From: Minisyncoccia bacterium
Lineage (GTDB): Bacteria; Patescibacteriota; Minisyncoccia; Phycocordibacterales; DATDWN01
Reading direction: 5' to 3'
Length of the DNA: 64,000 nucleotides
Assembly: GCA_049297675.1 (NCBI GenBank)
Contig: JBAQUS010000017.1
Location: forward strand, 7,456-71,455
Shown here piece by piece: positions 1-64,000 of the stretch. A model generated the notes under the pieces. It ran no database searches. It was not told the origin of the DNA and worked only from the letters and a program-made list of their open reading frames with translations. The position numbers and the translations under genes were made by a program. Numbering within the stretch: position 1 is the first letter of the stretch; each line of letters begins with the position of its first letter.

Positions 1-716
1 CTAAACAAATGTGGGAAGAGGCAAATCATTGTGTTGCCTTTGAATATGTTTTGGAGACTTTTCCTTTCGATAGAGAAACAGTTTTCAATACTCACTTGGA
101 AATTCCTTCAATGCTCGCCAAGGAAGCTTTTATAAACAAATACATGGCTCGAATGACAGATATTAGGCTCGATATTTCAACAATAGATGGCAAAAAAGAC
201 TTCCTGCGAAACTTGGTTGCCACAAATATAGTCATGGAAGGCATATGGTTTTACTCAGGCTTTATGGTTGCTCTCTCTTTCAGACAAAGAAACCAGCTCA
301 GAAACTTTGGTTCCATGATAAATTGGGTTTTGCGAGATGAGTCGCTTCATCTGAAGTTTGGTATAAATCTAGTCCATCATATTTTGGAAGAAAACCCTGA
401 GCTCTTGACGGAGGAATTTGCGGCAGAGATTAGAAATATAGTCATAGAAGGGGTTGATTTGGAAACCGCATATAACAAAGATCTCTTTCCAAATGGAATT
501 TTGGGACTTAACGCTGATTATGTAAATCAGTATGTTCAGTATGTTGCGGACAGGAGACTTCAAGAGCTTGGGATGCCGAAATACTACAATGCCACAAATC
601 CAGCAAAGTGGATGTCGACAGCGACAGATGTATTCGAGCTCGTTAACTTTTTTGAATCTCAAAACACAAGCTACGAAGTAGATTCTCACGCAAGCACGAA
701 TAAAAAAGCAGAGTAG
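1..716 (+). CDS. nrdB: ribonucleoside-diphosphate reductase beta (R2) subunit, class I; C-terminal ~235 aa, 5-prime end outside window
   Basis: Reading frame is open to position 1. EGIWFYSGF and the diiron-helix motifs are typical of NrdB. Confidence 0.8.
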   Translation, partial: KQMWEEANHCVAFEYVLETFPFDRETVFNTHLEIPSMLAKEAFINKYMARMTDIRLDISTIDGKKDFLRNLVATNIVMEGIWFYSGFMVALSFRQRNQLRNFGSMINWVLRDESLHLKFGINLVHHILEENPELLTEEFAAEIRNIVIEGVDLETAYNKDLFPNGILGLNADYVNQYVQYVADRRLQELGMPKYYNATNPAKWMSTATDVFELVNFFESQNTSYEVDSHASTNKKAE

Positions 717-732
717 ATACAAGTGTGAAGGT

Positions 733-800
733 GTGAAAGTGGAAAGTGTGAAAGTAAATGCAAGTTCTTCTTACTCAACTTTTCACTTTCACACTTTTAA
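733..800 (+). terminator. hairpin plus T-tract after nrdB
   Basis: GAAAGTGTGAAAGT and ACTTTTCACTTTC form inverted arms, followed by a T-rich run. Confidence 0.45.
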
Positions 801-862
801 CTTCTTCGTATTTCTTTGCTATACTTTAATCATTAATCTTTAATCTTTCTTCATATGACTTG

Positions 863-961
863 TCCCGTTAGAGTTTTACAGATATAAATAAATGATAAGG
901 TTATTAAAGGTGACAAATTATAATTTTTTAGCATAAAACTATATGAAAAACTCTAACGGGA
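863..961. promoter_or_regulatory. inverted-repeat pair TCCCGTTAGAGTTTT (863-877) / AAAACTCTAACGGGA (947-961) bracketing the gap start codon (ATG 943)
   Basis: The two 15-bp arms are perfect reverse complements, 69 bp apart. The second arm encodes codons 2-6 of gap. Confidence 0.6.
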
Positions 962-1965
962 TAAAAGTTGCAATAAACGGTTTTGGAAGAATTGGCCGAG
1001 CCTTTCTTAAAGGTTCGTGGGACAGTGACGAGCTTGAGGTGGTCGCTGTAAACGATCTCGGAAGTGTCGATAACATGGCGTATCTTTTAAAGTACGACAC
1101 TGTTTATAAGACTTGGGACAAGGATGTAAAAGTGGAAGGTGGAAACCTTGTTATCGACGGCAAGACAGTAAAATTTGTCTCAGAAAAAGAACCCACAAAG
1201 CTTCCGTGGAAAGATTTGAATATTGATGTGGTCGTAGAGTCAACGGGTTTATTTACCGATTATGAAAAAGCCTCTGTGCATCTCTCAGCAGGAGCAAAAA
1301 AGGTTGTCATTACTGCTCCATCAAAAGGTGAGAGTGGGGGAGAAACTATTTTGATGGGGGTGAATGAAGAAAAGTTTGGTACTTGCGACGTAACTTCAAA
1401 CGCATCATGTACCACAAACGCAGCGTCCCCACTCATTGCAATTTTGGACGAAAACTTTGGTATTGAAAAAGCCATACTTAATACTGTTCATGGGTACACT
1501 GCCTCGCAGTCACTAGTTGATGGTCCATCTAAAAAAGATTTACGTGAAGGCAGAGCTGCCGCACAAAACATTGTGCCTAGTTCAACAGGTGCAGCTATTG
1601 CAGTGACAAAAGCTTTTACCAAGCTCGATGGTCTTTTTGACGGTATTTCCATTCGAGTGCCGGTAGTAGCTGGGTCTATCGTTGATGTCACACTTATTTC
1701 AAAAAAAACTACAACTGCAGAAGAAGTAAATGAAGTTTTGAGAGAAGCTTCTAAAACTGAAAGATGGAAAAATATTTTCTCCGCAACTGACGAGGAACTC
1801 GTCTCCTCCGACATTTTAGGGAGTCACTTTGGTTCCATCGCTGATCTCAAGATGACTCGTGTCGTTGGCGGAAATCTTGTTAAAGTCATGGCATGGTACG
1901 ATAACGAAGCGGGGTATACGCACACACTCATTGACCATGTCATAAAGACTGGTTCTACAATATAA
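943..1965 (+). CDS. gap: glyceraldehyde-3-phosphate dehydrogenase, type I
   Basis: INGFGRIGR Rossmann motif and the SNASCTTN active-site cysteine region. Confidence 0.95.
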   Translation: MKNSNGIKVAINGFGRIGRAFLKGSWDSDELEVVAVNDLGSVDNMAYLLKYDTVYKTWDKDVKVEGGNLVIDGKTVKFVSEKEPTKLPWKDLNIDVVVESTGLFTDYEKASVHLSAGAKKVVITAPSKGESGGETILMGVNEEKFGTCDVTSNASCTTNAASPLIAILDENFGIEKAILNTVHGYTASQSLVDGPSKKDLREGRAAAQNIVPSSTGAAIAVTKAFTKLDGLFDGISIRVPVVAGSIVDVTLISKKTTTAEEVNEVLREASKTERWKNIFSATDEELVSSDILGSHFGSIADLKMTRVVGGNLVKVMAWYDNEAGYTHTLIDHVIKTGSTI

Positions 1966-2135
1966 ACTTCCAAATTTGGCGAACTCCTCGTTCCCAAATT
2001 AAAAATGCTCGGAGCCTTAATCTAACTAAGACTTCTCGCCTTTTTAATTTCTCACGTCGGATTTCATCCAAATTTTGAAGTTTTTTAACTTAGTTACTAG
2101 TATTCTCATGGATAAAATTTTGGTACAATTCATGT

Positions 2136-2582
2136 ATGAAAATATACATAGGGTCGGATCATGCGGGGTTTGAACTGAAGAGACACCTTATCTCATATCT
2201 TTCGACTTTGTCACATGACTCTTATGATTGCGGTCCGTACGAGTACAATCATGATGATGATTATCCAGATTATGTGTCAAAAGTTGCAAGGGAAGTTTCC
2301 GAGGATCATGATGCATTTGGAGTAGTTATAGGAAAAAATGGTCAAGGTGAAGCCATAGTTGCCAACAGGTTTCCTTTTGTCAGGTGCATGGTTTATTATG
2401 GTGGGTCAAAACATATGATAACCTTAGGTAGAGAGCACGATGATGCTAATATGATTTCCTTTGGAGCGGATTTCATTACCACTCAAGAAGCCAAAGAGGC
2501 ACTAGAGCTGTTTATCCACACCAAATTCTCCTACGATGAAAGACATGAGAGAAGGATTCAGAAGATTGAAGATTATTCATAA
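2136..2582 (+). CDS. rpiB: ribose-5-phosphate isomerase B (RpiB/LacAB family)
   Basis: MKIYIGSDHAGFELK N-terminus and a length of ~148 aa. Confidence 0.9.
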   Translation: MKIYIGSDHAGFELKRHLISYLSTLSHDSYDCGPYEYNHDDDYPDYVSKVAREVSEDHDAFGVVIGKNGQGEAIVANRFPFVRCMVYYGGSKHMITLGREHDDANMISFGADFITTQEAKEALELFIHTKFSYDERHERRIQKIEDYS

Positions 2583-2598
2583 CAAACACGACACCAAT

Positions 2599-2670
2599 AC
2601 ACGAATGAAAACGAAATACGCGAATAAAATACAGATGCATCTTATTCGTGTCATTCGCATGAATTCGTAG
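2599..2670. repeat. intergenic CGAAT-array element, copy 1 (three CGAAT pentamers at ~10-bp phase, a central AGATGCATCT palindrome, then three ATTCG pentamers)
   Basis: Read directly. Related copies sit at 13424-13500 and 33371-33460. Confidence 0.65.
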
Positions 2671-2687
2671 ATTAGTGTCGCACTTTT

Positions 2688-3353
2688 ATGCAAGTTGTTC
2701 CAGCCATAATTCCAAAAAATAGAGAGCAGATGGAGGAGGAGATAAAAAAAGTCTCTAGTTTTGCTCACTTAGTTCAGATAGATATATCTGACGGTATTTT
2801 CACTCAATATAAAACTTGGCCATACAACGGACAGGATACGGAATATTTTGAAAAGCTAAAAAAAGAAGAGATAGGTTTGCCTAGGTGGGAAGAAGTGGAG
2901 TATGAGGTTCATCTCATGATAAAAAATCCAGAGGAGGTTGTTTTGGATTGGATACATGCCGGGGTTTCTACTATCATAGCTCACATAGAATCTACAGAAA
3001 ATTTTCAGAAAGTTATTGATATCTGCAGAGAAAACGAAGTTTTAGTTGGCGTGGCAATAAAACCCAGTACAGATATAGAGAAGATTAAAACTCTTGTGGA
3101 AAAAGTGGATTTTATACAAGTTATGGGTTCGGATTTACTCGGAAAACATGGTACAAAACTGGAAGACAGAGCCATTCTGATGATAAAAGAAATTCAAAAG
3201 TTGTATCCAAACAAAACTATAGCAGTTGATATAGGAGTTAATCAGACGACGGAAGATATCCTCAAAAATGCTGGTGCAACTAAACTTGTTTCTGGCGGGG
3301 CAATTCTCGAATCAGCAAATCCACAAGAAGTTTATAGTGACTTATCTGAATAG
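2688..3353 (+). CDS. rpe: ribulose-phosphate 3-epimerase family protein (divergent)
   Basis: HLMIKNPEE and IDISDGIF TIM-barrel motifs resemble Rpe. The DGHF metal-ligand His is replaced by Ile. Confidence 0.6.
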   Translation: MQVVPAIIPKNREQMEEEIKKVSSFAHLVQIDISDGIFTQYKTWPYNGQDTEYFEKLKKEEIGLPRWEEVEYEVHLMIKNPEEVVLDWIHAGVSTIIAHIESTENFQKVIDICRENEVLVGVAIKPSTDIEKIKTLVEKVDFIQVMGSDLLGKHGTKLEDRAILMIKEIQKLYPNKTIAVDIGVNQTTEDILKNAGATKLVSGGAILESANPQEVYSDLSE

Positions 3354-3596
3354 CTTCAAGCAATTTTATTTATAGAGCACGCATAAATCTCTGGTGAGAT
3401 TTTGCTCTCGCTCGGCAATCAAGAAAACAATCTTTCTCACTCCAGAGCCTTCTCGCGAACTCGCCAGGATTACCTGTGCTCAAACAACGCTTCAGGCTTC
3501 TTCTCGTTCGTCGTTATTTTCTAATTGCCTCCGCAGTCTCTATAAATAACATTGCTTGAAGTTTTTCCAGGGTATATAATTTATGTTAAGAAATAT

Positions 3597-4496
3597 ATGA
3601 GTGGCAACTTAAACGACGAAAAAATAAAATTTCTTGAAGATAAGGCCAAAGAAATTAGAATTTCTATAATAGAAATGCTTGTCTCGGCTGGCTCAGGGCA
3701 CTCTGCGGGACCTCTTGGTATGGCCGATATTTTTACAGCACTCTATTTTTACATACTTCGCCATGATCCAAAAAAGCCGGACTGGGAAAAAAGAGACAGA
3801 CTCATCCTCTCAAACGGTCACATAAATCCAGTTTTGTATGCCACTATGGCTCATGCAGGGTATTTTCCACTTAAAGAACTTTTGACACTTCGAAAGTTTG
3901 GTACACGTCTTCAGGGTCATCCTCATAGAGAGTACTTACCAATGCTCGAGACTTCTTCTGGACCACTTGGATGTGGACTTTCGCAGGCGGTTGGTATGGC
4001 TCTAGCAGATAGGATGAGCGTAGGAAAATCATCAGACAAGTTTTTCTATGCTCTCTTAAGTGATGGTGAGTTGGACGAAGGCAATAGTTGGGAGGCTATA
4101 ATGCTTGCGAACAAATACAAACTTGGGAATCTTATCGCCATAGTTGATCGAAACAATATTCAGATTGATGGTTTTACGGATGATGTTATGCCACTTGGGA
4201 ATGTTGCAAAAAAATTTGAAAGTTTTGGTTGGCATACTGAAGAAGTAGATGGACATAATTTTGCAAATATTATTGCGGCAGTTGGCAGAGCCCAAGCTGT
4301 CTATAATGCTCCGTCAGTTTTGGTGGCTAGAACCATCCCGGGAAAGGGCGTTTCTTTCATGGAAAAGGATTTTAAATGGCACGGCTCTCCTCCGGGGACA
4401 GAAATGAAAGGTGAGCCACCAAAGGATGAACAGGCGAAGATAGCTTTGCATGATTTACGTACATTAAAAGGCCAAATAACCGGCGAACACGAATAA
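3597..4496 (+). CDS. tktA: transketolase, N-terminal (thiamine-diphosphate-binding) subunit
   Basis: GHSAGPLGMADIFTALYF and SNGH motifs. The ATG at 3597 is preferred over the upstream TTG. Confidence 0.9.
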   Translation: MSGNLNDEKIKFLEDKAKEIRISIIEMLVSAGSGHSAGPLGMADIFTALYFYILRHDPKKPDWEKRDRLILSNGHINPVLYATMAHAGYFPLKELLTLRKFGTRLQGHPHREYLPMLETSSGPLGCGLSQAVGMALADRMSVGKSSDKFFYALLSDGELDEGNSWEAIMLANKYKLGNLIAIVDRNNIQIDGFTDDVMPLGNVAKKFESFGWHTEEVDGHNFANIIAAVGRAQAVYNAPSVLVARTIPGKGVSFMEKDFKWHGSPPGTEMKGEPPKDEQAKIALHDLRTLKGQITGEHE

Positions 4497-4497
4497 T

Positions 4498-4719
4498 ATG
4501 GAAACAATTAATGTTTTTTTTAGGATAGCACTATTGATAATAACGCCAGTTATTTTTTTTCATATAATAAAATATTTTTCATCAAAATTTGACGATTATT
4601 TAAAAAAAACAAAATCAGGTAGAATAATTAGATTAATAATAATTCCGATTGTGTTAACTATTTATTTATATTTCTTATTCATGATTATTATTACTATTTA
4701 TTCATTAAGAAATCTATGA
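4498..4719 (+). CDS. possible small hydrophobic protein (73 aa) in a ~20%-GC spacer between the transketolase halves
   Basis: ORF with two predicted TM stretches. The extreme AT bias means it may be non-coding. Confidence 0.25.
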   Translation: METINVFFRIALLIITPVIFFHIIKYFSSKFDDYLKKTKSGRIIRLIIIPIVLTIYLYFLFMIIITIYSLRNL

Positions 4720-5714
4720 TTAATACTTCTCAAAAACTAAATCCTAATCTTTTTGATAAGAGGGTAGAACAAGTGCCAATTCGTCAAGGTTTTGGACAAG
4801 GACTTTTGGAAGTGGGGGAGAAAAATCCAAATGTTGTTGGGCTTTGCGCGGATTTGACAGAGTCAACCAAAATGAATTTGTTTGCACAGAAATTTCCAGA
4901 GAGATTTGTCCAAGTCGGTGTTGCGGAGCAAAACCTGGCAGCCGTAGCCTCGGGAATGTCTGCCATGGGCAAGATTCCATATATATCGAGCTACGCCATG
5001 TTTTCTCCTGGAAGAAACTGGGAGCAGATTCGCACAACTATTTGCTACAACGATAGGGCAGTTATTATCGCAGGTAGCCACGCTGGCATAAGTGTCGGTC
5101 CTGACGGTGGAACACATCAAGCTATAGAGGATATTGCCATAACCCGAGTAATTCCAAACATGATAGTTATTTCTCCCTGCGATGCTATTGAGGCTAAAAA
5201 GGCCACAATAGCCGCGGCCGATTTAAAAAAACCAGTTTATATTCGTTTAGCTCGCGAAAAAACTCCCGTTATTACTACGAACGATACTCCTTTTGAAATA
5301 GGTAAAGCTCAGCTTTTGTTTGGCGAGGAAAGTAAAAAAGCTGATGTTGGGATTATTGCTACGGGAGCACTAGTATATAAGGCATTCAAAGTAGCTGATG
5401 AATTAGAAAAAGAAGGAACTAGTGTAAAAGTTTTAAATATCTCCACAATAAAACCACTTGATAGTGAAGCGGTGATAAATTTAGCCAAAACATGTGGTGC
5501 TATCGTAACTGTTGAAGAGCATCAAATAATCGGTGGTCTCGGAGGAGCGGTTTCAGAATGTTTAGCACAAAATTTTCATGTTCCGCAAGAATTTGTTGGA
5601 GTCAAAGATAAGTTTGGTCAGTCAGGAACACAAGATGAACTTCTAGAGCATTATGGAATGGGTGAGAAGGATATAAAAGAGGCGTGCAAGAAAGTGATGA
5701 GTAGGAAAATTTAG
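4716..5714 (+). CDS. tktB: transketolase, C-terminal (pyrimidine-binding) subunit
   Basis: Transketolase central and C-terminal domain motifs (GEDGPTHQ-like GPDGGTHQ). Confidence 0.9.
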   Translation: MINTSQKLNPNLFDKRVEQVPIRQGFGQGLLEVGEKNPNVVGLCADLTESTKMNLFAQKFPERFVQVGVAEQNLAAVASGMSAMGKIPYISSYAMFSPGRNWEQIRTTICYNDRAVIIAGSHAGISVGPDGGTHQAIEDIAITRVIPNMIVISPCDAIEAKKATIAAADLKKPVYIRLAREKTPVITTNDTPFEIGKAQLLFGEESKKADVGIIATGALVYKAFKVADELEKEGTSVKVLNISTIKPLDSEAVINLAKTCGAIVTVEEHQIIGGLGGAVSECLAQNFHVPQEFVGVKDKFGQSGTQDELLEHYGMGEKDIKEACKKVMSRKI

Positions 5715-5724
5715 AAAACTATTT

Positions 5725-6717
5725 TTAAATTTTTCTCACCCTATAATCCTCTGGGGCTTTATCTAAAAATTCTTGGATTTTTTCCTGAGCTAGAAGCCCT
5801 TCTTGGGCACCGATTTTCTGAACGACTGACATGGAATTTATTCCAGCCCAACGCATAGCTTCTCCAAAGGGTACCCCTTTGGCGAGGGCTGAGACTATTG
5901 TGGAGGCGTATGCATCCCCGGCACCAGTTCTCTCAAAGGGTTTGTGTGGGTAAATAGGCATAAACCAAAAATCTTCCGTATTACTTGCCTCATATGCATA
6001 AGCACCATTTATGCCATCTGTTATGACTACTGTTTCAGGTCCCAATTCAGACATTTTTTTAAGTAAAACTTTCAAATCCCTTGAACTTTCCCCTAGTATC
6101 TTTTGAGCTTCCTCTACGTTACAGAAAAAAATATCAGTATTTTTATATATTTTACTCAGCGCTTCTGTTCCAAACTTCATCTGGAATGTTCCCGGTTGAA
6201 AGGCCAGTTTAGTTTCGGGATTATTTTCAATGAATTCAGCTATTTGATCATGAAAATTTAAAGAATTTTCTCCAAGAGAAGAAAGATAAATCCACCTTGG
6301 GTGATTAATATCACCGAGGTCATAGTTAAATGTATCATGCTTTACTAATATTGTTCTGTCGACGTCGTACCACAAAACATAGTGATAGTTTGTGTGTTTT
6401 CCAGGGTCAACTCTTATGAAACTGACATCAACATTATTTTTTCTAAGTTCTTCAATATCTTCCTTTCCATTTTGATCGTCACCAATATATGCAAGAAGAG
6501 CAGAGTTTAATCCGAGTCGACTTGCTGAGACAGAAGCGTTGCTACTATTTCCAACTGCTTTTACAATCGTCACTGACTCGAATGGAATTTTATCGCCGAA
6601 ATTTACACAAAGTTTGCAGTTTTCGTTATCCTCATCGCATCTCACCTCAGCTTCTTTGAGTCGAATAAATGCATCAGTCGTAATATCTCCAATAGCCAAA
6701 AAATCTAGCTTTGTCAT
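5725..6717 (-). CDS. PfkB-family carbohydrate kinase (ribokinase-like)
   Basis: N-terminal GDITTD and a C-terminal GAGDAY anion-hole motif. Confidence 0.85.
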   Translation of the reverse strand: MTKLDFLAIGDITTDAFIRLKEAEVRCDEDNENCKLCVNFGDKIPFESVTIVKAVGNSSNASVSASRLGLNSALLAYIGDDQNGKEDIEELRKNNVDVSFIRVDPGKHTNYHYVLWYDVDRTILVKHDTFNYDLGDINHPRWIYLSSLGENSLNFHDQIAEFIENNPETKLAFQPGTFQMKFGTEALSKIYKNTDIFFCNVEEAQKILGESSRDLKVLLKKMSELGPETVVITDGINGAYAYEASNTEDFWFMPIYPHKPFERTGAGDAYASTIVSALAKGVPFGEAMRWAGINSMSVVQKIGAQEGLLAQEKIQEFLDKAPEDYRVRKI

Positions 6718-6754
6718 AAGGAAATTATATCACTTCTCTTTAATGCATGTAAGT

Positions 6755-6775
6755 TGTGGAAGACGGTCTTCCACA
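6755..6775. repeat. REP family 1 palindrome TGTGGAAGAC-G-GTCTTCCACA
   Basis: 10-bp perfect arms around a central G. Confidence 0.85.
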
Positions 6776-6788
6776 GTAGTATGTATTT

Positions 6789-7445
6789 ATGGAAAGAAAA
6801 ATACCATTGTTTGAGGGGGAATGCTTTCATATATATAACAGAGGTGTGGATAAAAGAAAAATTTTCTTAGATTCACACGACTATAACAGATTTATAATTT
6901 TACTTTACCTTTGTAACTCAAACTTACCTGTTGATCTTCAAAAAATTTTTCGAGAAGGACGAACATTTAATGAGATATTTAGTATTGATAGAGGCGATCG
7001 ACTTATTGACATAGGCGCTTGGGTGTTGATGCCAAATCACTTTCATCTATTGGCCAGGCAGAATTGTAGTGATGGATTGTCTGTTTTTATGAGAAAACTA
7101 TGTACCGGATACTCAAATTACTTTAATCAAAAAAATAATAGATTAGGAGCGCTTTTTCAGGGCAGATTTAAATCTGAACATGCATCTGATGATAGATATT
7201 TAAAGTATTTATTTTCCTATATTCACTTAAATCCAGTTAAACTTATTCCAGGGGAGGAAAATTGGAAGGAGGTTGGTATAAAAAATCCAGATAATGCATC
7301 TAAATTCATAAATAATTATGAATACTCCAGTCTACATGACTACAGAAATGAGACCTTGTTCAGTAGTCTAGTAAATAAGGAACTATTTAGTAGTATCTCT
7401 GACGATTTAAGGGATATGGTTGAAAGCGTGAATAATTGGCTATAA
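6789..7445 (+). CDS. REP-associated tyrosine transposase (RAYT; IS200-like Y1 HUH transposase), copy 1
   Basis: FHIYNRG, AWVLMPNHFHLL (HuH) and YIHLNPVK (catalytic Tyr) motifs, matching the E. coli RAYT pattern. Confidence 0.8.
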   Translation: MERKIPLFEGECFHIYNRGVDKRKIFLDSHDYNRFIILLYLCNSNLPVDLQKIFREGRTFNEIFSIDRGDRLIDIGAWVLMPNHFHLLARQNCSDGLSVFMRKLCTGYSNYFNQKNNRLGALFQGRFKSEHASDDRYLKYLFSYIHLNPVKLIPGEENWKEVGIKNPDNASKFINNYEYSSLHDYRNETLFSSLVNKELFSSISDDLRDMVESVNNWL

Positions 7446-7453
7446 ATAAGCTT

Positions 7454-7476
7454 TTGTGGAAGACGGTCTTCCACAA
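7454..7476. repeat. REP family 1 palindrome TTGTGGAAGAC-G-GTCTTCCACAA
   Basis: 11-bp perfect arms, in the same orientation as 6755-6775. Confidence 0.85.
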
Positions 7477-7511
7477 TTGGCGCAGGGATTATTTATTGGT
7501 ACAATTAAGTT

Positions 7512-8390
7512 ATGAAATTATTAAGAGAAAGTGTTTTTGAAGCAAAAGAGAGAAAAGTCGCTATTGGACATTTCAATATTTCAAACATTGAAGGTTTCTG
7601 GGGGGTTTTCAGAGGTGCGCAGTCACTTGGTGTACCAATAATAATAGGAGTATCTGAAAGTGAGAGGGATTTTATTGGAGTTAATCAAGTCTCTGCTTTG
7701 GTAAAAGCTACCAGAGAGCAGTATGATTATCCGATTTTTCTAAATGCTGATCACACCTATTCATTTGAAAGGGTCAAAGAAGCCATTGATACCGGATTTG
7801 ATTCTGTTATTTTCGATGGGGCGAAACTTTCTTTTGAGGAAAATGTAAAAATTGCAAAGCAGTGCGTTCAGTACGCCAAGGAGTATACAAAGAAAACTGG
7901 CAGGGAAGTTTTGGTTGAAGGGGAGTTGGGTTTTATTGGTCAGTCTTCGAAGATATTGGACGAAGTTCCAGAAGGAGTAATCCTCGACGAAAAATCTTTA
8001 ACTGACCCAGAAAAGGCAAAAGAGTTTGTAGTAGAAACTGGTGTAGACATGCTTGCCCCAGCAGTGGGGAATTTCCACGGTATGCTTCGGGGCGGGATCG
8101 ATCCTAAGCTAAATATAGATAGAATTAGAGCCATTTACGAGAGTACAAATGTTCCATTGGTTCTCCATGGTGGGTCAGGTAACTCAGAAGATGATTTTAG
8201 AGATGGAATAGCAAATGGTATTTCTATAATTCACATAAACACAGAAATACGTATAGCTTACATAGATGCCTTGAGGAAATTTCTAGAAGAAAATCCAGAC
8301 GAGGTAGCCCCATATAAATTTTTGAAGTCTTCAGTTGAGGCAATACAAAAAGTTGTTACTGAGAAACTACAATTATTCAATAACCTTTAA
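7512..8390 (+). CDS. fba: fructose-bisphosphate aldolase, class II
   Basis: AIGHFNISN and LVLHGGSG motifs of class II ketose-bisphosphate aldolases. Confidence 0.9.
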   Translation: MKLLRESVFEAKERKVAIGHFNISNIEGFWGVFRGAQSLGVPIIIGVSESERDFIGVNQVSALVKATREQYDYPIFLNADHTYSFERVKEAIDTGFDSVIFDGAKLSFEENVKIAKQCVQYAKEYTKKTGREVLVEGELGFIGQSSKILDEVPEGVILDEKSLTDPEKAKEFVVETGVDMLAPAVGNFHGMLRGGIDPKLNIDRIRAIYESTNVPLVLHGGSGNSEDDFRDGIANGISIIHINTEIRIAYIDALRKFLEENPDEVAPYKFLKSSVEAIQKVVTEKLQLFNNL

Positions 8391-8428
8391 CTATTGATTT
8401 TTATGGATGATTTGATATACTTCTTCGC

Positions 8429-9070
8429 ATGTTGATTTTGGAAGCACAAAAGAGAGATTTAAAGCTCGACAATAATGCACTGAGAAAGGAGGGTAAAATG
8501 CCTGCTGTTTTTTATGGTAAAAAAACTACCTCAACGCCCATTGTTTTTTTGGAGAAAGATTTTTTAAAGATTTGGCATAAAGCGGGGGAATCAGGTGTTG
8601 TTTCAATAAAAACTCCAGAGGGAGTGGTGGAGACCCTTATTCACGACGTTAATATTGACCCAGTCTCTGACAAGCCAAGACACGCTGATTTTTATGTCTT
8701 CGAAAAGGGAAAGAAACTGGAAGTAGATGTGCCACTTGAATTTATTGGTATCTCTCCGGCCGTAAAGGATCTTGGTGGAATATTGGTTAAAGCTCTGCAT
8801 GAAATAAAAATTAGTTCTGATCCAACAAGTATTCCGCATGATATAAAAGTAGATATTTCAAGTCTAACTGGACTGGATAGTGTTATTTTGGCAGGAGACT
8901 TGAAACTTCCTTCAGGTGTAACTTTGGTTGAGAGAGGAGAGGAGGTTGTTGCGGCGATTACTCAATATAAAGAAGAAATTCCAGAAGTTGCTCCAGTTGA
9001 CCTATCTACTATTGAAGTGGAGAAGAAGGGCAAGAAAGAAGAAGAAGCTCCAGTAGAGGAGGCAAAGTAG
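8429..9070 (+). CDS. rplY: 50S ribosomal protein L25 (Ctc form)
   Basis: N-terminal LEAQKRD...GKMPAVFYG L25 signature with an acidic C-terminal extension. Confidence 0.85.
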   Translation: MLILEAQKRDLKLDNNALRKEGKMPAVFYGKKTTSTPIVFLEKDFLKIWHKAGESGVVSIKTPEGVVETLIHDVNIDPVSDKPRHADFYVFEKGKKLEVDVPLEFIGISPAVKDLGGILVKALHEIKISSDPTSIPHDIKVDISSLTGLDSVILAGDLKLPSGVTLVERGEEVVAAITQYKEEIPEVAPVDLSTIEVEKKGKKEEEAPVEEAK

Positions 9071-9106
9071 CTATAATTGTAACCAATAGAAGTTTAACAC
9101 GTCTAC

Positions 9107-10474
9107 GTGTATAATATATTTATGATAGTAATGTTCAAACAGTCTTTTCTGTTGTCAATTTTATTTTTATTTTTGGTCTTTCAATTCCAGACGGTTTTTG
9201 CCTTGTCTCCGGAAGAGCAGGAAGCAGTTTGGAGGGAAGAACTGGCTCAAACAGAGGCCGATATTGCCAAGTGGCAGTCAATATTAGATAACACAAAAGC
9301 CAACACCAAATCTTTACAGCAAGAAGCTACTAAACTGAACGCCAAAATAAACCAGGCAAAAGCACTGATAAAAAAGAAAAATATTGCTATTGCTCAGCTT
9401 GAACAAGACATAGCTAAAAAAAATCATAGAATTAAAACTTTGGAGCAGAAAATTGAGGACGGTCATACTTCCTTAGCTCAGATTCTTAGAAAAACAAATG
9501 AAATTGACAGTTTCAGTTTACCCGAAGTTATTTTAGGAAACAAAAATATTTCAGAATTTTTCAGTGATATAGATACATTCCAGTCTGTAAATAGATCACT
9601 TCAAGATTTATTTGTCGAGGTCAGAGCTACAAAAAATCTAACACAAAAAGAGAAAGCTGAATTAGACAAACAAAAAGACAAAGAGGCTGATACGAAAGCT
9701 GCAGCTGAAGTTCAAAAAAAACAAGTGGAGGCTGATGAGAAAGAAAAGCAGTATCTTATTAAGGTAAATAAGACAAATGAGAAGACGTATACAGAGGTTA
9801 TTTCCGAGAGACAAAAAAAAGCTGGTGAGATAAGAGCTAAGCTTTTTAAGCTAGCAGGAGGTAGTAATCCTATTCCATTCGGTGATGCACTAGCTTTTGC
9901 TCAGACGGCATCGCTTAAAACAGGAGTTTCTCCATCTCTACTCCTTGCAGTTTTGACTCAAGAATCAAGTCTAGGGGCAAACGTTGGAAAATGTTATCTA
10001 ACAGATACAAACACAGGCGCCGGGGTCAATACAAGTGGTACAAAAACTTTTCCAAATGTTATGAAACCTACTAGAGATGTATCTCCTTTTTTAGAGATAA
10101 CTAATAAACTGGGTTTTAGTTATCTTAAAACTGTAGTTTCTTGTCCTATTGCAGGGGTGGCAGGATATGGTGGAGCAATGGGTCCAGCACAATTTATTCC
10201 TTCAACATGGAAACTTTTTGAAGACAGATTGCGTAATACTTTGGGTCGTGAACCAAATCCTTGGAATCCAGAGGATGCATTTTCAGCTTCGTCATTTTAC
10301 TTGGGAGACCTGGGAGCAGGAAGTGGCACATATAGCTCTGAAATTCGAGCTGCATGTAAATACTATGGTTCAGGCGGATCCACTTGTTCGTACGGAAGAA
10401 GTGTAATGAATTTAAAAAATAGTATTCAAGCAGATATAGATTATTTAGAAGAATACGGAGTTTCTAGAAGGTAA
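9107..10474 (+). CDS. secreted coiled-coil protein with a C-terminal lytic-transglycosylase-like (SLT) domain
   Basis: Signal peptide, a long coiled coil, and QESS plus GAMGPAQFIPSTW motifs resembling SLT catalytic motifs. Confidence 0.6.
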   Translation: MYNIFMIVMFKQSFLLSILFLFLVFQFQTVFALSPEEQEAVWREELAQTEADIAKWQSILDNTKANTKSLQQEATKLNAKINQAKALIKKKNIAIAQLEQDIAKKNHRIKTLEQKIEDGHTSLAQILRKTNEIDSFSLPEVILGNKNISEFFSDIDTFQSVNRSLQDLFVEVRATKNLTQKEKAELDKQKDKEADTKAAAEVQKKQVEADEKEKQYLIKVNKTNEKTYTEVISERQKKAGEIRAKLFKLAGGSNPIPFGDALAFAQTASLKTGVSPSLLLAVLTQESSLGANVGKCYLTDTNTGAGVNTSGTKTFPNVMKPTRDVSPFLEITNKLGFSYLKTVVSCPIAGVAGYGGAMGPAQFIPSTWKLFEDRLRNTLGREPNPWNPEDAFSASSFYLGDLGAGSGTYSSEIRAACKYYGSGGSTCSYGRSVMNLKNSIQADIDYLEEYGVSRR

Positions 10475-10593
10475 GTTCAGTTTATGAAATTCTTAACCGA
10501 AGTAAAGTTGGTGTTGTTTTTTCACGACTTACTTATTGACAAAAAATTATATTATGATACCGTACTTTGAAAAGCAGGTTTTCATAAGTATTA

Positions 10594-13083
10594 ATGATGA
10601 CTACAACACAAAAAATAAAAGAGTTACCTATACCTACGTATTTACTCGTGCTACTTTTGTTTATTATAGGATCAGCCCAAGTTGCCTATGCTGAGGTCTT
10701 GTCTACCGATTTCACAGAAACAACGATTATCTCCAGTGACTTAGATGGACCATCATCAATGGCTTTTACACCGGACGGCAGACTACTCATAAATGAGCTT
10801 GGAGGTCAGATAAGAGTATATAAAAATGGTATTTTACTTTCCGAACCAGCACACACTCTGCAAGTATCAAATGAAGGTGAACAAGGATTAACAGGATTAG
10901 CTATTGACCCAAATTTTGGAACAAATGGATATATTTACATTTACTATACTGCGCTTTTTCCATCACCACACAACCGTCTAAGTCGACTGACGATGTCAGG
11001 AGACACAGTCGTACCAAATAGTGAAAGGATTCTTTTAGATTTGCCTTCTGTGGGAAATCAGAACCATCATGGTGGAGACATACAGTTTGGACTAGACGGA
11101 AAACTATATGTTACTGTTGGTGATCATACTATACGAGCAAATGTTCAGTCTCTGTCGAGTCTTTTTGGAAAAGTTCTGAGGTTGAATTCTGATGGTACTA
11201 TTCCATTAGACAATCCCTTTGTTAACACCCCAGGAGCCCGAGGTGAAATATGGGCATTAGGTTTCCGTAACCCTTTTAAGTTTGCAATAGATCAAGTAAG
11301 TGGCAAGATTCATGTCAATGATGTTGGAGAAAATACTTGGGAAGAAATAAATCTTGTTCAAAGAGGAGCAAACTATGGTTGGCCAACATGTGAGGGTGTT
11401 TGTTCAAATTCAAGTTTTGTAAATCCAATACACTCATATATTCACAATGGTAATGCATCCATAACTGGCGCAACATTTTACAGAGGGTCACAGTTTCCAA
11501 GTGAATATGTGGGTAGATATTTATTTTCGGATTACAACAGCAATTGGGTCAAAGTCCTAAATGATAATGGCACTGCTTCGGATTTTATTATTAATATCCC
11601 AACCCCAATTGATCTTCTGACGGCTCCTGACGGAAGCCTTTATGTATTATCTATTTATCCTGGAAGGCTAACAAAAATTGCATATACAAAACCAAACCAA
11701 AACCATGCTCCGACAGTTACTGCCACAGCTAATCCATCTTCAGGGATATCTCCACTAAATGTTTTATTTAACGCAAATGGTAGTGATTTAGATGGTGATC
11801 TATTATCTTATGTTTGGAATTTTGGTGATGGAACTCAAAGTATCTTCGGTAAGACTCTCTCCCATATTTATAACTTAGCAGGGAATTATACTGCTGTAGT
11901 GACTGTCTCTGATGGGCGGGGTGGAACAGGAACAAGGAACATTAACATTAGTGTTGGAAGTCCACCAACAGGAGTATTTACCACTCCGCTCTCCGGAGTA
12001 AAATATAATGCGGGTGATATTATTTCCTATTCAGGTACTGCAACCGACCTTCAAGATGGTACATTAGGTGCATCAGCATTTAGTTGGACAATAATTTTTC
12101 ACCACGGCACACACATTCATCCTTTTCTTGGACCAGTCAGTGGAGTTAGAAGCGGTAGTTTTCTAATCCCACAAACTGGCGAAGTTTCTTCAGATGTTTA
12201 TTATGAGATTCAATTAAAAGTAAAAGACTCATCTGGACTAGAACATATCACTAGTCGAAATATTTTTCCTAACACAGTAAATGTGACCATTGCCACTAAC
12301 CCTACTGGTCTTTCTGTTAATCTAGATAGTCAGCCAAAAATTACTCCATATTCTTTTGTTGGTGTGACTGGATTTACAAGGGATGTTGGTTTAATTTCTC
12401 CGCAGACCCTAAATGCCAAGAAATATGAATTTATATCTTGGTCCGACAATGGCCTGCAAAATCATTCCATAAGAACACCCAACGTAAACACTACATACAC
12501 CGCAAACTTTAGAGAAGTGGTTGTCACACCACCTCCACCACCCCCACCACCATATTCACAAGCATCTTACGTAACACCACCCCCACCTCCACCTTACTCC
12601 CAATCATCCTATTATTCACAAGCATCTTACGTAACACCACCTCCTCCACCAACATATTCACAGGCGTCATACTACTCTCAATCATCATACGTCACACCTC
12701 CTCCACCGTCATATTCTCAATCATCATATATGACGCCTCCTATTCCACCTGCTGGAGGAACATCTTCATGGCAAACCCCTACTCCATGGACCACTACTCC
12801 ACAGACACAAAATTCAGGATGGTCACAACCATCGTCTTGGAATACTACACCTGTAGCTTCAGCCTCATCATGGTCACAGGAGACGACATGGCCACAACCT
12901 GTTGGTTGGACAACTACACCAGTAGGATCTGTAAGTACATGGTCACAGCCAACTGCTTGGAGTAGTTCTCCTGTTGGTGCATCGTCCTCTTGGGCATCAC
13001 CTACTTTATGGACTGTAAATACAGGTTCGACACAAAGTTCTTCTTGGCAGACAAGTGAGTGGGCTGCTCCTACCCCATGGTAA
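10594..13083 (+). CDS. cell-surface protein: signal peptide, glucose/sorbosone-dehydrogenase-like beta-propeller, PKD domain, Pro-rich and Trp-periodic C-terminal repeats
   Basis: GSDH-like motifs (GLTGLAIDPNF, NGYIYIYYT), a PKD-like WNFGDGT, then low-complexity repeats. Confidence 0.7.
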   Translation: MMTTTQKIKELPIPTYLLVLLLFIIGSAQVAYAEVLSTDFTETTIISSDLDGPSSMAFTPDGRLLINELGGQIRVYKNGILLSEPAHTLQVSNEGEQGLTGLAIDPNFGTNGYIYIYYTALFPSPHNRLSRLTMSGDTVVPNSERILLDLPSVGNQNHHGGDIQFGLDGKLYVTVGDHTIRANVQSLSSLFGKVLRLNSDGTIPLDNPFVNTPGARGEIWALGFRNPFKFAIDQVSGKIHVNDVGENTWEEINLVQRGANYGWPTCEGVCSNSSFVNPIHSYIHNGNASITGATFYRGSQFPSEYVGRYLFSDYNSNWVKVLNDNGTASDFIINIPTPIDLLTAPDGSLYVLSIYPGRLTKIAYTKPNQNHAPTVTATANPSSGISPLNVLFNANGSDLDGDLLSYVWNFGDGTQSIFGKTLSHIYNLAGNYTAVVTVSDGRGGTGTRNINISVGSPPTGVFTTPLSGVKYNAGDIISYSGTATDLQDGTLGASAFSWTIIFHHGTHIHPFLGPVSGVRSGSFLIPQTGEVSSDVYYEIQLKVKDSSGLEHITSRNIFPNTVNVTIATNPTGLSVNLDSQPKITPYSFVGVTGFTRDVGLISPQTLNAKKYEFISWSDNGLQNHSIRTPNVNTTYTANFREVVVTPPPPPPPPYSQASYVTPPPPPPYSQSSYYSQASYVTPPPPPTYSQASYYSQSSYVTPPPPSYSQSSYMTPPIPPAGGTSSWQTPTPWTTTPQTQNSGWSQPSSWNTTPVASASSWSQETTWPQPVGWTTTPVGSVSTWSQPTAWSSSPVGASSSWASPTLWTVNTGSTQSSSWQTSEWAAPTPW
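12529..13080 (+). repeat. coding tandem repeats: (YSQ[AS]SYVTPPPPP)n followed by (S[ST]W..PT.W)n
   Basis: Includes an exact 29-bp DNA duplication, TATTCACAAGCATCTTACGTAACACCACC, at ~12555 and ~12616. Confidence 0.8.
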
Positions 13084-13153
13084 ATATCTCTTGCAGGATG
13101 GTTAGATTTTTGGTAGCATACCGCTAGTTAGGTTTTATGTAATAATTAGTAAA

Positions 13154-13423
13154 ATGAAGAAAGATATACACCCTAAAAACTATAGGCCAGTTCTATTTAT
13201 AGACAACTCAAACAACGCAGAGTTTGTTATTTCCTCTGCTGTAGAAACAAAAGAAACTCTCAAAGCAAAAAACGGCAAAGAGTATCCTGTTTTTAGAGTT
13301 GAAGTTACCTCAGCTAGTCATCCTTTTTATACAGGTAACGAAAAAATGTTAGATTCTGCAGGTAGAGCAGAAAAGTTTAAGGCAAAGGTAGCCAAGGCTA
13401 CAAAGAAACAAGCTCAACACTAA
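13154..13423 (+). CDS. rpmE: 50S ribosomal protein L31, type B (no zinc ribbon)
   Basis: MKKDIHP...HPFYTG signature with no Cys ligands. Confidence 0.85.
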   Translation: MKKDIHPKNYRPVLFIDNSNNAEFVISSAVETKETLKAKNGKEYPVFRVEVTSASHPFYTGNEKMLDSAGRAEKFKAKVAKATKKQAQH

Positions 13424-13500
13424 TACACGAATTATCCCGAATGACACGAATAGAAGAATTCACTAGTGTCATTTGTTTTTATTCGTAATTCGCGTCGTGT
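13424..13500. repeat. intergenic CGAAT-array element, copy 2
   Basis: ACACGAAT, CCGAAT, ACACGAAT, then ATTCGTAATTCGCG. It fills the whole rpmE-prfA spacer. Confidence 0.65.
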
Positions 13501-13502
13501 TT

Positions 13503-14483
13503 ATGGATATAGAAAAATTTTCAAATAACTCAAAAACTTCTTACCTAGCGGGGGAGTATAAAAAACTCCTAAAACAGGAGGAGGAGACTAAAATAATGAT
13601 TGAGAGTGACCCGACTCTTAGAGATTTAGCCTACTCAGAATTTGAGTCAATTAAAATTCAGAAAGAAATTCTTCTAAAACAGATGGAAGATATTTTTAGT
13701 GAATACGACAAAGAAACAGAGGAGTTTCCAAACGAAGTTATTTTGGAAGTTAGGGCTGGAGCCGGTGGGGAAGAGGCTGCACTTTTCGCTGAGGAACTTG
13801 CCAAAATGTACACTACTTATGCTAAAAATCATGGTTGGGGAGTATACGTTGTTGACGAATCCTGGAGCAGTACAGGGGGCTATAAGGAAGCTTCATTTGA
13901 AATACGTGGCAGAGAAGTATATAAAAGTTTAAGGTTTGAAACTGGTGTTCATAGAGTTCAGAGAGTTCCTGCTACTGAGAAAAATGGTAGAGTTCATACA
14001 TCGACTGCTACGGTTGCTGTTCTTCCTGTACGAAAGAGGACAAAAATAGTTATAAATCCAGCTGACATTGAAATAGAAACTTCACGCTCAGGTGGGGCTG
14101 GTGGACAAAATGTCAATAAAATAGAATCTGCCGTCAGAATTATTCACAAACCAACTGGTCTTGATGTCCGTTCAACTGCTGAGAGAAGTCAGTTGAAAAA
14201 TAAAGAGAGAGCTATGACTATTTTGACTGCCAAGATTCAAATGCTTAAAGATGAAGAGGAGGCGAAGAAATACTCTAGTGATCGCAAGTCTCAGATTGGC
14301 ACAGCTGACAGGTCGGAGAAGATTCGCACATACAATATTTTGCAAGACCGCATAACTGATCACAGAATAAAACAATCTTGGCACAATATAGAGAAAATTC
14401 TCCTAGGTGGTATAGAACCGATTCTTTCTGTCATGGCAAATTTTGATGGAAAGTCTGTAGAAGGGGATGATTCTGATGATTGA
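13503..14483 (+). CDS. prfA: peptide chain release factor 1
   Basis: GGQ motif (SGGAGGQNVNK). Start set at the ATG at 13503 rather than the ATG at 13473, which lies inside the repeat. Confidence 0.9.
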   Translation: MDIEKFSNNSKTSYLAGEYKKLLKQEEETKIMIESDPTLRDLAYSEFESIKIQKEILLKQMEDIFSEYDKETEEFPNEVILEVRAGAGGEEAALFAEELAKMYTTYAKNHGWGVYVVDESWSSTGGYKEASFEIRGREVYKSLRFETGVHRVQRVPATEKNGRVHTSTATVAVLPVRKRTKIVINPADIEIETSRSGGAGGQNVNKIESAVRIIHKPTGLDVRSTAERSQLKNKERAMTILTAKIQMLKDEEEAKKYSSDRKSQIGTADRSEKIRTYNILQDRITDHRIKQSWHNIEKILLGGIEPILSVMANFDGKSVEGDDSDD

Positions 14484-14492
14484 CTTACAGGT

Positions 14493-15263
14493 TTAGATAA
14501 TCGCCACTAAATATCGCCATTTTCCAAATTGATCCTTATAAAACTGTGTTTGAGTGAAACTGTTGTCTTTCAAAATCCTTGAAACATCGCCTTTTTGGTT
14601 GTATCCGAATTCCATATAAATTTTTCCACCTTTATTAAGATGTTTCTCGGCTTGCTCTAAGAATTTTTTTATATAAAGAAGTCCATCACTTCCGCCGAAT
14701 AGGGCGTTGTTTGGCTCAAAGTCTAAAACTGATTTTTCCACCTCACTTTTTTTGTTTTCAGATATGTATGGTGGATTTGCAAAAATATAATCATATTTAT
14801 CCACTATATTTTCAAATATATCTGATTTTATTGTTCTTATTTTGGAATTATTTACTTTATTTTGTTTACAGTTAATTTTAATCTGCATAATCATTGCCAT
14901 TTCGGAATCAGAGAAATCCATTTTTACATTTGGACAGTTTTTAAGTACTAAAATTCCAACACATCCCGACCCGGAAAACATATCAAGACACATTTTAGGT
15001 GTTTTTGATTTGTTCATTTCCTTAATTGCTTTCTCAACCCAAAACTCGGTTTCAGGTCTAGGAATAAGTGGTCTCTTTGTGAGGTCGATTTTACATCCCA
15101 AAAAATCGGCAAAACCGATAATGTATCCAACTGGTTCGCCAGTTTGCAACCTAGAAAGGTCAGTTTTTGTTAATTTTTCCTTCCTACCTTTGTACTTTTC
15201 ATTAACAATCCAGCGGATTTCCCGGCCATATTTGTTAAATTTCTCATCTGTCCTATCTTTCAT
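14493..15263 (-). CDS. prmC: release-factor glutamine N5-methyltransferase
   Basis: NPPY motif (FANPPYI) and SAM-binding motifs. Convergent with prfA. Confidence 0.85.
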   Translation of the reverse strand: MKDRTDEKFNKYGREIRWIVNEKYKGRKEKLTKTDLSRLQTGEPVGYIIGFADFLGCKIDLTKRPLIPRPETEFWVEKAIKEMNKSKTPKMCLDMFSGSGCVGILVLKNCPNVKMDFSDSEMAMIMQIKINCKQNKVNNSKIRTIKSDIFENIVDKYDYIFANPPYISENKKSEVEKSVLDFEPNNALFGGSDGLLYIKKFLEQAEKHLNKGGKIYMEFGYNQKGDVSRILKDNSFTQTQFYKDQFGKWRYLVAII

Positions 15264-15425
15264 ATTCAGTGATCATACCTGTTTCTAATTTTTACACAAA
15301 TAAGTTGTGTTTATGTGTATTTCGTTAGTATTGACGTGTATTACTAGAGTATTGTAGTATTGTTCTTGGATAACTCATGAAGCTTTTTTGGACATTTCGT
15401 TCACAACTTAATTGAGGAGGTTCTT

Positions 15426-15809
15426 ATGATCCGTAAAACCGTCTTTACAATCTTGTTTTTTGGATGTATAGGCTGTAGCGAGATTGACACAGCTAAGTTT
15501 CGAGTTTCTGGGTTGAACAGGGACAGTCAAAGAAGGATTATCTTTGTGGTCGATGGACAAAACGTTGGCTCGGTTGTTGAACCTGGAGACACGCAATCAC
15601 CGCATGACATAAAGGTAGTATTCGACAAACCACTATGGTATGGTCTTGGACCGTCGTCCATTAAGACCGCTGACATATCACTCGGTGTTCGAGATGCTGA
15701 TACCCAAGTTGTCTTTATGGACGTAATAAGATGTCAGTTGGCGCAAGATTCGGTTACCAACTTTGTGTATAGCAGGGATGGAGGAGTTGATCGTCTCTAT
15801 TGTCGGTAG
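15426..15809 (+). CDS. hypothetical lipoprotein (127 aa), GC-elevated cassette with a GAGGAGG RBS
   Basis: Signal peptide plus lipobox (LFFGCIGC). Canonical SD. GC visibly higher than the flanks. Confidence 0.5.
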   Translation: MIRKTVFTILFFGCIGCSEIDTAKFRVSGLNRDSQRRIIFVVDGQNVGSVVEPGDTQSPHDIKVVFDKPLWYGLGPSSIKTADISLGVRDADTQVVFMDVIRCQLAQDSVTNFVYSRDGGVDRLYCR

Positions 15810-15844
15810 TAACTTGGAGGTCTAGCTATCAAATTTCGCGAGAT

Positions 15845-15880
15845 CGCGAGGCATAGCCTCAAAGCGCCTCGCGTTTTCGT
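15845..15880 (+). terminator. intrinsic terminator CGCGAGGC...GCCTCGCG followed by TTTT
   Basis: 8-bp GC stem followed by a T-run. Confidence 0.55.
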
Positions 15881-15951
15881 TTATATTAATTGGAAAACTT
15901 TTAATTCACTATTGCCTAATAGTTAAGAATTTGCTAAAGTGTCATTCACAC

Positions 15952-16668
15952 ATGATAAAAACAGAAAAAACAGGATTAGCTACAGGAGGCCTCGTTGAGG
16001 CTCTTTATTCTCATGGAGTTCATTTTGGTTTCATAAAGTCTAGAAGACATCCTTCAACCAAACCGTATATTTACGGTGTTAAGAACAAAATTGAGATCTT
16101 TGATTTAGAGAAAACTGGTAAGGCACTTGAGAGAGCTTTGAGTTTTATAGAGGAGGTTGCTTCAAAAAACGGCAAGATACTTTTTGTTAGTAGTAAAAAT
16201 GAAGCTAAAGAAGCAGTCTCTTCTATGGCTGAGAGTATTGGTGAACCATACGTTGCCGGTAGATTTATAGGTGGAACTATTACTAACTTTTCACAAATCA
16301 GGAAAAGAGTAGAGAAAATGGAGTCTCTTATTTCACAGAGAGAAAAAGGTGAGCTTTCAAAATACACAAAAAAGGAGAGGCTACTTATCGATAGAGAAAT
16401 TGATAAACTTAAAACTTTTTTCTCTGGTCTTTCGGTCATGAAAGCTCTTCCGCAGGCAGTTTTTATTGTTGATAGTAAAAAGGAATCTATAGCTGTAAAA
16501 GAGGCTCAAAAGGCGAATATACCCATTATTGCTATTTGCGGGACTGATAACAACTTAAACGAGGTGGAGTACCCTATACCCGCCAATGACGCAAGCAAAT
16601 CAAGTATAGAGTTTATACTAAAGAAAGTTGTAGAAAGTTTTAAAGCTGGACAGTTGAAGAAAGAGTAG
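15952..16668 (+). CDS. rpsB: 30S ribosomal protein S2
   Basis: GVHFGF...RRHP S2 N-terminal signature. ATG at 15952. Confidence 0.9.
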   Translation: MIKTEKTGLATGGLVEALYSHGVHFGFIKSRRHPSTKPYIYGVKNKIEIFDLEKTGKALERALSFIEEVASKNGKILFVSSKNEAKEAVSSMAESIGEPYVAGRFIGGTITNFSQIRKRVEKMESLISQREKGELSKYTKKERLLIDREIDKLKTFFSGLSVMKALPQAVFIVDSKKESIAVKEAQKANIPIIAICGTDNNLNEVEYPIPANDASKSSIEFILKKVVESFKAGQLKKE

Positions 16669-16747
16669 AATTGAAGTATGATGTAGGACGTACGTGGCAA
16701 AAAATCTGCTTCGAATATCTTAAACCTAACATTTTACATCTATCAAA

Positions 16748-17335
16748 ATGGTAATAACAACAGAACTTGTAAAAGAGTTACGAGACATTACTGGAGTCTC
16801 AATAATGCAATGTAAGAAAGCACTAGAGGAAGTCAACGGAGATTTGGAGAAAGCCAAGATGATTCTTCAGAAAAAAAGTGCTGATTCAGCCTTGAAAAAA
16901 AGTGGTAGAGTACTAGGAGCTGGAGTAGTTTCTTCTTATGTTCACTCAACTGGCTCAATCGGCACATTAGTTGAGCTTTTGTGCGAAACAGACTTTGTGG
17001 CAAAAAACGAGGAGTTCAAAACTCTGGCTAGGGATATCGCTATGCATGCCACTGCTACCAATCCTCAATTTCTAAAGTTAACAGATATAGATGAGCACTC
17101 AATGGGTTTGGCAAAAGAGATGTTCGAAAAGGAGGTGGAAGGGAAGTCAGGGGATATGAAAGAGAAGATTTTAGATGGGAAACTGGGTGCTTATTGGAAA
17201 GATAGAGTTCTTCTTGAGCAATCATTTATTAAAAATCCGGATTTAACTATTACAAATCTCATACAAAGTGCGACGCAAAAATTTGGCGAAAAAATAGAAC
17301 TGTCTCGCTTCACCAGGTTTTCTGTTTCACAATAA
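16748..17335 (+). CDS. tsf: elongation factor Ts (short form)
   Basis: TTELVKELRDITG...MQCKKAL UBA-like N-terminus. Follows rpsB. Confidence 0.9.
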   Translation: MVITTELVKELRDITGVSIMQCKKALEEVNGDLEKAKMILQKKSADSALKKSGRVLGAGVVSSYVHSTGSIGTLVELLCETDFVAKNEEFKTLARDIAMHATATNPQFLKLTDIDEHSMGLAKEMFEKEVEGKSGDMKEKILDGKLGAYWKDRVLLEQSFIKNPDLTITNLIQSATQKFGEKIELSRFTRFSVSQ

Positions 17336-17778
17336 TTTTATGATAATAACTATATTTTTAACATCCATGATTTTTTTAGTTTCAATGATATTTTCTAAGG
17401 CCATAGAGATAAAAACAGGTAATGCACATTTTATGTCTACACTATTTCAAAGATTTGATGGTAATGTTCATGTTTATTCTGACCTTTTATTTTCAAAATT
17501 TAAAAGATATAGGAAAATTTCAAACTTACTTTTTTTTGAATTTATACCCTCATTCTCTTTTGAAATATTGACTAGAATGAATGACTTTGTTTCTAAGAAA
17601 TACCATACAGCTGGCAACAATTTTCGTGGAAAAAAGGCTCTTCGGCATGATGGTTCAGTCTCTTTCTTTCTTAGTAGACTGTCCGAAGAAAAAATCAATT
17701 CAAGTGAGAGTAGAATTTAGTTTTCTTGAAAAAAGTGCTCAAGAATGTTAGATTATGTTTGTTCATTATAGATTTTTT

Positions 17779-17854
17779 GCCACCTTAGCTCAGTTGGTAG
17801 AGCGCCACTTTTGTAAAGTGGATGTCCCCAGTTCAAGCCTGGGAGGTGGCTCCA
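17779..17854 (+). tRNA. tRNA-Thr (anticodon UGU), CCA encoded
   Basis: Cloverleaf read by hand: 7-bp acceptor stem GCCACCT/AGGTGGC, anticodon stem CCACT/AGTGG, loop TTTGTAA, T-arm CCCAG-TTCAAGC-CTGGG. Confidence 0.85.
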
Positions 17855-17897
17855 GTTAAAAATCTCAGTGCATACTGGGATTTTTAAATAAGCTAAC

Positions 17898-18581
17898 CTA
17901 GTTATTCTCTGTACTCGTTGCAGTTTTAGCTTTGAGTGTTTTAAGTTCTGGGATCATTTTCTCCAAATCTTCGACACTTTTGAATCCATAGTAAACTTTA
18001 TCTTTTATTATGAGAGCTGGAAGTTCATTTTTTATTTTATTAACAGAGATTAAGGTTTTAACAGCCGAAACGTCGATATTATAATCAAAGGAATAAACTC
18101 TTAAATCCGGATAATTTTCACGAAGATGAGTTAGGACATAACCTTCTTTTTCACAATCTGGACACTTATTGTCAGTGGAATAGAAATAAATAACAGAGAA
18201 AGGCACTCTCTTACACTTTTCGTTTACTTTATTCATAAGCAAGTAATCCTTTATTTCTAAGAGTGAATAGTATTTTTTTAAAGTTATAACCTCAGGATCA
18301 TCGAATCCTCTCTGATTTTCGGTGTAGGAAAGTTTATCCTCCAACTCCCCGAGTTCCTCTGAAAGTGAACCAGTTCCGAGGTCCTTGCATGAGTACTCTT
18401 CAAGTAGGGAAAACTGGGTTTCTGAAGAGAGAATATCGATAGCTATTTTGTCCTGAATATTTCTGATCTCTTCTAGTTTTTTGTTTGCGAAAAAATTAGA
18501 TAGATAAATTGCCGAGGCAAATATAAGTGCTGTAATAAGAAAAGAGAATACATACTTTTGCCAGTTTATCTCGTTTTTCAT
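17898..18581 (-). CDS. membrane-anchored thioredoxin-fold protein with a CPDC motif (putative thiol-disulfide oxidoreductase)
   Basis: N-terminal TM segment and a CxxC (CPDC) motif. Overlaps the upstream GT2 gene by 4 nt. Confidence 0.5.
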   Translation of the reverse strand: MKNEINWQKYVFSFLITALIFASAIYLSNFFANKKLEEIRNIQDKIAIDILSSETQFSLLEEYSCKDLGTGSLSEELGELEDKLSYTENQRGFDDPEVITLKKYYSLLEIKDYLLMNKVNEKCKRVPFSVIYFYSTDNKCPDCEKEGYVLTHLRENYPDLRVYSFDYNIDVSAVKTLISVNKIKNELPALIIKDKVYYGFKSVEDLEKMIPELKTLKAKTATSTENN

Positions 18582-19819
18582 CTCCAGTTAGTTTTTACAT
18601 CGAATACTACGTTAAATAGAGCTTTACCAATCCACAGTGGGGCTATAAACATATACAAGCTTAGGTAGTAAACTACATCCATACCAATATCCAGTTTACC
18701 CTCTGACATTCTTTTCGACATAAGTATCATTGTAATTGTGCCAAGTATAACTACTATTCCAACAAGAGCCATAAACTGTGTGTTTATGTAAAACCAATCG
18801 AAACTAAGCCCACTAAAGTTGAATCCAATAGTTTGGATTCTAACAAATTCACTTAAAATATTGTTTATTATGTTAACAACAGAAACAATCGAAACAAAAA
18901 GTACAGACACTACAGAAAGTGCCGCCATAGGTAAAATAATCATTCCAACGTTACCATATTCCTTCTTAAAAAACATATCTCTGTAATCACTTGCGTTTTT
19001 TATAAATCCGTATGACCACCTAACTCTTTGTTTTAGAAGTTTCCTAATGGTTTTCGGCGGGACAGTATAAACGTAAGCATTGTGAGCATGGACAATTTTC
19101 ATTCCATTTTTTTGCATACGGAGTGCAACTTCAATATCTTCTGTGTTGTGGGCATGTTTATATCCACCAAGTTTGTCGAAAACTTCTCTTCTAAATATCG
19201 AGAATGGTCCAGGAGTGATATAGATAGCTTGCATATAGTGGAACATTTTTCTGGTGAATATTCCAAACCCGTATTCAACCTTTTGTAATAATTGCAAGAA
19301 GTTCTTTGGTTCCCAAAGTTTTATTGATGGGGCAACAGCCATAACCTGCTTATCTTCAAAATAAGTAACAATCTTTTTAAGAGCATCACCCGAGACATAT
19401 GAATCAGCGTCTAAGCATCCAACCAAGTCACTCTGGCTTTTTGATAAACCTAGATTCAGTGCGGTGTATTTTCCACCATTTTCTTTTGTGTAAAGTTCAA
19501 CCTGCGTATTACTACTGAACTTCTGGACGACCCCCCATGTATTATCGGTTGATCCATCATCAATCACCATTATTTTTAATTTATTCTTAGGGTAATCGAG
19601 TTTCAGAAGAGAGTTGATGGTTTTCGATACAGTTGTTTCTTCGTTCCAGCATGGGACTATGATAGAAACTGTAGGATACTTTGCTAGCACTCTTGAGGAT
19701 AACCTCTCCTCTTCTTTTATGTTTAGTCTGTTTTCAAAATATGTGATAAGCAAAAAAACCTCAAAGTTAAGAGACAAGAATAAAAAAGCGTATGTGATTA
19801 TATTTGTGATGTCTGCCAT
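18578..19819 (-). CDS. processive family-2 glycosyltransferase (NodC / cellulose-synthase-like)
   Basis: D, DxD and QRVRW (QxxRW) motifs, plus C-terminal TM helices. Confidence 0.8.
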   Translation of the reverse strand: MADITNIITYAFLFLSLNFEVFLLITYFENRLNIKEEERLSSRVLAKYPTVSIIVPCWNEETTVSKTINSLLKLDYPKNKLKIMVIDDGSTDNTWGVVQKFSSNTQVELYTKENGGKYTALNLGLSKSQSDLVGCLDADSYVSGDALKKIVTYFEDKQVMAVAPSIKLWEPKNFLQLLQKVEYGFGIFTRKMFHYMQAIYITPGPFSIFRREVFDKLGGYKHAHNTEDIEVALRMQKNGMKIVHAHNAYVYTVPPKTIRKLLKQRVRWSYGFIKNASDYRDMFFKKEYGNVGMIILPMAALSVVSVLFVSIVSVVNIINNILSEFVRIQTIGFNFSGLSFDWFYINTQFMALVGIVVILGTITMILMSKRMSEGKLDIGMDVVYYLSLYMFIAPLWIGKALFNVVFDVKTNWR

Positions 19820-19823
19820 TTAA

Positions 19824-20966
19824 CTACCTTACTTTAGCCCCGTAGACCTTAGTGGTTGTATCTTCCAACATTTTGTGTAAAGTGTCAACCTCCTCGTTGG
19901 TTAATGTTTTGTCGAGCGACCTATAGGTGATTCTATAAGCATAACTAATATTTCCTTCGCCGAATTTTTCAGCGTTCTCGTACTTATCTATTAGGCTAAC
20001 TTCCTCGACCATATCGGGAATAGTTTCTCTGACAATATCAAAATAATCGTTTGGCACAAAAGTGTTTTTTACTACAAAAGATATGTCACGAACTACAGGA
20101 GGAAATTTGGAAACCTCAACAAACTTTTGCCCGATCTTTAGCTGTTTAGTAACTCTAGGATCCTCTGACCAAAGTAAGCGAATGTCAGGCAAACTCATAG
20201 AGGCTATGGCAAGACGCTCCATTCCGAACCCGAAAGCCCAACCGTTGTAGCCTTCCAAACCAAAATTCGATAGTACAGATTTTCTTGGAAGTCCAGAGCC
20301 AAGCATCTCAATCCATTGGTTGTTTATAAATGCTTCCATCTCGAAGCTCGGGTCAGTGTAGGGGAATGTGTGGTCATAAAATCTAAATTCTACTCCCTCT
20401 CCAAAAACACTCTTGGCTACGTCAGTTAAAATAGCTTTAAGATCATCTGGTGTGGTGTCTTTTTTCTCGTCCGGAGCAAGGAAAAGTCCACCAATTTGAT
20501 GAAAGACATTCATATGACGAGAATCGATTTCGTCCTTTCTATAAACTTTCCCGTAGCAAATTGCTCCTATGCTCTCTTTCTTAAGAATCCTCTCTTTAAT
20601 CTCTGGAAGGTTTAAATAGTAATACCAAAAAACTGTATCATGGGTTCTAAGAACATTTTTGTCATCAACGTAGTAAGTATCAGATTTACTTCTGGCAGGG
20701 TGACCTTCAGGCATATTGAAAAGGTCAAAAAGTATATCAGTTGATATAATTTCAGGAATATTAATTATATCTAAACCGTCTAGACTTTTGACCTTAAGCG
20801 TTCTCTGTACAATCTCATTTATTGGACTTCCACAAGTTCTAGAGAGGTCAGGCATTGAGAGGTATTTTCTTATTCTCGTCGCCTCAATATCACTTCGTGT
20901 TTCAAATTTCTTCAAAACTTCCTCCTGCTTTTCCGAGGAAATAAGGTATTCCTTATGGTTGGACAT
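19824..20966 (-). CDS. pheS: phenylalanine--tRNA ligase alpha subunit
   Basis: GHPAR, LRTH, class II motif 2 KVYRKDEIDSRHMNVFHQIGGL, and motif 3 FGFGMERL. Confidence 0.8.
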   Translation of the reverse strand: MSNHKEYLISSEKQEEVLKKFETRSDIEATRIRKYLSMPDLSRTCGSPINEIVQRTLKVKSLDGLDIINIPEIISTDILFDLFNMPEGHPARSKSDTYYVDDKNVLRTHDTVFWYYYLNLPEIKERILKKESIGAICYGKVYRKDEIDSRHMNVFHQIGGLFLAPDEKKDTTPDDLKAILTDVAKSVFGEGVEFRFYDHTFPYTDPSFEMEAFINNQWIEMLGSGLPRKSVLSNFGLEGYNGWAFGFGMERLAIASMSLPDIRLLWSEDPRVTKQLKIGQKFVEVSKFPPVVRDISFVVKNTFVPNDYFDIVRETIPDMVEEVSLIDKYENAEKFGEGNISYAYRITYRSLDKTLTNEEVDTLHKMLEDTTTKVYGAKVR

Positions 20967-21020
20967 ATTTGAACTATACCAAAATCCTTCCCAAATTCCA
21001 ACATAATTATCTTTTTAATC

Positions 21021-21051
21021 TACTACCCCTACATCGGAAGTAGGAGTAGTA
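21021..21051. repeat. REP family 2 palindrome TACTACCCCTAC-ATCGGAA-GTAGGAGTAGTA
   Basis: Imperfect 12-bp arms, 7 nt upstream of the RAYT-2 start. Confidence 0.75.
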
Positions 21052-21058
21052 TCTTGGC

Positions 21059-21772
21059 ATGGCAAAAAGAAGGATAAATTTCTCATTAGATGAGTTCTAT
21101 CACTTGTATAATAGAGGAAACAGTAAGCAGAAAATATTTCTTGATGAACAGGATTATGATAGGTTTACCAAACTTCTTTTTCTCTGTAACACCATAAAAA
21201 GTATTAATTATAGGGATGATATCGTTGAAAAAGAAATTGATGCATGGGATTACGATAAAGGAGAAAGTATTGTTTCGATAGGAGCATGGGTTCTAATACC
21301 CAACCACTTTCATATACTTATAACAACACCCCCCACATCGGAAGTCGGGGAGGGGTCGATAAGTTTTTTTATGAAGAAGGTTTGTATTTCATACTCAAAG
21401 TACTTTAATAAAAAGTATGAAAGAGTAGGAGGTTTATTTGAGTCGAATTTTAAGTCTTCACACATAGATGATGATAATTATCTAAAATATATTTTTTCCT
21501 ACATTCACCTTAATCCAGTAAAAAAAGTTTTTCCCAACTGGAAAAATGATGGCATTTTGGATTATGAATTAACAAAAGAGTTTCTGAACAAATATGAGTA
21601 TAGTAGTTACACGGATTATATAAATATAAAAAGAAATCAAAGTAAAATTTTATCGATTGGAGAATTTCCAGACTACTTTTCTGATACTAAATTATTTAAG
21701 GATGAAATTTTTGATTGGCTATCATATACCCCTACTTCCGATGTAGGGGACAATGATGTAGGGGACAATTAG
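21059..21772 (+). CDS. REP-associated tyrosine transposase (RAYT), copy 2
   Basis: FYHLYNRG, AWVLIPNHFHIL and YIHLNPVK motifs. Divergent from copy 1. Confidence 0.8.
   Translation: MAKRRINFSLDEFYHLYNRGNSKQKIFLDEQDYDRFTKLLFLCNTIKSINYRDDIVEKEIDAWDYDKGESIVSIGAWVLIPNHFHILITTPPTSEVGEGSISFFMKKVCISYSKYFNKKYERVGGLFESNFKSSHIDDDNYLKYIFSYIHLNPVKKVFPNWKNDGILDYELTKEFLNKYEYSSYTDYINIKRNQSKILSIGEFPDYFSDTKLFKDEIFDWLSYTPTSDVGDNDVGDN
21329..21355. repeat. REP family 2-like sequence CCCCCCACATCGGAAGTCGGGGAGGGG, in frame inside RAYT-2 (encodes PPTSEVGEG)
   Basis: Shares the ACATCGGAAGT core with the flanking REPs. Confidence 0.6.
21729..21769. repeat. REP family 2 copy in inverse orientation (CCCCTACTTCCGATGTAGGGG) plus a 15-bp tandem duplication (GATGTAGGGGACAAT x2) forming the RAYT-2 C-terminus
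   Basis: Read directly. Encodes ...TPTSDVGDNDVGDN before the stop. Confidence 0.7.
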
Positions 21773-21858
21773 CTGATAATTCATGATGATTTAGGGGGCA
21801 TTTGGAAATATAAGGGAAATTGCTTAGCTGGGAAACAAGGAAAGGAGTGATATTCATT

Positions 21859-21880
21859 CCCCCATATCGGAAGTAGGGGG
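21859..21880. repeat. REP family 2 palindrome CCCCCATATCGGAAGTAGGGGG
   Basis: 5-bp C/G arms around the ATCGGAAGT core. Confidence 0.7.
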
Positions 21881-21907
21881 TGAAGGATTTTTGTGGTGAG
21901 CAATTTT

Positions 21908-21956
21908 AAATAAACAAAACCCCGCGCAACATCCGAGTGCGAAGCACGGGGTTTGT
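21908..21956 (-). terminator. intrinsic terminator on the minus strand (CCCCGTGC...GCGCGGGG then TTTTGTTTATTT)
   Basis: GC-rich hairpin plus a U-tract, immediately downstream of the minus-strand 79-aa gene pair. Confidence 0.55.
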
Positions 21957-21978
21957 TGGCGGGGTGGGGAGGAATGGA

Positions 21979-22218
21979 CTAATCCCTATACTGCTTCCTC
22001 CACTGGGTGAGCTCTTCTTCGGTGATGCCGAGTCTCGACATCCCGTTTTTGGGAAACTCACCGAGGTACTCATCGATGTCTTTGAGGGATGCGTACCCCA
22101 ATGACTGGTTGACTTCTCTCTCACGGAGTGTGTCGACCGCTCTTGGTCCAGTCACCATGACATCCGATGGCATTGGTCCGAACATCTGATTCGCCTTGCG
22201 TTGCCAGTAGTTCGACAT
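21979..22218 (-). CDS. hypothetical protein (79 aa), second gene of a GC-rich two-gene operon
   Basis: AAGGAGGAG RBS and ~50% GC, against a ~37% background. No recognisable domain. Confidence 0.5.
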   Translation of the reverse strand: MSNYWQRKANQMFGPMPSDVMVTGPRAVDTLREREVNQSLGYASLKDIDEYLGEFPKNGMSRLGITEEELTQWRKQYRD

Positions 22219-22251
22219 CTCTCCTCCTTTGGCTTTAGCCCTGTTATGTGG

Positions 22252-22491
22252 CTATAACTTGGCAATTCGATTGTAGCTTCGAACACAGCGACGGAGCGCG
22301 GATTCAGTGTACGCTTCATCTAAGCGATTGGGGAGACGAACAATGAACAGCTCTGCACCGTCCTTGTCATTAACCTTTGTTGCATCGAATTCCCGTGCCG
22401 TGTTGACTAGCCTGTCTTCTTCGAGAGGGAAGTCATTTTCTTCGATGATTACGAGGCCTGTTTCGAATTGTCCTGCATAACCTGGGCGCAT
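22252..22491 (-). CDS. hypothetical protein (79 aa), first gene of a GC-rich two-gene operon
   Basis: AAGGAGG RBS 4 nt from the ATG and a consensus promoter upstream. No recognisable domain. Confidence 0.5.
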   Translation of the reverse strand: MRPGYAGQFETGLVIIEENDFPLEEDRLVNTAREFDATKVNDKDGAELFIVRLPNRLDEAYTESALRRCVRSYNRIAKL

Positions 22492-22514
22492 GAAACCTCC
22501 TTTTTCTAACCGAC

Positions 22515-22543
22515 ATTCTATACTGTTTACATTAACTTGTCAA
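22515..22543 (-). promoter_or_regulatory. near-consensus sigma70 promoter TTGACA-N17-TAGAAT driving the 79-aa gene pair
   Basis: -35 at 22543..22538 and -10 at 22520..22515 on the minus strand. The same hexamers are used at 61781-61808. Confidence 0.55.
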
Positions 22544-22639
22544 GGGTAATTTTGTGGCTAGGAATATTGAATAAATGCTTGTTTGTGAGAGTAGAATTTG
22601 CTATAATTATCAGGTTAAAATGACAAAAAAATAATAAAA

Positions 22640-24727
22640 ATGGCGGAGAAAGATAAAAAAGGAAAAGATAATTACGGGGCGGATGCGATACAGATTCTAG
22701 AGGGTTTGGAGCCTGTTAGAAAGCGTCCTGGAATGTACATAGGTACAACAGGCACGGATGGACTCCACCACTTAATCACTGAGATTTTTGACAACTCTCG
22801 TGACGAAGCCATGGGAGGTTTTGCAAACGAGATTGAGGTTACGCTTCTTCCTGGAAATCGTGTGAGAGTTACTGACAATGGTCGAGGTATTCCTGTTGAT
22901 ATTCACAAGCAGACAAAAGTATCAGCACTAGAAACTATCATGACCACCTTGCACGCTGGAGGAAAATTTGGTGGTGAAGGAACTGGATACAAAGTCTCTG
23001 GTGGTCTTCATGGAGTAGGAGCATCAGTTGTAAACGCCCTTTCAATTTATTGTAAAGTTACCGTTCATAAAGATGGTGGTGAATATGTTCAAGAATACTC
23101 TCAGGGAAAGAAAAAAGCGTCAGTTAAAAAAGTTGGCTCAACAAAAAGAAACGGAACTATAGTGGTCTTTGAGCCAGATCCAGCAATATTTCCTGTAATT
23201 GATTTTTCATTTAAGAGAGTGGTTGATCATTTGAGGCAACAAGCATATTTAGTAAAAGGTCTTAGAATAATAGCCAATGATGCTTCGAAGTACGAGGGAA
23301 AAATTAAGGAGGACGAAGTCTTCAATATTTCTGAATTGGAGCTCGAGATTCCGTCCATGTCTTTTTACTTTGAGGGTGGACTTCTCTCTCTTGTGAAGTT
23401 TTATAACTCATCCTACAAGCCGATACACAAAAACGTTTTCTATGTTGAGAAGAAAACAAATGAATGGGAATCGGTGGAGATTTCGCTTCAGTACGTAGAT
23501 GACATTTCTTCACGCATGATTGGTTTTGCAAACAATATTCACACTCCAGAGGGCGGAACACATATTACTGGTTTTAAAACAGCACTGACGCGCTCACTGA
23601 ACGCTTATGGTAGAAAAAATAATTTAATAAAAGAATCAGAGGATAATTTTACAGGCGAGGATGTGCTTGAGGGAATAACAGCAGTTATTTCTATAAAACT
23701 TCGGGAGATACAGTTTGAGGGACAAACAAAAGCTAAGCTCGGAACTGTGGAGGCTCAAGCTAGTGTTTCAAATGTTTTCTCTGAAAGCTTCAACGCATTT
23801 TTAGAGGAAAATCCAGATGACGCTAAAGCTATAATAAACAAAGTAGTTTTGGCCCTCAAGGCCAGAAAGGCAGCCAAGGCGGCAAAAGATTCTGTTCTGC
23901 GAAAGGGAGCACTGGAGGGTATGACACTTCCAGGAAAGCTTGCGGACTGTCAGTCAAAGTTAGCAGAGGATTCGGAACTTTTCATTGTAGAGGGAGACTC
24001 TGCAGGAGGCACTGCAAAAACTGGTCGCGACAGACGAACGCAGGCAATACTTCCGCTTCGAGGAAAAATTCTAAATATTGAGCGTGCCAGACTCGACCGT
24101 ATGCTTGAATCCGAGCAGATTAAAAACCTAGTTATAGCTCTCGGTACTGCCATAGGGGATACATTTGATATTTCCAAACTTCGTTATCACAAAATAATCA
24201 TAGCCACAGATGCTGACGTTGACGGAGCGCACATCCGCACACTTATTTTAACCCTGCTTTACAGATTCTTCAGACCACTTATAGATGGTGGGTTTGTCTA
24301 CATTGCTCAACCACCGCTTTATAAAATAAAAAAAGGTAAGGAAATTTTTTACGCATATTCAGATGAGGAAAAAAATAAAGTTGTAGGTAAGGATGTTGTA
24401 GAAGAGATAGAAGAAGTGGAAAGTGTGAAAGATGAAAGTTTGAAAGTGGAAGGGTCAATTGAAGAGTCTGAGCAAGGGGAGTCCTTGCTCAAGGGCAAAA
24501 CGAAAGATAAGAAAGTTTCGATTCAGAGGTACAAAGGTTTGGGAGAAATGAATGCTGAAGAACTTTGGGAGACAACCATGGACCCTGTAAGGCGTGTTCT
24601 AAAGCAAGTGGCAGTTGAGGACACAGTATCAGCAGACAAAGTTTTCGATATTCTTATGGGTTCAGATGTTCCTGCAAGGAAGTCGTTTATTCAATCCAAT
24701 GCCACTAAGGCAAATTTAGATGTTTAG
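22640..24727 (+). CDS. gyrB: DNA gyrase subunit B
   Basis: GHKL ATPase motifs (GLHGVGASVVNALS), a TOPRIM domain, and a C-terminal RYKGLGEMN. Confidence 0.95.
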   Translation: MAEKDKKGKDNYGADAIQILEGLEPVRKRPGMYIGTTGTDGLHHLITEIFDNSRDEAMGGFANEIEVTLLPGNRVRVTDNGRGIPVDIHKQTKVSALETIMTTLHAGGKFGGEGTGYKVSGGLHGVGASVVNALSIYCKVTVHKDGGEYVQEYSQGKKKASVKKVGSTKRNGTIVVFEPDPAIFPVIDFSFKRVVDHLRQQAYLVKGLRIIANDASKYEGKIKEDEVFNISELELEIPSMSFYFEGGLLSLVKFYNSSYKPIHKNVFYVEKKTNEWESVEISLQYVDDISSRMIGFANNIHTPEGGTHITGFKTALTRSLNAYGRKNNLIKESEDNFTGEDVLEGITAVISIKLREIQFEGQTKAKLGTVEAQASVSNVFSESFNAFLEENPDDAKAIINKVVLALKARKAAKAAKDSVLRKGALEGMTLPGKLADCQSKLAEDSELFIVEGDSAGGTAKTGRDRRTQAILPLRGKILNIERARLDRMLESEQIKNLVIALGTAIGDTFDISKLRYHKIIIATDADVDGAHIRTLILTLLYRFFRPLIDGGFVYIAQPPLYKIKKGKEIFYAYSDEEKNKVVGKDVVEEIEEVESVKDESLKVEGSIEESEQGESLLKGKTKDKKVSIQRYKGLGEMNAEELWETTMDPVRRVLKQVAVEDTVSADKVFDILMGSDVPARKSFIQSNATKANLDV

Positions 24728-24942
24728 TTCTCAAAGTGGTGATGAGAGGGTTTTGAAGGGACTACGATGGCACCAATGAAATAACCAATGAGAGCTGGCA
24801 TAAAACCTGTGACTATACCAATCAGGATATAACCTAGACGCAAAATAGTAGGGTCCATATCGTAATACTCTCCGACACCTCCTATTACACCAAAAACAAC
24901 TTTGTTTGTGTTTGATTTGTAAATTCTTTTTGTGTTAGTCAT
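24724..24942 (-). CDS. PspC-domain membrane protein
   Basis: VFGVIGGVGEYYDMDPTILRLGYIL matches the PspC-domain signature. Confidence 0.75.
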   Translation of the reverse strand: MTNTKRIYKSNTNKVVFGVIGGVGEYYDMDPTILRLGYILIGIVTGFMPALIGYFIGAIVVPSKPSHHHFEN

Positions 24943-24963
24943 GATATTTATGTTAAATAATAA

Positions 24964-25182
24964 TTAAGCACTGACAGAAACTGGAATATTGTTTGCTGAC
25001 TTCATCTCATTTTTCTGTTTGTTGGTCTTTAGTGAAACTCCAAGTATCTCAACTCCAAGAACCTTACCATTTTTATCCAAATCTGCATTAACTAGACTCG
25101 AAAGATGAACAGTTTTTTTTACTGTTCCACTTTTTACTTTTATGTAAACAGCATCTGCTGTTTTGTCGTAATTAATTTTCAT
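24964..25182 (-). CDS. DUF2283-family protein (putative antitoxin-like partner)
   Basis: MKINYDKTADAVYIK N-terminus typical of DUF2283. Overlaps the upstream DUF4258 gene. Confidence 0.7.
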   Translation of the reverse strand: MKINYDKTADAVYIKVKSGTVKKTVHLSSLVNADLDKNGKVLGVEILGVSLKTNKQKNEMKSANNIPVSVSA

Positions 25183-25390
25183 AATATGCAGTTATTATTA
25201 TATAACTCGATCCCTGAATTTTGTATATCACATCCAGAACTTTGTTGCGTACAGCAATCTTTGCGGTAATCATACCATACCTGTCTACCTTATGCACTTG
25301 GGGTGATTTAATAGCTGTTTTCACATCACTTACAGAAACACCCCTTTCTAAAAAGCGATGTTTGGCATGATGAGTAAGAATGATCTTCAT
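25172..25390 (-). CDS. DUF4258-family protein (putative toxin-like partner)
   Basis: HAKHRFLERGVS motif typical of DUF4258. 72 aa. Confidence 0.7.
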   Translation of the reverse strand: MKIILTHHAKHRFLERGVSVSDVKTAIKSPQVHKVDRYGMITAKIAVRNKVLDVIYKIQGSSYIIITAYYEN

Positions 25391-25392
25391 AA

Positions 25393-26673
25393 CTAACTCT
25401 TTGACTTGATTTCTTCAAGGAGCTTTTTTAGGAGGTCTTCTGTTGTTATTTGTCCAAGTTTTCCACTATCTCGTGACTCAAGTGTAACTACTTCAGCCTC
25501 TACTTCTTTATCACCAATAACGATCCAGTAGGGGATTTTTTCCTCTTTTGTCTTTCGAACCTTTGTCCCCAGATTTTCATCATTATCATCAATTTCAGCT
25601 CGAATCCCAGCATCTATAAGTATGTCAAAGACAGTCCTTGACATCGTATTATGACTTTCTCTTACGGGTATGATCTTAACCTGAGTTGGCGAAAGCCAAA
25701 GAGGAAAGTTGCCTCCATATTTTTCTATAAGAAAAGCCATAATTCTTTCAATTGATCCTATAGAAGATCTGTGCACAACTACAGCTTCTTTTTCCTTACC
25801 TTCATTATTTGTGTAAACCAGATTAAATCTTTTCGGCATTACGAAGTCGTACTGTACAGTGAAAGCTGTATCTTCTTTACCTCGAACATCTTTCATCTGA
25901 ATATCTATTTTTGGTCCATAAAATGCCGCCTCATCTTCAACCTCGATAAACGGAACATCTTGCTCCTTCAAAACTTGTCTAAGCGCTCCTTCAGCTTCAT
26001 CCCAGGCCTTATCATCTTTGTAATATTTTTTATCGTCTTTTCGATCTCCTAGTGAAAGTCTGTACCAGTAGTCTTCTCCCTTTTTTAGACCAAATTTATT
26101 TTGGGCGAAAGAAATTAATTCCAATGCTCCTCTGACTTCTTGTATAGCTTGATCCCTGTCAGTACATATAATATGGGCGTCAGACAAACAAAAAGATCGC
26201 GTTCTTTCTATACCTGTTAAGACTCCAGAAAGTTCGTATCGATAAAGTTTCGCAATCTCAGCAATTTTAAATGGGAGCTCCCGATAACTCCGCGGTTTTG
26301 AAAGGTAGAGTTCAAAGTGATGTGGACAAGTCATCGGTCGTAGCATGAATTCCTCACCATCAACATCAATAGGAGAATACATCGAGCTTTTGTAGTAAGG
26401 GTAGTGTCCGGATTTTTTGTATAAATCTATCTTAGCAATGTCTGGTGTGGAGACGTGTTTATACCCACGCTTTATTTCTTCTTCTATTGCAAATTTCTCA
26501 AGCTCTCTTCTTATTGTCGCGCCCTTATCTGTGTAAAGGGGAAGTCCTTTTCCTACAATGTCAGAAAAGACAAAAAGTCCCAGTTCTTTACCGATAACCC
26601 TATGATCATTTTTGTCTAATCCCACATTTTCTTTTTCATCCTCTTTTTCTTTCATATTGAAAAATAATAGCAT
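25393..26673 (-). CDS. thrS: threonine--tRNA ligase, minimal form lacking N-terminal editing domains
   Basis: ThrRS catalytic-core motifs (RPMTCPHH, HRSSIGSIER) and an anticodon-binding domain. Only 426 aa. Confidence 0.85.
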   Translation of the reverse strand: MLLFFNMKEKEDEKENVGLDKNDHRVIGKELGLFVFSDIVGKGLPLYTDKGATIRRELEKFAIEEEIKRGYKHVSTPDIAKIDLYKKSGHYPYYKSSMYSPIDVDGEEFMLRPMTCPHHFELYLSKPRSYRELPFKIAEIAKLYRYELSGVLTGIERTRSFCLSDAHIICTDRDQAIQEVRGALELISFAQNKFGLKKGEDYWYRLSLGDRKDDKKYYKDDKAWDEAEGALRQVLKEQDVPFIEVEDEAAFYGPKIDIQMKDVRGKEDTAFTVQYDFVMPKRFNLVYTNNEGKEKEAVVVHRSSIGSIERIMAFLIEKYGGNFPLWLSPTQVKIIPVRESHNTMSRTVFDILIDAGIRAEIDDNDENLGTKVRKTKEEKIPYWIVIGDKEVEAEVVTLESRDSGKLGQITTEDLLKKLLEEIKSKS

Positions 26674-26743
26674 TATTTAAAGAGCATTATATACTTGACA
26701 TATCAAGCATTTGATTTTAAGATAAATGTTGGAGGGGGTACCT

Positions 26744-26992
26744 ATGAGTTTTTCGCTTGGAAATCGAGAAAGCCTGCCAAAGTGCCGGACTTGCCAGATT
26801 CCGATTTGGCAAAAACAGGCACCAGAGCTTGATCAAAACTTGTGCCAGTCGTGTAATCTTTTTCTGACTGGTCTAAGAAAACTTGAGAGTTCTGAACTTG
26901 AGAGGCAACTCTTAAGTCGAGATTGGCAAGACGGACTCTTTGCTGTATTTTGTGAGGAATACAAAAGGAGAGGTCTGAGACTTCCACAGTAG
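26744..26992 (+). CDS. hypothetical zinc-ribbon protein (82 aa), GC-elevated cassette
   Basis: CRTC...CQSC Cys pairs, a GGAGGG RBS, and a TTGACA-N17-TAAGAT promoter upstream. Confidence 0.4.
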   Translation: MSFSLGNRESLPKCRTCQIPIWQKQAPELDQNLCQSCNLFLTGLRKLESSELERQLLSRDWQDGLFAVFCEEYKRRGLRLPQ

Positions 26993-27005
26993 TTCACATC
27001 CCGAA

Positions 27006-27052
27006 ACGCGGGGTCTGTGAGCCCCGCGTCGAGATTTACTCGGCGTTTTTTT
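27006..27052 (+). terminator. intrinsic terminator ACGCGGGG...CCCCGCGT plus T7 run
   Basis: Strong GC hairpin followed by TTTTTTT. The T-run overlaps the dnaE stop on the opposite strand. Confidence 0.55.
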
Positions 27053-30000
27053 ATTCCATCAGTCTAATTTTATCAATAAGTACAGACTTTTCACCGTTTC
27101 TAAGTGACACTGAGCCTTTTATAACCACACAATTCTCAACAGCAAACAGTCCACTACTTTCTTCTGTCAGTATTTTTGGAAAAGCTACGGCTTCGATCGA
27201 GTCCGATAAGTCTGAGACTTTCAAAAAATACATTTTCTCCCCCTTTTTGGTCATGACAGGACGAAGTTCCTCTATGATTCCCCCAAAAACAACTTCATCT
27301 TTGTCTTTTTTACTTTCTTTTATTTTTTTTATATTTAAATTTTTATTTTCAAGTTTATCTTTGTAACTATCAAGAGGATGACCTGAAATATAAAGTCCTA
27401 AAAGTTCTTTCTCCCACATGAGTTTGTCTCCCTGGGTAGTTTTTCCATTAAGTTCGAGTTTTATTTCAGTGGCTTTTATTTCTGTACCAAAGAAAAGAGA
27501 AGTTTGGTCTCCCATGTCCTGTCTTTCTTCTCTACTAAACTGAAGCATCTTATCAATATTTGATAGAAGCATTGATCGATCATCGCTTCCACCAGCTAGG
27601 GAGTCCATCGCTCCAGCCTTTATGAGAGATTCAAGAGATTTTTTGTTCAAATTTTTATCTTTTACTCTTCTTAGAAAATCTGAAAGGGAAGTGAACTCTC
27701 CGTTTTTCTTTCTTTCCTCGACAATTGAGTGAGCGATACCTTCGCCAAAGTTTTTGATGGTTGAAAGTCCGAATCTAATAGTGTCCGGGATAGAAGTATG
27801 AAGTTCGATGTTCGATTTATTCACGCCGAAACCCTCAAATGATTTGTTTACATCTGGTGGTAGAACCGGAATTCCCATTCTTTTACATTCGTTTATAACC
27901 TCCGCCACCGTCTCTATATTTCCGGATTCTGCAGTCAGAACTGCTGACATATATATTGCAGGGAAGTTGGCCTTCATGTAAGCGGTCTGGTATGCAACTT
28001 TACCGTAGCTAACAGCGTGGGCCATATTAAAACCATAACCTTGGAAGGGCTCAAATAAATTCCAAAGTTCTTCTGCTTTTTTCTCTGACATGCCACCGTG
28101 TTTCTGACTACCCTCAACGAACTTTATATGTTGCTTCTTCATTTCTTCTGGGATTTTCTTTCCGACAGCTTTTCGAAATTTATCTACTTCTCCCCAGTCG
28201 TATCCTGCCACCTCAATAGCAGTGTAAAGAAGGTCGTCTTGGTAAACAAGTACCCCAAATGTTTTGTCTAGAAAGTTCTTCATTTTTGGATGCAAATACA
28301 CAATTGGTTTTTTCCCGTGTTTTCTGGCTATGTACTCGTTTATGTTATCCATCGGTCCTGGACGGTAAAGTGCTACCATAACGTTTATGTCATGAATGAC
28401 AGTTGGTTTTAGGTCTTTCAAGGCTCTAGTCATACCGTCGCCGTTTAATTGGAAAAGTCCTATTGTTTCTCCGCGAGCCAGCATGTCAAAAGTCTTTTTA
28501 TCATCCACAGGAACATTTTCAATATCAATTTTAATTCCCTCTATTTTTTCCACTCTTTTGACACTATCTGCCAAAATAGAAAGATTACGAATCCCAAGAA
28601 AGTCGAATTTCAGTAATCCCACGCCATCCTCACCGACTGAATGCATATCATATTGTGTGATGATCTTATGCTGTCCGTTTTCTCCACCTTTTGTATCGTA
28701 TTGAAGTGGTACATAGTCGATAAGTGGTGTTGGTGCCATAACCACTCCCGCGGCATGAACTGATATATGCCTTGCACATCCTTCGATTTTCTTAGCCATA
28801 TCAATAATTTTTTTGACATCAGGCTCTTCTTTATATCTTCGAGAAAGTTCTGGCTCTTCTTTCAGTGCTCTGTCAATTGTCATGGGGAAGCCTTGCTTAC
28901 CAAGAGGAATAAGCTTGGATATTGAGTCTCCGAGACTGTATGGAAATCCTAAAGCACGTGTGACATCTCGAACTGCCCCTCTAGCGGCCATTGTTCCAAA
29001 TGTTCCTATTTGTGCCACTTTGTCTTCACCATATTTTTTCTTGGCATATTCAATAACCTCATCGCGTCTATTATCTGCAAAGTCCATATCGATGTCCGGT
29101 GCTGATGGTCTGTAAGGATTCAGAAATCTCTCAAATGGCAAGTTGTATTCAAGTGGGTTTACGTTTGTAATTCCAGATAGGAAAGTAACTAAAGATCCAG
29201 CCACAGAGCCTCTAATAGTTGTTAAAATTCCGTTTTCATGAGCAAAATTTAAAAGATCGGAAACCACTAGAAAGTATGGCGCATAACCCTTATCTTTAAT
29301 TATTTTGAGCTCGTATTCCATTCTCTCCACAATCTCTTTAGTTTTTTCCAGCTTTCTCTTTTTTATTCCTTCCACGGTAATTCTTCGGAGTTCATCATCG
29401 TAAGAAAGTCCACTTTCCACAACGTAGTTGGGTAGCGACCATTTGCCTATCTCGATTTCCAGGTTACATCTCTCAACTATTTTCTCAATATTTTCTATTG
29501 CCTCTGGTATGTTTTTAAAAAATTCTAAAGCATCACTTTGGCTAATGAACGAAAAATTTTCTTCTTTAAATTCCAACTTCTCATCGTTTTGAGATGCAAC
29601 TGCTATGAGAGTTTGCCTAGCTTCACGATCCTCAGGGTGGAGATAATAAACATCATGTGATGCAACCAGAGGCGTGTTGGTTTTTTTTGCAAACTCAACA
29701 ACTTTTTGCATTGTTTCCTCGTGCCCCTTCATTTCTGGATGATGTGTAATTTCGAGAAAAAAATTTTCTTCACTATTCTTATTAAAAACGCTTTTATACC
29801 AATCCAATCTTTCTAGTGCTTGGTTCTGGTTTGCAAGTTTAATAGACAGAACGATATCACTCGAAAAAGATGGGGCAATAGCGATAAGCCCATCAGAGTA
29901 CTTTTCTAGTAGTTCGTTATCAATTCTCGGCTTATAATAAAAGCCTTCGAGGTGAGCATAAGTTACGAGCTTTATGAGATTTTTGTATCCAATATCATTT

Positions 30001-30278
30001 TTGGCTAGAAGGACCAGGCGATATCTTTCTTTATCAATTGACTGCTTATCTTTTCTTCCTCTTATTGCTACATAAGCGTCGATTCCAATAATTGGTTTTA
30101 CACCCTTTTTCTTACATTGAATGTAAAACTCAATTGCTCCATAGAGATTACAGTTATCCGTCAAAGCCAAGGCAGACATGTCATTTTTCTTTGCCTCGTC
30201 AATCAAATCTTTAATTTTCGGCAAGGCATTAAGAAGAGAGTAGTGGCTATGTGTATGGAGATGGGTAAATTTTGACAT
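27051..30278 (-). CDS. dnaE: DNA polymerase III alpha subunit
   Basis: PHP domain (HLHTHSHYS) and polymerase core motifs. Start placed at MSKFTHLHTHS, which has a TATAAT 6 nt upstream. Confidence 0.95.
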   Translation of the reverse strand: MSKFTHLHTHSHYSLLNALPKIKDLIDEAKKNDMSALALTDNCNLYGAIEFYIQCKKKGVKPIIGIDAYVAIRGRKDKQSIDKERYRLVLLAKNDIGYKNLIKLVTYAHLEGFYYKPRIDNELLEKYSDGLIAIAPSFSSDIVLSIKLANQNQALERLDWYKSVFNKNSEENFFLEITHHPEMKGHEETMQKVVEFAKKTNTPLVASHDVYYLHPEDREARQTLIAVASQNDEKLEFKEENFSFISQSDALEFFKNIPEAIENIEKIVERCNLEIEIGKWSLPNYVVESGLSYDDELRRITVEGIKKRKLEKTKEIVERMEYELKIIKDKGYAPYFLVVSDLLNFAHENGILTTIRGSVAGSLVTFLSGITNVNPLEYNLPFERFLNPYRPSAPDIDMDFADNRRDEVIEYAKKKYGEDKVAQIGTFGTMAARGAVRDVTRALGFPYSLGDSISKLIPLGKQGFPMTIDRALKEEPELSRRYKEEPDVKKIIDMAKKIEGCARHISVHAAGVVMAPTPLIDYVPLQYDTKGGENGQHKIITQYDMHSVGEDGVGLLKFDFLGIRNLSILADSVKRVEKIEGIKIDIENVPVDDKKTFDMLARGETIGLFQLNGDGMTRALKDLKPTVIHDINVMVALYRPGPMDNINEYIARKHGKKPIVYLHPKMKNFLDKTFGVLVYQDDLLYTAIEVAGYDWGEVDKFRKAVGKKIPEEMKKQHIKFVEGSQKHGGMSEKKAEELWNLFEPFQGYGFNMAHAVSYGKVAYQTAYMKANFPAIYMSAVLTAESGNIETVAEVINECKRMGIPVLPPDVNKSFEGFGVNKSNIELHTSIPDTIRFGLSTIKNFGEGIAHSIVEERKKNGEFTSLSDFLRRVKDKNLNKKSLESLIKAGAMDSLAGGSDDRSMLLSNIDKMLQFSREERQDMGDQTSLFFGTEIKATEIKLELNGKTTQGDKLMWEKELLGLYISGHPLDSYKDKLENKNLNIKKIKESKKDKDEVVFGGIIEELRPVMTKKGEKMYFLKVSDLSDSIEAVAFPKILTEESSGLFAVENCVVIKGSVSLRNGEKSVLIDKIRLME

Positions 30279-30369
30279 AAAAACATTATAGCATTTCAAA
30301 TTGTTTTCCTTCCTGATTATACTGTTGACTATAAGTAATTTTATTGTTATTTTGTTCTCGGAGGTTTGC

Positions 30370-30819
30370 ATGAGTTTACCGATGGTCGAAGGAAGAGAGC
30401 TTCAATGGTCGTCACTCACAGATTTTGAAAGGGCGTGTCTCGTCCAAATCGGTGAGGAGGTGGTGAGTCCGAATCCAAACACGCACCTCATCAAGATTCT
30501 CTGTGATGCGGTGCGTCTTGCGAGGCAGTGTGCGGACAATCCACCACTCATTTCCATCGAGGATGATCAAACGAGGCTCAGGAAAATCGCACTTAAGCAG
30601 ATAACCAGCGTAGTCAACAAATATCGACGGAAGGACGGATCTGGTCGTCTCCTTCCAGAGTATGATTGGGGAGGTCAGAGAAACTTCCTCATCCGTGACA
30701 TTTTAGAGACTGCTCTGAATGTTGCATTCTGCATTGAGGGTGCGTCAACCGGATTTCATTCCCGAGATTCCAATCGGGTTTATCATGACAGTCCAGTCAA
30801 CAACGCCCCTCGGGGCTAA
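30370..30819 (+). CDS. hypothetical protein (149 aa), GC-elevated cassette divergent from dnaE
   Basis: GGAGG RBS, a TTGACT-N17-TATTTT promoter, and a GGGGTCAC...GTGACCCC hairpin downstream. No recognised domain. Confidence 0.4.
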   Translation: MSLPMVEGRELQWSSLTDFERACLVQIGEEVVSPNPNTHLIKILCDAVRLARQCADNPPLISIEDDQTRLRKIALKQITSVVNKYRRKDGSGRLLPEYDWGGQRNFLIRDILETALNVAFCIEGASTGFHSRDSNRVYHDSPVNNAPRG

Positions 30820-30877
30820 ACACTGGGGTCACCGCCAAAAGCGAGTGACCCCTCACCATATGTGTTAAAATTTTGTT

Positions 30878-31519
30878 ATGAATTATGTTGTCGGTATAGA
30901 TGAAGTTGGAAGGGGACCACTGGCTGGGCCTGTCACTGTCTGTCTGGTTTGTTGCGAAGATAGATTATATAGAAAGTTAAAGCAAAATAGAAGTTTACCC
31001 AAATTAGGTCAAGACAGCAAAAAAATCTCAGAAAAAAATCGCCAGAAATACTCCTTGACCCTGAAGTCCCTAATGTCAAAGACGGTCTTTGACATTTCCA
31101 AAGGGGACCCCTTTGGGAATGAGATTGGAATGTGGTATGTAGTTAATCATGTTTCAAACAGAGTAATTGACCAAAAGGGAATTTCTTTTGCGATTGAAGG
31201 GGCTATTGCCACAGGAATTAAGGGGTTAAATTTAGATGCAAAAAATTGCATAATTTTGCTTGACGGAGGATTAAGAGTGCCGAAAAATTTTAAACAGAAA
31301 ACAATAATAAAGGGCGACGAGAGGGAAAAAATAATTAGCTGGGCTTCGATTTTGGCAAAAGTTTCGAGGGATGATCTGATGATAAATTTGAGTAGGAAGT
31401 ACTCATTTTATGGTTTTGATAAACACAAAGGCTATGGCACCAAACACCACAGAGAAATGATCCTGGAATTTGGCTTAAGCAAAATTCACCGCAAAACCTT
31501 CTGCAAAAAATTGATTTAG
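30878..31519 (+). CDS. rnhB: ribonuclease HII
   Basis: GIDEVGRGPLAGPV active-site motif. Confidence 0.9.
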   Translation: MNYVVGIDEVGRGPLAGPVTVCLVCCEDRLYRKLKQNRSLPKLGQDSKKISEKNRQKYSLTLKSLMSKTVFDISKGDPFGNEIGMWYVVNHVSNRVIDQKGISFAIEGAIATGIKGLNLDAKNCIILLDGGLRVPKNFKQKTIIKGDEREKIISWASILAKVSRDDLMINLSRKYSFYGFDKHKGYGTKHHREMILEFGLSKIHRKTFCKKLI

Positions 31520-31605
31520 TGTTGTCAATTTGCATTTATTAATTGTCTTGAAATCTTATTTTACAAGAATGTTAATTTATGATAATGTCAAATCGGAGGT
31601 AGGTC

Positions 31606-32046
31606 ATGTCCCACTTTTCCGGAGCAGTAATCTGGGAGGAGCGGGATGGAGAAATCTACCTGCTCATTCAAGAGTTTGAGACAACTAACCCTCGTTTTCG
31701 AATAAAGAAAGGAAAAAAGTTTCCTGGTGGGAGAAGTGTACCTGGAGAGTCTCCAGAACAGACCCTACACAGGGAGCTTCTCGAGGAGTTGTGGGTTTGT
31801 GTGAGTGGTGAGATGGTACAGATTGCTGTGGTTCCTTCAAACAGTAATCACACAATGTATTTTTTTCTAATCCATATCTCACAACTTAAGGGGGACATTT
31901 GGAATGAGGTTGTCGATGATGGACAGTCGAAAATTCAGCCTCTAGTTTCAGTAAGAGCTAATAAAGTCGGAAGTCTACCAGGCTTTCTTGATTCACATCA
32001 ACCTGCCTTGTTGGTTACACTTCGTCGCTTTGGACTCGTGGGATAG
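31606..32046 (+). CDS. Nudix hydrolase (GC-elevated cassette)
   Basis: Nudix box GGRSVPGESPEQTLHRELLEELWV and a GGAGG RBS. Confidence 0.7.
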   Translation: MSHFSGAVIWEERDGEIYLLIQEFETTNPRFRIKKGKKFPGGRSVPGESPEQTLHRELLEELWVCVSGEMVQIAVVPSNSNHTMYFFLIHISQLKGDIWNEVVDDGQSKIQPLVSVRANKVGSLPGFLDSHQPALLVTLRRFGLVG

Positions 32047-32159
32047 GACTCTCAATCGTTCTATTCCACGAGAAATACCCCGACACTGTCGTGGTTTTTT
32101 TATAGATAAACTGTTCTAAATTTGTAATTTCTTAGCAAACATGTTAGTCTTTTCACACT

Positions 32160-32378
32160 ATGGTAGTACGAATGCGACATACAAAAAGTCAGCGAAACAG
32201 AACGAGATCACATCATCGTTTAGACAAACCTGCCATAACTTTGGACAAAAACTCAAACGTTCCACATCTTCGTCACAGAGCTTCACTCGTGACAGGACAA
32301 TACAAAGGCAGAATGGTCATTGATGTTCAAGCTAAGATTGCTAAGAAAGCTAAGAAGAATAAAAAAGAAGGTAGATAA
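32160..32378 (+). CDS. rpmF: 50S ribosomal protein L32
   Basis: MVVRMRHTKSQRNRTRSHHRL...PHLRHR L32 signature. Confidence 0.8.
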   Translation: MVVRMRHTKSQRNRTRSHHRLDKPAITLDKNSNVPHLRHRASLVTGQYKGRMVIDVQAKIAKKAKKNKKEGR

Positions 32379-32479
32379 GAGGAATAGTACATAAATAGAT
32401 AGGATTTGGTTTTGGGGACTATGCAAATTTTTTGTTATTTGATATCCTGTAACTAGTTACTAAATGCTAGACACAAAAA

Positions 32480-33370
32480 ATGGCAAACAGGCACCTTTCC
32501 AGATCGATAGTTCTTCAATCACTCTTTGAGTGGGATTTTTCGTCCAAAAATCCTGCAGATTCAGACGAAATTTTTGATCGTAATCTGAAAGAGTTCGCTC
32601 CTGGTGCTGGGGATAAGCCTTTCATGGACAATCTCATGAAGGGTGTAATGGATAAAAGAAGAGATATAGATTTAATTATAGAAAAAGCCGCACCTGATTG
32701 GCCAATAGATAAGATAAGTGTCATAGACAGAAATATTTTAAGGATCGGTCTTTATGAACTTTTGTTTTCAGACAGAAAAGAAGTTCCTCCAAAAGTTGCT
32801 ATAAACGAGGCTATCGAGCTTTCTAAAACATTCGGTGGTGATACATCTAGCAAGTTCGTAAATGGAGTTTTGGGAGCAGTTTACAAAGAGCTTGGTGAAC
32901 CAGGCAAGGAACAAGTTTCAAAGGTTAAAAATAAAGGTGAAGGTGCTGTTGTGACAAATGAATACCTTGGTGGAGCAGTGGTCTTTGCCAGGGATGGAGA
33001 GGAGGTTTACCTTGCTCTGGTACATGATGTTTTTGGAAGGTGGACCCTATCTAAGGGTCATATTGATGATAATACAAATCAAATTGATGGGATCAAGGTC
33101 ATAATAAAGACTGAACTTGGTTTAAATATTGAAGTGAAAGAAAAGCTAGGTGAAAATGAGTATGTTGCTTATCATCCTGAAAAAGGAAAGATAAGAAAAC
33201 ATGTCATATATTATTTGGCAGAGTCTGCGTTTGTTGATATAACAAGAGAGATAAAAGGTGGTCTTGATGATGCAAAATGGTTTAAGCTCGCTGACATACT
33301 TGACCTTAATTTTTATGGTGATATATTGCCGATAGTTACGAAAGCGATTAATATATTGTTAAAGAAGTAA
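32480..33370 (+). CDS. nusB: NusB antitermination factor fused to a C-terminal Nudix-like domain
   Basis: N-terminal NusB helices (RSIVLQSLFEWDF, ILRIGLYELLF). The C-terminal ~140 aa has a Nudix-like GHIDD...ELGL segment. Confidence 0.75.
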   Translation: MANRHLSRSIVLQSLFEWDFSSKNPADSDEIFDRNLKEFAPGAGDKPFMDNLMKGVMDKRRDIDLIIEKAAPDWPIDKISVIDRNILRIGLYELLFSDRKEVPPKVAINEAIELSKTFGGDTSSKFVNGVLGAVYKELGEPGKEQVSKVKNKGEGAVVTNEYLGGAVVFARDGEEVYLALVHDVFGRWTLSKGHIDDNTNQIDGIKVIIKTELGLNIEVKEKLGENEYVAYHPEKGKIRKHVIYYLAESAFVDITREIKGGLDDAKWFKLADILDLNFYGDILPIVTKAINILLKK

Positions 33371-33460
33371 TCGCGATACGAATCTACGAATACATACGAA
33401 TAGTCAATGCTCTCACAAGTAGAGAAAAGACAAATATTCGCATTATTCGCATAAATTCGT
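33371..33460. repeat. intergenic CGAAT-array element, copy 3
   Basis: ACGAAT x3 at 9-10 bp phase, then ATTCGCATTATTCGCATAAATTCGTA. Confidence 0.65.
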
Positions 33461-33481
33461 ATATTGGCATCGGTACCATTT

Positions 33482-34171
33482 ATGGATCTTGAAGAATTTC
33501 AAAAATCAATAGGAGTAACATTTAAAGACAAAACCCTTCTTCAGCAGGCTTTTGTTCATCGTTCATACATAAACGAAAACAGAAGCTCAGGATTGTCCCA
33601 TAATGAAAGACTGGAATTTTTGGGCGATGCTGTATTAGAACTTGTTATAACCGATTTTTTATACAAAAAATATCCAGAAAAAGCAGAGGGAGAGCTGACT
33701 TCGTACAGATCTGCCTTAGTTAACGCCGACACATGTGCTGGGGTTGCAACAAAACTTAGCATGGGCGATTACCTCATGTTATCAAAAGGTGAGAGTAAGG
33801 ATACAGGAAGGGCAAGACAATATATTTTAGCAAATGCACTGGAGGCACTTATTGGTGCTACATATCTTGATCAAGGTATGGAAGGCGCTAAAGTGTTCAT
33901 CGAGAAGAATTTTACGCTCATGATAGATAAAATTATTGAGGAGAAAAGTCATGTGGATAGTAAGTCCTTTTTTCAAGAAAAAGCTCAAGAGTATGATTCT
34001 GTAACGCCTTCATATAAAACCATTAAAGAAATTGGTCCAGATCACGAAAAGAAATTTACAGTAGGAGTTTATATTGGTAAAGAATTAATTGCCAATGGTG
34101 AGGGAGTTTCCAAGCAAGAAGCAGAACAAAACGCTGCTAAATCCGCATTAGAAAAAAGAGGGTGGAACTAA
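33482..34171 (+). CDS. rnc: ribonuclease III
   Basis: ERLEFLGDAVL catalytic motif and a C-terminal dsRBD. Confidence 0.9.
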   Translation: MDLEEFQKSIGVTFKDKTLLQQAFVHRSYINENRSSGLSHNERLEFLGDAVLELVITDFLYKKYPEKAEGELTSYRSALVNADTCAGVATKLSMGDYLMLSKGESKDTGRARQYILANALEALIGATYLDQGMEGAKVFIEKNFTLMIDKIIEEKSHVDSKSFFQEKAQEYDSVTPSYKTIKEIGPDHEKKFTVGVYIGKELIANGEGVSKQEAEQNAAKSALEKRGWN

Positions 34172-34243
34172 CGCCAAGGGAAATCATACTCTTTTCCTAG
34201 AACGTGCTTTTTCCGTTATGGTAAATTTTGCTATACTTAATAT

Positions 34244-35257
34244 GTGAAAAGGAAAAATATTTCTGGAGGTAATACTCAGGACGTTGTTATTTATAGAAGT
34301 TCTGAAGGCAACGTAACTTTAAGAGCTGACATAAGTAAGGACACTATATGGGCGACACAAGCACAGATTGCTGAACTTTTCGGTGTTGATAGAACAGTAA
34401 TAACCAAACATATTCGTAATATTTTTCGTGAAAGAGAACTTCAGGAAAAGGCAGTATGTGCAAAATTTGCACATACTGCAGGTGATGGGAAAACATATAA
34501 TGTTCAGTATTATAATCTTGATGCAGTAATTTCAGTTGGATATAGAATAAATTCTAAACAAGCAACACAGTTTAGAATTTGGGCAACTGAAACTCTCCAT
34601 GATTACATTATTCATGGAATGGCAGTAAATACAGAAAGAATAAAGAAATTAAATAACTCTAAACTTCAAGATTTAAATAGTAAAATTTCTTTCATACAGG
34701 AAACAATAAGAAGAAAACAGCTTGACCAAGAAGAGGTAGATAGTTTACTTTCAGTTATTCGTGACTATGCAAATTCATGGACTTTTCTTCAGAAATACGA
34801 TGATGGGAGTTTGGAACTGACAAAGAGTAAAACAAAAGAAAAATCTGTTTTAGAGTATGGTTTTGTCAGGAGTTCGATTGATGAATTGACTAGAAAATTG
34901 AGACAAAAAGATGAGGCGGGCGATTTGTTTGGTAATGAAAGGGACGAGACTTTCAAGGGAATATTAAAGGGAATTTATCAGTCATTTGGTAGTAAGGAAA
35001 TTTATGATGGTTTGGAGGTTAAGGCTGCACATCTTCTATATTTTATAATAAAAGATCATCCATTTTCCGATGGCAACAAACGCATTGGCTCTTTTCTGTT
35101 CATTCTATTTTTAGAATTAAATAAAATATTATATAACAGAAAAGGTGATAGAAAAATTACAGATAATACACTTGTTGCTCTAGCACTTTTGGTTGCTGAA
35201 AGTGACCCAAAAGAAAAAGAAACAATGGTAGCTCTAATAACAAATCTCTTAAAATAA
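34244..35257 (+). CDS. RhuM-family N-terminal domain fused to a Doc/Fic domain (HPFSDGNKR)
   Basis: RhuM-like IWATQAQIAELFGV...YNLDAVISVGYRINS, and the C-terminal Fic/Doc motif HxFxDGNKR. GTG start. Confidence 0.75.
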   Translation: MKRKNISGGNTQDVVIYRSSEGNVTLRADISKDTIWATQAQIAELFGVDRTVITKHIRNIFRERELQEKAVCAKFAHTAGDGKTYNVQYYNLDAVISVGYRINSKQATQFRIWATETLHDYIIHGMAVNTERIKKLNNSKLQDLNSKISFIQETIRRKQLDQEEVDSLLSVIRDYANSWTFLQKYDDGSLELTKSKTKEKSVLEYGFVRSSIDELTRKLRQKDEAGDLFGNERDETFKGILKGIYQSFGSKEIYDGLEVKAAHLLYFIIKDHPFSDGNKRIGSFLFILFLELNKILYNRKGDRKITDNTLVALALLVAESDPKEKETMVALITNLLK

Positions 35258-35276
35258 AAAGAATGTATCCCGTTAG

Positions 35277-35386
35277 AGATTGTCCAGTTAAATCTTGCTA
35301 ATTTTAGTGTTATAATTTAAGTTAGTGATTTTTTTATTAATAATAATCAACTTCGGAAATTAAAAATTTCCTATCTCTAACGGGAT
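35277..35386. promoter_or_regulatory. inverted-repeat pair ATCCCGTTAGAGAT (35277-35290) / ATCTCTAACGGGAT (35373-35386) ending at the smc ATG
   Basis: 14-bp perfect arms 82 bp apart. Same CCCGTTAGAG core as at gap. Confidence 0.6.
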
Positions 35387-37637
35387 GTATCTAAAATCAA
35401 TTGAACTTTCTGGATTCAAGAGTTTTGCAAAAAAGGCAGAGCTCAGTTTTAACTCCAAAGTTTCTGCTATAGTAGGTCCGAATGGTTCGGGAAAGTCTAA
35501 CATTGCCGAAGCTTTTCGATTTGTACTAGGTGAACAGTCCATAAAGAGTTTGCGTGGTAAAAAAGGAGAGGATTTAATATTTAATGGAGCAGGGAACTTA
35601 CCAAGGTCTAATAGAGCAGGAGTTAAAGTAGTTTTCGACAATAATACAAAATTTTTACCAATTGACTTTGAGACAGTGACAATCGAAAGAGTAGTTCACA
35701 GGGACTCAGTAAACGAATATCTTATAAATGGCTCACAGGTCAGACTCCGGGATGTTATTGAGCTACTCTCATCAGCTCATATAGGCTCCTCTGGGCATCA
35801 TATTATCTCCCAAGGTGAAGCGGATAGAATTCTAAATGCCAGCACAAAAGAGAGAAAAGCTATGATCGAGGATGCACTAGGGCTCAAACTGTATCAGTAT
35901 AAAAAAGTTGAGAGTGAGAGAAAGCTAGAGAAAACAGAAGAGAACATTAAACAAGTTGGATCACTGCGTCGTGAAATTATGCCCCACATAAAGTTTCTCA
36001 AAAAACAGGTTGAGAAAGTGGAGAGGGCGATAGAGCTCAAAGATGAGCTTCAAAAAGAAGCACAAGAATATCTTCGGCGTGAGGAAGAATACATTTCTGT
36101 TAATGAGAAAAATTTAGAAAAAGAAAAAAACCCACTTTTAGAGAGTCAGAGTAATCTGGATAAGGAACTTCGTCAGGCTAAGGAGACTTTAGAGAAGGCA
36201 AAAAATAAAGATGAAAAATCTAAAGAGCTTATAGAACTTGAATCGGATTTACACAATACAAGAGAAGAAAAGGATAGTCTTTACAGAGAATTCGGAAGAG
36301 TAGATGGAGAACTTATGTCCCTAATTAGAATGGTAAAAAAGCAGGAAGAAGTAGGGCGATCTATTGAGCACAAAACAGTGGCACTCATCTTGGTTGAAAA
36401 GCTAATAAGTGACATTGAGAAAATTACTAGTGAGGCAAGACAAAAAAAGGATGTAGATTATCTGGTTACTGCAATAGATAAAACAATCCTACTATTGAAT
36501 AACTTCATTGATGAGAATAAAGATAGAGTGGATATGTCTCTTTTGGAAGAAAGCAGAAAAGAAATTGACAGTTTGAAATCAAGAAAAGAGAAAATAGAGA
36601 AGTCACTTTCTGATTTGACAGAGAAAGAGAAAGAGTTCGATAAAAGATACAGAGAACTAAAATCCAGTATTGAAAAGGAAAAAGATGTAAACCGTGATGC
36701 AGAAAAGGCTGTTTTTAGAATTATGGCTGAGAGTCAGGAAGTGCGTTCAAAAATTCATGATTTAAGTCTAAAAGAGGAGAATTTGAGGCTTGTTAGGGAA
36801 GATTTCAAAAGGGAGCTCCTTGAGCTCGGGCATATAGTCGGTGTTTCCATTTCTGAATACAAAAAATTGGACTTGGATTTTAGCGTGGAAGAGAGACGGG
36901 GGGATCAGGAAGAGAGAAGAAGGAAAATTGAGAAAATAAAAATTCGCTTGGAGGACTCGGGTGGAGCAGGTGGTGCTGAAGTTTTAAAGGAATACACTGA
37001 AGCCACTGAGAGGGATAGTTTTTTGGAGAGGGAGCTTTTGGATTTGGAAAAATCGGCAGAGTCTCTACAAGAGTTAATAAAAGATTTGGACGAAAGACTT
37101 TCAAACGAGTTCAAGCAAGGAATTAGTAAGATAAATCATCAATTTAAAGAATATTTCTCACTCATGTTTGGTGGAGGTGATGCTTCACTTTCTGTCTCTG
37201 CTCCAGTAAAAAGAAAAAAGAGAGATACAGATCTGGATTTAGAAAGTGGTGACGATCCAGAGCTAGTAGAAGAAGAGGCGGAAGAGGGAATCGATATTGA
37301 GGTCAATCTACCAAAGAAAAAAGTTAAAGGTCTTATGATGCTCTCAGGTGGTGAAAGAGCTCTGACATCCATTGCACTTTTGTTTGCCATCTCACAAGTA
37401 AATCCACCTCCTTTTATTATTCTGGATGAAACGGATGCGGCACTAGACGAGGCAAATTCTAAAAAGTATGGAGATATGGTGGAAAGTCTATCTGAGAGAT
37501 CACAGCTTATTGTCATAACTCACAACAGAGAAACAATGTCACGGGCTGGGATTCTCTACGGGGTCACTATGGGACTAGGTGGCGGGTCAAAGCTTCTCTC
37601 AGTCTCTTTTGATGAAGCTGTTACAACTGCCAAGTAA
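35385..37637 (+). CDS. smc: SMC-family chromosome-segregation ATPase, short (750 aa)
   Basis: N-terminal Walker A GPNGSGKSN, a long coiled coil, and a C-terminal LSGGERALTSIALLFA signature with Walker B. Confidence 0.75.
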   Translation: MYLKSIELSGFKSFAKKAELSFNSKVSAIVGPNGSGKSNIAEAFRFVLGEQSIKSLRGKKGEDLIFNGAGNLPRSNRAGVKVVFDNNTKFLPIDFETVTIERVVHRDSVNEYLINGSQVRLRDVIELLSSAHIGSSGHHIISQGEADRILNASTKERKAMIEDALGLKLYQYKKVESERKLEKTEENIKQVGSLRREIMPHIKFLKKQVEKVERAIELKDELQKEAQEYLRREEEYISVNEKNLEKEKNPLLESQSNLDKELRQAKETLEKAKNKDEKSKELIELESDLHNTREEKDSLYREFGRVDGELMSLIRMVKKQEEVGRSIEHKTVALILVEKLISDIEKITSEARQKKDVDYLVTAIDKTILLLNNFIDENKDRVDMSLLEESRKEIDSLKSRKEKIEKSLSDLTEKEKEFDKRYRELKSSIEKEKDVNRDAEKAVFRIMAESQEVRSKIHDLSLKEENLRLVREDFKRELLELGHIVGVSISEYKKLDLDFSVEERRGDQEERRRKIEKIKIRLEDSGGAGGAEVLKEYTEATERDSFLERELLDLEKSAESLQELIKDLDERLSNEFKQGISKINHQFKEYFSLMFGGGDASLSVSAPVKRKKRDTDLDLESGDDPELVEEEAEEGIDIEVNLPKKKVKGLMMLSGGERALTSIALLFAISQVNPPPFIILDETDAALDEANSKKYGDMVESLSERSQLIVITHNRETMSRAGILYGVTMGLGGGSKLLSVSFDEAVTTAK

Positions 37638-37670
37638 ATGTGATAAGATAGGAAATAGAAGGGGGTGGGT

Positions 37671-38033
37671 ATGTGTATTATCACAGCTATCGAGTGCGAA
37701 GTCTGCAACGACCCAATCATTGCAGTTGAACCTAGAGAAGAAAAAGTTGTAGTTACAATACTGTGTTTCAGGTGTCTGACTTTGTTAACCTACTCGATCG
37801 ACGAGTTGGCTAAATTGAACAAGGTCAGGTGCGGGAATATGAAATGCAGAAATGTAGTCATAACTACGCACAGAAAGAGTGATGAAGTAATTATCACTCT
37901 TGAATGCTCGAGTTGCCCGAATATCTCTAGTTTCTCACTTGACGGCCTGCAAAGATCGGTCGGACTAAGGTCTGATTACGACTGCATTGATCAGGCAGAA
38001 ATTGTCTACCAGATTAGCCATCTCGTCTACTAG
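37671..38033 (+). CDS. hypothetical double zinc-ribbon protein (~120 aa), GC-elevated
   Basis: Four CxxC pairs (CEVC, CFRC, CGNMKC, CSSC). G-rich RBS 5 nt upstream. Confidence 0.4.
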   Translation: MCIITAIECEVCNDPIIAVEPREEKVVVTILCFRCLTLLTYSIDELAKLNKVRCGNMKCRNVVITTHRKSDEVIITLECSSCPNISSFSLDGLQRSVGLRSDYDCIDQAEIVYQISHLVY

Positions 38034-38152
38034 GAGTCGAAGTGCTGGTGTTTCTTGAGGACCCCGCGATTGCATCAATGCATCAAAGGGTCCGTCTTTA
38101 TATATAAAAATAAATAACTAAACCACAAAACTATCTAAGTATGCTTAATGTA

Positions 38153-38200
38153 TACTCATACACTTAACTTATGCTATAGCATAAGTTAAGTGTATGAGTA
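38153..38200. repeat. 48-bp perfect palindrome (24-bp arms TACTCATACACTTAACTTATGCTA) in a convergent intergenic region
   Basis: Read directly. Flanked by A-rich direct repeats (TAGGTAAAA x2, ATAAAG.GTAAAA x2). Confidence 0.85.
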
Positions 38201-38324
38201 GTTAATAAATGCATAACGAAATTTAGGTAAAATGAAATCTAGGTAAAAATTGGGTGTGCAAAATAAAGTAAAAGCAAAAATAGGGTAAGGTTAATAAAGA
38301 GTAAAAACTTGAATTAACTATTAA

Positions 38325-40250
38325 TTATGAATTAACAAGAGAGTAGTCGAGCACTCGACGTTCGAGGTCGGCTGAAACAACTTTGAACCTGACTTTGTCG
38401 CCCAATGTGAATTTCTTACCACTACTCTGTCCCTTGATTGTGTAGTTTTTTTCGTCTAGTGACCAAAAGTCATCACCCAAATCCTTTAGCTTTATCATTC
38501 CTTCGCATTTTGTTTCTTTCTCCTCAACATAAATACCCCATTCTGTCACGCCCATTATGGTGCCATCGAATTCCTCACCAACATGCTCTTGCATGTATTC
38601 TACCTGTTTGTACTTTATAGAAGTTCTCTCGGCATCTGTTGCTTTTTTTTCAAGCTCGCTCGATGCTAGACAAAGGGTTTCATATTTTTGAAATTCATCA
38701 AGTTCTACTTTTCCACCCTTGAGCTCTCGCTCTAGAAATCTGTGAACTAATACGTCCGGGTATCTTCTTATGGGTGAAGTAAAGTGCGTATAGTAAGCGA
38801 AAGCTAAAGAGAAATGACCAATGTTTTTTGTCGAGTAAACTGCCTTTTGCATACTTCTGACAGTAGCCGTATTTATGAGTTCCTCATTTGGTGTACCTTT
38901 TACTTCAGCTAAGAGTCGATTCAAATCCTTCGACGTTACTTCACCATCTTTGTTATTTAGATCAAAGCCTAAAGCTTTTAGAAAAATTGCCAAATCTTTT
39001 ATCCTATCTTTGTCTGGATTAGCATGAATACGATAGACAGATTGTTTACCTTTTAAACCTTTGTTTTGTGACATAAAAATATGTTTTGCCACAGCACGGT
39101 TAGCTAGGAGCATAAATTCCTCCACAAGTTTATGAGTATCAAGTCTTGATTTTCTGTAAACAGAAACTGGTTTACCTTTTTCATCTAATACAAACTTTAC
39201 TTCATCAGTATCAAAAACCATTGCTCCAGATTTTATTTTATTTTTTTCAAATTTCTGAGCTATTTCTCTTAGTTTTCTTAGCTCTTTTTGAAATGGGTCT
39301 TGGAGTTTTCCATCAATAACTTCCTGTGCTTCCTCATATGTGAACCTCTTGTCGGAATGTATAACTGTTCGTCCGAACCATTCGTCAAAAACTTTTCCGC
39401 TTCCATCCATTTTAAAAATAGCAGAAAAAGTAAATTTATCCTCGTCTGGGTTTAATGAACAAAGATCATTAGATAAAACTTCAGGGAGCATGGGAATTGT
39501 TCTATCTACCAAATAAACAGAGAGTCCTCTTTTTTCGGCTTCATGATCTAGCTCTGTACCAGGTGTTACAAAATATGAGACGTCAGCGATATGTACACCT
39601 ATCTCGTATGTATCATTCCCTAAATCCACAAATGAAATGGCGTCGTCAAAATCCTTTGCATCAAATGGGTCAATTGTCATAGTAGTGACATCTCTCATAT
39701 CACGACGGTTTTTTATTTCACTTTCGAAATGACTTCTGTATTCCTTTTTTATTTTCTCTGCTTCTTCTTCAACTTTTTCTGGAAATTCAACACGAAATCC
39801 ACGCTCTAGAACAATAGACTCCATCTCTGTGTTGTTCTCTCCCTTCTTTCCTATTACCATTACCAGCTCTCCCGCTAGTGTTTGCCAGTCGACTATTTTA
39901 ACTAGAACCTTTTCATTCTTTATAACATTCTCATCGTTTGGCAAGGAAATATCCACATAAACTCTTTTATCATCGGGAACAGCGTAAACTTTTCCGTCAT
40001 GAATATCTATTGTTCCAACAAACTCATCTCTGGACCTCTTTACTATTTTTTCCACTTTACCCTGTTCACGGTTTCTTATTTTATTTCCCAAAAGAGAGAC
40101 AATCACAATGTCTCCAGAAAATGCCTTGTTTATATTTTCTGGTTGAATCTCTATACTCTCGTCTTTTTTCCTGCTCAGTGGATCAGGGTTAAAAAAACCC
40201 ACACCTTTTGTGTTCACAGATATCTGTCCCTCGAGGGTCTTTTTAGTCAT
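38325..40250 (-). CDS. rnr: ribonuclease R (RNB family exoribonuclease)
   Basis: Cold-shock/OB domain, RNB domain motifs, and a C-terminal S1 domain. Confidence 0.9.
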   Translation of the reverse strand: MTKKTLEGQISVNTKGVGFFNPDPLSRKKDESIEIQPENINKAFSGDIVIVSLLGNKIRNREQGKVEKIVKRSRDEFVGTIDIHDGKVYAVPDDKRVYVDISLPNDENVIKNEKVLVKIVDWQTLAGELVMVIGKKGENNTEMESIVLERGFRVEFPEKVEEEAEKIKKEYRSHFESEIKNRRDMRDVTTMTIDPFDAKDFDDAISFVDLGNDTYEIGVHIADVSYFVTPGTELDHEAEKRGLSVYLVDRTIPMLPEVLSNDLCSLNPDEDKFTFSAIFKMDGSGKVFDEWFGRTVIHSDKRFTYEEAQEVIDGKLQDPFQKELRKLREIAQKFEKNKIKSGAMVFDTDEVKFVLDEKGKPVSVYRKSRLDTHKLVEEFMLLANRAVAKHIFMSQNKGLKGKQSVYRIHANPDKDRIKDLAIFLKALGFDLNNKDGEVTSKDLNRLLAEVKGTPNEELINTATVRSMQKAVYSTKNIGHFSLAFAYYTHFTSPIRRYPDVLVHRFLERELKGGKVELDEFQKYETLCLASSELEKKATDAERTSIKYKQVEYMQEHVGEEFDGTIMGVTEWGIYVEEKETKCEGMIKLKDLGDDFWSLDEKNYTIKGQSSGKKFTLGDKVRFKVVSADLERRVLDYSLVNS

Positions 40251-40315
40251 ATTTTTCAGTTTAGCAAATAAGAATCAGTTTGACCATTTTGTTCTTTCTT
40301 GTTACTATAGCCAGC

Positions 40316-40699
40316 ATGTTAAAAATACGATTACAGAGAGTTGGGAGGGCACACGAGCCGGTTTACAGACTGGTTTTGACCGATTCTAAAAACGCCACAA
40401 AGAGCGGAAAATATTTGGAAAACCTGGGGTCATTTGATTCCAGAAGAGGAGAGAAAGCAGTTTTCAAAGATGATAGGGTAAAATATTGGCTTTCAAAAGG
40501 AGCACAGGCAACTGGCACAGTTCATAATCTCCTTGTTAGCAGGAAAGTTGTACAAGGCAAAAAAATAAATGTTTTGCCAAAAAAGAAGCCTATATTAAAA
40601 GAAGGTGCTGAAACTCCAACTGAAGCCAAAAAAGAGATCGTATTGGAAACTCCGGTTTCAACTCCAAAGGAGGAAGTAGTAGAAACCGTCTCCTCCTAA
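40316..40699 (+). CDS. rpsP: 30S ribosomal protein S16 with a C-terminal extension
   Basis: MLKIRLQRVG...PVYRLV S16 signature. Confidence 0.85.
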   Translation: MLKIRLQRVGRAHEPVYRLVLTDSKNATKSGKYLENLGSFDSRRGEKAVFKDDRVKYWLSKGAQATGTVHNLLVSRKVVQGKKINVLPKKKPILKEGAETPTEAKKEIVLETPVSTPKEEVVETVSS

Positions 40700-40765
40700 T
40701 TTTGACGAAAATTTCTGTTAGCCTTATAATATTACTGTTAGATTAATAATTAACTGAACGACTAA

Positions 40766-41080
40766 ATGGAACTAGACAAAAAATTTTTGGAATTTATTAT
40801 AAAGGAACTCGTTGATAATCCTTCTGACGTAAAAATAAACAGGACTGTAGATGAGATGGGTGTACTCATGACACTGGATGTAAACCCTGCTGACATGGGA
40901 AAGATTATCGGTAGAGAAGGAAATACCGCAAAGGCGATCAGAACACTCCTTCGAGTAGTCGGGATGAAAAATAACGCCAGAGTAAACCTAAAGATAAACG
41001 AACCAGAAGGGGCGGGAAGAGAGGCAAAAATGAGTGCTTCTAAGTCCCTCGACGAAGCAATGTCCGACCTAAATCTCTAA
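40766..41080 (+). CDS. KH-domain RNA-binding protein (KhpA/YlqC-like)
   Basis: KH GxxG motif (IIGREGNTAKAIRTLL). Conserved position after rpsP. Confidence 0.8.
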   Translation: MELDKKFLEFIIKELVDNPSDVKINRTVDEMGVLMTLDVNPADMGKIIGREGNTAKAIRTLLRVVGMKNNARVNLKINEPEGAGREAKMSASKSLDEAMSDLNL

Positions 41081-41099
41081 TTTTATAATTAATCACTCC

Positions 41100-41120
41100 T
41101 GTGGAAGACCGTCTTCCACA
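41100..41120. repeat. REP family 1 palindrome TGTGGAAGAC-C-GTCTTCCACA (opposite orientation to the copies at RAYT-1)
   Basis: Same 10-bp arms as 6755-6775, with central C instead of G. 20 nt after the KH gene stop. Confidence 0.85.
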
Positions 41121-41136
41121 TATTTGTCGTGTTGAC

Positions 41137-41165
41137 TTGACAATGGATTTGTGTGGTGATACAAT
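41137..41165 (+). promoter_or_regulatory. sigma70-like promoter TTGACA-N17-TACAAT inside the rpsP-trmD insert
   Basis: Hexamers and spacing read directly. Confidence 0.4.
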
Positions 41166-41214
41166 GGATAGCGGAACAACCCAAGCTGGTGCTAAGTGCA
41201 CCGAGGAGGATGGA

Positions 41215-41400
41215 ATGAACTGCAAAGGTGAAATCATGACCGGCGGTGAAGTGGCCAGTGTGTTTGCATTCTCGTTTGCCTTGCTGGTGGTCGGAGTACT
41301 CGTCTTCGGGCAGGTGCCGATTGCCCAGGCAATCGAGACAGGCTGGGGCTTCAGTGCCGCCCAGCCCATTCTCAAACTCAAAATTGTGTGGGGAGGGTGA
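41215..41400 (+). CDS. hypothetical small membrane protein (61 aa), GC-rich
   Basis: GAGGAGG RBS and one TM helix. ORF-track frame 41101..41400 trimmed to this ATG. Confidence 0.35.
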   Translation: MNCKGEIMTGGEVASVFAFSFALLVVGVLVFGQVPIAQAIETGWGFSAAQPILKLKIVWGG

Positions 41401-41401
41401 G

Positions 41402-41542
41402 ATGCCAAAAACCTTCTGGCTTTGTCTCTCGTTCATTCTCGTCACGGTTGCTGCCGCAGTGGTCTTTATCTCTTACGAGGTGAAGTACGAGCACAACAAC
41501 CCCGATCGGCCAATCACTCCCATCGCCTTTCGAAGGGCGTGA
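41402..41542 (+). CDS. hypothetical small membrane protein (46 aa), GC-rich
   Basis: GGGGAGGG RBS overlapping the upstream stop, and one TM helix. Confidence 0.3.
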   Translation: MPKTFWLCLSFILVTVAAAVVFISYEVKYEHNNPDRPITPIAFRRA

Positions 41543-41639
41543 GAATTCATGAATGCCGGAGGTGAGGTCTTAGACCACGCCTCCGGTTCGTCGTATATAC
41601 AATTTCATGCATTTGTGATATAAATCAATAGGAGGTAAC

Positions 41640-41747
41640 ATGACCACTATTGCTTTTCTTCTCTTACTTAGTCGATTGAAGATTGTACGGAAATTCATGG
41701 CGTTCTGGAGGCTACTCACTGATCTAGAGAAAAGTGCTGGTCTCTAA
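41640..41747 (+). CDS. possible micro-ORF (35 aa) with an AGGAGG RBS
   Basis: RBS-ATG spacing is ideal. Followed by the perfect hairpin CGAGGAGGAC-ATAA-GTCCTCCTCG (41748-41771). Confidence 0.2.
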   Translation: MTTIAFLLLLSRLKIVRKFMAFWRLLTDLEKSAGL

Positions 41748-41785
41748 CGAGGAGGACATAAGTCCTCCTCGAACTATTTAATATT

Positions 41786-42481
41786 ATGCGTTTCCATATA
41801 ATTACGTTATTTCCAAAGGCCTTTGATTCATATCTAAATGAGTCTATTATTTCTCGTGCCATTGAGGACAAGAAAATTAAAGTTAACTTCTACAACCCAC
41901 GAAATTTTACAAAAGACAAACACAGAAGAATTGATCAGAAGCCGTATGCTGGAGGACCTGGAATGGTCATACAAGCAGAACCTGTAATAAAAGCGATAGA
42001 GAAAGCATTGGGTAGAATATCGAAGCACGAAGCACAAAGCACGAAAAAAATTCGAATTTCGAACATCGAGCGTCGTACTTCTGCCCGAATTATTTTTTTG
42101 AGTCCGGGAGGAAAGCAGTTTGATACGAACTATGCCAAAAAAGTTAATCAAAAATTTACTGATATAATAATTGTTTGTGGTAGATATGAGGGTATTGATG
42201 CTAGAGTTAAAAAGGTGTTCAAAATGGAAGAAATATCGGTTGGGCCATATGTCCTAACAGGCGGGGAATTGCCAGCTATGATACTGATTGACTCAATTTC
42301 AAGGCAGGTTTCAGGGGTTTTAGGAAATATAGATTCTCTTGAAGAGAGAAGAGTAGCAAGCAGAGATGTTTATACAAGACCTGAGGTTCTTGTTCACAAT
42401 GATAAAAAGTACAGAGTGCCGAAAGTTTTGCTTTCCGGTAATCATGCTAAAATAATCGAGTGGAAAAAGAAAAGATCTTAA
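41786..42481 (+). CDS. trmD: tRNA (guanine37-N1)-methyltransferase
   Basis: MRFHIITLFP N-terminus and SPOUT-knot motifs. Confidence 0.9.
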   Translation: MRFHIITLFPKAFDSYLNESIISRAIEDKKIKVNFYNPRNFTKDKHRRIDQKPYAGGPGMVIQAEPVIKAIEKALGRISKHEAQSTKKIRISNIERRTSARIIFLSPGGKQFDTNYAKKVNQKFTDIIIVCGRYEGIDARVKKVFKMEEISVGPYVLTGGELPAMILIDSISRQVSGVLGNIDSLEERRVASRDVYTRPEVLVHNDKKYRVPKVLLSGNHAKIIEWKKKRS

Positions 42482-43608
42482 ACTTAATAAAAATTACTTC
42501 CAACATCGCTACGGTTTTTTTCATTGGACTGATTATTGTTGGCTTAGCAGATGATAAAAAGATAAATAGTCAAAATTGGGTCGTCTTTAAGAGCGACTCA
42601 GAAATTACAAGCAAAACCGAGCTTGCTGAAAAAGTTTCTATCTCTACACCTACAAAAAAAGTTTCAAAGGAAATTGAACCATGCCCTAAGAGTAATACTG
42701 ACTTTGATTGTTATAACGATTACTATAAAAATCTAGTTTTGAAAAAAGGTGTACCGGAAGCAATGAAGGTTTTGAAAGATGAGTACAGTAAAAATCAATA
42801 CGTGGTTGCCCAGTGTCATCCTCTGACACACGTCATAGGTCACGCCGCAGTCTCACTTTACCCGACAGTTTCAGAGGCTTTTACAAATGGTGACGCTTAT
42901 TGTTGGTCAGGATATTATCACGGGGTAATGGAAGAGGTATCAGAGAGAATCGGGCTAAATAAGATTGCCGGGGAACTAAACAATATATGTAAAGATATCC
43001 CTGGAAAGGAAAAATATAGTTTTGACTATTACAACTGTGTTCACGGGTTGGGACATGGAGTAATGGCTGTCAGTGAAAATAATTTATTTAATTCTCTAAA
43101 ACTCTGTGATAATCTAGTTGGGGGCTGGGAACAAAGTTCATGTTACGGTGGAGTATATATGGAAAATATCATTATAGAAGGCCAAGGAGAACATACTGAC
43201 TATCTGAAACCTAGCGATCCACTTTATCCATGTAACTCTGTCGAGAATAAATACAAATCATCGTGTTACCTCATGCAGACATCTTATGCTCTGAAAGTTT
43301 ACAATCAGGATTTCTCAAAAGTATTTGCTTTGTGTAGGAAAGCTGATACAGGGTTTGAAGATATATGTTGGCAGAGCCTTGGAAGAGATGCTTCTGGTTC
43401 GACATCAAGCAATGCCGAGGCAACAAGGGCTAAATGTTATTTTGGTGAAAACTATAGGGAAAGATCAAATTGTGTTGTGGGGGCGGTCAAAGATTTCATC
43501 TCATATTTCCACTCTGACATAGAAGCCAAAAAATTCTGTTCGATTCTTACTGATGATTTGAAACTAGTCTGTTTGGATGTGGCTACTGCTTACTATAAGA
43601 GTTTTTAA
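42460..43608 (+). CDS. hypothetical membrane-anchored Cys/His-rich protein (382 aa)
   Basis: N-terminal TM helix and repeated C..G.GHG / SCY motifs. No recognised family. Confidence 0.5.
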   Translation: MEKEKILNLIKITSNIATVFFIGLIIVGLADDKKINSQNWVVFKSDSEITSKTELAEKVSISTPTKKVSKEIEPCPKSNTDFDCYNDYYKNLVLKKGVPEAMKVLKDEYSKNQYVVAQCHPLTHVIGHAAVSLYPTVSEAFTNGDAYCWSGYYHGVMEEVSERIGLNKIAGELNNICKDIPGKEKYSFDYYNCVHGLGHGVMAVSENNLFNSLKLCDNLVGGWEQSSCYGGVYMENIIIEGQGEHTDYLKPSDPLYPCNSVENKYKSSCYLMQTSYALKVYNQDFSKVFALCRKADTGFEDICWQSLGRDASGSTSSNAEATRAKCYFGENYRERSNCVVGAVKDFISYFHSDIEAKKFCSILTDDLKLVCLDVATAYYKSF

Positions 43609-43644
43609 TTTTACTCTTTTATACTTTGAGTTTATACTACCGAA

Positions 43645-54500: not shown

Positions 54501-54742
54501 CTCTTCTAGGTCACGGAGCTGCTCACACCTTGCAAGAAATTTTGACCATTAAGTCTGACGATATACTTGGAAGGTCAGCAGCTTTTGATGCAATTGTTAA
54601 AGGACAGCCAATAACTCAACTTAACACCCCTGCATCGTTTAATGTTTTGTTAAATAATCTTCGTGGATTAGCACTAGATGTTCAAATAAAGAGAGGGTCG
54701 AAGGAACTACTGGATGGGCATAAGCAGGATGTAAACAGATAG
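51539..54742 (+). CDS. rpoB: DNA-directed RNA polymerase subunit beta
   Basis: Conserved beta-subunit blocks (GYNYEDA-like SNYEDA, NMQRQA). Confidence 0.95.
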   Translation: MNTTLYPQKFFGRFRKPLVSTPNFVEPQINSFKWLTDSGLKEIFDEFSSIRDYSERKFTLDFTGFELDEPKYNEYYAKDNKLSYEAPLKVKVRLKNHVLGTEKEQEIFMADFPLMTSHGTFIISGIERVIVPQLARSYGVFFTESEVRGRRFFGAKIIPSRGAWIEIETDPDGVMSVRIDRKRKFAVTTLLRVFGVRDDESIKKLFIGNTNALSAIEKTLQKDHGKTIDEAFIEIHKRLRDGDMATADNAKEFINSIFDAERYDLSPVGRHRFNKRFGKKMEEKDLKKRTISLDDLVTIVSHISTLNNTPNSLPDDIDHLGSRRVRFVGELFQQKIRTGMAQIKRNIQNRMSTIDTDVTLPVQFISPKPLQARIKEFFTTNQLSHFMDQTNPLSEIEYLRTFSALGPGGLNRTRAGFEVRDVHPSHYGRLCPINTPEGPNIGLVLRMAIYARINSFGMLETPYAKVKNGKITDEIVYLNAAEEEGFAIAHAATPVGEDGKILVEDVEVRVEGEPSTVIREKVQYIDIATNQAFSIATSMIPFLNHNEAHRALMGSNMQRQATPCVIPEAPLVATGMEVDAIKDTGRIVIAEEEGVVIYSDGKRVVVKNNKAKEKEYNLIRFSRTNNFTAFHQRPIVNVGDKVKKGDVLADTSASVNGQSAVGQNMLVAFMSWGGSNYEDAIILSERVVKDSKFTSIHIEEFVVSVRDTKLGPEVTTCDIPNVGEAKLKNLAEDGIVRVGAEVRPGDILVGKITPRGETQLTPEERLLRSLFGEKAHDVKDTSKRMEGGKKGRVIKVQIFSREKGDKLDSGIIKRIHIEVAELRNVSVGDKLAGRHGNKGVISRIMPEEDMPYMADGTPIDVILTPLGVPSRMNLGQILELHLGLAANTLGYQAIVPPFAGATGEEIKHELKSAGFPESGKIKLFDGRTGHAFEQDIAVGYMYILKLHHMVDDKIHMRSIGPYSLITQQPLGGKAQNGGQRFGEMEVWALLGHGAAHTLQEILTIKSDDILGRSAAFDAIVKGQPITQLNTPASFNVLLNNLRGLALDVQIKRGSKELLDGHKQDVNR

Positions 54743-54781
54743 TTTGATGAGATTATATATAAAATCCTTAACTTCAACAAA

Positions 54782-57700
54782 ATGAGAACAAAAAATATAG
54801 AAACAAGCGATTTCGAAACTATAACTTTAAAACTAGCTTCTCCAGAAAGAATAAAAGAGTGGTCCTTTGGTGAGGTAACAAAACCTGAAACCATCAACTA
54901 TCGTACTCAAAGATCTGAAAAAAATGGCCTTTTCGACGAGAAAATTTTTGGTCCTGATAGGGATTACGAGTGCTATTGTGGAAAGTATAGAGGAATAAGA
55001 TTTAAGGGTATTGTCTGTGAAAAGTGCGGTGTTGAAATCACACGTTCGATTGTCCGAAGGGAAAGGATGGGGCATATCGAGCTTTCTACAGTGGTTTCTC
55101 ACATCTGGTTTTTAAAATCTATGCCATCTAGAATAAGCTTAGTTCTCGGTATCCCTACTTCTGATTTAGAAAAAGTAATTTATTTTGCTGGTTATGTAAT
55201 TACAAAGGTCTCTGAAGAAGATAGAACAAGATATCTCAAGGATTTAGATTCCGAGTACAAATCAAAAATCAAATCACTTCAAGATGATAAAACCAAAGAA
55301 GCTGTAAAGGAGATGCTCCTTACTGCCAAAAGAGAGATTGAGTCAATTCAGGAAGGTAAAGTTTTAGATGAAGTCGAATATTACAATTTCGGGATGAAGT
55401 ATGGAACTATGTTTGAAGCTTCTATAGGAGCCGAGGCCATCTATAATATTTTTAAGAAAATTGATCTAAGCAAGTTACTATCGCAATTAAGAGAAGAGCT
55501 AGAAAATTCAACTAGTCTTGAGTCTGTTAAAATTAACAAAAGAATCTCTCTAGTTGCCTCAATGATCAATTCAAACACAAGGCCTGAGTGGATGTTTCTA
55601 ACAAATATTCCAGTTATTCCTCCTGCTCTGCGCCCTATGGTTCCACTTGATGGTGGAAGATATGCTACATCTGATGTTAATGATCTGTATAGAAGAGTCA
55701 TAAACAGAAACAATCGCCTTAAGAAACTTAAGGATATTCATGCTCCCGATGTTATTTTGAGAAATGAAAAAAGGATTCTTCAAGAAGCAGTTGATGCGCT
55801 TATAGATAACTCAATAAGACACGGTTCGGCATCAGGTGCTGTCAATCAATCTCAGAGGAGACCTCTAAAATCACTAGCCGATAATCTCAAGGGTAAAAGA
55901 GGAATTTTCAGACAAAATCTTTTGGGAAAAAGAGTGGATTATTCAGGAAGATCGGTTATTGTAGTTGGGCCAGATTTACATTTAAATCAGTGCGGACTGC
56001 CAAAACATATGGCCTTGGAGCTCTTTAAGCCATTTGTTATATCACAACTACTGCAAAAAGAATTAGCTTATAATATTCGTGGTGCAAGTAAACTTATCGA
56101 AGACGGTATACCGGAAGTCTGGGCCATACTTGAAGATGTGATATCTAATAAGTATGTACTTTTAAACAGAGCCCCAACTCTTCACAGGCTTGGTATTCAG
56201 GCATTCAAACCGATTCTAATTGAAGGTAATGCTATTCAGCTTCATCCACTTGTTTGTTCAGCTTTTAATGCTGACTTTGATGGTGATCAGATGGCAGTTC
56301 ATGTACCACTTTCAGACGAAGCTCAACTTGAAGCAAAAGAAATAATGGCTTCAGATAAAAATATTCTAAAACCCGGATCGGGTGATCCTACCGTTTCAGC
56401 CAAGATGCTCGATATTGTTTTAGGATGTTACTGGATGACAAAAGAAGTTCAAGGAGAGCTAGGGGAGGGAAAATATTTCTCTTCACCAAATTCTGCAATC
56501 ACAGCTTATGATATGGGGGCAGTTTCTTTTAGAGCGAAAATAAAAGTTTTGCCATCAGATTCAGAAAAATACACAGTATATGATGGAAAACTTTTTGAGA
56601 CTACTGTTGGCAGACTTTTATTTAACTCAGTTTTACCAAAGGATTATTCTTTCATGAATATGGAAATTAATCGTGATAGAATTTCTTCCCTCATTGACGA
56701 TCTCATAGAGAAGTATGGAATTGAAAATGTTTCAAAGATCATTGATCAGATAAAGTCTTTTGGATTCAAATACGCTACATATTCTGGAGTAACATGGGGG
56801 ATAGATGATGTAGTTATTCCAGAAGGAAAAAAGGAAATTGTCTCTAAAGCAAGAAGCAAAGAAGATATCCTCATAGAGCATTTTAACTCTGGACTTATTT
56901 CAAAAGATGAGAAATCGAGATTGACAATTGAGATATGGCATGGAGCAAAGGCAGACATTGAAAAATTAATACCGGGAACTCTACCTAAAAATGGTCCAGT
57001 CGCCGATATGGTGCTTTCAAAAGCCAGAGGGACAATGAGTAACATTACCCAGATGGCAGGTATGAAAGGTCTCATCACAAACACAGCCGGGGAAACAATT
57101 GAATTTCCAATTATTTCATGCTCCAAGGAAGGACTTACCCCTCTTGAATATTTTATTACTACCCACGGAGCCAGAAAGGGTTTGACCGATACCGCTCTTA
57201 ACACGGCAAAGTCCGGATATCTTACTAGGAAGATGTTCGTTGTAGCTCAAGATACCATAATAACCGAAGAAGATTGCGGAACAAAAGACGGAGTTGTCAT
57301 TGATAAATTTGCAATTTCCGGGATTGAGACACCAATTGCTAAGCATATTAAAGGTAGGTTTCTTTCGGAGGATGTCTCTGAAAACGATGGAAAGATGCTC
57401 TTTAAAAAAGGTCATTTGCTGAGCAAAAAAGATGCACAAAAGATAGAGTCATCTGGTGTCGTATCTGTTTGGGTTAGATCTCCTCTGTCATGCAAAACTC
57501 CAAACGGTATCTGCGTTAAGTGTTATGGTGTCGATTTGGGTAAAAACAAGGTTGTGGAATTGGGTGAAGCTGTCGGTACTATCGCCGCTCAAGCTATTGG
57601 TGAACCCGGAACTCAGCTTACAATGCGTACTTTCCATGCTGGAGGAACGGCATCAGTTGGTGGAGATATAGTTTCAGGTTTGCCGAGAGTGGAGGAACTT

Positions 57701-58456
57701 CTAGAGAAACGAAAGCCAAAAAATCCAGCTATTGTTTCCGGTGTATCAGGAATAATTTCCGAAATAAAGGTTAGTGAGAAGGAGAAATTAATTTTCATTA
57801 CTCCATCTCTTGAAGACAGAACAAAATTGAAAGATAAAATAGAATACTCAGTGTCACTGAACAGAGTCATTCTTGTTAAGGTTGGGGATGAAGTAAAGAA
57901 AGGAGACATAATAACTGATGGTTCAGCCGATATTGATGAGTTATTTAAGTATGCAGGTAAAGATAAAACAATCGACTATATTATTCATGAAATAAACAAA
58001 CCCTATGAGCTTCAAGGGGAGACTGTTTCAAGAAAGCATATTGAAACTATAGTTAGACAAATGTTTTCCAGAAAGAAAATTAAAGATCCAGGAGACACTA
58101 CTTTTCAAGATGGAGATGTCGTCGAGTCGGCTTTTCTATCAGAGGAGAATACCAGGGTAAGAGCACTAGGTAAGGATGAAGCAAAGGCAGAAAACATAGT
58201 TATGGGAATTATTGACGTTTCGCTTTCAAGAAAGAGTTTTCTTGCAGCTGCATCATTCCAGCATACTACTAGAATGTTAATTGCCAGTGCCTTGAGAGCT
58301 AATTCGGACCCACTTCAAGGACTAATGGAAAATGTTATCCTCGGTCGACTTATACCGGCCGGTACAGGTTTTAAAGACAGTAACAAATTCAAAATGATAC
58401 AGGAGATGAGGTCAAATAGACCAGCTGTCTATGAAGAAAGGAACAAGTTTAAGTAA
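54782..58456 (+). CDS. rpoC: DNA-directed RNA polymerase subunit beta-prime
   Basis: NADFDGDQM catalytic motif and the zinc-binding CxxC...CxxC N-terminus. Confidence 0.95.
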   Translation: MRTKNIETSDFETITLKLASPERIKEWSFGEVTKPETINYRTQRSEKNGLFDEKIFGPDRDYECYCGKYRGIRFKGIVCEKCGVEITRSIVRRERMGHIELSTVVSHIWFLKSMPSRISLVLGIPTSDLEKVIYFAGYVITKVSEEDRTRYLKDLDSEYKSKIKSLQDDKTKEAVKEMLLTAKREIESIQEGKVLDEVEYYNFGMKYGTMFEASIGAEAIYNIFKKIDLSKLLSQLREELENSTSLESVKINKRISLVASMINSNTRPEWMFLTNIPVIPPALRPMVPLDGGRYATSDVNDLYRRVINRNNRLKKLKDIHAPDVILRNEKRILQEAVDALIDNSIRHGSASGAVNQSQRRPLKSLADNLKGKRGIFRQNLLGKRVDYSGRSVIVVGPDLHLNQCGLPKHMALELFKPFVISQLLQKELAYNIRGASKLIEDGIPEVWAILEDVISNKYVLLNRAPTLHRLGIQAFKPILIEGNAIQLHPLVCSAFNADFDGDQMAVHVPLSDEAQLEAKEIMASDKNILKPGSGDPTVSAKMLDIVLGCYWMTKEVQGELGEGKYFSSPNSAITAYDMGAVSFRAKIKVLPSDSEKYTVYDGKLFETTVGRLLFNSVLPKDYSFMNMEINRDRISSLIDDLIEKYGIENVSKIIDQIKSFGFKYATYSGVTWGIDDVVIPEGKKEIVSKARSKEDILIEHFNSGLISKDEKSRLTIEIWHGAKADIEKLIPGTLPKNGPVADMVLSKARGTMSNITQMAGMKGLITNTAGETIEFPIISCSKEGLTPLEYFITTHGARKGLTDTALNTAKSGYLTRKMFVVAQDTIITEEDCGTKDGVVIDKFAISGIETPIAKHIKGRFLSEDVSENDGKMLFKKGHLLSKKDAQKIESSGVVSVWVRSPLSCKTPNGICVKCYGVDLGKNKVVELGEAVGTIAAQAIGEPGTQLTMRTFHAGGTASVGGDIVSGLPRVEELLEKRKPKNPAIVSGVSGIISEIKVSEKEKLIFITPSLEDRTKLKDKIEYSVSLNRVILVKVGDEVKKGDIITDGSADIDELFKYAGKDKTIDYIIHEINKPYELQGETVSRKHIETIVRQMFSRKKIKDPGDTTFQDGDVVESAFLSEENTRVRALGKDEAKAENIVMGIIDVSLSRKSFLAAASFQHTTRMLIASALRANSDPLQGLMENVILGRLIPAGTGFKDSNKFKMIQEMRSNRPAVYEERNKFK

Positions 58457-58534
58457 AATGTAGGTTAAAGTTTTATCTGAAAACTTTAAATCTTTACCTT
58501 ATCAACTTTATAACTTTATACTTTTAACTACAAT

Positions 58535-60304
58535 ATGTCTTCAGTTGATCAAATAAAATCAAAAATAGACATAGTCACCCTCATAAGCTCTTACATGAAG
58601 CTTGAAAAGGCTGGTTCGAACTGGAAGGGTAAATGTCCTTTTCACAATGAAAAAACACCCAGTTTTTTTGTTTCCCCTGACAGAGGTAGTTATTATTGCT
58701 TCGGTTGTCAGGCCAAGGGGGATATTTTTACTTTCGTGGAAGAGTTTGAGGGTTTGGATTTTCTTGGAGCACTAAAGGTTCTGGCAGAAAAAGCTGGTGT
58801 AGAACTGGAAAGATTCAATGGTGTGGAAAAAAACCAAGATAATCATCTATTCTCTGTACTAGAGCAAGCTACTTTCTTCTACCAAAAAAATCTATCGGAA
58901 AACAAAACTGCCTTAGATTACCTAAGAAATAGAGGAGTAAAAGAAGAGACAATTAAAGAATTTAGACTTGGGTTTGCACTGGACGAGTGGAGGAGTCTTT
59001 ACGATTTCCTTACAGATCGTGCTATAAAACCAGAAGAGATGCTTTCTGTCGGATTAATAAAAGAAAAAGATGGCAATACAAAAAAATATTACGATACTTT
59101 TAGAGGTAGAGTAATTTTCCCCATTTCGGATTCAAGCGGAAGAGTAGTTGGTTTTTCCGGAAGAATTATTAATTCAGAAGACTTTAGCGTAGGATCAAAG
59201 CTAGATACTGGGCAAGTTGATTCACCCAAATATCTCAACAGCCCAGAAACCAAATTTTTCAAGAAATCGGAGATTCTTTTTGGACTTGATAAAGCTAAGA
59301 GAGAAATTCGTCAAAAAGATTATTCCATTTTGGTTGAGGGACAGATGGATTTGATATTGATGCATCAGATTGGGCTAAAGAATACTGTGGCTACATCCGG
59401 TACGGCTCTAACTGAAACGCACTTAGTTAAGCTCAAACGATTATCGGATAGGATAACTTTCTCATTTGATTCAGACTTGGCGGGATTTAGTGCTTCGGAC
59501 AGAAGCGCAAAAATAGCTATAGGCCTTGGTATGGATCTTAAAATTGTACAAATGCCAGATGGCAAAGACCCAGCTGAATTAGCAAAGGATGACCCGAAGT
59601 TTCTTAGGGAATGCCTTAAAAACTCCAAATCTATCGTTGATTTTTACGTTGATACACTACTAGCTAAAGATTTATCACCAAAAGATTTAGCCATTGAGAT
59701 TAGGAAGAAAGTTTTACCTTATATAGCGGGAATGTCAGAAAAAACATATCAATCATTGTGGATTAATTCTATAAAAAGAAAAACATTTCTAAACGAAGAA
59801 GCTCTTTGGGATGATTTAAAAAAAATATCTCTAAATCAAAACTCTACAATTGACCAAGATTTTCCTAAAACTATCGGACCGCCTTTCAAAGATAGGATTG
59901 AATCTATAGAAAGAAAGGTTTTTGGTTTCCTATTGTGGATAAAAGGAAATAAAGTCGAGACAGAAGGTGTAGTGTTAAAGGAAATAGAAGATAGGTTGAG
60001 GGACATTTCTAAAGATAGGTTTGATAAGTTAATACAAAAGTTTGAAGAGGAAAAAACGCTATTATTGTTTGAGGTTGAGGCTTATTATAATAATAAAAAA
60101 AATTTATCTAAGGAGGTTGAGGAGCTACTTTTAGGACTTGAAGAGGAATATTTAAAAAAAGATTTCGGGGAAGCTATGATCAGCTTGCAAAAGGCTGAAC
60201 AGAAAAAAAATAGTAGTGATGTTTTAAAATATTTTGAAGAGTGTCATAGAATTTCACAAAGGATAAATACTTTAAAGACGATCAGAAATGCATATGAAAA
60301 ATAA
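58535..60304 (+). CDS. dnaG: DNA primase
   Basis: CHC2 zinc finger (CPFHNEKTPSF...CFGC) and TOPRIM (EGQMD). Confidence 0.9.
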   Translation: MSSVDQIKSKIDIVTLISSYMKLEKAGSNWKGKCPFHNEKTPSFFVSPDRGSYYCFGCQAKGDIFTFVEEFEGLDFLGALKVLAEKAGVELERFNGVEKNQDNHLFSVLEQATFFYQKNLSENKTALDYLRNRGVKEETIKEFRLGFALDEWRSLYDFLTDRAIKPEEMLSVGLIKEKDGNTKKYYDTFRGRVIFPISDSSGRVVGFSGRIINSEDFSVGSKLDTGQVDSPKYLNSPETKFFKKSEILFGLDKAKREIRQKDYSILVEGQMDLILMHQIGLKNTVATSGTALTETHLVKLKRLSDRITFSFDSDLAGFSASDRSAKIAIGLGMDLKIVQMPDGKDPAELAKDDPKFLRECLKNSKSIVDFYVDTLLAKDLSPKDLAIEIRKKVLPYIAGMSEKTYQSLWINSIKRKTFLNEEALWDDLKKISLNQNSTIDQDFPKTIGPPFKDRIESIERKVFGFLLWIKGNKVETEGVVLKEIEDRLRDISKDRFDKLIQKFEEEKTLLLFEVEAYYNNKKNLSKEVEELLLGLEEEYLKKDFGEAMISLQKAEQKKNSSDVLKYFEECHRISQRINTLKTIRNAYEK

Positions 60305-61562
60305 ATCAAAACAAAAAAAGAATAGAAAAGCCATAAAAACGCAAAAAAAAGCGTTTAAACCTGCCAAGTCAAGAAAAACAAAGAGAATTATTGTTCCCAA
60401 AATCAGGCATAGCAAAAAGGGAAAATCTTTAGCTATTAGTTCTGCCCGTAAGGAAAATAATAAACCGGTTAAACCGTTAAACAAAGCAGGCAGACAACAA
60501 AGCGGAATGGATAGGCTTTTAAGTAAGGGAAAAGAAAGGGGATATGTTACTTATGATGAAATTTTAAAGGAGTTTCCGACTATAGAAGAAGACATTACTT
60601 TTCTCGATGATATGTATGAAAAGCTCTCTACTGCGGGCGTTGACGTTTTAGAAGGAGGAGGCTTATTAGAGGCTTCAAATGAGGATTTAGTTAGTAAAAA
60701 GTTTGCCTATGGTAAAAGTGAAGAGGCCAGTTATGATTCGATCCAGATGTATCTTAAAGAAATCGGTCAATATCCGCTTATATCCGGTGGTATGGAAAAA
60801 GAGCTTGCTAGAAGGATTGAAAAAGGAGACGTGGAAGCCAAAAATCTCTTAGCAAGAGCCAATCTTCGTTTGGTTGTTTCCATTGCCAAAAAATATGCCA
60901 ATAAAAGCGCTGACCTCACTCTACTCGATCTCATCCAAGAAGGTAACCTCGGTCTCTTTAAGGCTGTCGATAAGTTTGATTGGACTAAGGGCTATAAATT
61001 TTCTACATATGCTACTTGGTGGATAAGGCAAGCTATTACTCGTGCACTAGCCGATCAGTCTAGAACTATTCGTGTGCCTGTTCACATGGTGGAGACAATA
61101 GCTAAGTATAAACAAGTTGTCAGACGTTTGTCGCAGGATTTGGGCAGGGAACCTTTGCCAGACGAAATTGCAATCGAAATGAATTTGCCTGTTGAGAAAG
61201 TGTATACAATTGAAAAAATAGACCAGTCAACTCTCTCCCTAGAGACACCGATTGGTGAAGAAGAAGACGGCAAATCAAAGCTCGGAGACTTTTTAGCAGA
61301 TGACAAAATTCTCTCTCCAGAGCAGGAGTCTATGAGAAGAATTATTTCTGATCAGGTTAAGGAAATTCTTAGTGATCTTCCTGAAAAAGAAAGAAAAATT
61401 TTAGAGCTACGTCACGGGCTACTCGACGGTGTTACTCATACTCTAGAAGAAGTTGGTAAAGAGTTTGGTGTTACCCGCGAGCGTATTCGTCAAATTGAGG
61501 CCAAGGCACATGAGAAGATCAGACAGCATGATAAGATTAACCGCTTGAGAAACTACATATAA
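60288..61562 (+). CDS. rpoD: RNA polymerase sigma-70 factor
   Basis: Region 2 (DLIQEGNLGL...YATWWIRQAI) and region 4 HTH. Basic N-terminal tail. Confidence 0.9.
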   Translation: MHMKNKSKQKKNRKAIKTQKKAFKPAKSRKTKRIIVPKIRHSKKGKSLAISSARKENNKPVKPLNKAGRQQSGMDRLLSKGKERGYVTYDEILKEFPTIEEDITFLDDMYEKLSTAGVDVLEGGGLLEASNEDLVSKKFAYGKSEEASYDSIQMYLKEIGQYPLISGGMEKELARRIEKGDVEAKNLLARANLRLVVSIAKKYANKSADLTLLDLIQEGNLGLFKAVDKFDWTKGYKFSTYATWWIRQAITRALADQSRTIRVPVHMVETIAKYKQVVRRLSQDLGREPLPDEIAIEMNLPVEKVYTIEKIDQSTLSLETPIGEEEDGKSKLGDFLADDKILSPEQESMRRIISDQVKEILSDLPEKERKILELRHGLLDGVTHTLEEVGKEFGVTRERIRQIEAKAHEKIRQHDKINRLRNYI

Positions 61563-61780
61563 TAGCTCGGGTCTTTTTACTCAATCTCATCGTCTAAAAT
61601 TTAAAAATAATCATCACCTTAGCACTAACTAAGGCTCTTCATATTTTTAAATTTTATACGCGATCTTGAGCAAAAATCCTCCGAGTTTCTTACTTGATAT
61701 CGAGGAGGATACAAAATATCCCATAAAATAAGGTTATTCTAGTTATTAAGATAGAAAAAATTAAGTTCGTCAAAAAATAC

Positions 61781-61808
61781 TTGACAAAAAAAATAACAGT
61801 GCTAGAAT
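61781..61808 (+). promoter_or_regulatory. near-consensus sigma70 promoter TTGACA-N16-TAGAAT
   Basis: Hexamers read directly. AT-rich context just upstream of a GC-rich gene. Confidence 0.55.
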
Positions 61809-61822
61809 ACATATGGAACAGA

Positions 61823-61843
61823 TTGATCGCATTCCGCGATCAA
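61823..61843. promoter_or_regulatory. palindromic operator-like site TTGATCGC-ATTCC-GCGATCAA between the -10 element and the RBS
   Basis: 8-bp perfect arms, positioned at about +15 to +35 of the predicted transcript. Confidence 0.5.
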
Positions 61844-61855
61844 AGGAGGATTCGG

Positions 61856-62506
61856 ATGGCTACCAAAGCGACTGTCAACGAGACCACCGTGCGCCAGGCC
61901 TTTGTGGACTACGCACGTGAGGCGACCCTTGCCGTCGGCAAGGACGGAGTACACCCTCGGTTTGTCGGGTTTTACATCGTTCACGAGGTCACCGATCTCG
62001 TGAATGTAGCGAAGCTCTCATACAAGGAGGGGCGCTTCGATGAGGCATTCGAGAAGATCACCAGTGCGAGGAAGTGGCTTCTCGGTGGTCAGCGCAAGTA
62101 CGTGCTGAGTTCGGTCGAGAAGTACTTCGAGGCTCGTCTCGAGGATCTACGATACTCCGAGCTCGAGCAGGATATCCTCGACGGCGTCAACTCGAAGATG
62201 AGGGAATTCGAGTCAGCTCTCGTTGCCCTCAAGGGTGGCAATGCCAGCCTCGAAGAAGTGACCGTCATGTATTGGGTGCTCAACGATGCAATCGAGAATG
62301 CACCCAAGCTCCAGGCAGAGCGCGACGAGCATCGTCGCAAGCTCGCCGACGAGGATCGTTCCCGCAAGCAACGCGAGAAGATGCTCGCCAAGAAGGCACG
62401 CGAGGCCGAAGAGGCAGAGAAGAGCCGTCAGGCTCAGATCGAAGCCAACGCTCGCTGGCGACAGGAGCGTGAGAGCTTCGTCGACGAGCTCTTCGCGGGG
62501 CTCTAG
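61856..62506 (+). CDS. hypothetical protein (216 aa), strongly GC-rich (~58% by eye), with a charged coiled-coil-like C-terminus
   Basis: AAGGAGG RBS 6 nt before the ATG. Codon usage is dominated by GAG, CTC and CGC, unlike the backbone. No recognised domain. Confidence 0.55.
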   Translation: MATKATVNETTVRQAFVDYAREATLAVGKDGVHPRFVGFYIVHEVTDLVNVAKLSYKEGRFDEAFEKITSARKWLLGGQRKYVLSSVEKYFEARLEDLRYSELEQDILDGVNSKMREFESALVALKGGNASLEEVTVMYWVLNDAIENAPKLQAERDEHRRKLADEDRSRKQREKMLAKKAREAEEAEKSRQAQIEANARWRQERESFVDELFAGL

Positions 62507-62534
62507 TACACAAGGTCGGCAAGGCCGACGAAGT

Positions 62535-62567
62535 CCGGAGAGGACAGCAAACTCTCCGGGCTTTTTT
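62535..62567 (+). terminator. intrinsic terminator CCGGAGAG...CTCTCCGG followed by GCTTTTTT
   Basis: 8-bp stem plus a T6 run. A second hairpin, GTCGGC-AAG-GCCGAC, sits just upstream. Confidence 0.6.
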
Positions 62568-62624
62568 AGTACAAAAATTTTATTTGTGATATTATTACGT
62601 TAGAAATCTTAGAGAGGAGTAAGG

Positions 62625-62756
62625 ATGTCACAGAGGACAAACACTACTATACCTTTCTCGTTAGGGTTCTTCGCCGTTTCATCCGTCTTTGTTGCGGGGG
62701 CAACATTAGTAGCACGTGGGCTAGTGATTGTTCTCAGTCAGTACTTCAACTTCTAG
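62625..62756 (+). CDS. hypothetical micro-membrane protein (43 aa)
   Basis: GAGGAG RBS and one TM helix. GC-elevated. Confidence 0.3.
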   Translation: MSQRTNTTIPFSLGFFAVSSVFVAGATLVARGLVIVLSQYFNF

Positions 62757-62766
62757 CGAGGTAAAG

Positions 62767-62925
62767 ATGGAAAAAAAGAAAGAAGTAATATGTAGTCCGG
62801 TTTGCGATAGTCGCAACATCGGTCCGTACTACTCAACAGGCTACAACATCTGCCGGAAATGCGGGAAACTTCTTGATGAGATCTTGCTCCCCCCAGAAGG
62901 GTCAGAAAGGTTGGTAAAAAAGTAA
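62767..62925 (+). CDS. hypothetical zinc-ribbon micro-protein (52 aa)
   Basis: CSPVC...CRKC Cys pairs, a GAGG RBS, and a terminator downstream. Confidence 0.35.
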   Translation: MEKKKEVICSPVCDSRNIGPYYSTGYNICRKCGKLLDEILLPPEGSERLVKK

Positions 62926-62930
62926 CAAGT

Positions 62931-62982
62931 GCTTGCGGGGGAGGGTAAAGTCAGTTTTCTTTACCCCACGCAAGGCTTTTTT
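62931..62982 (+). terminator. intrinsic terminator CTTGCGGGG.AGGGTAAAG...CTTTACCCCACGCAAG followed by TTTTTT
   Basis: Long imperfect hairpin plus a T6 run. Confidence 0.55.
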
Positions 62983-62987
62983 GTTAC

Positions 62988-63010
62988 ATGCCAAGGGGCA
63001 CCCTTGGCAT
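62988..63010. repeat. REP family 3 palindrome ATGCCAAGGG-GCA-CCCTTGGCAT
   Basis: 10-bp perfect arms with loop GCA. Confidence 0.85.
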
Positions 63011-63050
63011 AAGTGAATAATTATGGAAATATCACGACTTGGTCCTTTAA

Positions 63051-63072
63051 ATGCCAAGGGTGCCCCTTGGCA
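63051..63072. repeat. REP family 3 palindrome ATGCCAAGGG-TGC-CCCTTGGCA (inverse orientation)
   Basis: Same arms with loop TGC. Confidence 0.85.
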
Positions 63073-63174
63073 AGTAGGAAGTCAGTATTTAGTTATACAT
63101 CCCCGTCTTTCGTAGAATATTTTTCTCGAAACTTATCAATATTGTTTAAGGGCTTTTTCAGTAAGTCCACTACT

Positions 63175-63795
63175 TTACATTGGATCATTAGATAAGTTTA
63201 TTGTTTCGTCTAAGAAATCGTTACCGTCAAACAGTTCTTCAATAATTTGTCTATAAACAAGTATGAAATTCCTATCAGAAGTGTAGTCGATATAACTACT
63301 CCATTTATAATCATTAATATTACTTACAAGTCCATCTTTCAAGGGATTTGTGTGAATGTAGGCAGAAGTCCACATCAATTGTTCGTTTGAATTTATAACT
63401 TTAGACTTGAACTGATCTTGAAATAGATGACCAACTCTTTTATATTTTCTATTAATGTACATTGCATAACTTGTACAAAGTTTTAATATTAAATTTGAAA
63501 TGGGAATATTTTTCGATTGCTCGATCAATAAATGAAAATGATTTGGCATTAGACAAAAAGAGTGTAATTTAAATGCATTTTTTCCTAGCCCTTCTATCCT
63601 AATTCTGGAGTGAGGGAGATTGGTCAGTACATTTTTGTTTAATTCGGCTTCCTCAAACCCCAAAATTAGGCCTAGTCTAAATAAAAATGCCCTGTAATCC
63701 TGCTGGTCAAAGAATATTTTTTCTTTATTGTTACCCCTATTGTAGGCATGGAAGATTGAACCATCACCAACATCTTTGTAATCTCTTAGTTTCAT
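63175..63795 (-). CDS. REP-associated tyrosine transposase (RAYT), copy 3
   Basis: FHAYNRG, FCLMPNHFHLL and YIHTNPLK motifs. Confidence 0.8.
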   Translation of the reverse strand: MKLRDYKDVGDGSIFHAYNRGNNKEKIFFDQQDYRAFLFRLGLILGFEEAELNKNVLTNLPHSRIRIEGLGKNAFKLHSFCLMPNHFHLLIEQSKNIPISNLILKLCTSYAMYINRKYKRVGHLFQDQFKSKVINSNEQLMWTSAYIHTNPLKDGLVSNINDYKWSSYIDYTSDRNFILVYRQIIEELFDGNDFLDETINLSNDPM

Positions 63796-63826
63796 AGCCC
63801 ATTATAATCTAGGATTGTTAATGTAA

Positions 63827-63848
63827 TGTCAAGGGTGCCCCTTGGCAA
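63827..63848. repeat. REP family 3 palindrome TGTCAAGGG-TGC-CCCTTGGCAA (one G-T mismatch in the stem)
   Basis: ~30 nt upstream of the RAYT-3 start. Confidence 0.75.
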
Positions 63849-63902
63849 CCACTTAATTTGGGGGGGAGATTTTTTTGGTCGAAATTAATTTCATGCTATC
63901 CT

Positions 63903-64000
63903 ATGGGAATGTCAAAGGTTGCATTTCAAAGGGTACTTGAGAAAATATACAAATCACTAAACAAGGAGCAGAAAAGGGCTGTCGATACTATAGAAGGTCC
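63903..64000 (+). CDS. UvrD/PcrA/Rep-family helicase, N-terminal fragment (continues beyond window)
   Basis: Translation M(G)MSKVAFQRVLEKIYKSLNKEQKRAVDTIEGP carries the LNxEQxxAV...GP N-terminal helicase signature. The ORF is too short to appear in the six-frame track. Confidence 0.5.
   Translation, partial: MGMSKVAFQRVLEKIYKSLNKEQKRAVDTIEG

Follow-up and report, generated by a model that had tools for sequence, protein, structure and literature searches.

An orphan cassette of small genes with a promoter-like site of its own, probably inherited in a variable khpA-trmD spacer of a Minisyncoccia bacterium

The locus analysed here spans positions 41081-41785, between khpA and trmD, of a 64-kb stretch of DNA (hereafter the window) from an uncultured CPR (Minisyncoccia) bacterium. 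The REP copy, promoter, small ORFs, Shine-Dalgarno (SD) sequences, hairpins and flanking genes that an earlier note had described were all confirmed at their positions:

40316-40699, plus strand: rpsP, ribosomal protein S16 (PF00886, 2e-15; TIGR00002, 3e-22)
40702-40730, plus strand: promoter-like site before khpA, TTGACG-17-TATAAT (11/12 consensus positions in the promoter scan)
40766-41080, plus strand: khpA, KH-domain RNA-binding protein (PF13083, 3e-21)
41085-41120 (palindrome core 41100-41120), minus strand: REP family 1 copy (differing from the 6755 and 7455 copies at 0-1 positions)
41137-41165, plus strand: cassette promoter TTGACA-N17-(TG)TACAAT (11/12 consensus positions plus the upstream TG)
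41215-41400, plus strand: ORF1, 61 aa, one predicted membrane-spanning segment (residues 13-31), GGAGG SD 6 nt upstream
41402-41542, plus strand: ORF2, 46 aa, putatively coding, N-terminal membrane segment and charged tail, GGAGG SD 5 nt upstream
41555-41587, plus strand: hairpin 1, 14-bp GC-rich stem, no U-tract (-24.9 kcal/mol, z = -4.9)
41616-41624, plus strand: extended -10-like motif TGaTATAAA upstream of ORF3, read from the sequence as a putative promoter element
41640-41747, plus strand: ORF3, 35 aa, putatively coding, basic and amphipathic, AGGAGG 4 nt upstream
41748-41771, plus strand: hairpin 2, perfect 10-bp stem CGAGGAGGAC/GUCCUCCUCG (-19.6 kcal/mol, z = -7.4)
41786-42481, plus strand: trmD, tRNA m1G37 methyltransferase (NF000648, 8e-69; TIGR00088, 5e-64)

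GC content over approximately 41150-41600 reaches 52-57%, compared with 37.9% for the window, and the GC3 of ORF1 and ORF2 is 0.66 versus 0.31-0.41 in host genes. The micro-ORF cassette had been described as GC-rich, which holds for ORF1 and ORF2 but not for ORF3, whose composition is host-like (GC 0.41, GC3 0.42). The cassette promoter is kept in two related loci, L004 (TATAAT) and L005 (TTGACTTGACA...GTGGTG...TACTAT), the KhpA of the window being 100% identical to the fragment in L004 and 91% identical to the protein in L005. The most hydrophobic 19-mers of ORF1 and of ORF2 both have a Kyte-Doolittle value of 2.69, and the maximum in ORF3 is 1.5, so that ORF3 has no clear membrane segment. 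A possible alternative start of ORF1 is an internal ATG at 41236, preceded by a GGTGA SD of its own and shared with L005. The ATG of ORF2 lies 1 nt after the ORF1 stop, and ORF2 is probably translationally coupled to ORF1. Gene callers leave ORF2 and ORF3 unannotated and call ORF1 with a start inside the REP.

Both hairpins are single-copy in the window. Hairpin 1 carries in L004 a G-to-A change that converts a G.U pair to A-U, and the core of its 5' arm, CCGGAGGTGASGTCTYAG, is also found in L005. It has no U-tract and is therefore not a canonical intrinsic terminator; it is likely the 3' end or a stabiliser of the ORF1-ORF2 transcript. The TGaTATAAA motif downstream of it resembles TGTGTTATAAAT, located 6-8 nt before the trmD ATG in the related loci L008, L010, L013 and L023. 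Hairpin 2 begins directly past the stop codon of ORF3, with 14 nt between its end and the ATG of trmD, and its sole change in L004 falls in the loop. No SD sequence was found upstream of trmD, either in the window or in relatives. Codons dependent on TrmD account for 23% of ORF3 against a background of 9% (p = 0.012). A function of ORF3 as an m1G37-sensing leader peptide was considered and dropped as a general mechanism: the codon excess reflects leucine richness, the CUN share of leucine codons is not raised, and enrichment of TrmD-dependent codons in the ORFs upstream of trmD in relatives is not general, L028 alone being enriched.

As in the canonical trmD operon (rpsP-rimM-trmD-rplS in E. 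coli, rpsP-khpA/ylqC-rimM-trmD-rplS in Firmicutes), rpsP, khpA and trmD lie in canonical order and strand in the window. In contrast to that operon, rimM and rplS are absent, trmD has no SD, khpA and the cassette each have a promoter-like site in front, and hairpins resembling terminators stand between the genes. The promoter-like site before khpA suggests that this gene need not share a transcript with rpsP. Since such sites and hairpins separate the genes, rpsP, khpA and trmD probably do not form a single operon in the window.

To place the locus in its clade, we compared it with 95 related Paceibacteria/Minisyncoccia loci, in all of which khpA is directly followed by trmD, with a spacer of 107 bp in the median (range -4 to 1809) and a compact one of 0-40 bp in 17/95. 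HMMs for RimM (from 41 control loci) and L19 (from 42 control loci) gave no match in the 64-kb window (E<=10 for both) or in the 95 related loci (E<=10 for RimM), and the gene 3' of trmD in the window is an unrelated 382-aa ORF. The same HMMs recover both genes adjoining trmD in the 41-42 control loci, which are non-CPR; the E. coli seed sequence for the RimM HMM was validated through these control-locus matches. Two published surveys report that most CPR genomes, or nearly all of them, lack rimM (PMC6744442, PMC12641178), and the window fits the rimM loss in the reduced ribosome-biogenesis set given in the portions of these surveys available to us, which describe neither the khpA-trmD spacer nor its variable small-gene content. 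Because no rimM or rplS occurs at any of the 95 loci and rimM is nearly absent across CPR, nothing has been displaced here: rimM was never at this locus in this group. The earlier note was right that rimM is missing and that rplS does not follow trmD. Its proposal that rimM had been replaced finds no counterpart in any related locus: in none of them does rimM separate khpA from trmD or rplS follow trmD. For the rimM-less order, the synteny of the relatives leads to what the note had itself named as speaking against its reading, an ancestral region, and rpsP-khpA-trmD without rimM or rplS is probably the normal, ancestral state of this CPR clade.

Between khpA and trmD, other relatives have small ORFs of different kinds, led by SD sequences and with elevated GC3, each flanked by a terminator hairpin on one side and trmD on the other; some of this cargo is cysteine-rich and soluble. 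In a family search of these ORFs, L007 showed an ABC_trans_CmpB domain and L008 a borderline match to SH3_12; the others had no match in the family libraries. In this clade, the interval between khpA and trmD is probably a permissive slot whose content of small orphan genes varies.

The REP palindrome, TGTGGAAGACCGTCTTCCACA, begins 19-20 nt past the khpA stop. Copies with the central base G lie at 6755-6775 and 7455-7475, on either side of a Y1/RAYT-like gene (6789-7445), where chance alone would give no matches, which bears out the family 1 assignment made in the earlier note. The copy at 41100 is inverted relative to both of these, which are 34 kb away, and over a 36-nt stretch the khpA-side copy shows an 86% match with the flank of that at 6755. 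The 64 kb contain three family 1 copies that are exact or nearly so and one that is degenerate, all single. The arrangement resembles known REP/RAYT systems in that a gene similar to Y1 HUH-type transposases has the same 21-nt palindrome on both sides, that an extra extragenic copy lies 34 kb off with similarity reaching into its flank, and that this copy sits just after a stop codon. In E. coli, REPs just past stop codons act as terminators or mRNA stabilisers. The RAYT-like gene scores 28.9 bits with Pfam Y1_Tnp, above the 23-bit cut-off, and HFH and YIHLNP motifs are visible in its translation. The differences from known systems are a sub-cut-off RAYT model (NCBIfam REP_Tyr_transpos, 50.6 bits versus a cut-off of 80), flanking copies in the same orientation rather than inverted, a GTAG tetranucleotide beside the 6755 copy only, just 3-4 copies in 64 kb, single and not paired, and the presence of paralogous RAYT-like genes. 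There are three of these within the 64 kb; every one has a separate palindrome family and lies close to a GC-rich island.

By comparison of the loci, the REP copy occupies the position where relatives have the khpA terminator hairpin; its 9-bp stem (-11.9 kcal/mol) is terminator-like in the scan, and it probably serves as the khpA terminator. REP family 1 was absent from the khpA-trmD locus of L004, of L005 and of every other related locus. L004 has the same promoter-ORF1-ORF2-hairpin-ORF3-hairpin-trmD island with a different hairpin where the window has the REP. Since the island of L004 lacks the REP, the REP came later and as a separate event, and the association of the island with the REP, as the earlier note had it, falls away.

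Comparison with L004 also bears on the age of the island. ORF1 evolves as a protein under purifying selection, as judged from a dN/dS of 0.36 in frame and of approximately 1 in the other two frames, together with an in-frame 6-nt indel. Its dS (0.43) matches that of khpA (0.60) and trmD (0.47), and the island is therefore inherited and not a recent insertion. L005, in which TrmD is 76% identical, shares the cassette frame, keeping the promoter, the ORF1 N-terminus (MxxKGxxM followed by the membrane segment) and the core of hairpin 1; no counterpart of ORF3 was found in it, and hairpin 1 directly precedes trmD there. Of the supposed insertion into an operon, what remains is extra DNA of atypical composition, with its own promoter, relative to the compact arrangement, placed between two genes that elsewhere belong to one operon; its recency does not. 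ORF2 differs between the window and L004 by one synonymous change and the nucleotide sequence of ORF3 is identical; both are known from these two lineages only and are nearly identical between them. They lie in a low-divergence block of about 590 bp (~41390-41975, ~3%) that reaches about 190 nt into trmD, and their near-identity probably reflects recombination rather than constraint. RNA-level constraint was rejected as its main reason, the block continuing into trmD at ~3%. Long antisense ORFs of the window (118-122 aa) are broken in L004. High GC3 is kept in three lineages despite saturated synonymous divergence, a persistence that selection on the RNA would explain at least as well as a foreign origin does, if not better.

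The cassette is an orphan, specific to its lineage in all collections searched. ORF1 matched only its own cluster and L004, both in a word-indexed set of 5.8 billion proteins and with a two-sequence profile among 1.84 billion representatives, and no homologue candidate of ORF2 was found in the protein search. A fused ORF1+ORF2+ORF3 query gave nothing in IMG/VR or the JGI metagenome contigs, the island DNA had no match among phages or plasmids, and exact-sequence look-ups of ORF1, ORF2 and P0001 returned no record. None of the three ORFs matched Pfam, NCBIfam, PADLOC or PHROG. At the gathering score, Rfam models found only tRNA in the whole window. An integron cassette with an attC site seems unlikely: the hairpins of the island (24-33 nt) are shorter than attC sites, each unit has a promoter-like site of its own, and no integrase lies nearby.

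Several other explanations were weighed against an inherited orphan cassette. The abrupt GC shift in a metagenome-assembled genome might point to an assembly chimera or to contaminant sequence, a possibility we consider negligible. The Logan contig L003, from an independent assembly of run SRR28011830, extends from RNase R to the trmD start with identical sequence, and because it spans both island junctions these are not an assembly artefact; moreover, the same layout is present in a contig from the unrelated assembly GCA_021733565.1, and three more MAGs at NCBI have the ORF1 protein in their annotation (MFZ2522697.1, MFZ2569785.1, MFZ2728470.1). Very improbable, too, is that a REP/RAYT-mediated event brought in the cassette and pushed rimM (and rplS) out of a canonical rpsP-khpA-rimM-trmD-rplS operon. 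The island does adjoin a genuine copy of REP family 1, and the three GC-richest islands of the window (61761-62640, 41101-41640 and 21821-22500) each lie within ~350 bp of a REP-type palindrome, in each case of a different family. Such an event is contradicted by the island without REP in L004 and the lack of a REP at any relative's locus, by the absence of rimM and rplS there in all 95 relatives, those with 0-40-bp spacers included, by the near absence of rimM across CPR (PMC6744442, PMC12641178) and by a divergence of ORF1 equal to that of the flanking genes. The co-location has a simpler explanation if a compact genome tolerates insertions at only a few intergenic sites and both kinds of element accumulate there. 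That the island is a gene for a structured non-coding RNA, with the small ORFs incidental, seems quite unlikely, even though GC-rich islands of AT-rich genomes are often structured RNAs, the island has its own promoter and a terminal hairpin, ORF2 and ORF3 are almost without substitutions, and folding gives z-scores of -6.2 (705-nt region) and -3.05 (transcript). Three discrete hairpins supply much of the fold z-score, predicted pairs broken by substitutions are twice those kept, and the near-identity of ORF2 and ORF3 runs into trmD in the manner of a recombination tract. Furthermore, a GGAGG-type SD stands at suitable spacing before each of the three ORFs, the purifying selection on ORF1 is frame-specific and its indel keeps the frame, and no Rfam family reaches the gathering threshold, with E<=10 in 40900-41900 giving two chance-level matches (12-13 bits versus gathering scores of 36-50).

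A module resembling type I toxin-antitoxin systems, in which ORF2, ORF1 or a 26-aa peptide of L005 would damage membranes, the folded GC-rich mRNA would hide the ribosome binding site and an unrecognised antisense RNA would be the antidote, is unlikely in our estimate. Like hok/sok, ldr/rdl, fst, tisB/istR and aapA/isoA, the cassette would encode short, hydrophobic, single-pass peptides (26-61 aa, with charged tails) from an intergenic site with a strong promoter of its own, its distribution is patchy and lineage-specific, and its high GC is maintained across three lineages. Folding of the predicted transcript is stronger than that of shuffled sequence (z = -3.05), and a predicted long-range helix of 14-15 bp pairs the SD and AUG of ORF1 with a segment inside ORF2 (41203-41218/41429-41443); this helix appears in independent folds of the window and L004, and both substitutions within it keep pairing. 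The rest of the window fold, however, is not conserved in L004 (of the pairs touched by changes, 9 are kept and 18 broken), and pyrimidine-rich codons of membrane segments pair with SD-like purine runs by chance. An antisense RNA gene was not detected, a consensus scan finding no minus-strand promoter-like site in 40200-42600, and none of the ORFs resembles Hok, Ldr, Fst, TisB, Ibs or a PADLOC model. Two coupled conserved ORFs, here with a third, are atypical of type I systems, and other cargo in the slot is cysteine-rich, soluble and not toxin-like. The broader proposal that the khpA-trmD spacer is a long-lived turnover hotspot for small, GC-rich, self-promoted peptide genes, with a type I-toxin-like cassette whose mRNA structure, including the helix hiding the ORF1 ribosome binding site, is under selection, appears to us similarly doubtful.

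We therefore favour, as the probable explanation, an inherited orphan cassette with its own promoter in the variable khpA-trmD slot of an ancestrally rimM-less locus, the REP being separate and later. The near-consensus sigma-70-type promoter would drive a bicistronic mRNA that encodes ORF1 and ORF2 as single-pass membrane peptides and ends at the strong hairpin 1, and a second short unit of ORF3 and the 10-bp hairpin would form the leader of the SD-less trmD. Horizontal transfer probably brought the ORF1-ORF2 part into an ancestor, as its GC3 of 0.66 suggests, and this part would have been retained since then under purifying selection. The REP palindrome would have come later from the RAYT/REP family 1 of the genome itself and taken the position of the khpA terminator hairpin. 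Our best guess at function, made from sequence features, is an accessory pair of membrane peptides.

The finding as a whole is mostly ordinary. What it chiefly offers is a correction: the lack of rimM and rplS near trmD is a known trait of the CPR lineage and not an operon disruption, and the REP is incidental. REP/RAYT-like elements in a CPR genome, with three paralogous RAYT-like genes in 64 kb, are a mildly useful observation. If the type I-toxin-like hotspot were real, it would to our knowledge be the first such system described in CPR. ORF1-ORF2 is a candidate small-protein family, conserved and promoter-equipped, with one member under frame-specific purifying selection. Moreover, the khpA-trmD spacer, with its unrelated small orphan genes in approximately 95 related genomes, offers a natural test bed for the gain and loss of small genes in reduced genomes.

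The khpA-trmD spacer of the window holds a GC-rich cassette of small open reading frames, and sequence scans and folds confirmed at the locus all of the sequence features that the earlier note had listed for the region:

Features of the khpA-trmD locus (window positions)
38325-40250, minus strand: RNase R, neighbouring gene
40316-40699: rpsP, neighbouring gene
40766-41080: khpA, upstream flank of the island
41100-41120: REP family 1 palindrome TGTGGAAGACCGTCTTCCACA, after khpA
41137-41165: near-consensus promoter TTGACA-17-TACAAT with TG upstream
41215-41400: ORF1, 61 aa, GGAGG 5-6 nt upstream, one strongly hydrophobic 19-residue segment
41402-41542: ORF2, 46 aa, GGAGG 5-6 nt upstream, one strongly hydrophobic 19-residue segment
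41555-41587: hairpin 1, -24.9 kcal/mol, starting 13 nt past ORF2
41640-41747: ORF3, 35 aa, AGGAGG upstream, hydrophobicity only marginal
41748-41771: hairpin 2, perfect 10 bp, -19.6 kcal/mol, abutting the ORF3 stop, 14 nt before trmD
41786-42481: trmD, downstream flank of the island
42460-43608: unassigned 382-aa ORF, after trmD
43645-45321: Pif1-type helicase, after the 382-aa ORF

The window, assigned to contig JBAQRY010000038.1 of MAG GCA_049296155.1, comes from a bacterium annotated as Minisyncoccia (CPR/Patescibacteria). The neighbouring, Shine-Dalgarno (SD)-led ORF1 and ORF2 lie one base apart, and the GC content, 37.9% for the window, rises to 52-57% across about 41150-41600. Since a separately assembled Logan contig is identical over the entire region, the junctions of the island are real. 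The deposited annotation lacks ORF2 and ORF3 and gives ORF1 as a 99-aa protein with a GTG start within the REP palindrome (41101-41400); the same gene is annotated as 78 aa in three other MAGs, where the upstream (REP) sequence may differ.

A protein search with ORF1 yielded a 1.4-kb contig of another assembly (L004), whose khpA fragment is identical in protein sequence, whose TrmD is 91% identical and which shares the promoter, ORF1, ORF2, hairpin 1, ORF3, hairpin 2 and trmD with the window.

Divergence between the window and L004
khpA: dS 0.60, dN = 0
trmD: dS 0.47, dN/dS 0.11
ORF1: dS 0.43, dN/dS 0.36
ORF1, other two frames: dN/dS about 1
ORF2: dS 0.03, 1 synonymous difference in 141 nt
ORF3: dS 0, 0 differences in 108 nt

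The dN/dS of ORF1, its flank-like dS, an in-frame 6-nt indel and the disruption in L004 of the 118-122-aa antisense ORFs of the window together identify ORF1 as a protein-coding gene that diverged along with its flanks. The near-identical ORF2 and ORF3 lie in a low-divergence block (about 41390 to about 41975) that runs some 190 nt into the start of trmD at a similar rate, about 3%; a recombination tract is the best explanation of this block. Inside it, 9 differences in 135 non-ORF bases against 1 in 249 ORF bases are compatible with coding constraint, although this is weak evidence. A more distant relative (L005; TrmD 76% and KhpA 91% identical, khpA-trmD spacer 253 bp) shares three elements with the window: a promoter homologous to that of the cassette (TTGACTTGACA...GTGGTG...), an ORF of 26-33 aa, led by an SD, in which MRYKGGSM and a membrane segment match the ORF1 N-terminus (MNCKGEIM and a membrane segment), and the hairpin-1 core CCGGAGGTGASGTCTYAG, directly followed by trmD. 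Judged by these three shared elements, the cassette frame predates the split between the window/L004 and L005 lineages, while ORF2 and the ORF3-hairpin-2 unit occur in the window/L004 lineage only.

The earlier note had suggested a REP-associated insertion or replacement inside the operon, in which rimM is missing. To survey the locus we gathered 79 loci via TrmD (one-genome-per-species contigs) and 80 via KhpA (metagenome contigs), and RimM and L19 profile HMMs were built from non-CPR loci using E. coli seed sequences. As a control, the HMMs detected rimM just upstream of trmD in 41 non-CPR loci and rplS just downstream in 42. At E<=10 neither gave a hit anywhere in the 64 kb of the window, in any of 30 related loci of Paceibacteria/Zambryskibacteria type or in the 80 loci from metagenomes, and L044 (Peribacteria) and L079 (Gracilibacteria), two further CPR loci, gave none either. 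In 95 related loci carrying both genes khpA is followed directly by trmD, with a median spacer of 107 bp (<=40 bp in 17 loci, 41-150 bp in 41, 151-350 bp in 17, >350 bp in 20); on one short contig (L033) a khpA-like fragment lies on the opposite strand. Two published surveys likewise report that rimM is lacking in the majority, or in nearly all, of the CPR genomes (PMC6744442, PMC12641178). Thus the order without rimM and rplS is inherited within the group and was not caused by the insert.

The REP copy does not account for the island either. The palindrome, of which no copies are expected by chance, recurs with a central G at 6755-6775 and 7455-7475, on both sides of a 218-aa ORF (6789-7445) that matches Pfam Y1_Tnp above threshold and the NCBIfam REP-associated tyrosine transposase (RAYT) model below threshold; the likeness between the 41100 and 6755 copies reaches about 15 nt past the palindrome, in inverted orientation. 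A degenerate relative of the family 1 palindrome (ATGTCAAAGACGGTCTTTGACA) lies at 31073-31094, and another palindrome (GGGGACCCCTTTGGG...) comes after it. L004, however, carries the same island with an unrelated hairpin (CCCCCGAA...TTCGGGGG) in the stretch from the khpA stop to the -35 box, and the family 1 palindrome was found in no fetched locus except copies of the window itself, so that the REP copy is a separate event, later than the island. It occupies the place of the terminator-type hairpin that follows khpA in L004, L005 and other relatives, and scans as terminator-like; unrelated to the cassette, it would act as the terminator of khpA, the cassette's upstream neighbour.

The cassette would be transcribed as a bicistronic mRNA that starts near 41172 and ends near 41590; translation of its two single-pass membrane peptides would be coupled, hairpin 1 would serve as 3' end or stabiliser, and ORF3 and hairpin 2 would form the trmD leader. 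When the transcripts of the window and of L004 were folded independently, the SD and AUG of ORF1 paired in each case with a pyrimidine-rich stretch of ORF2, and two substitutions in this predicted helix preserve pairing; outside it, twice as many of the predicted pairs touched by substitutions are broken as are preserved, so a global RNA structure is not supported. A type I toxin-like role of the peptides seems unlikely, as our scan revealed no antisense promoter and the cassette ORFs matched no family. GC3 is 0.66 in ORF1 and ORF2 versus 0.31-0.41 in neighbouring genes, and ORF3 is host-like in composition. Searches of very large protein libraries and of viral contig, JGI metagenome, phage and plasmid sequences brought up no cassette homologue beyond L004. 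Foreign origin of ORF1 and ORF2 is the simplest reading; the high GC3 kept in three lineages leaves room for RNA-level selection.

In other relatives the same spacer carries other short ORFs that are SD-led and elevated in GC and GC3, typically with the terminator hairpin of khpA on one side and, ahead of trmD, a further hairpin on the other: related membrane proteins (L008, L086), a lipoprotein-like 80-mer (L014), a 202-aa membrane-protein ORF (L021) and a protein of 57-61 aa that has four cysteines and an SNW[HD]xAxQ motif (L010, L023, L105). In Pfam, L007 showed an ABC_trans_CmpB domain and L008 a borderline hit to SH3_12; the remaining cargo ORFs, including the four-cysteine proteins of L010 and L023, gave no significant match. 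The pattern C..C...C..C...SNW[HD]xAxQ occurs in three separate lineages, each copy being led by an SD of its own and followed by a hairpin, and possibly represents a family of small zinc-ribbon proteins, not yet annotated, that is tied to this locus. No SD precedes trmD in the window or relatives; the extended -10 motif TGTGTTATAAAT ends 6-8 nt before its ATG in L008, L010, L013 and L023, which suggests leaderless trmD mRNAs, and a similar TGaTATAAA stands ahead of ORF3 in the window. TATTT(A/T)(A/T)TATT directly before the ATG is common to the window (41772-41785), L004 and L007. The 382-aa ORF is cysteine-rich, with an N-terminal hydrophobic segment and a 22-nt overlap with the trmD end; it matched nothing in Pfam, NCBIfam, PADLOC or PHROG, and none of the 95 related loci has a counterpart of it. 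As many closer relatives carry a Pif1-type helicase at a variable distance after trmD, the trmD-pif1 spacer looks like a further variable slot.

Two further GC-rich islands were observed in the window, the second (21821-22500, with 21026-21881) reaching 56% GC and the third, the strongest (61761-63850), 65%:

Features of the second and third islands
near 22517-22545, minus strand: promoter TTGACA-N17-TATAGA
22491->22252 and 22218->21979, minus strand: two GGAGG-led ORFs of 79 aa, no Pfam match
near 21925-21955: GC hairpin
21059-21772: second RAYT-like gene, flanked by CCCCTAC..GTAGGGG palindromes
61781-62506: 241-aa ORF, no Pfam match
62625-62756: 43-aa membrane ORF
62728-62925: 65-aa zinc-ribbon-like ORF
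62985, 63050, 63825: ATGCCAAGGG..CCCTTGGCAT palindromes, around the third RAYT-like gene
63175-63795, minus strand: third RAYT-like gene

The second island, a minus-strand cassette between gyrB and the second RAYT-like gene, resembles in layout a two-gene toxin-antitoxin-type module. The 64 kb thus hold three paralogous Y1/RAYT-like genes (the second and third 46% and 35% identical to that at 6789-7445), each with its own palindrome family, and each of the three GC-richest islands lies within about 350 bp of a RAYT-associated palindrome (chance below 1%, a rough estimate), which may reflect both accumulating at few tolerant intergenic sites. The observation in the earlier note was accurate, while rimM displacement and REP-mediated insertion found no support; what remains is a CPR genome that carries, in an intergenic slot of variable content, an orphan, inherited cassette of small membrane proteins.
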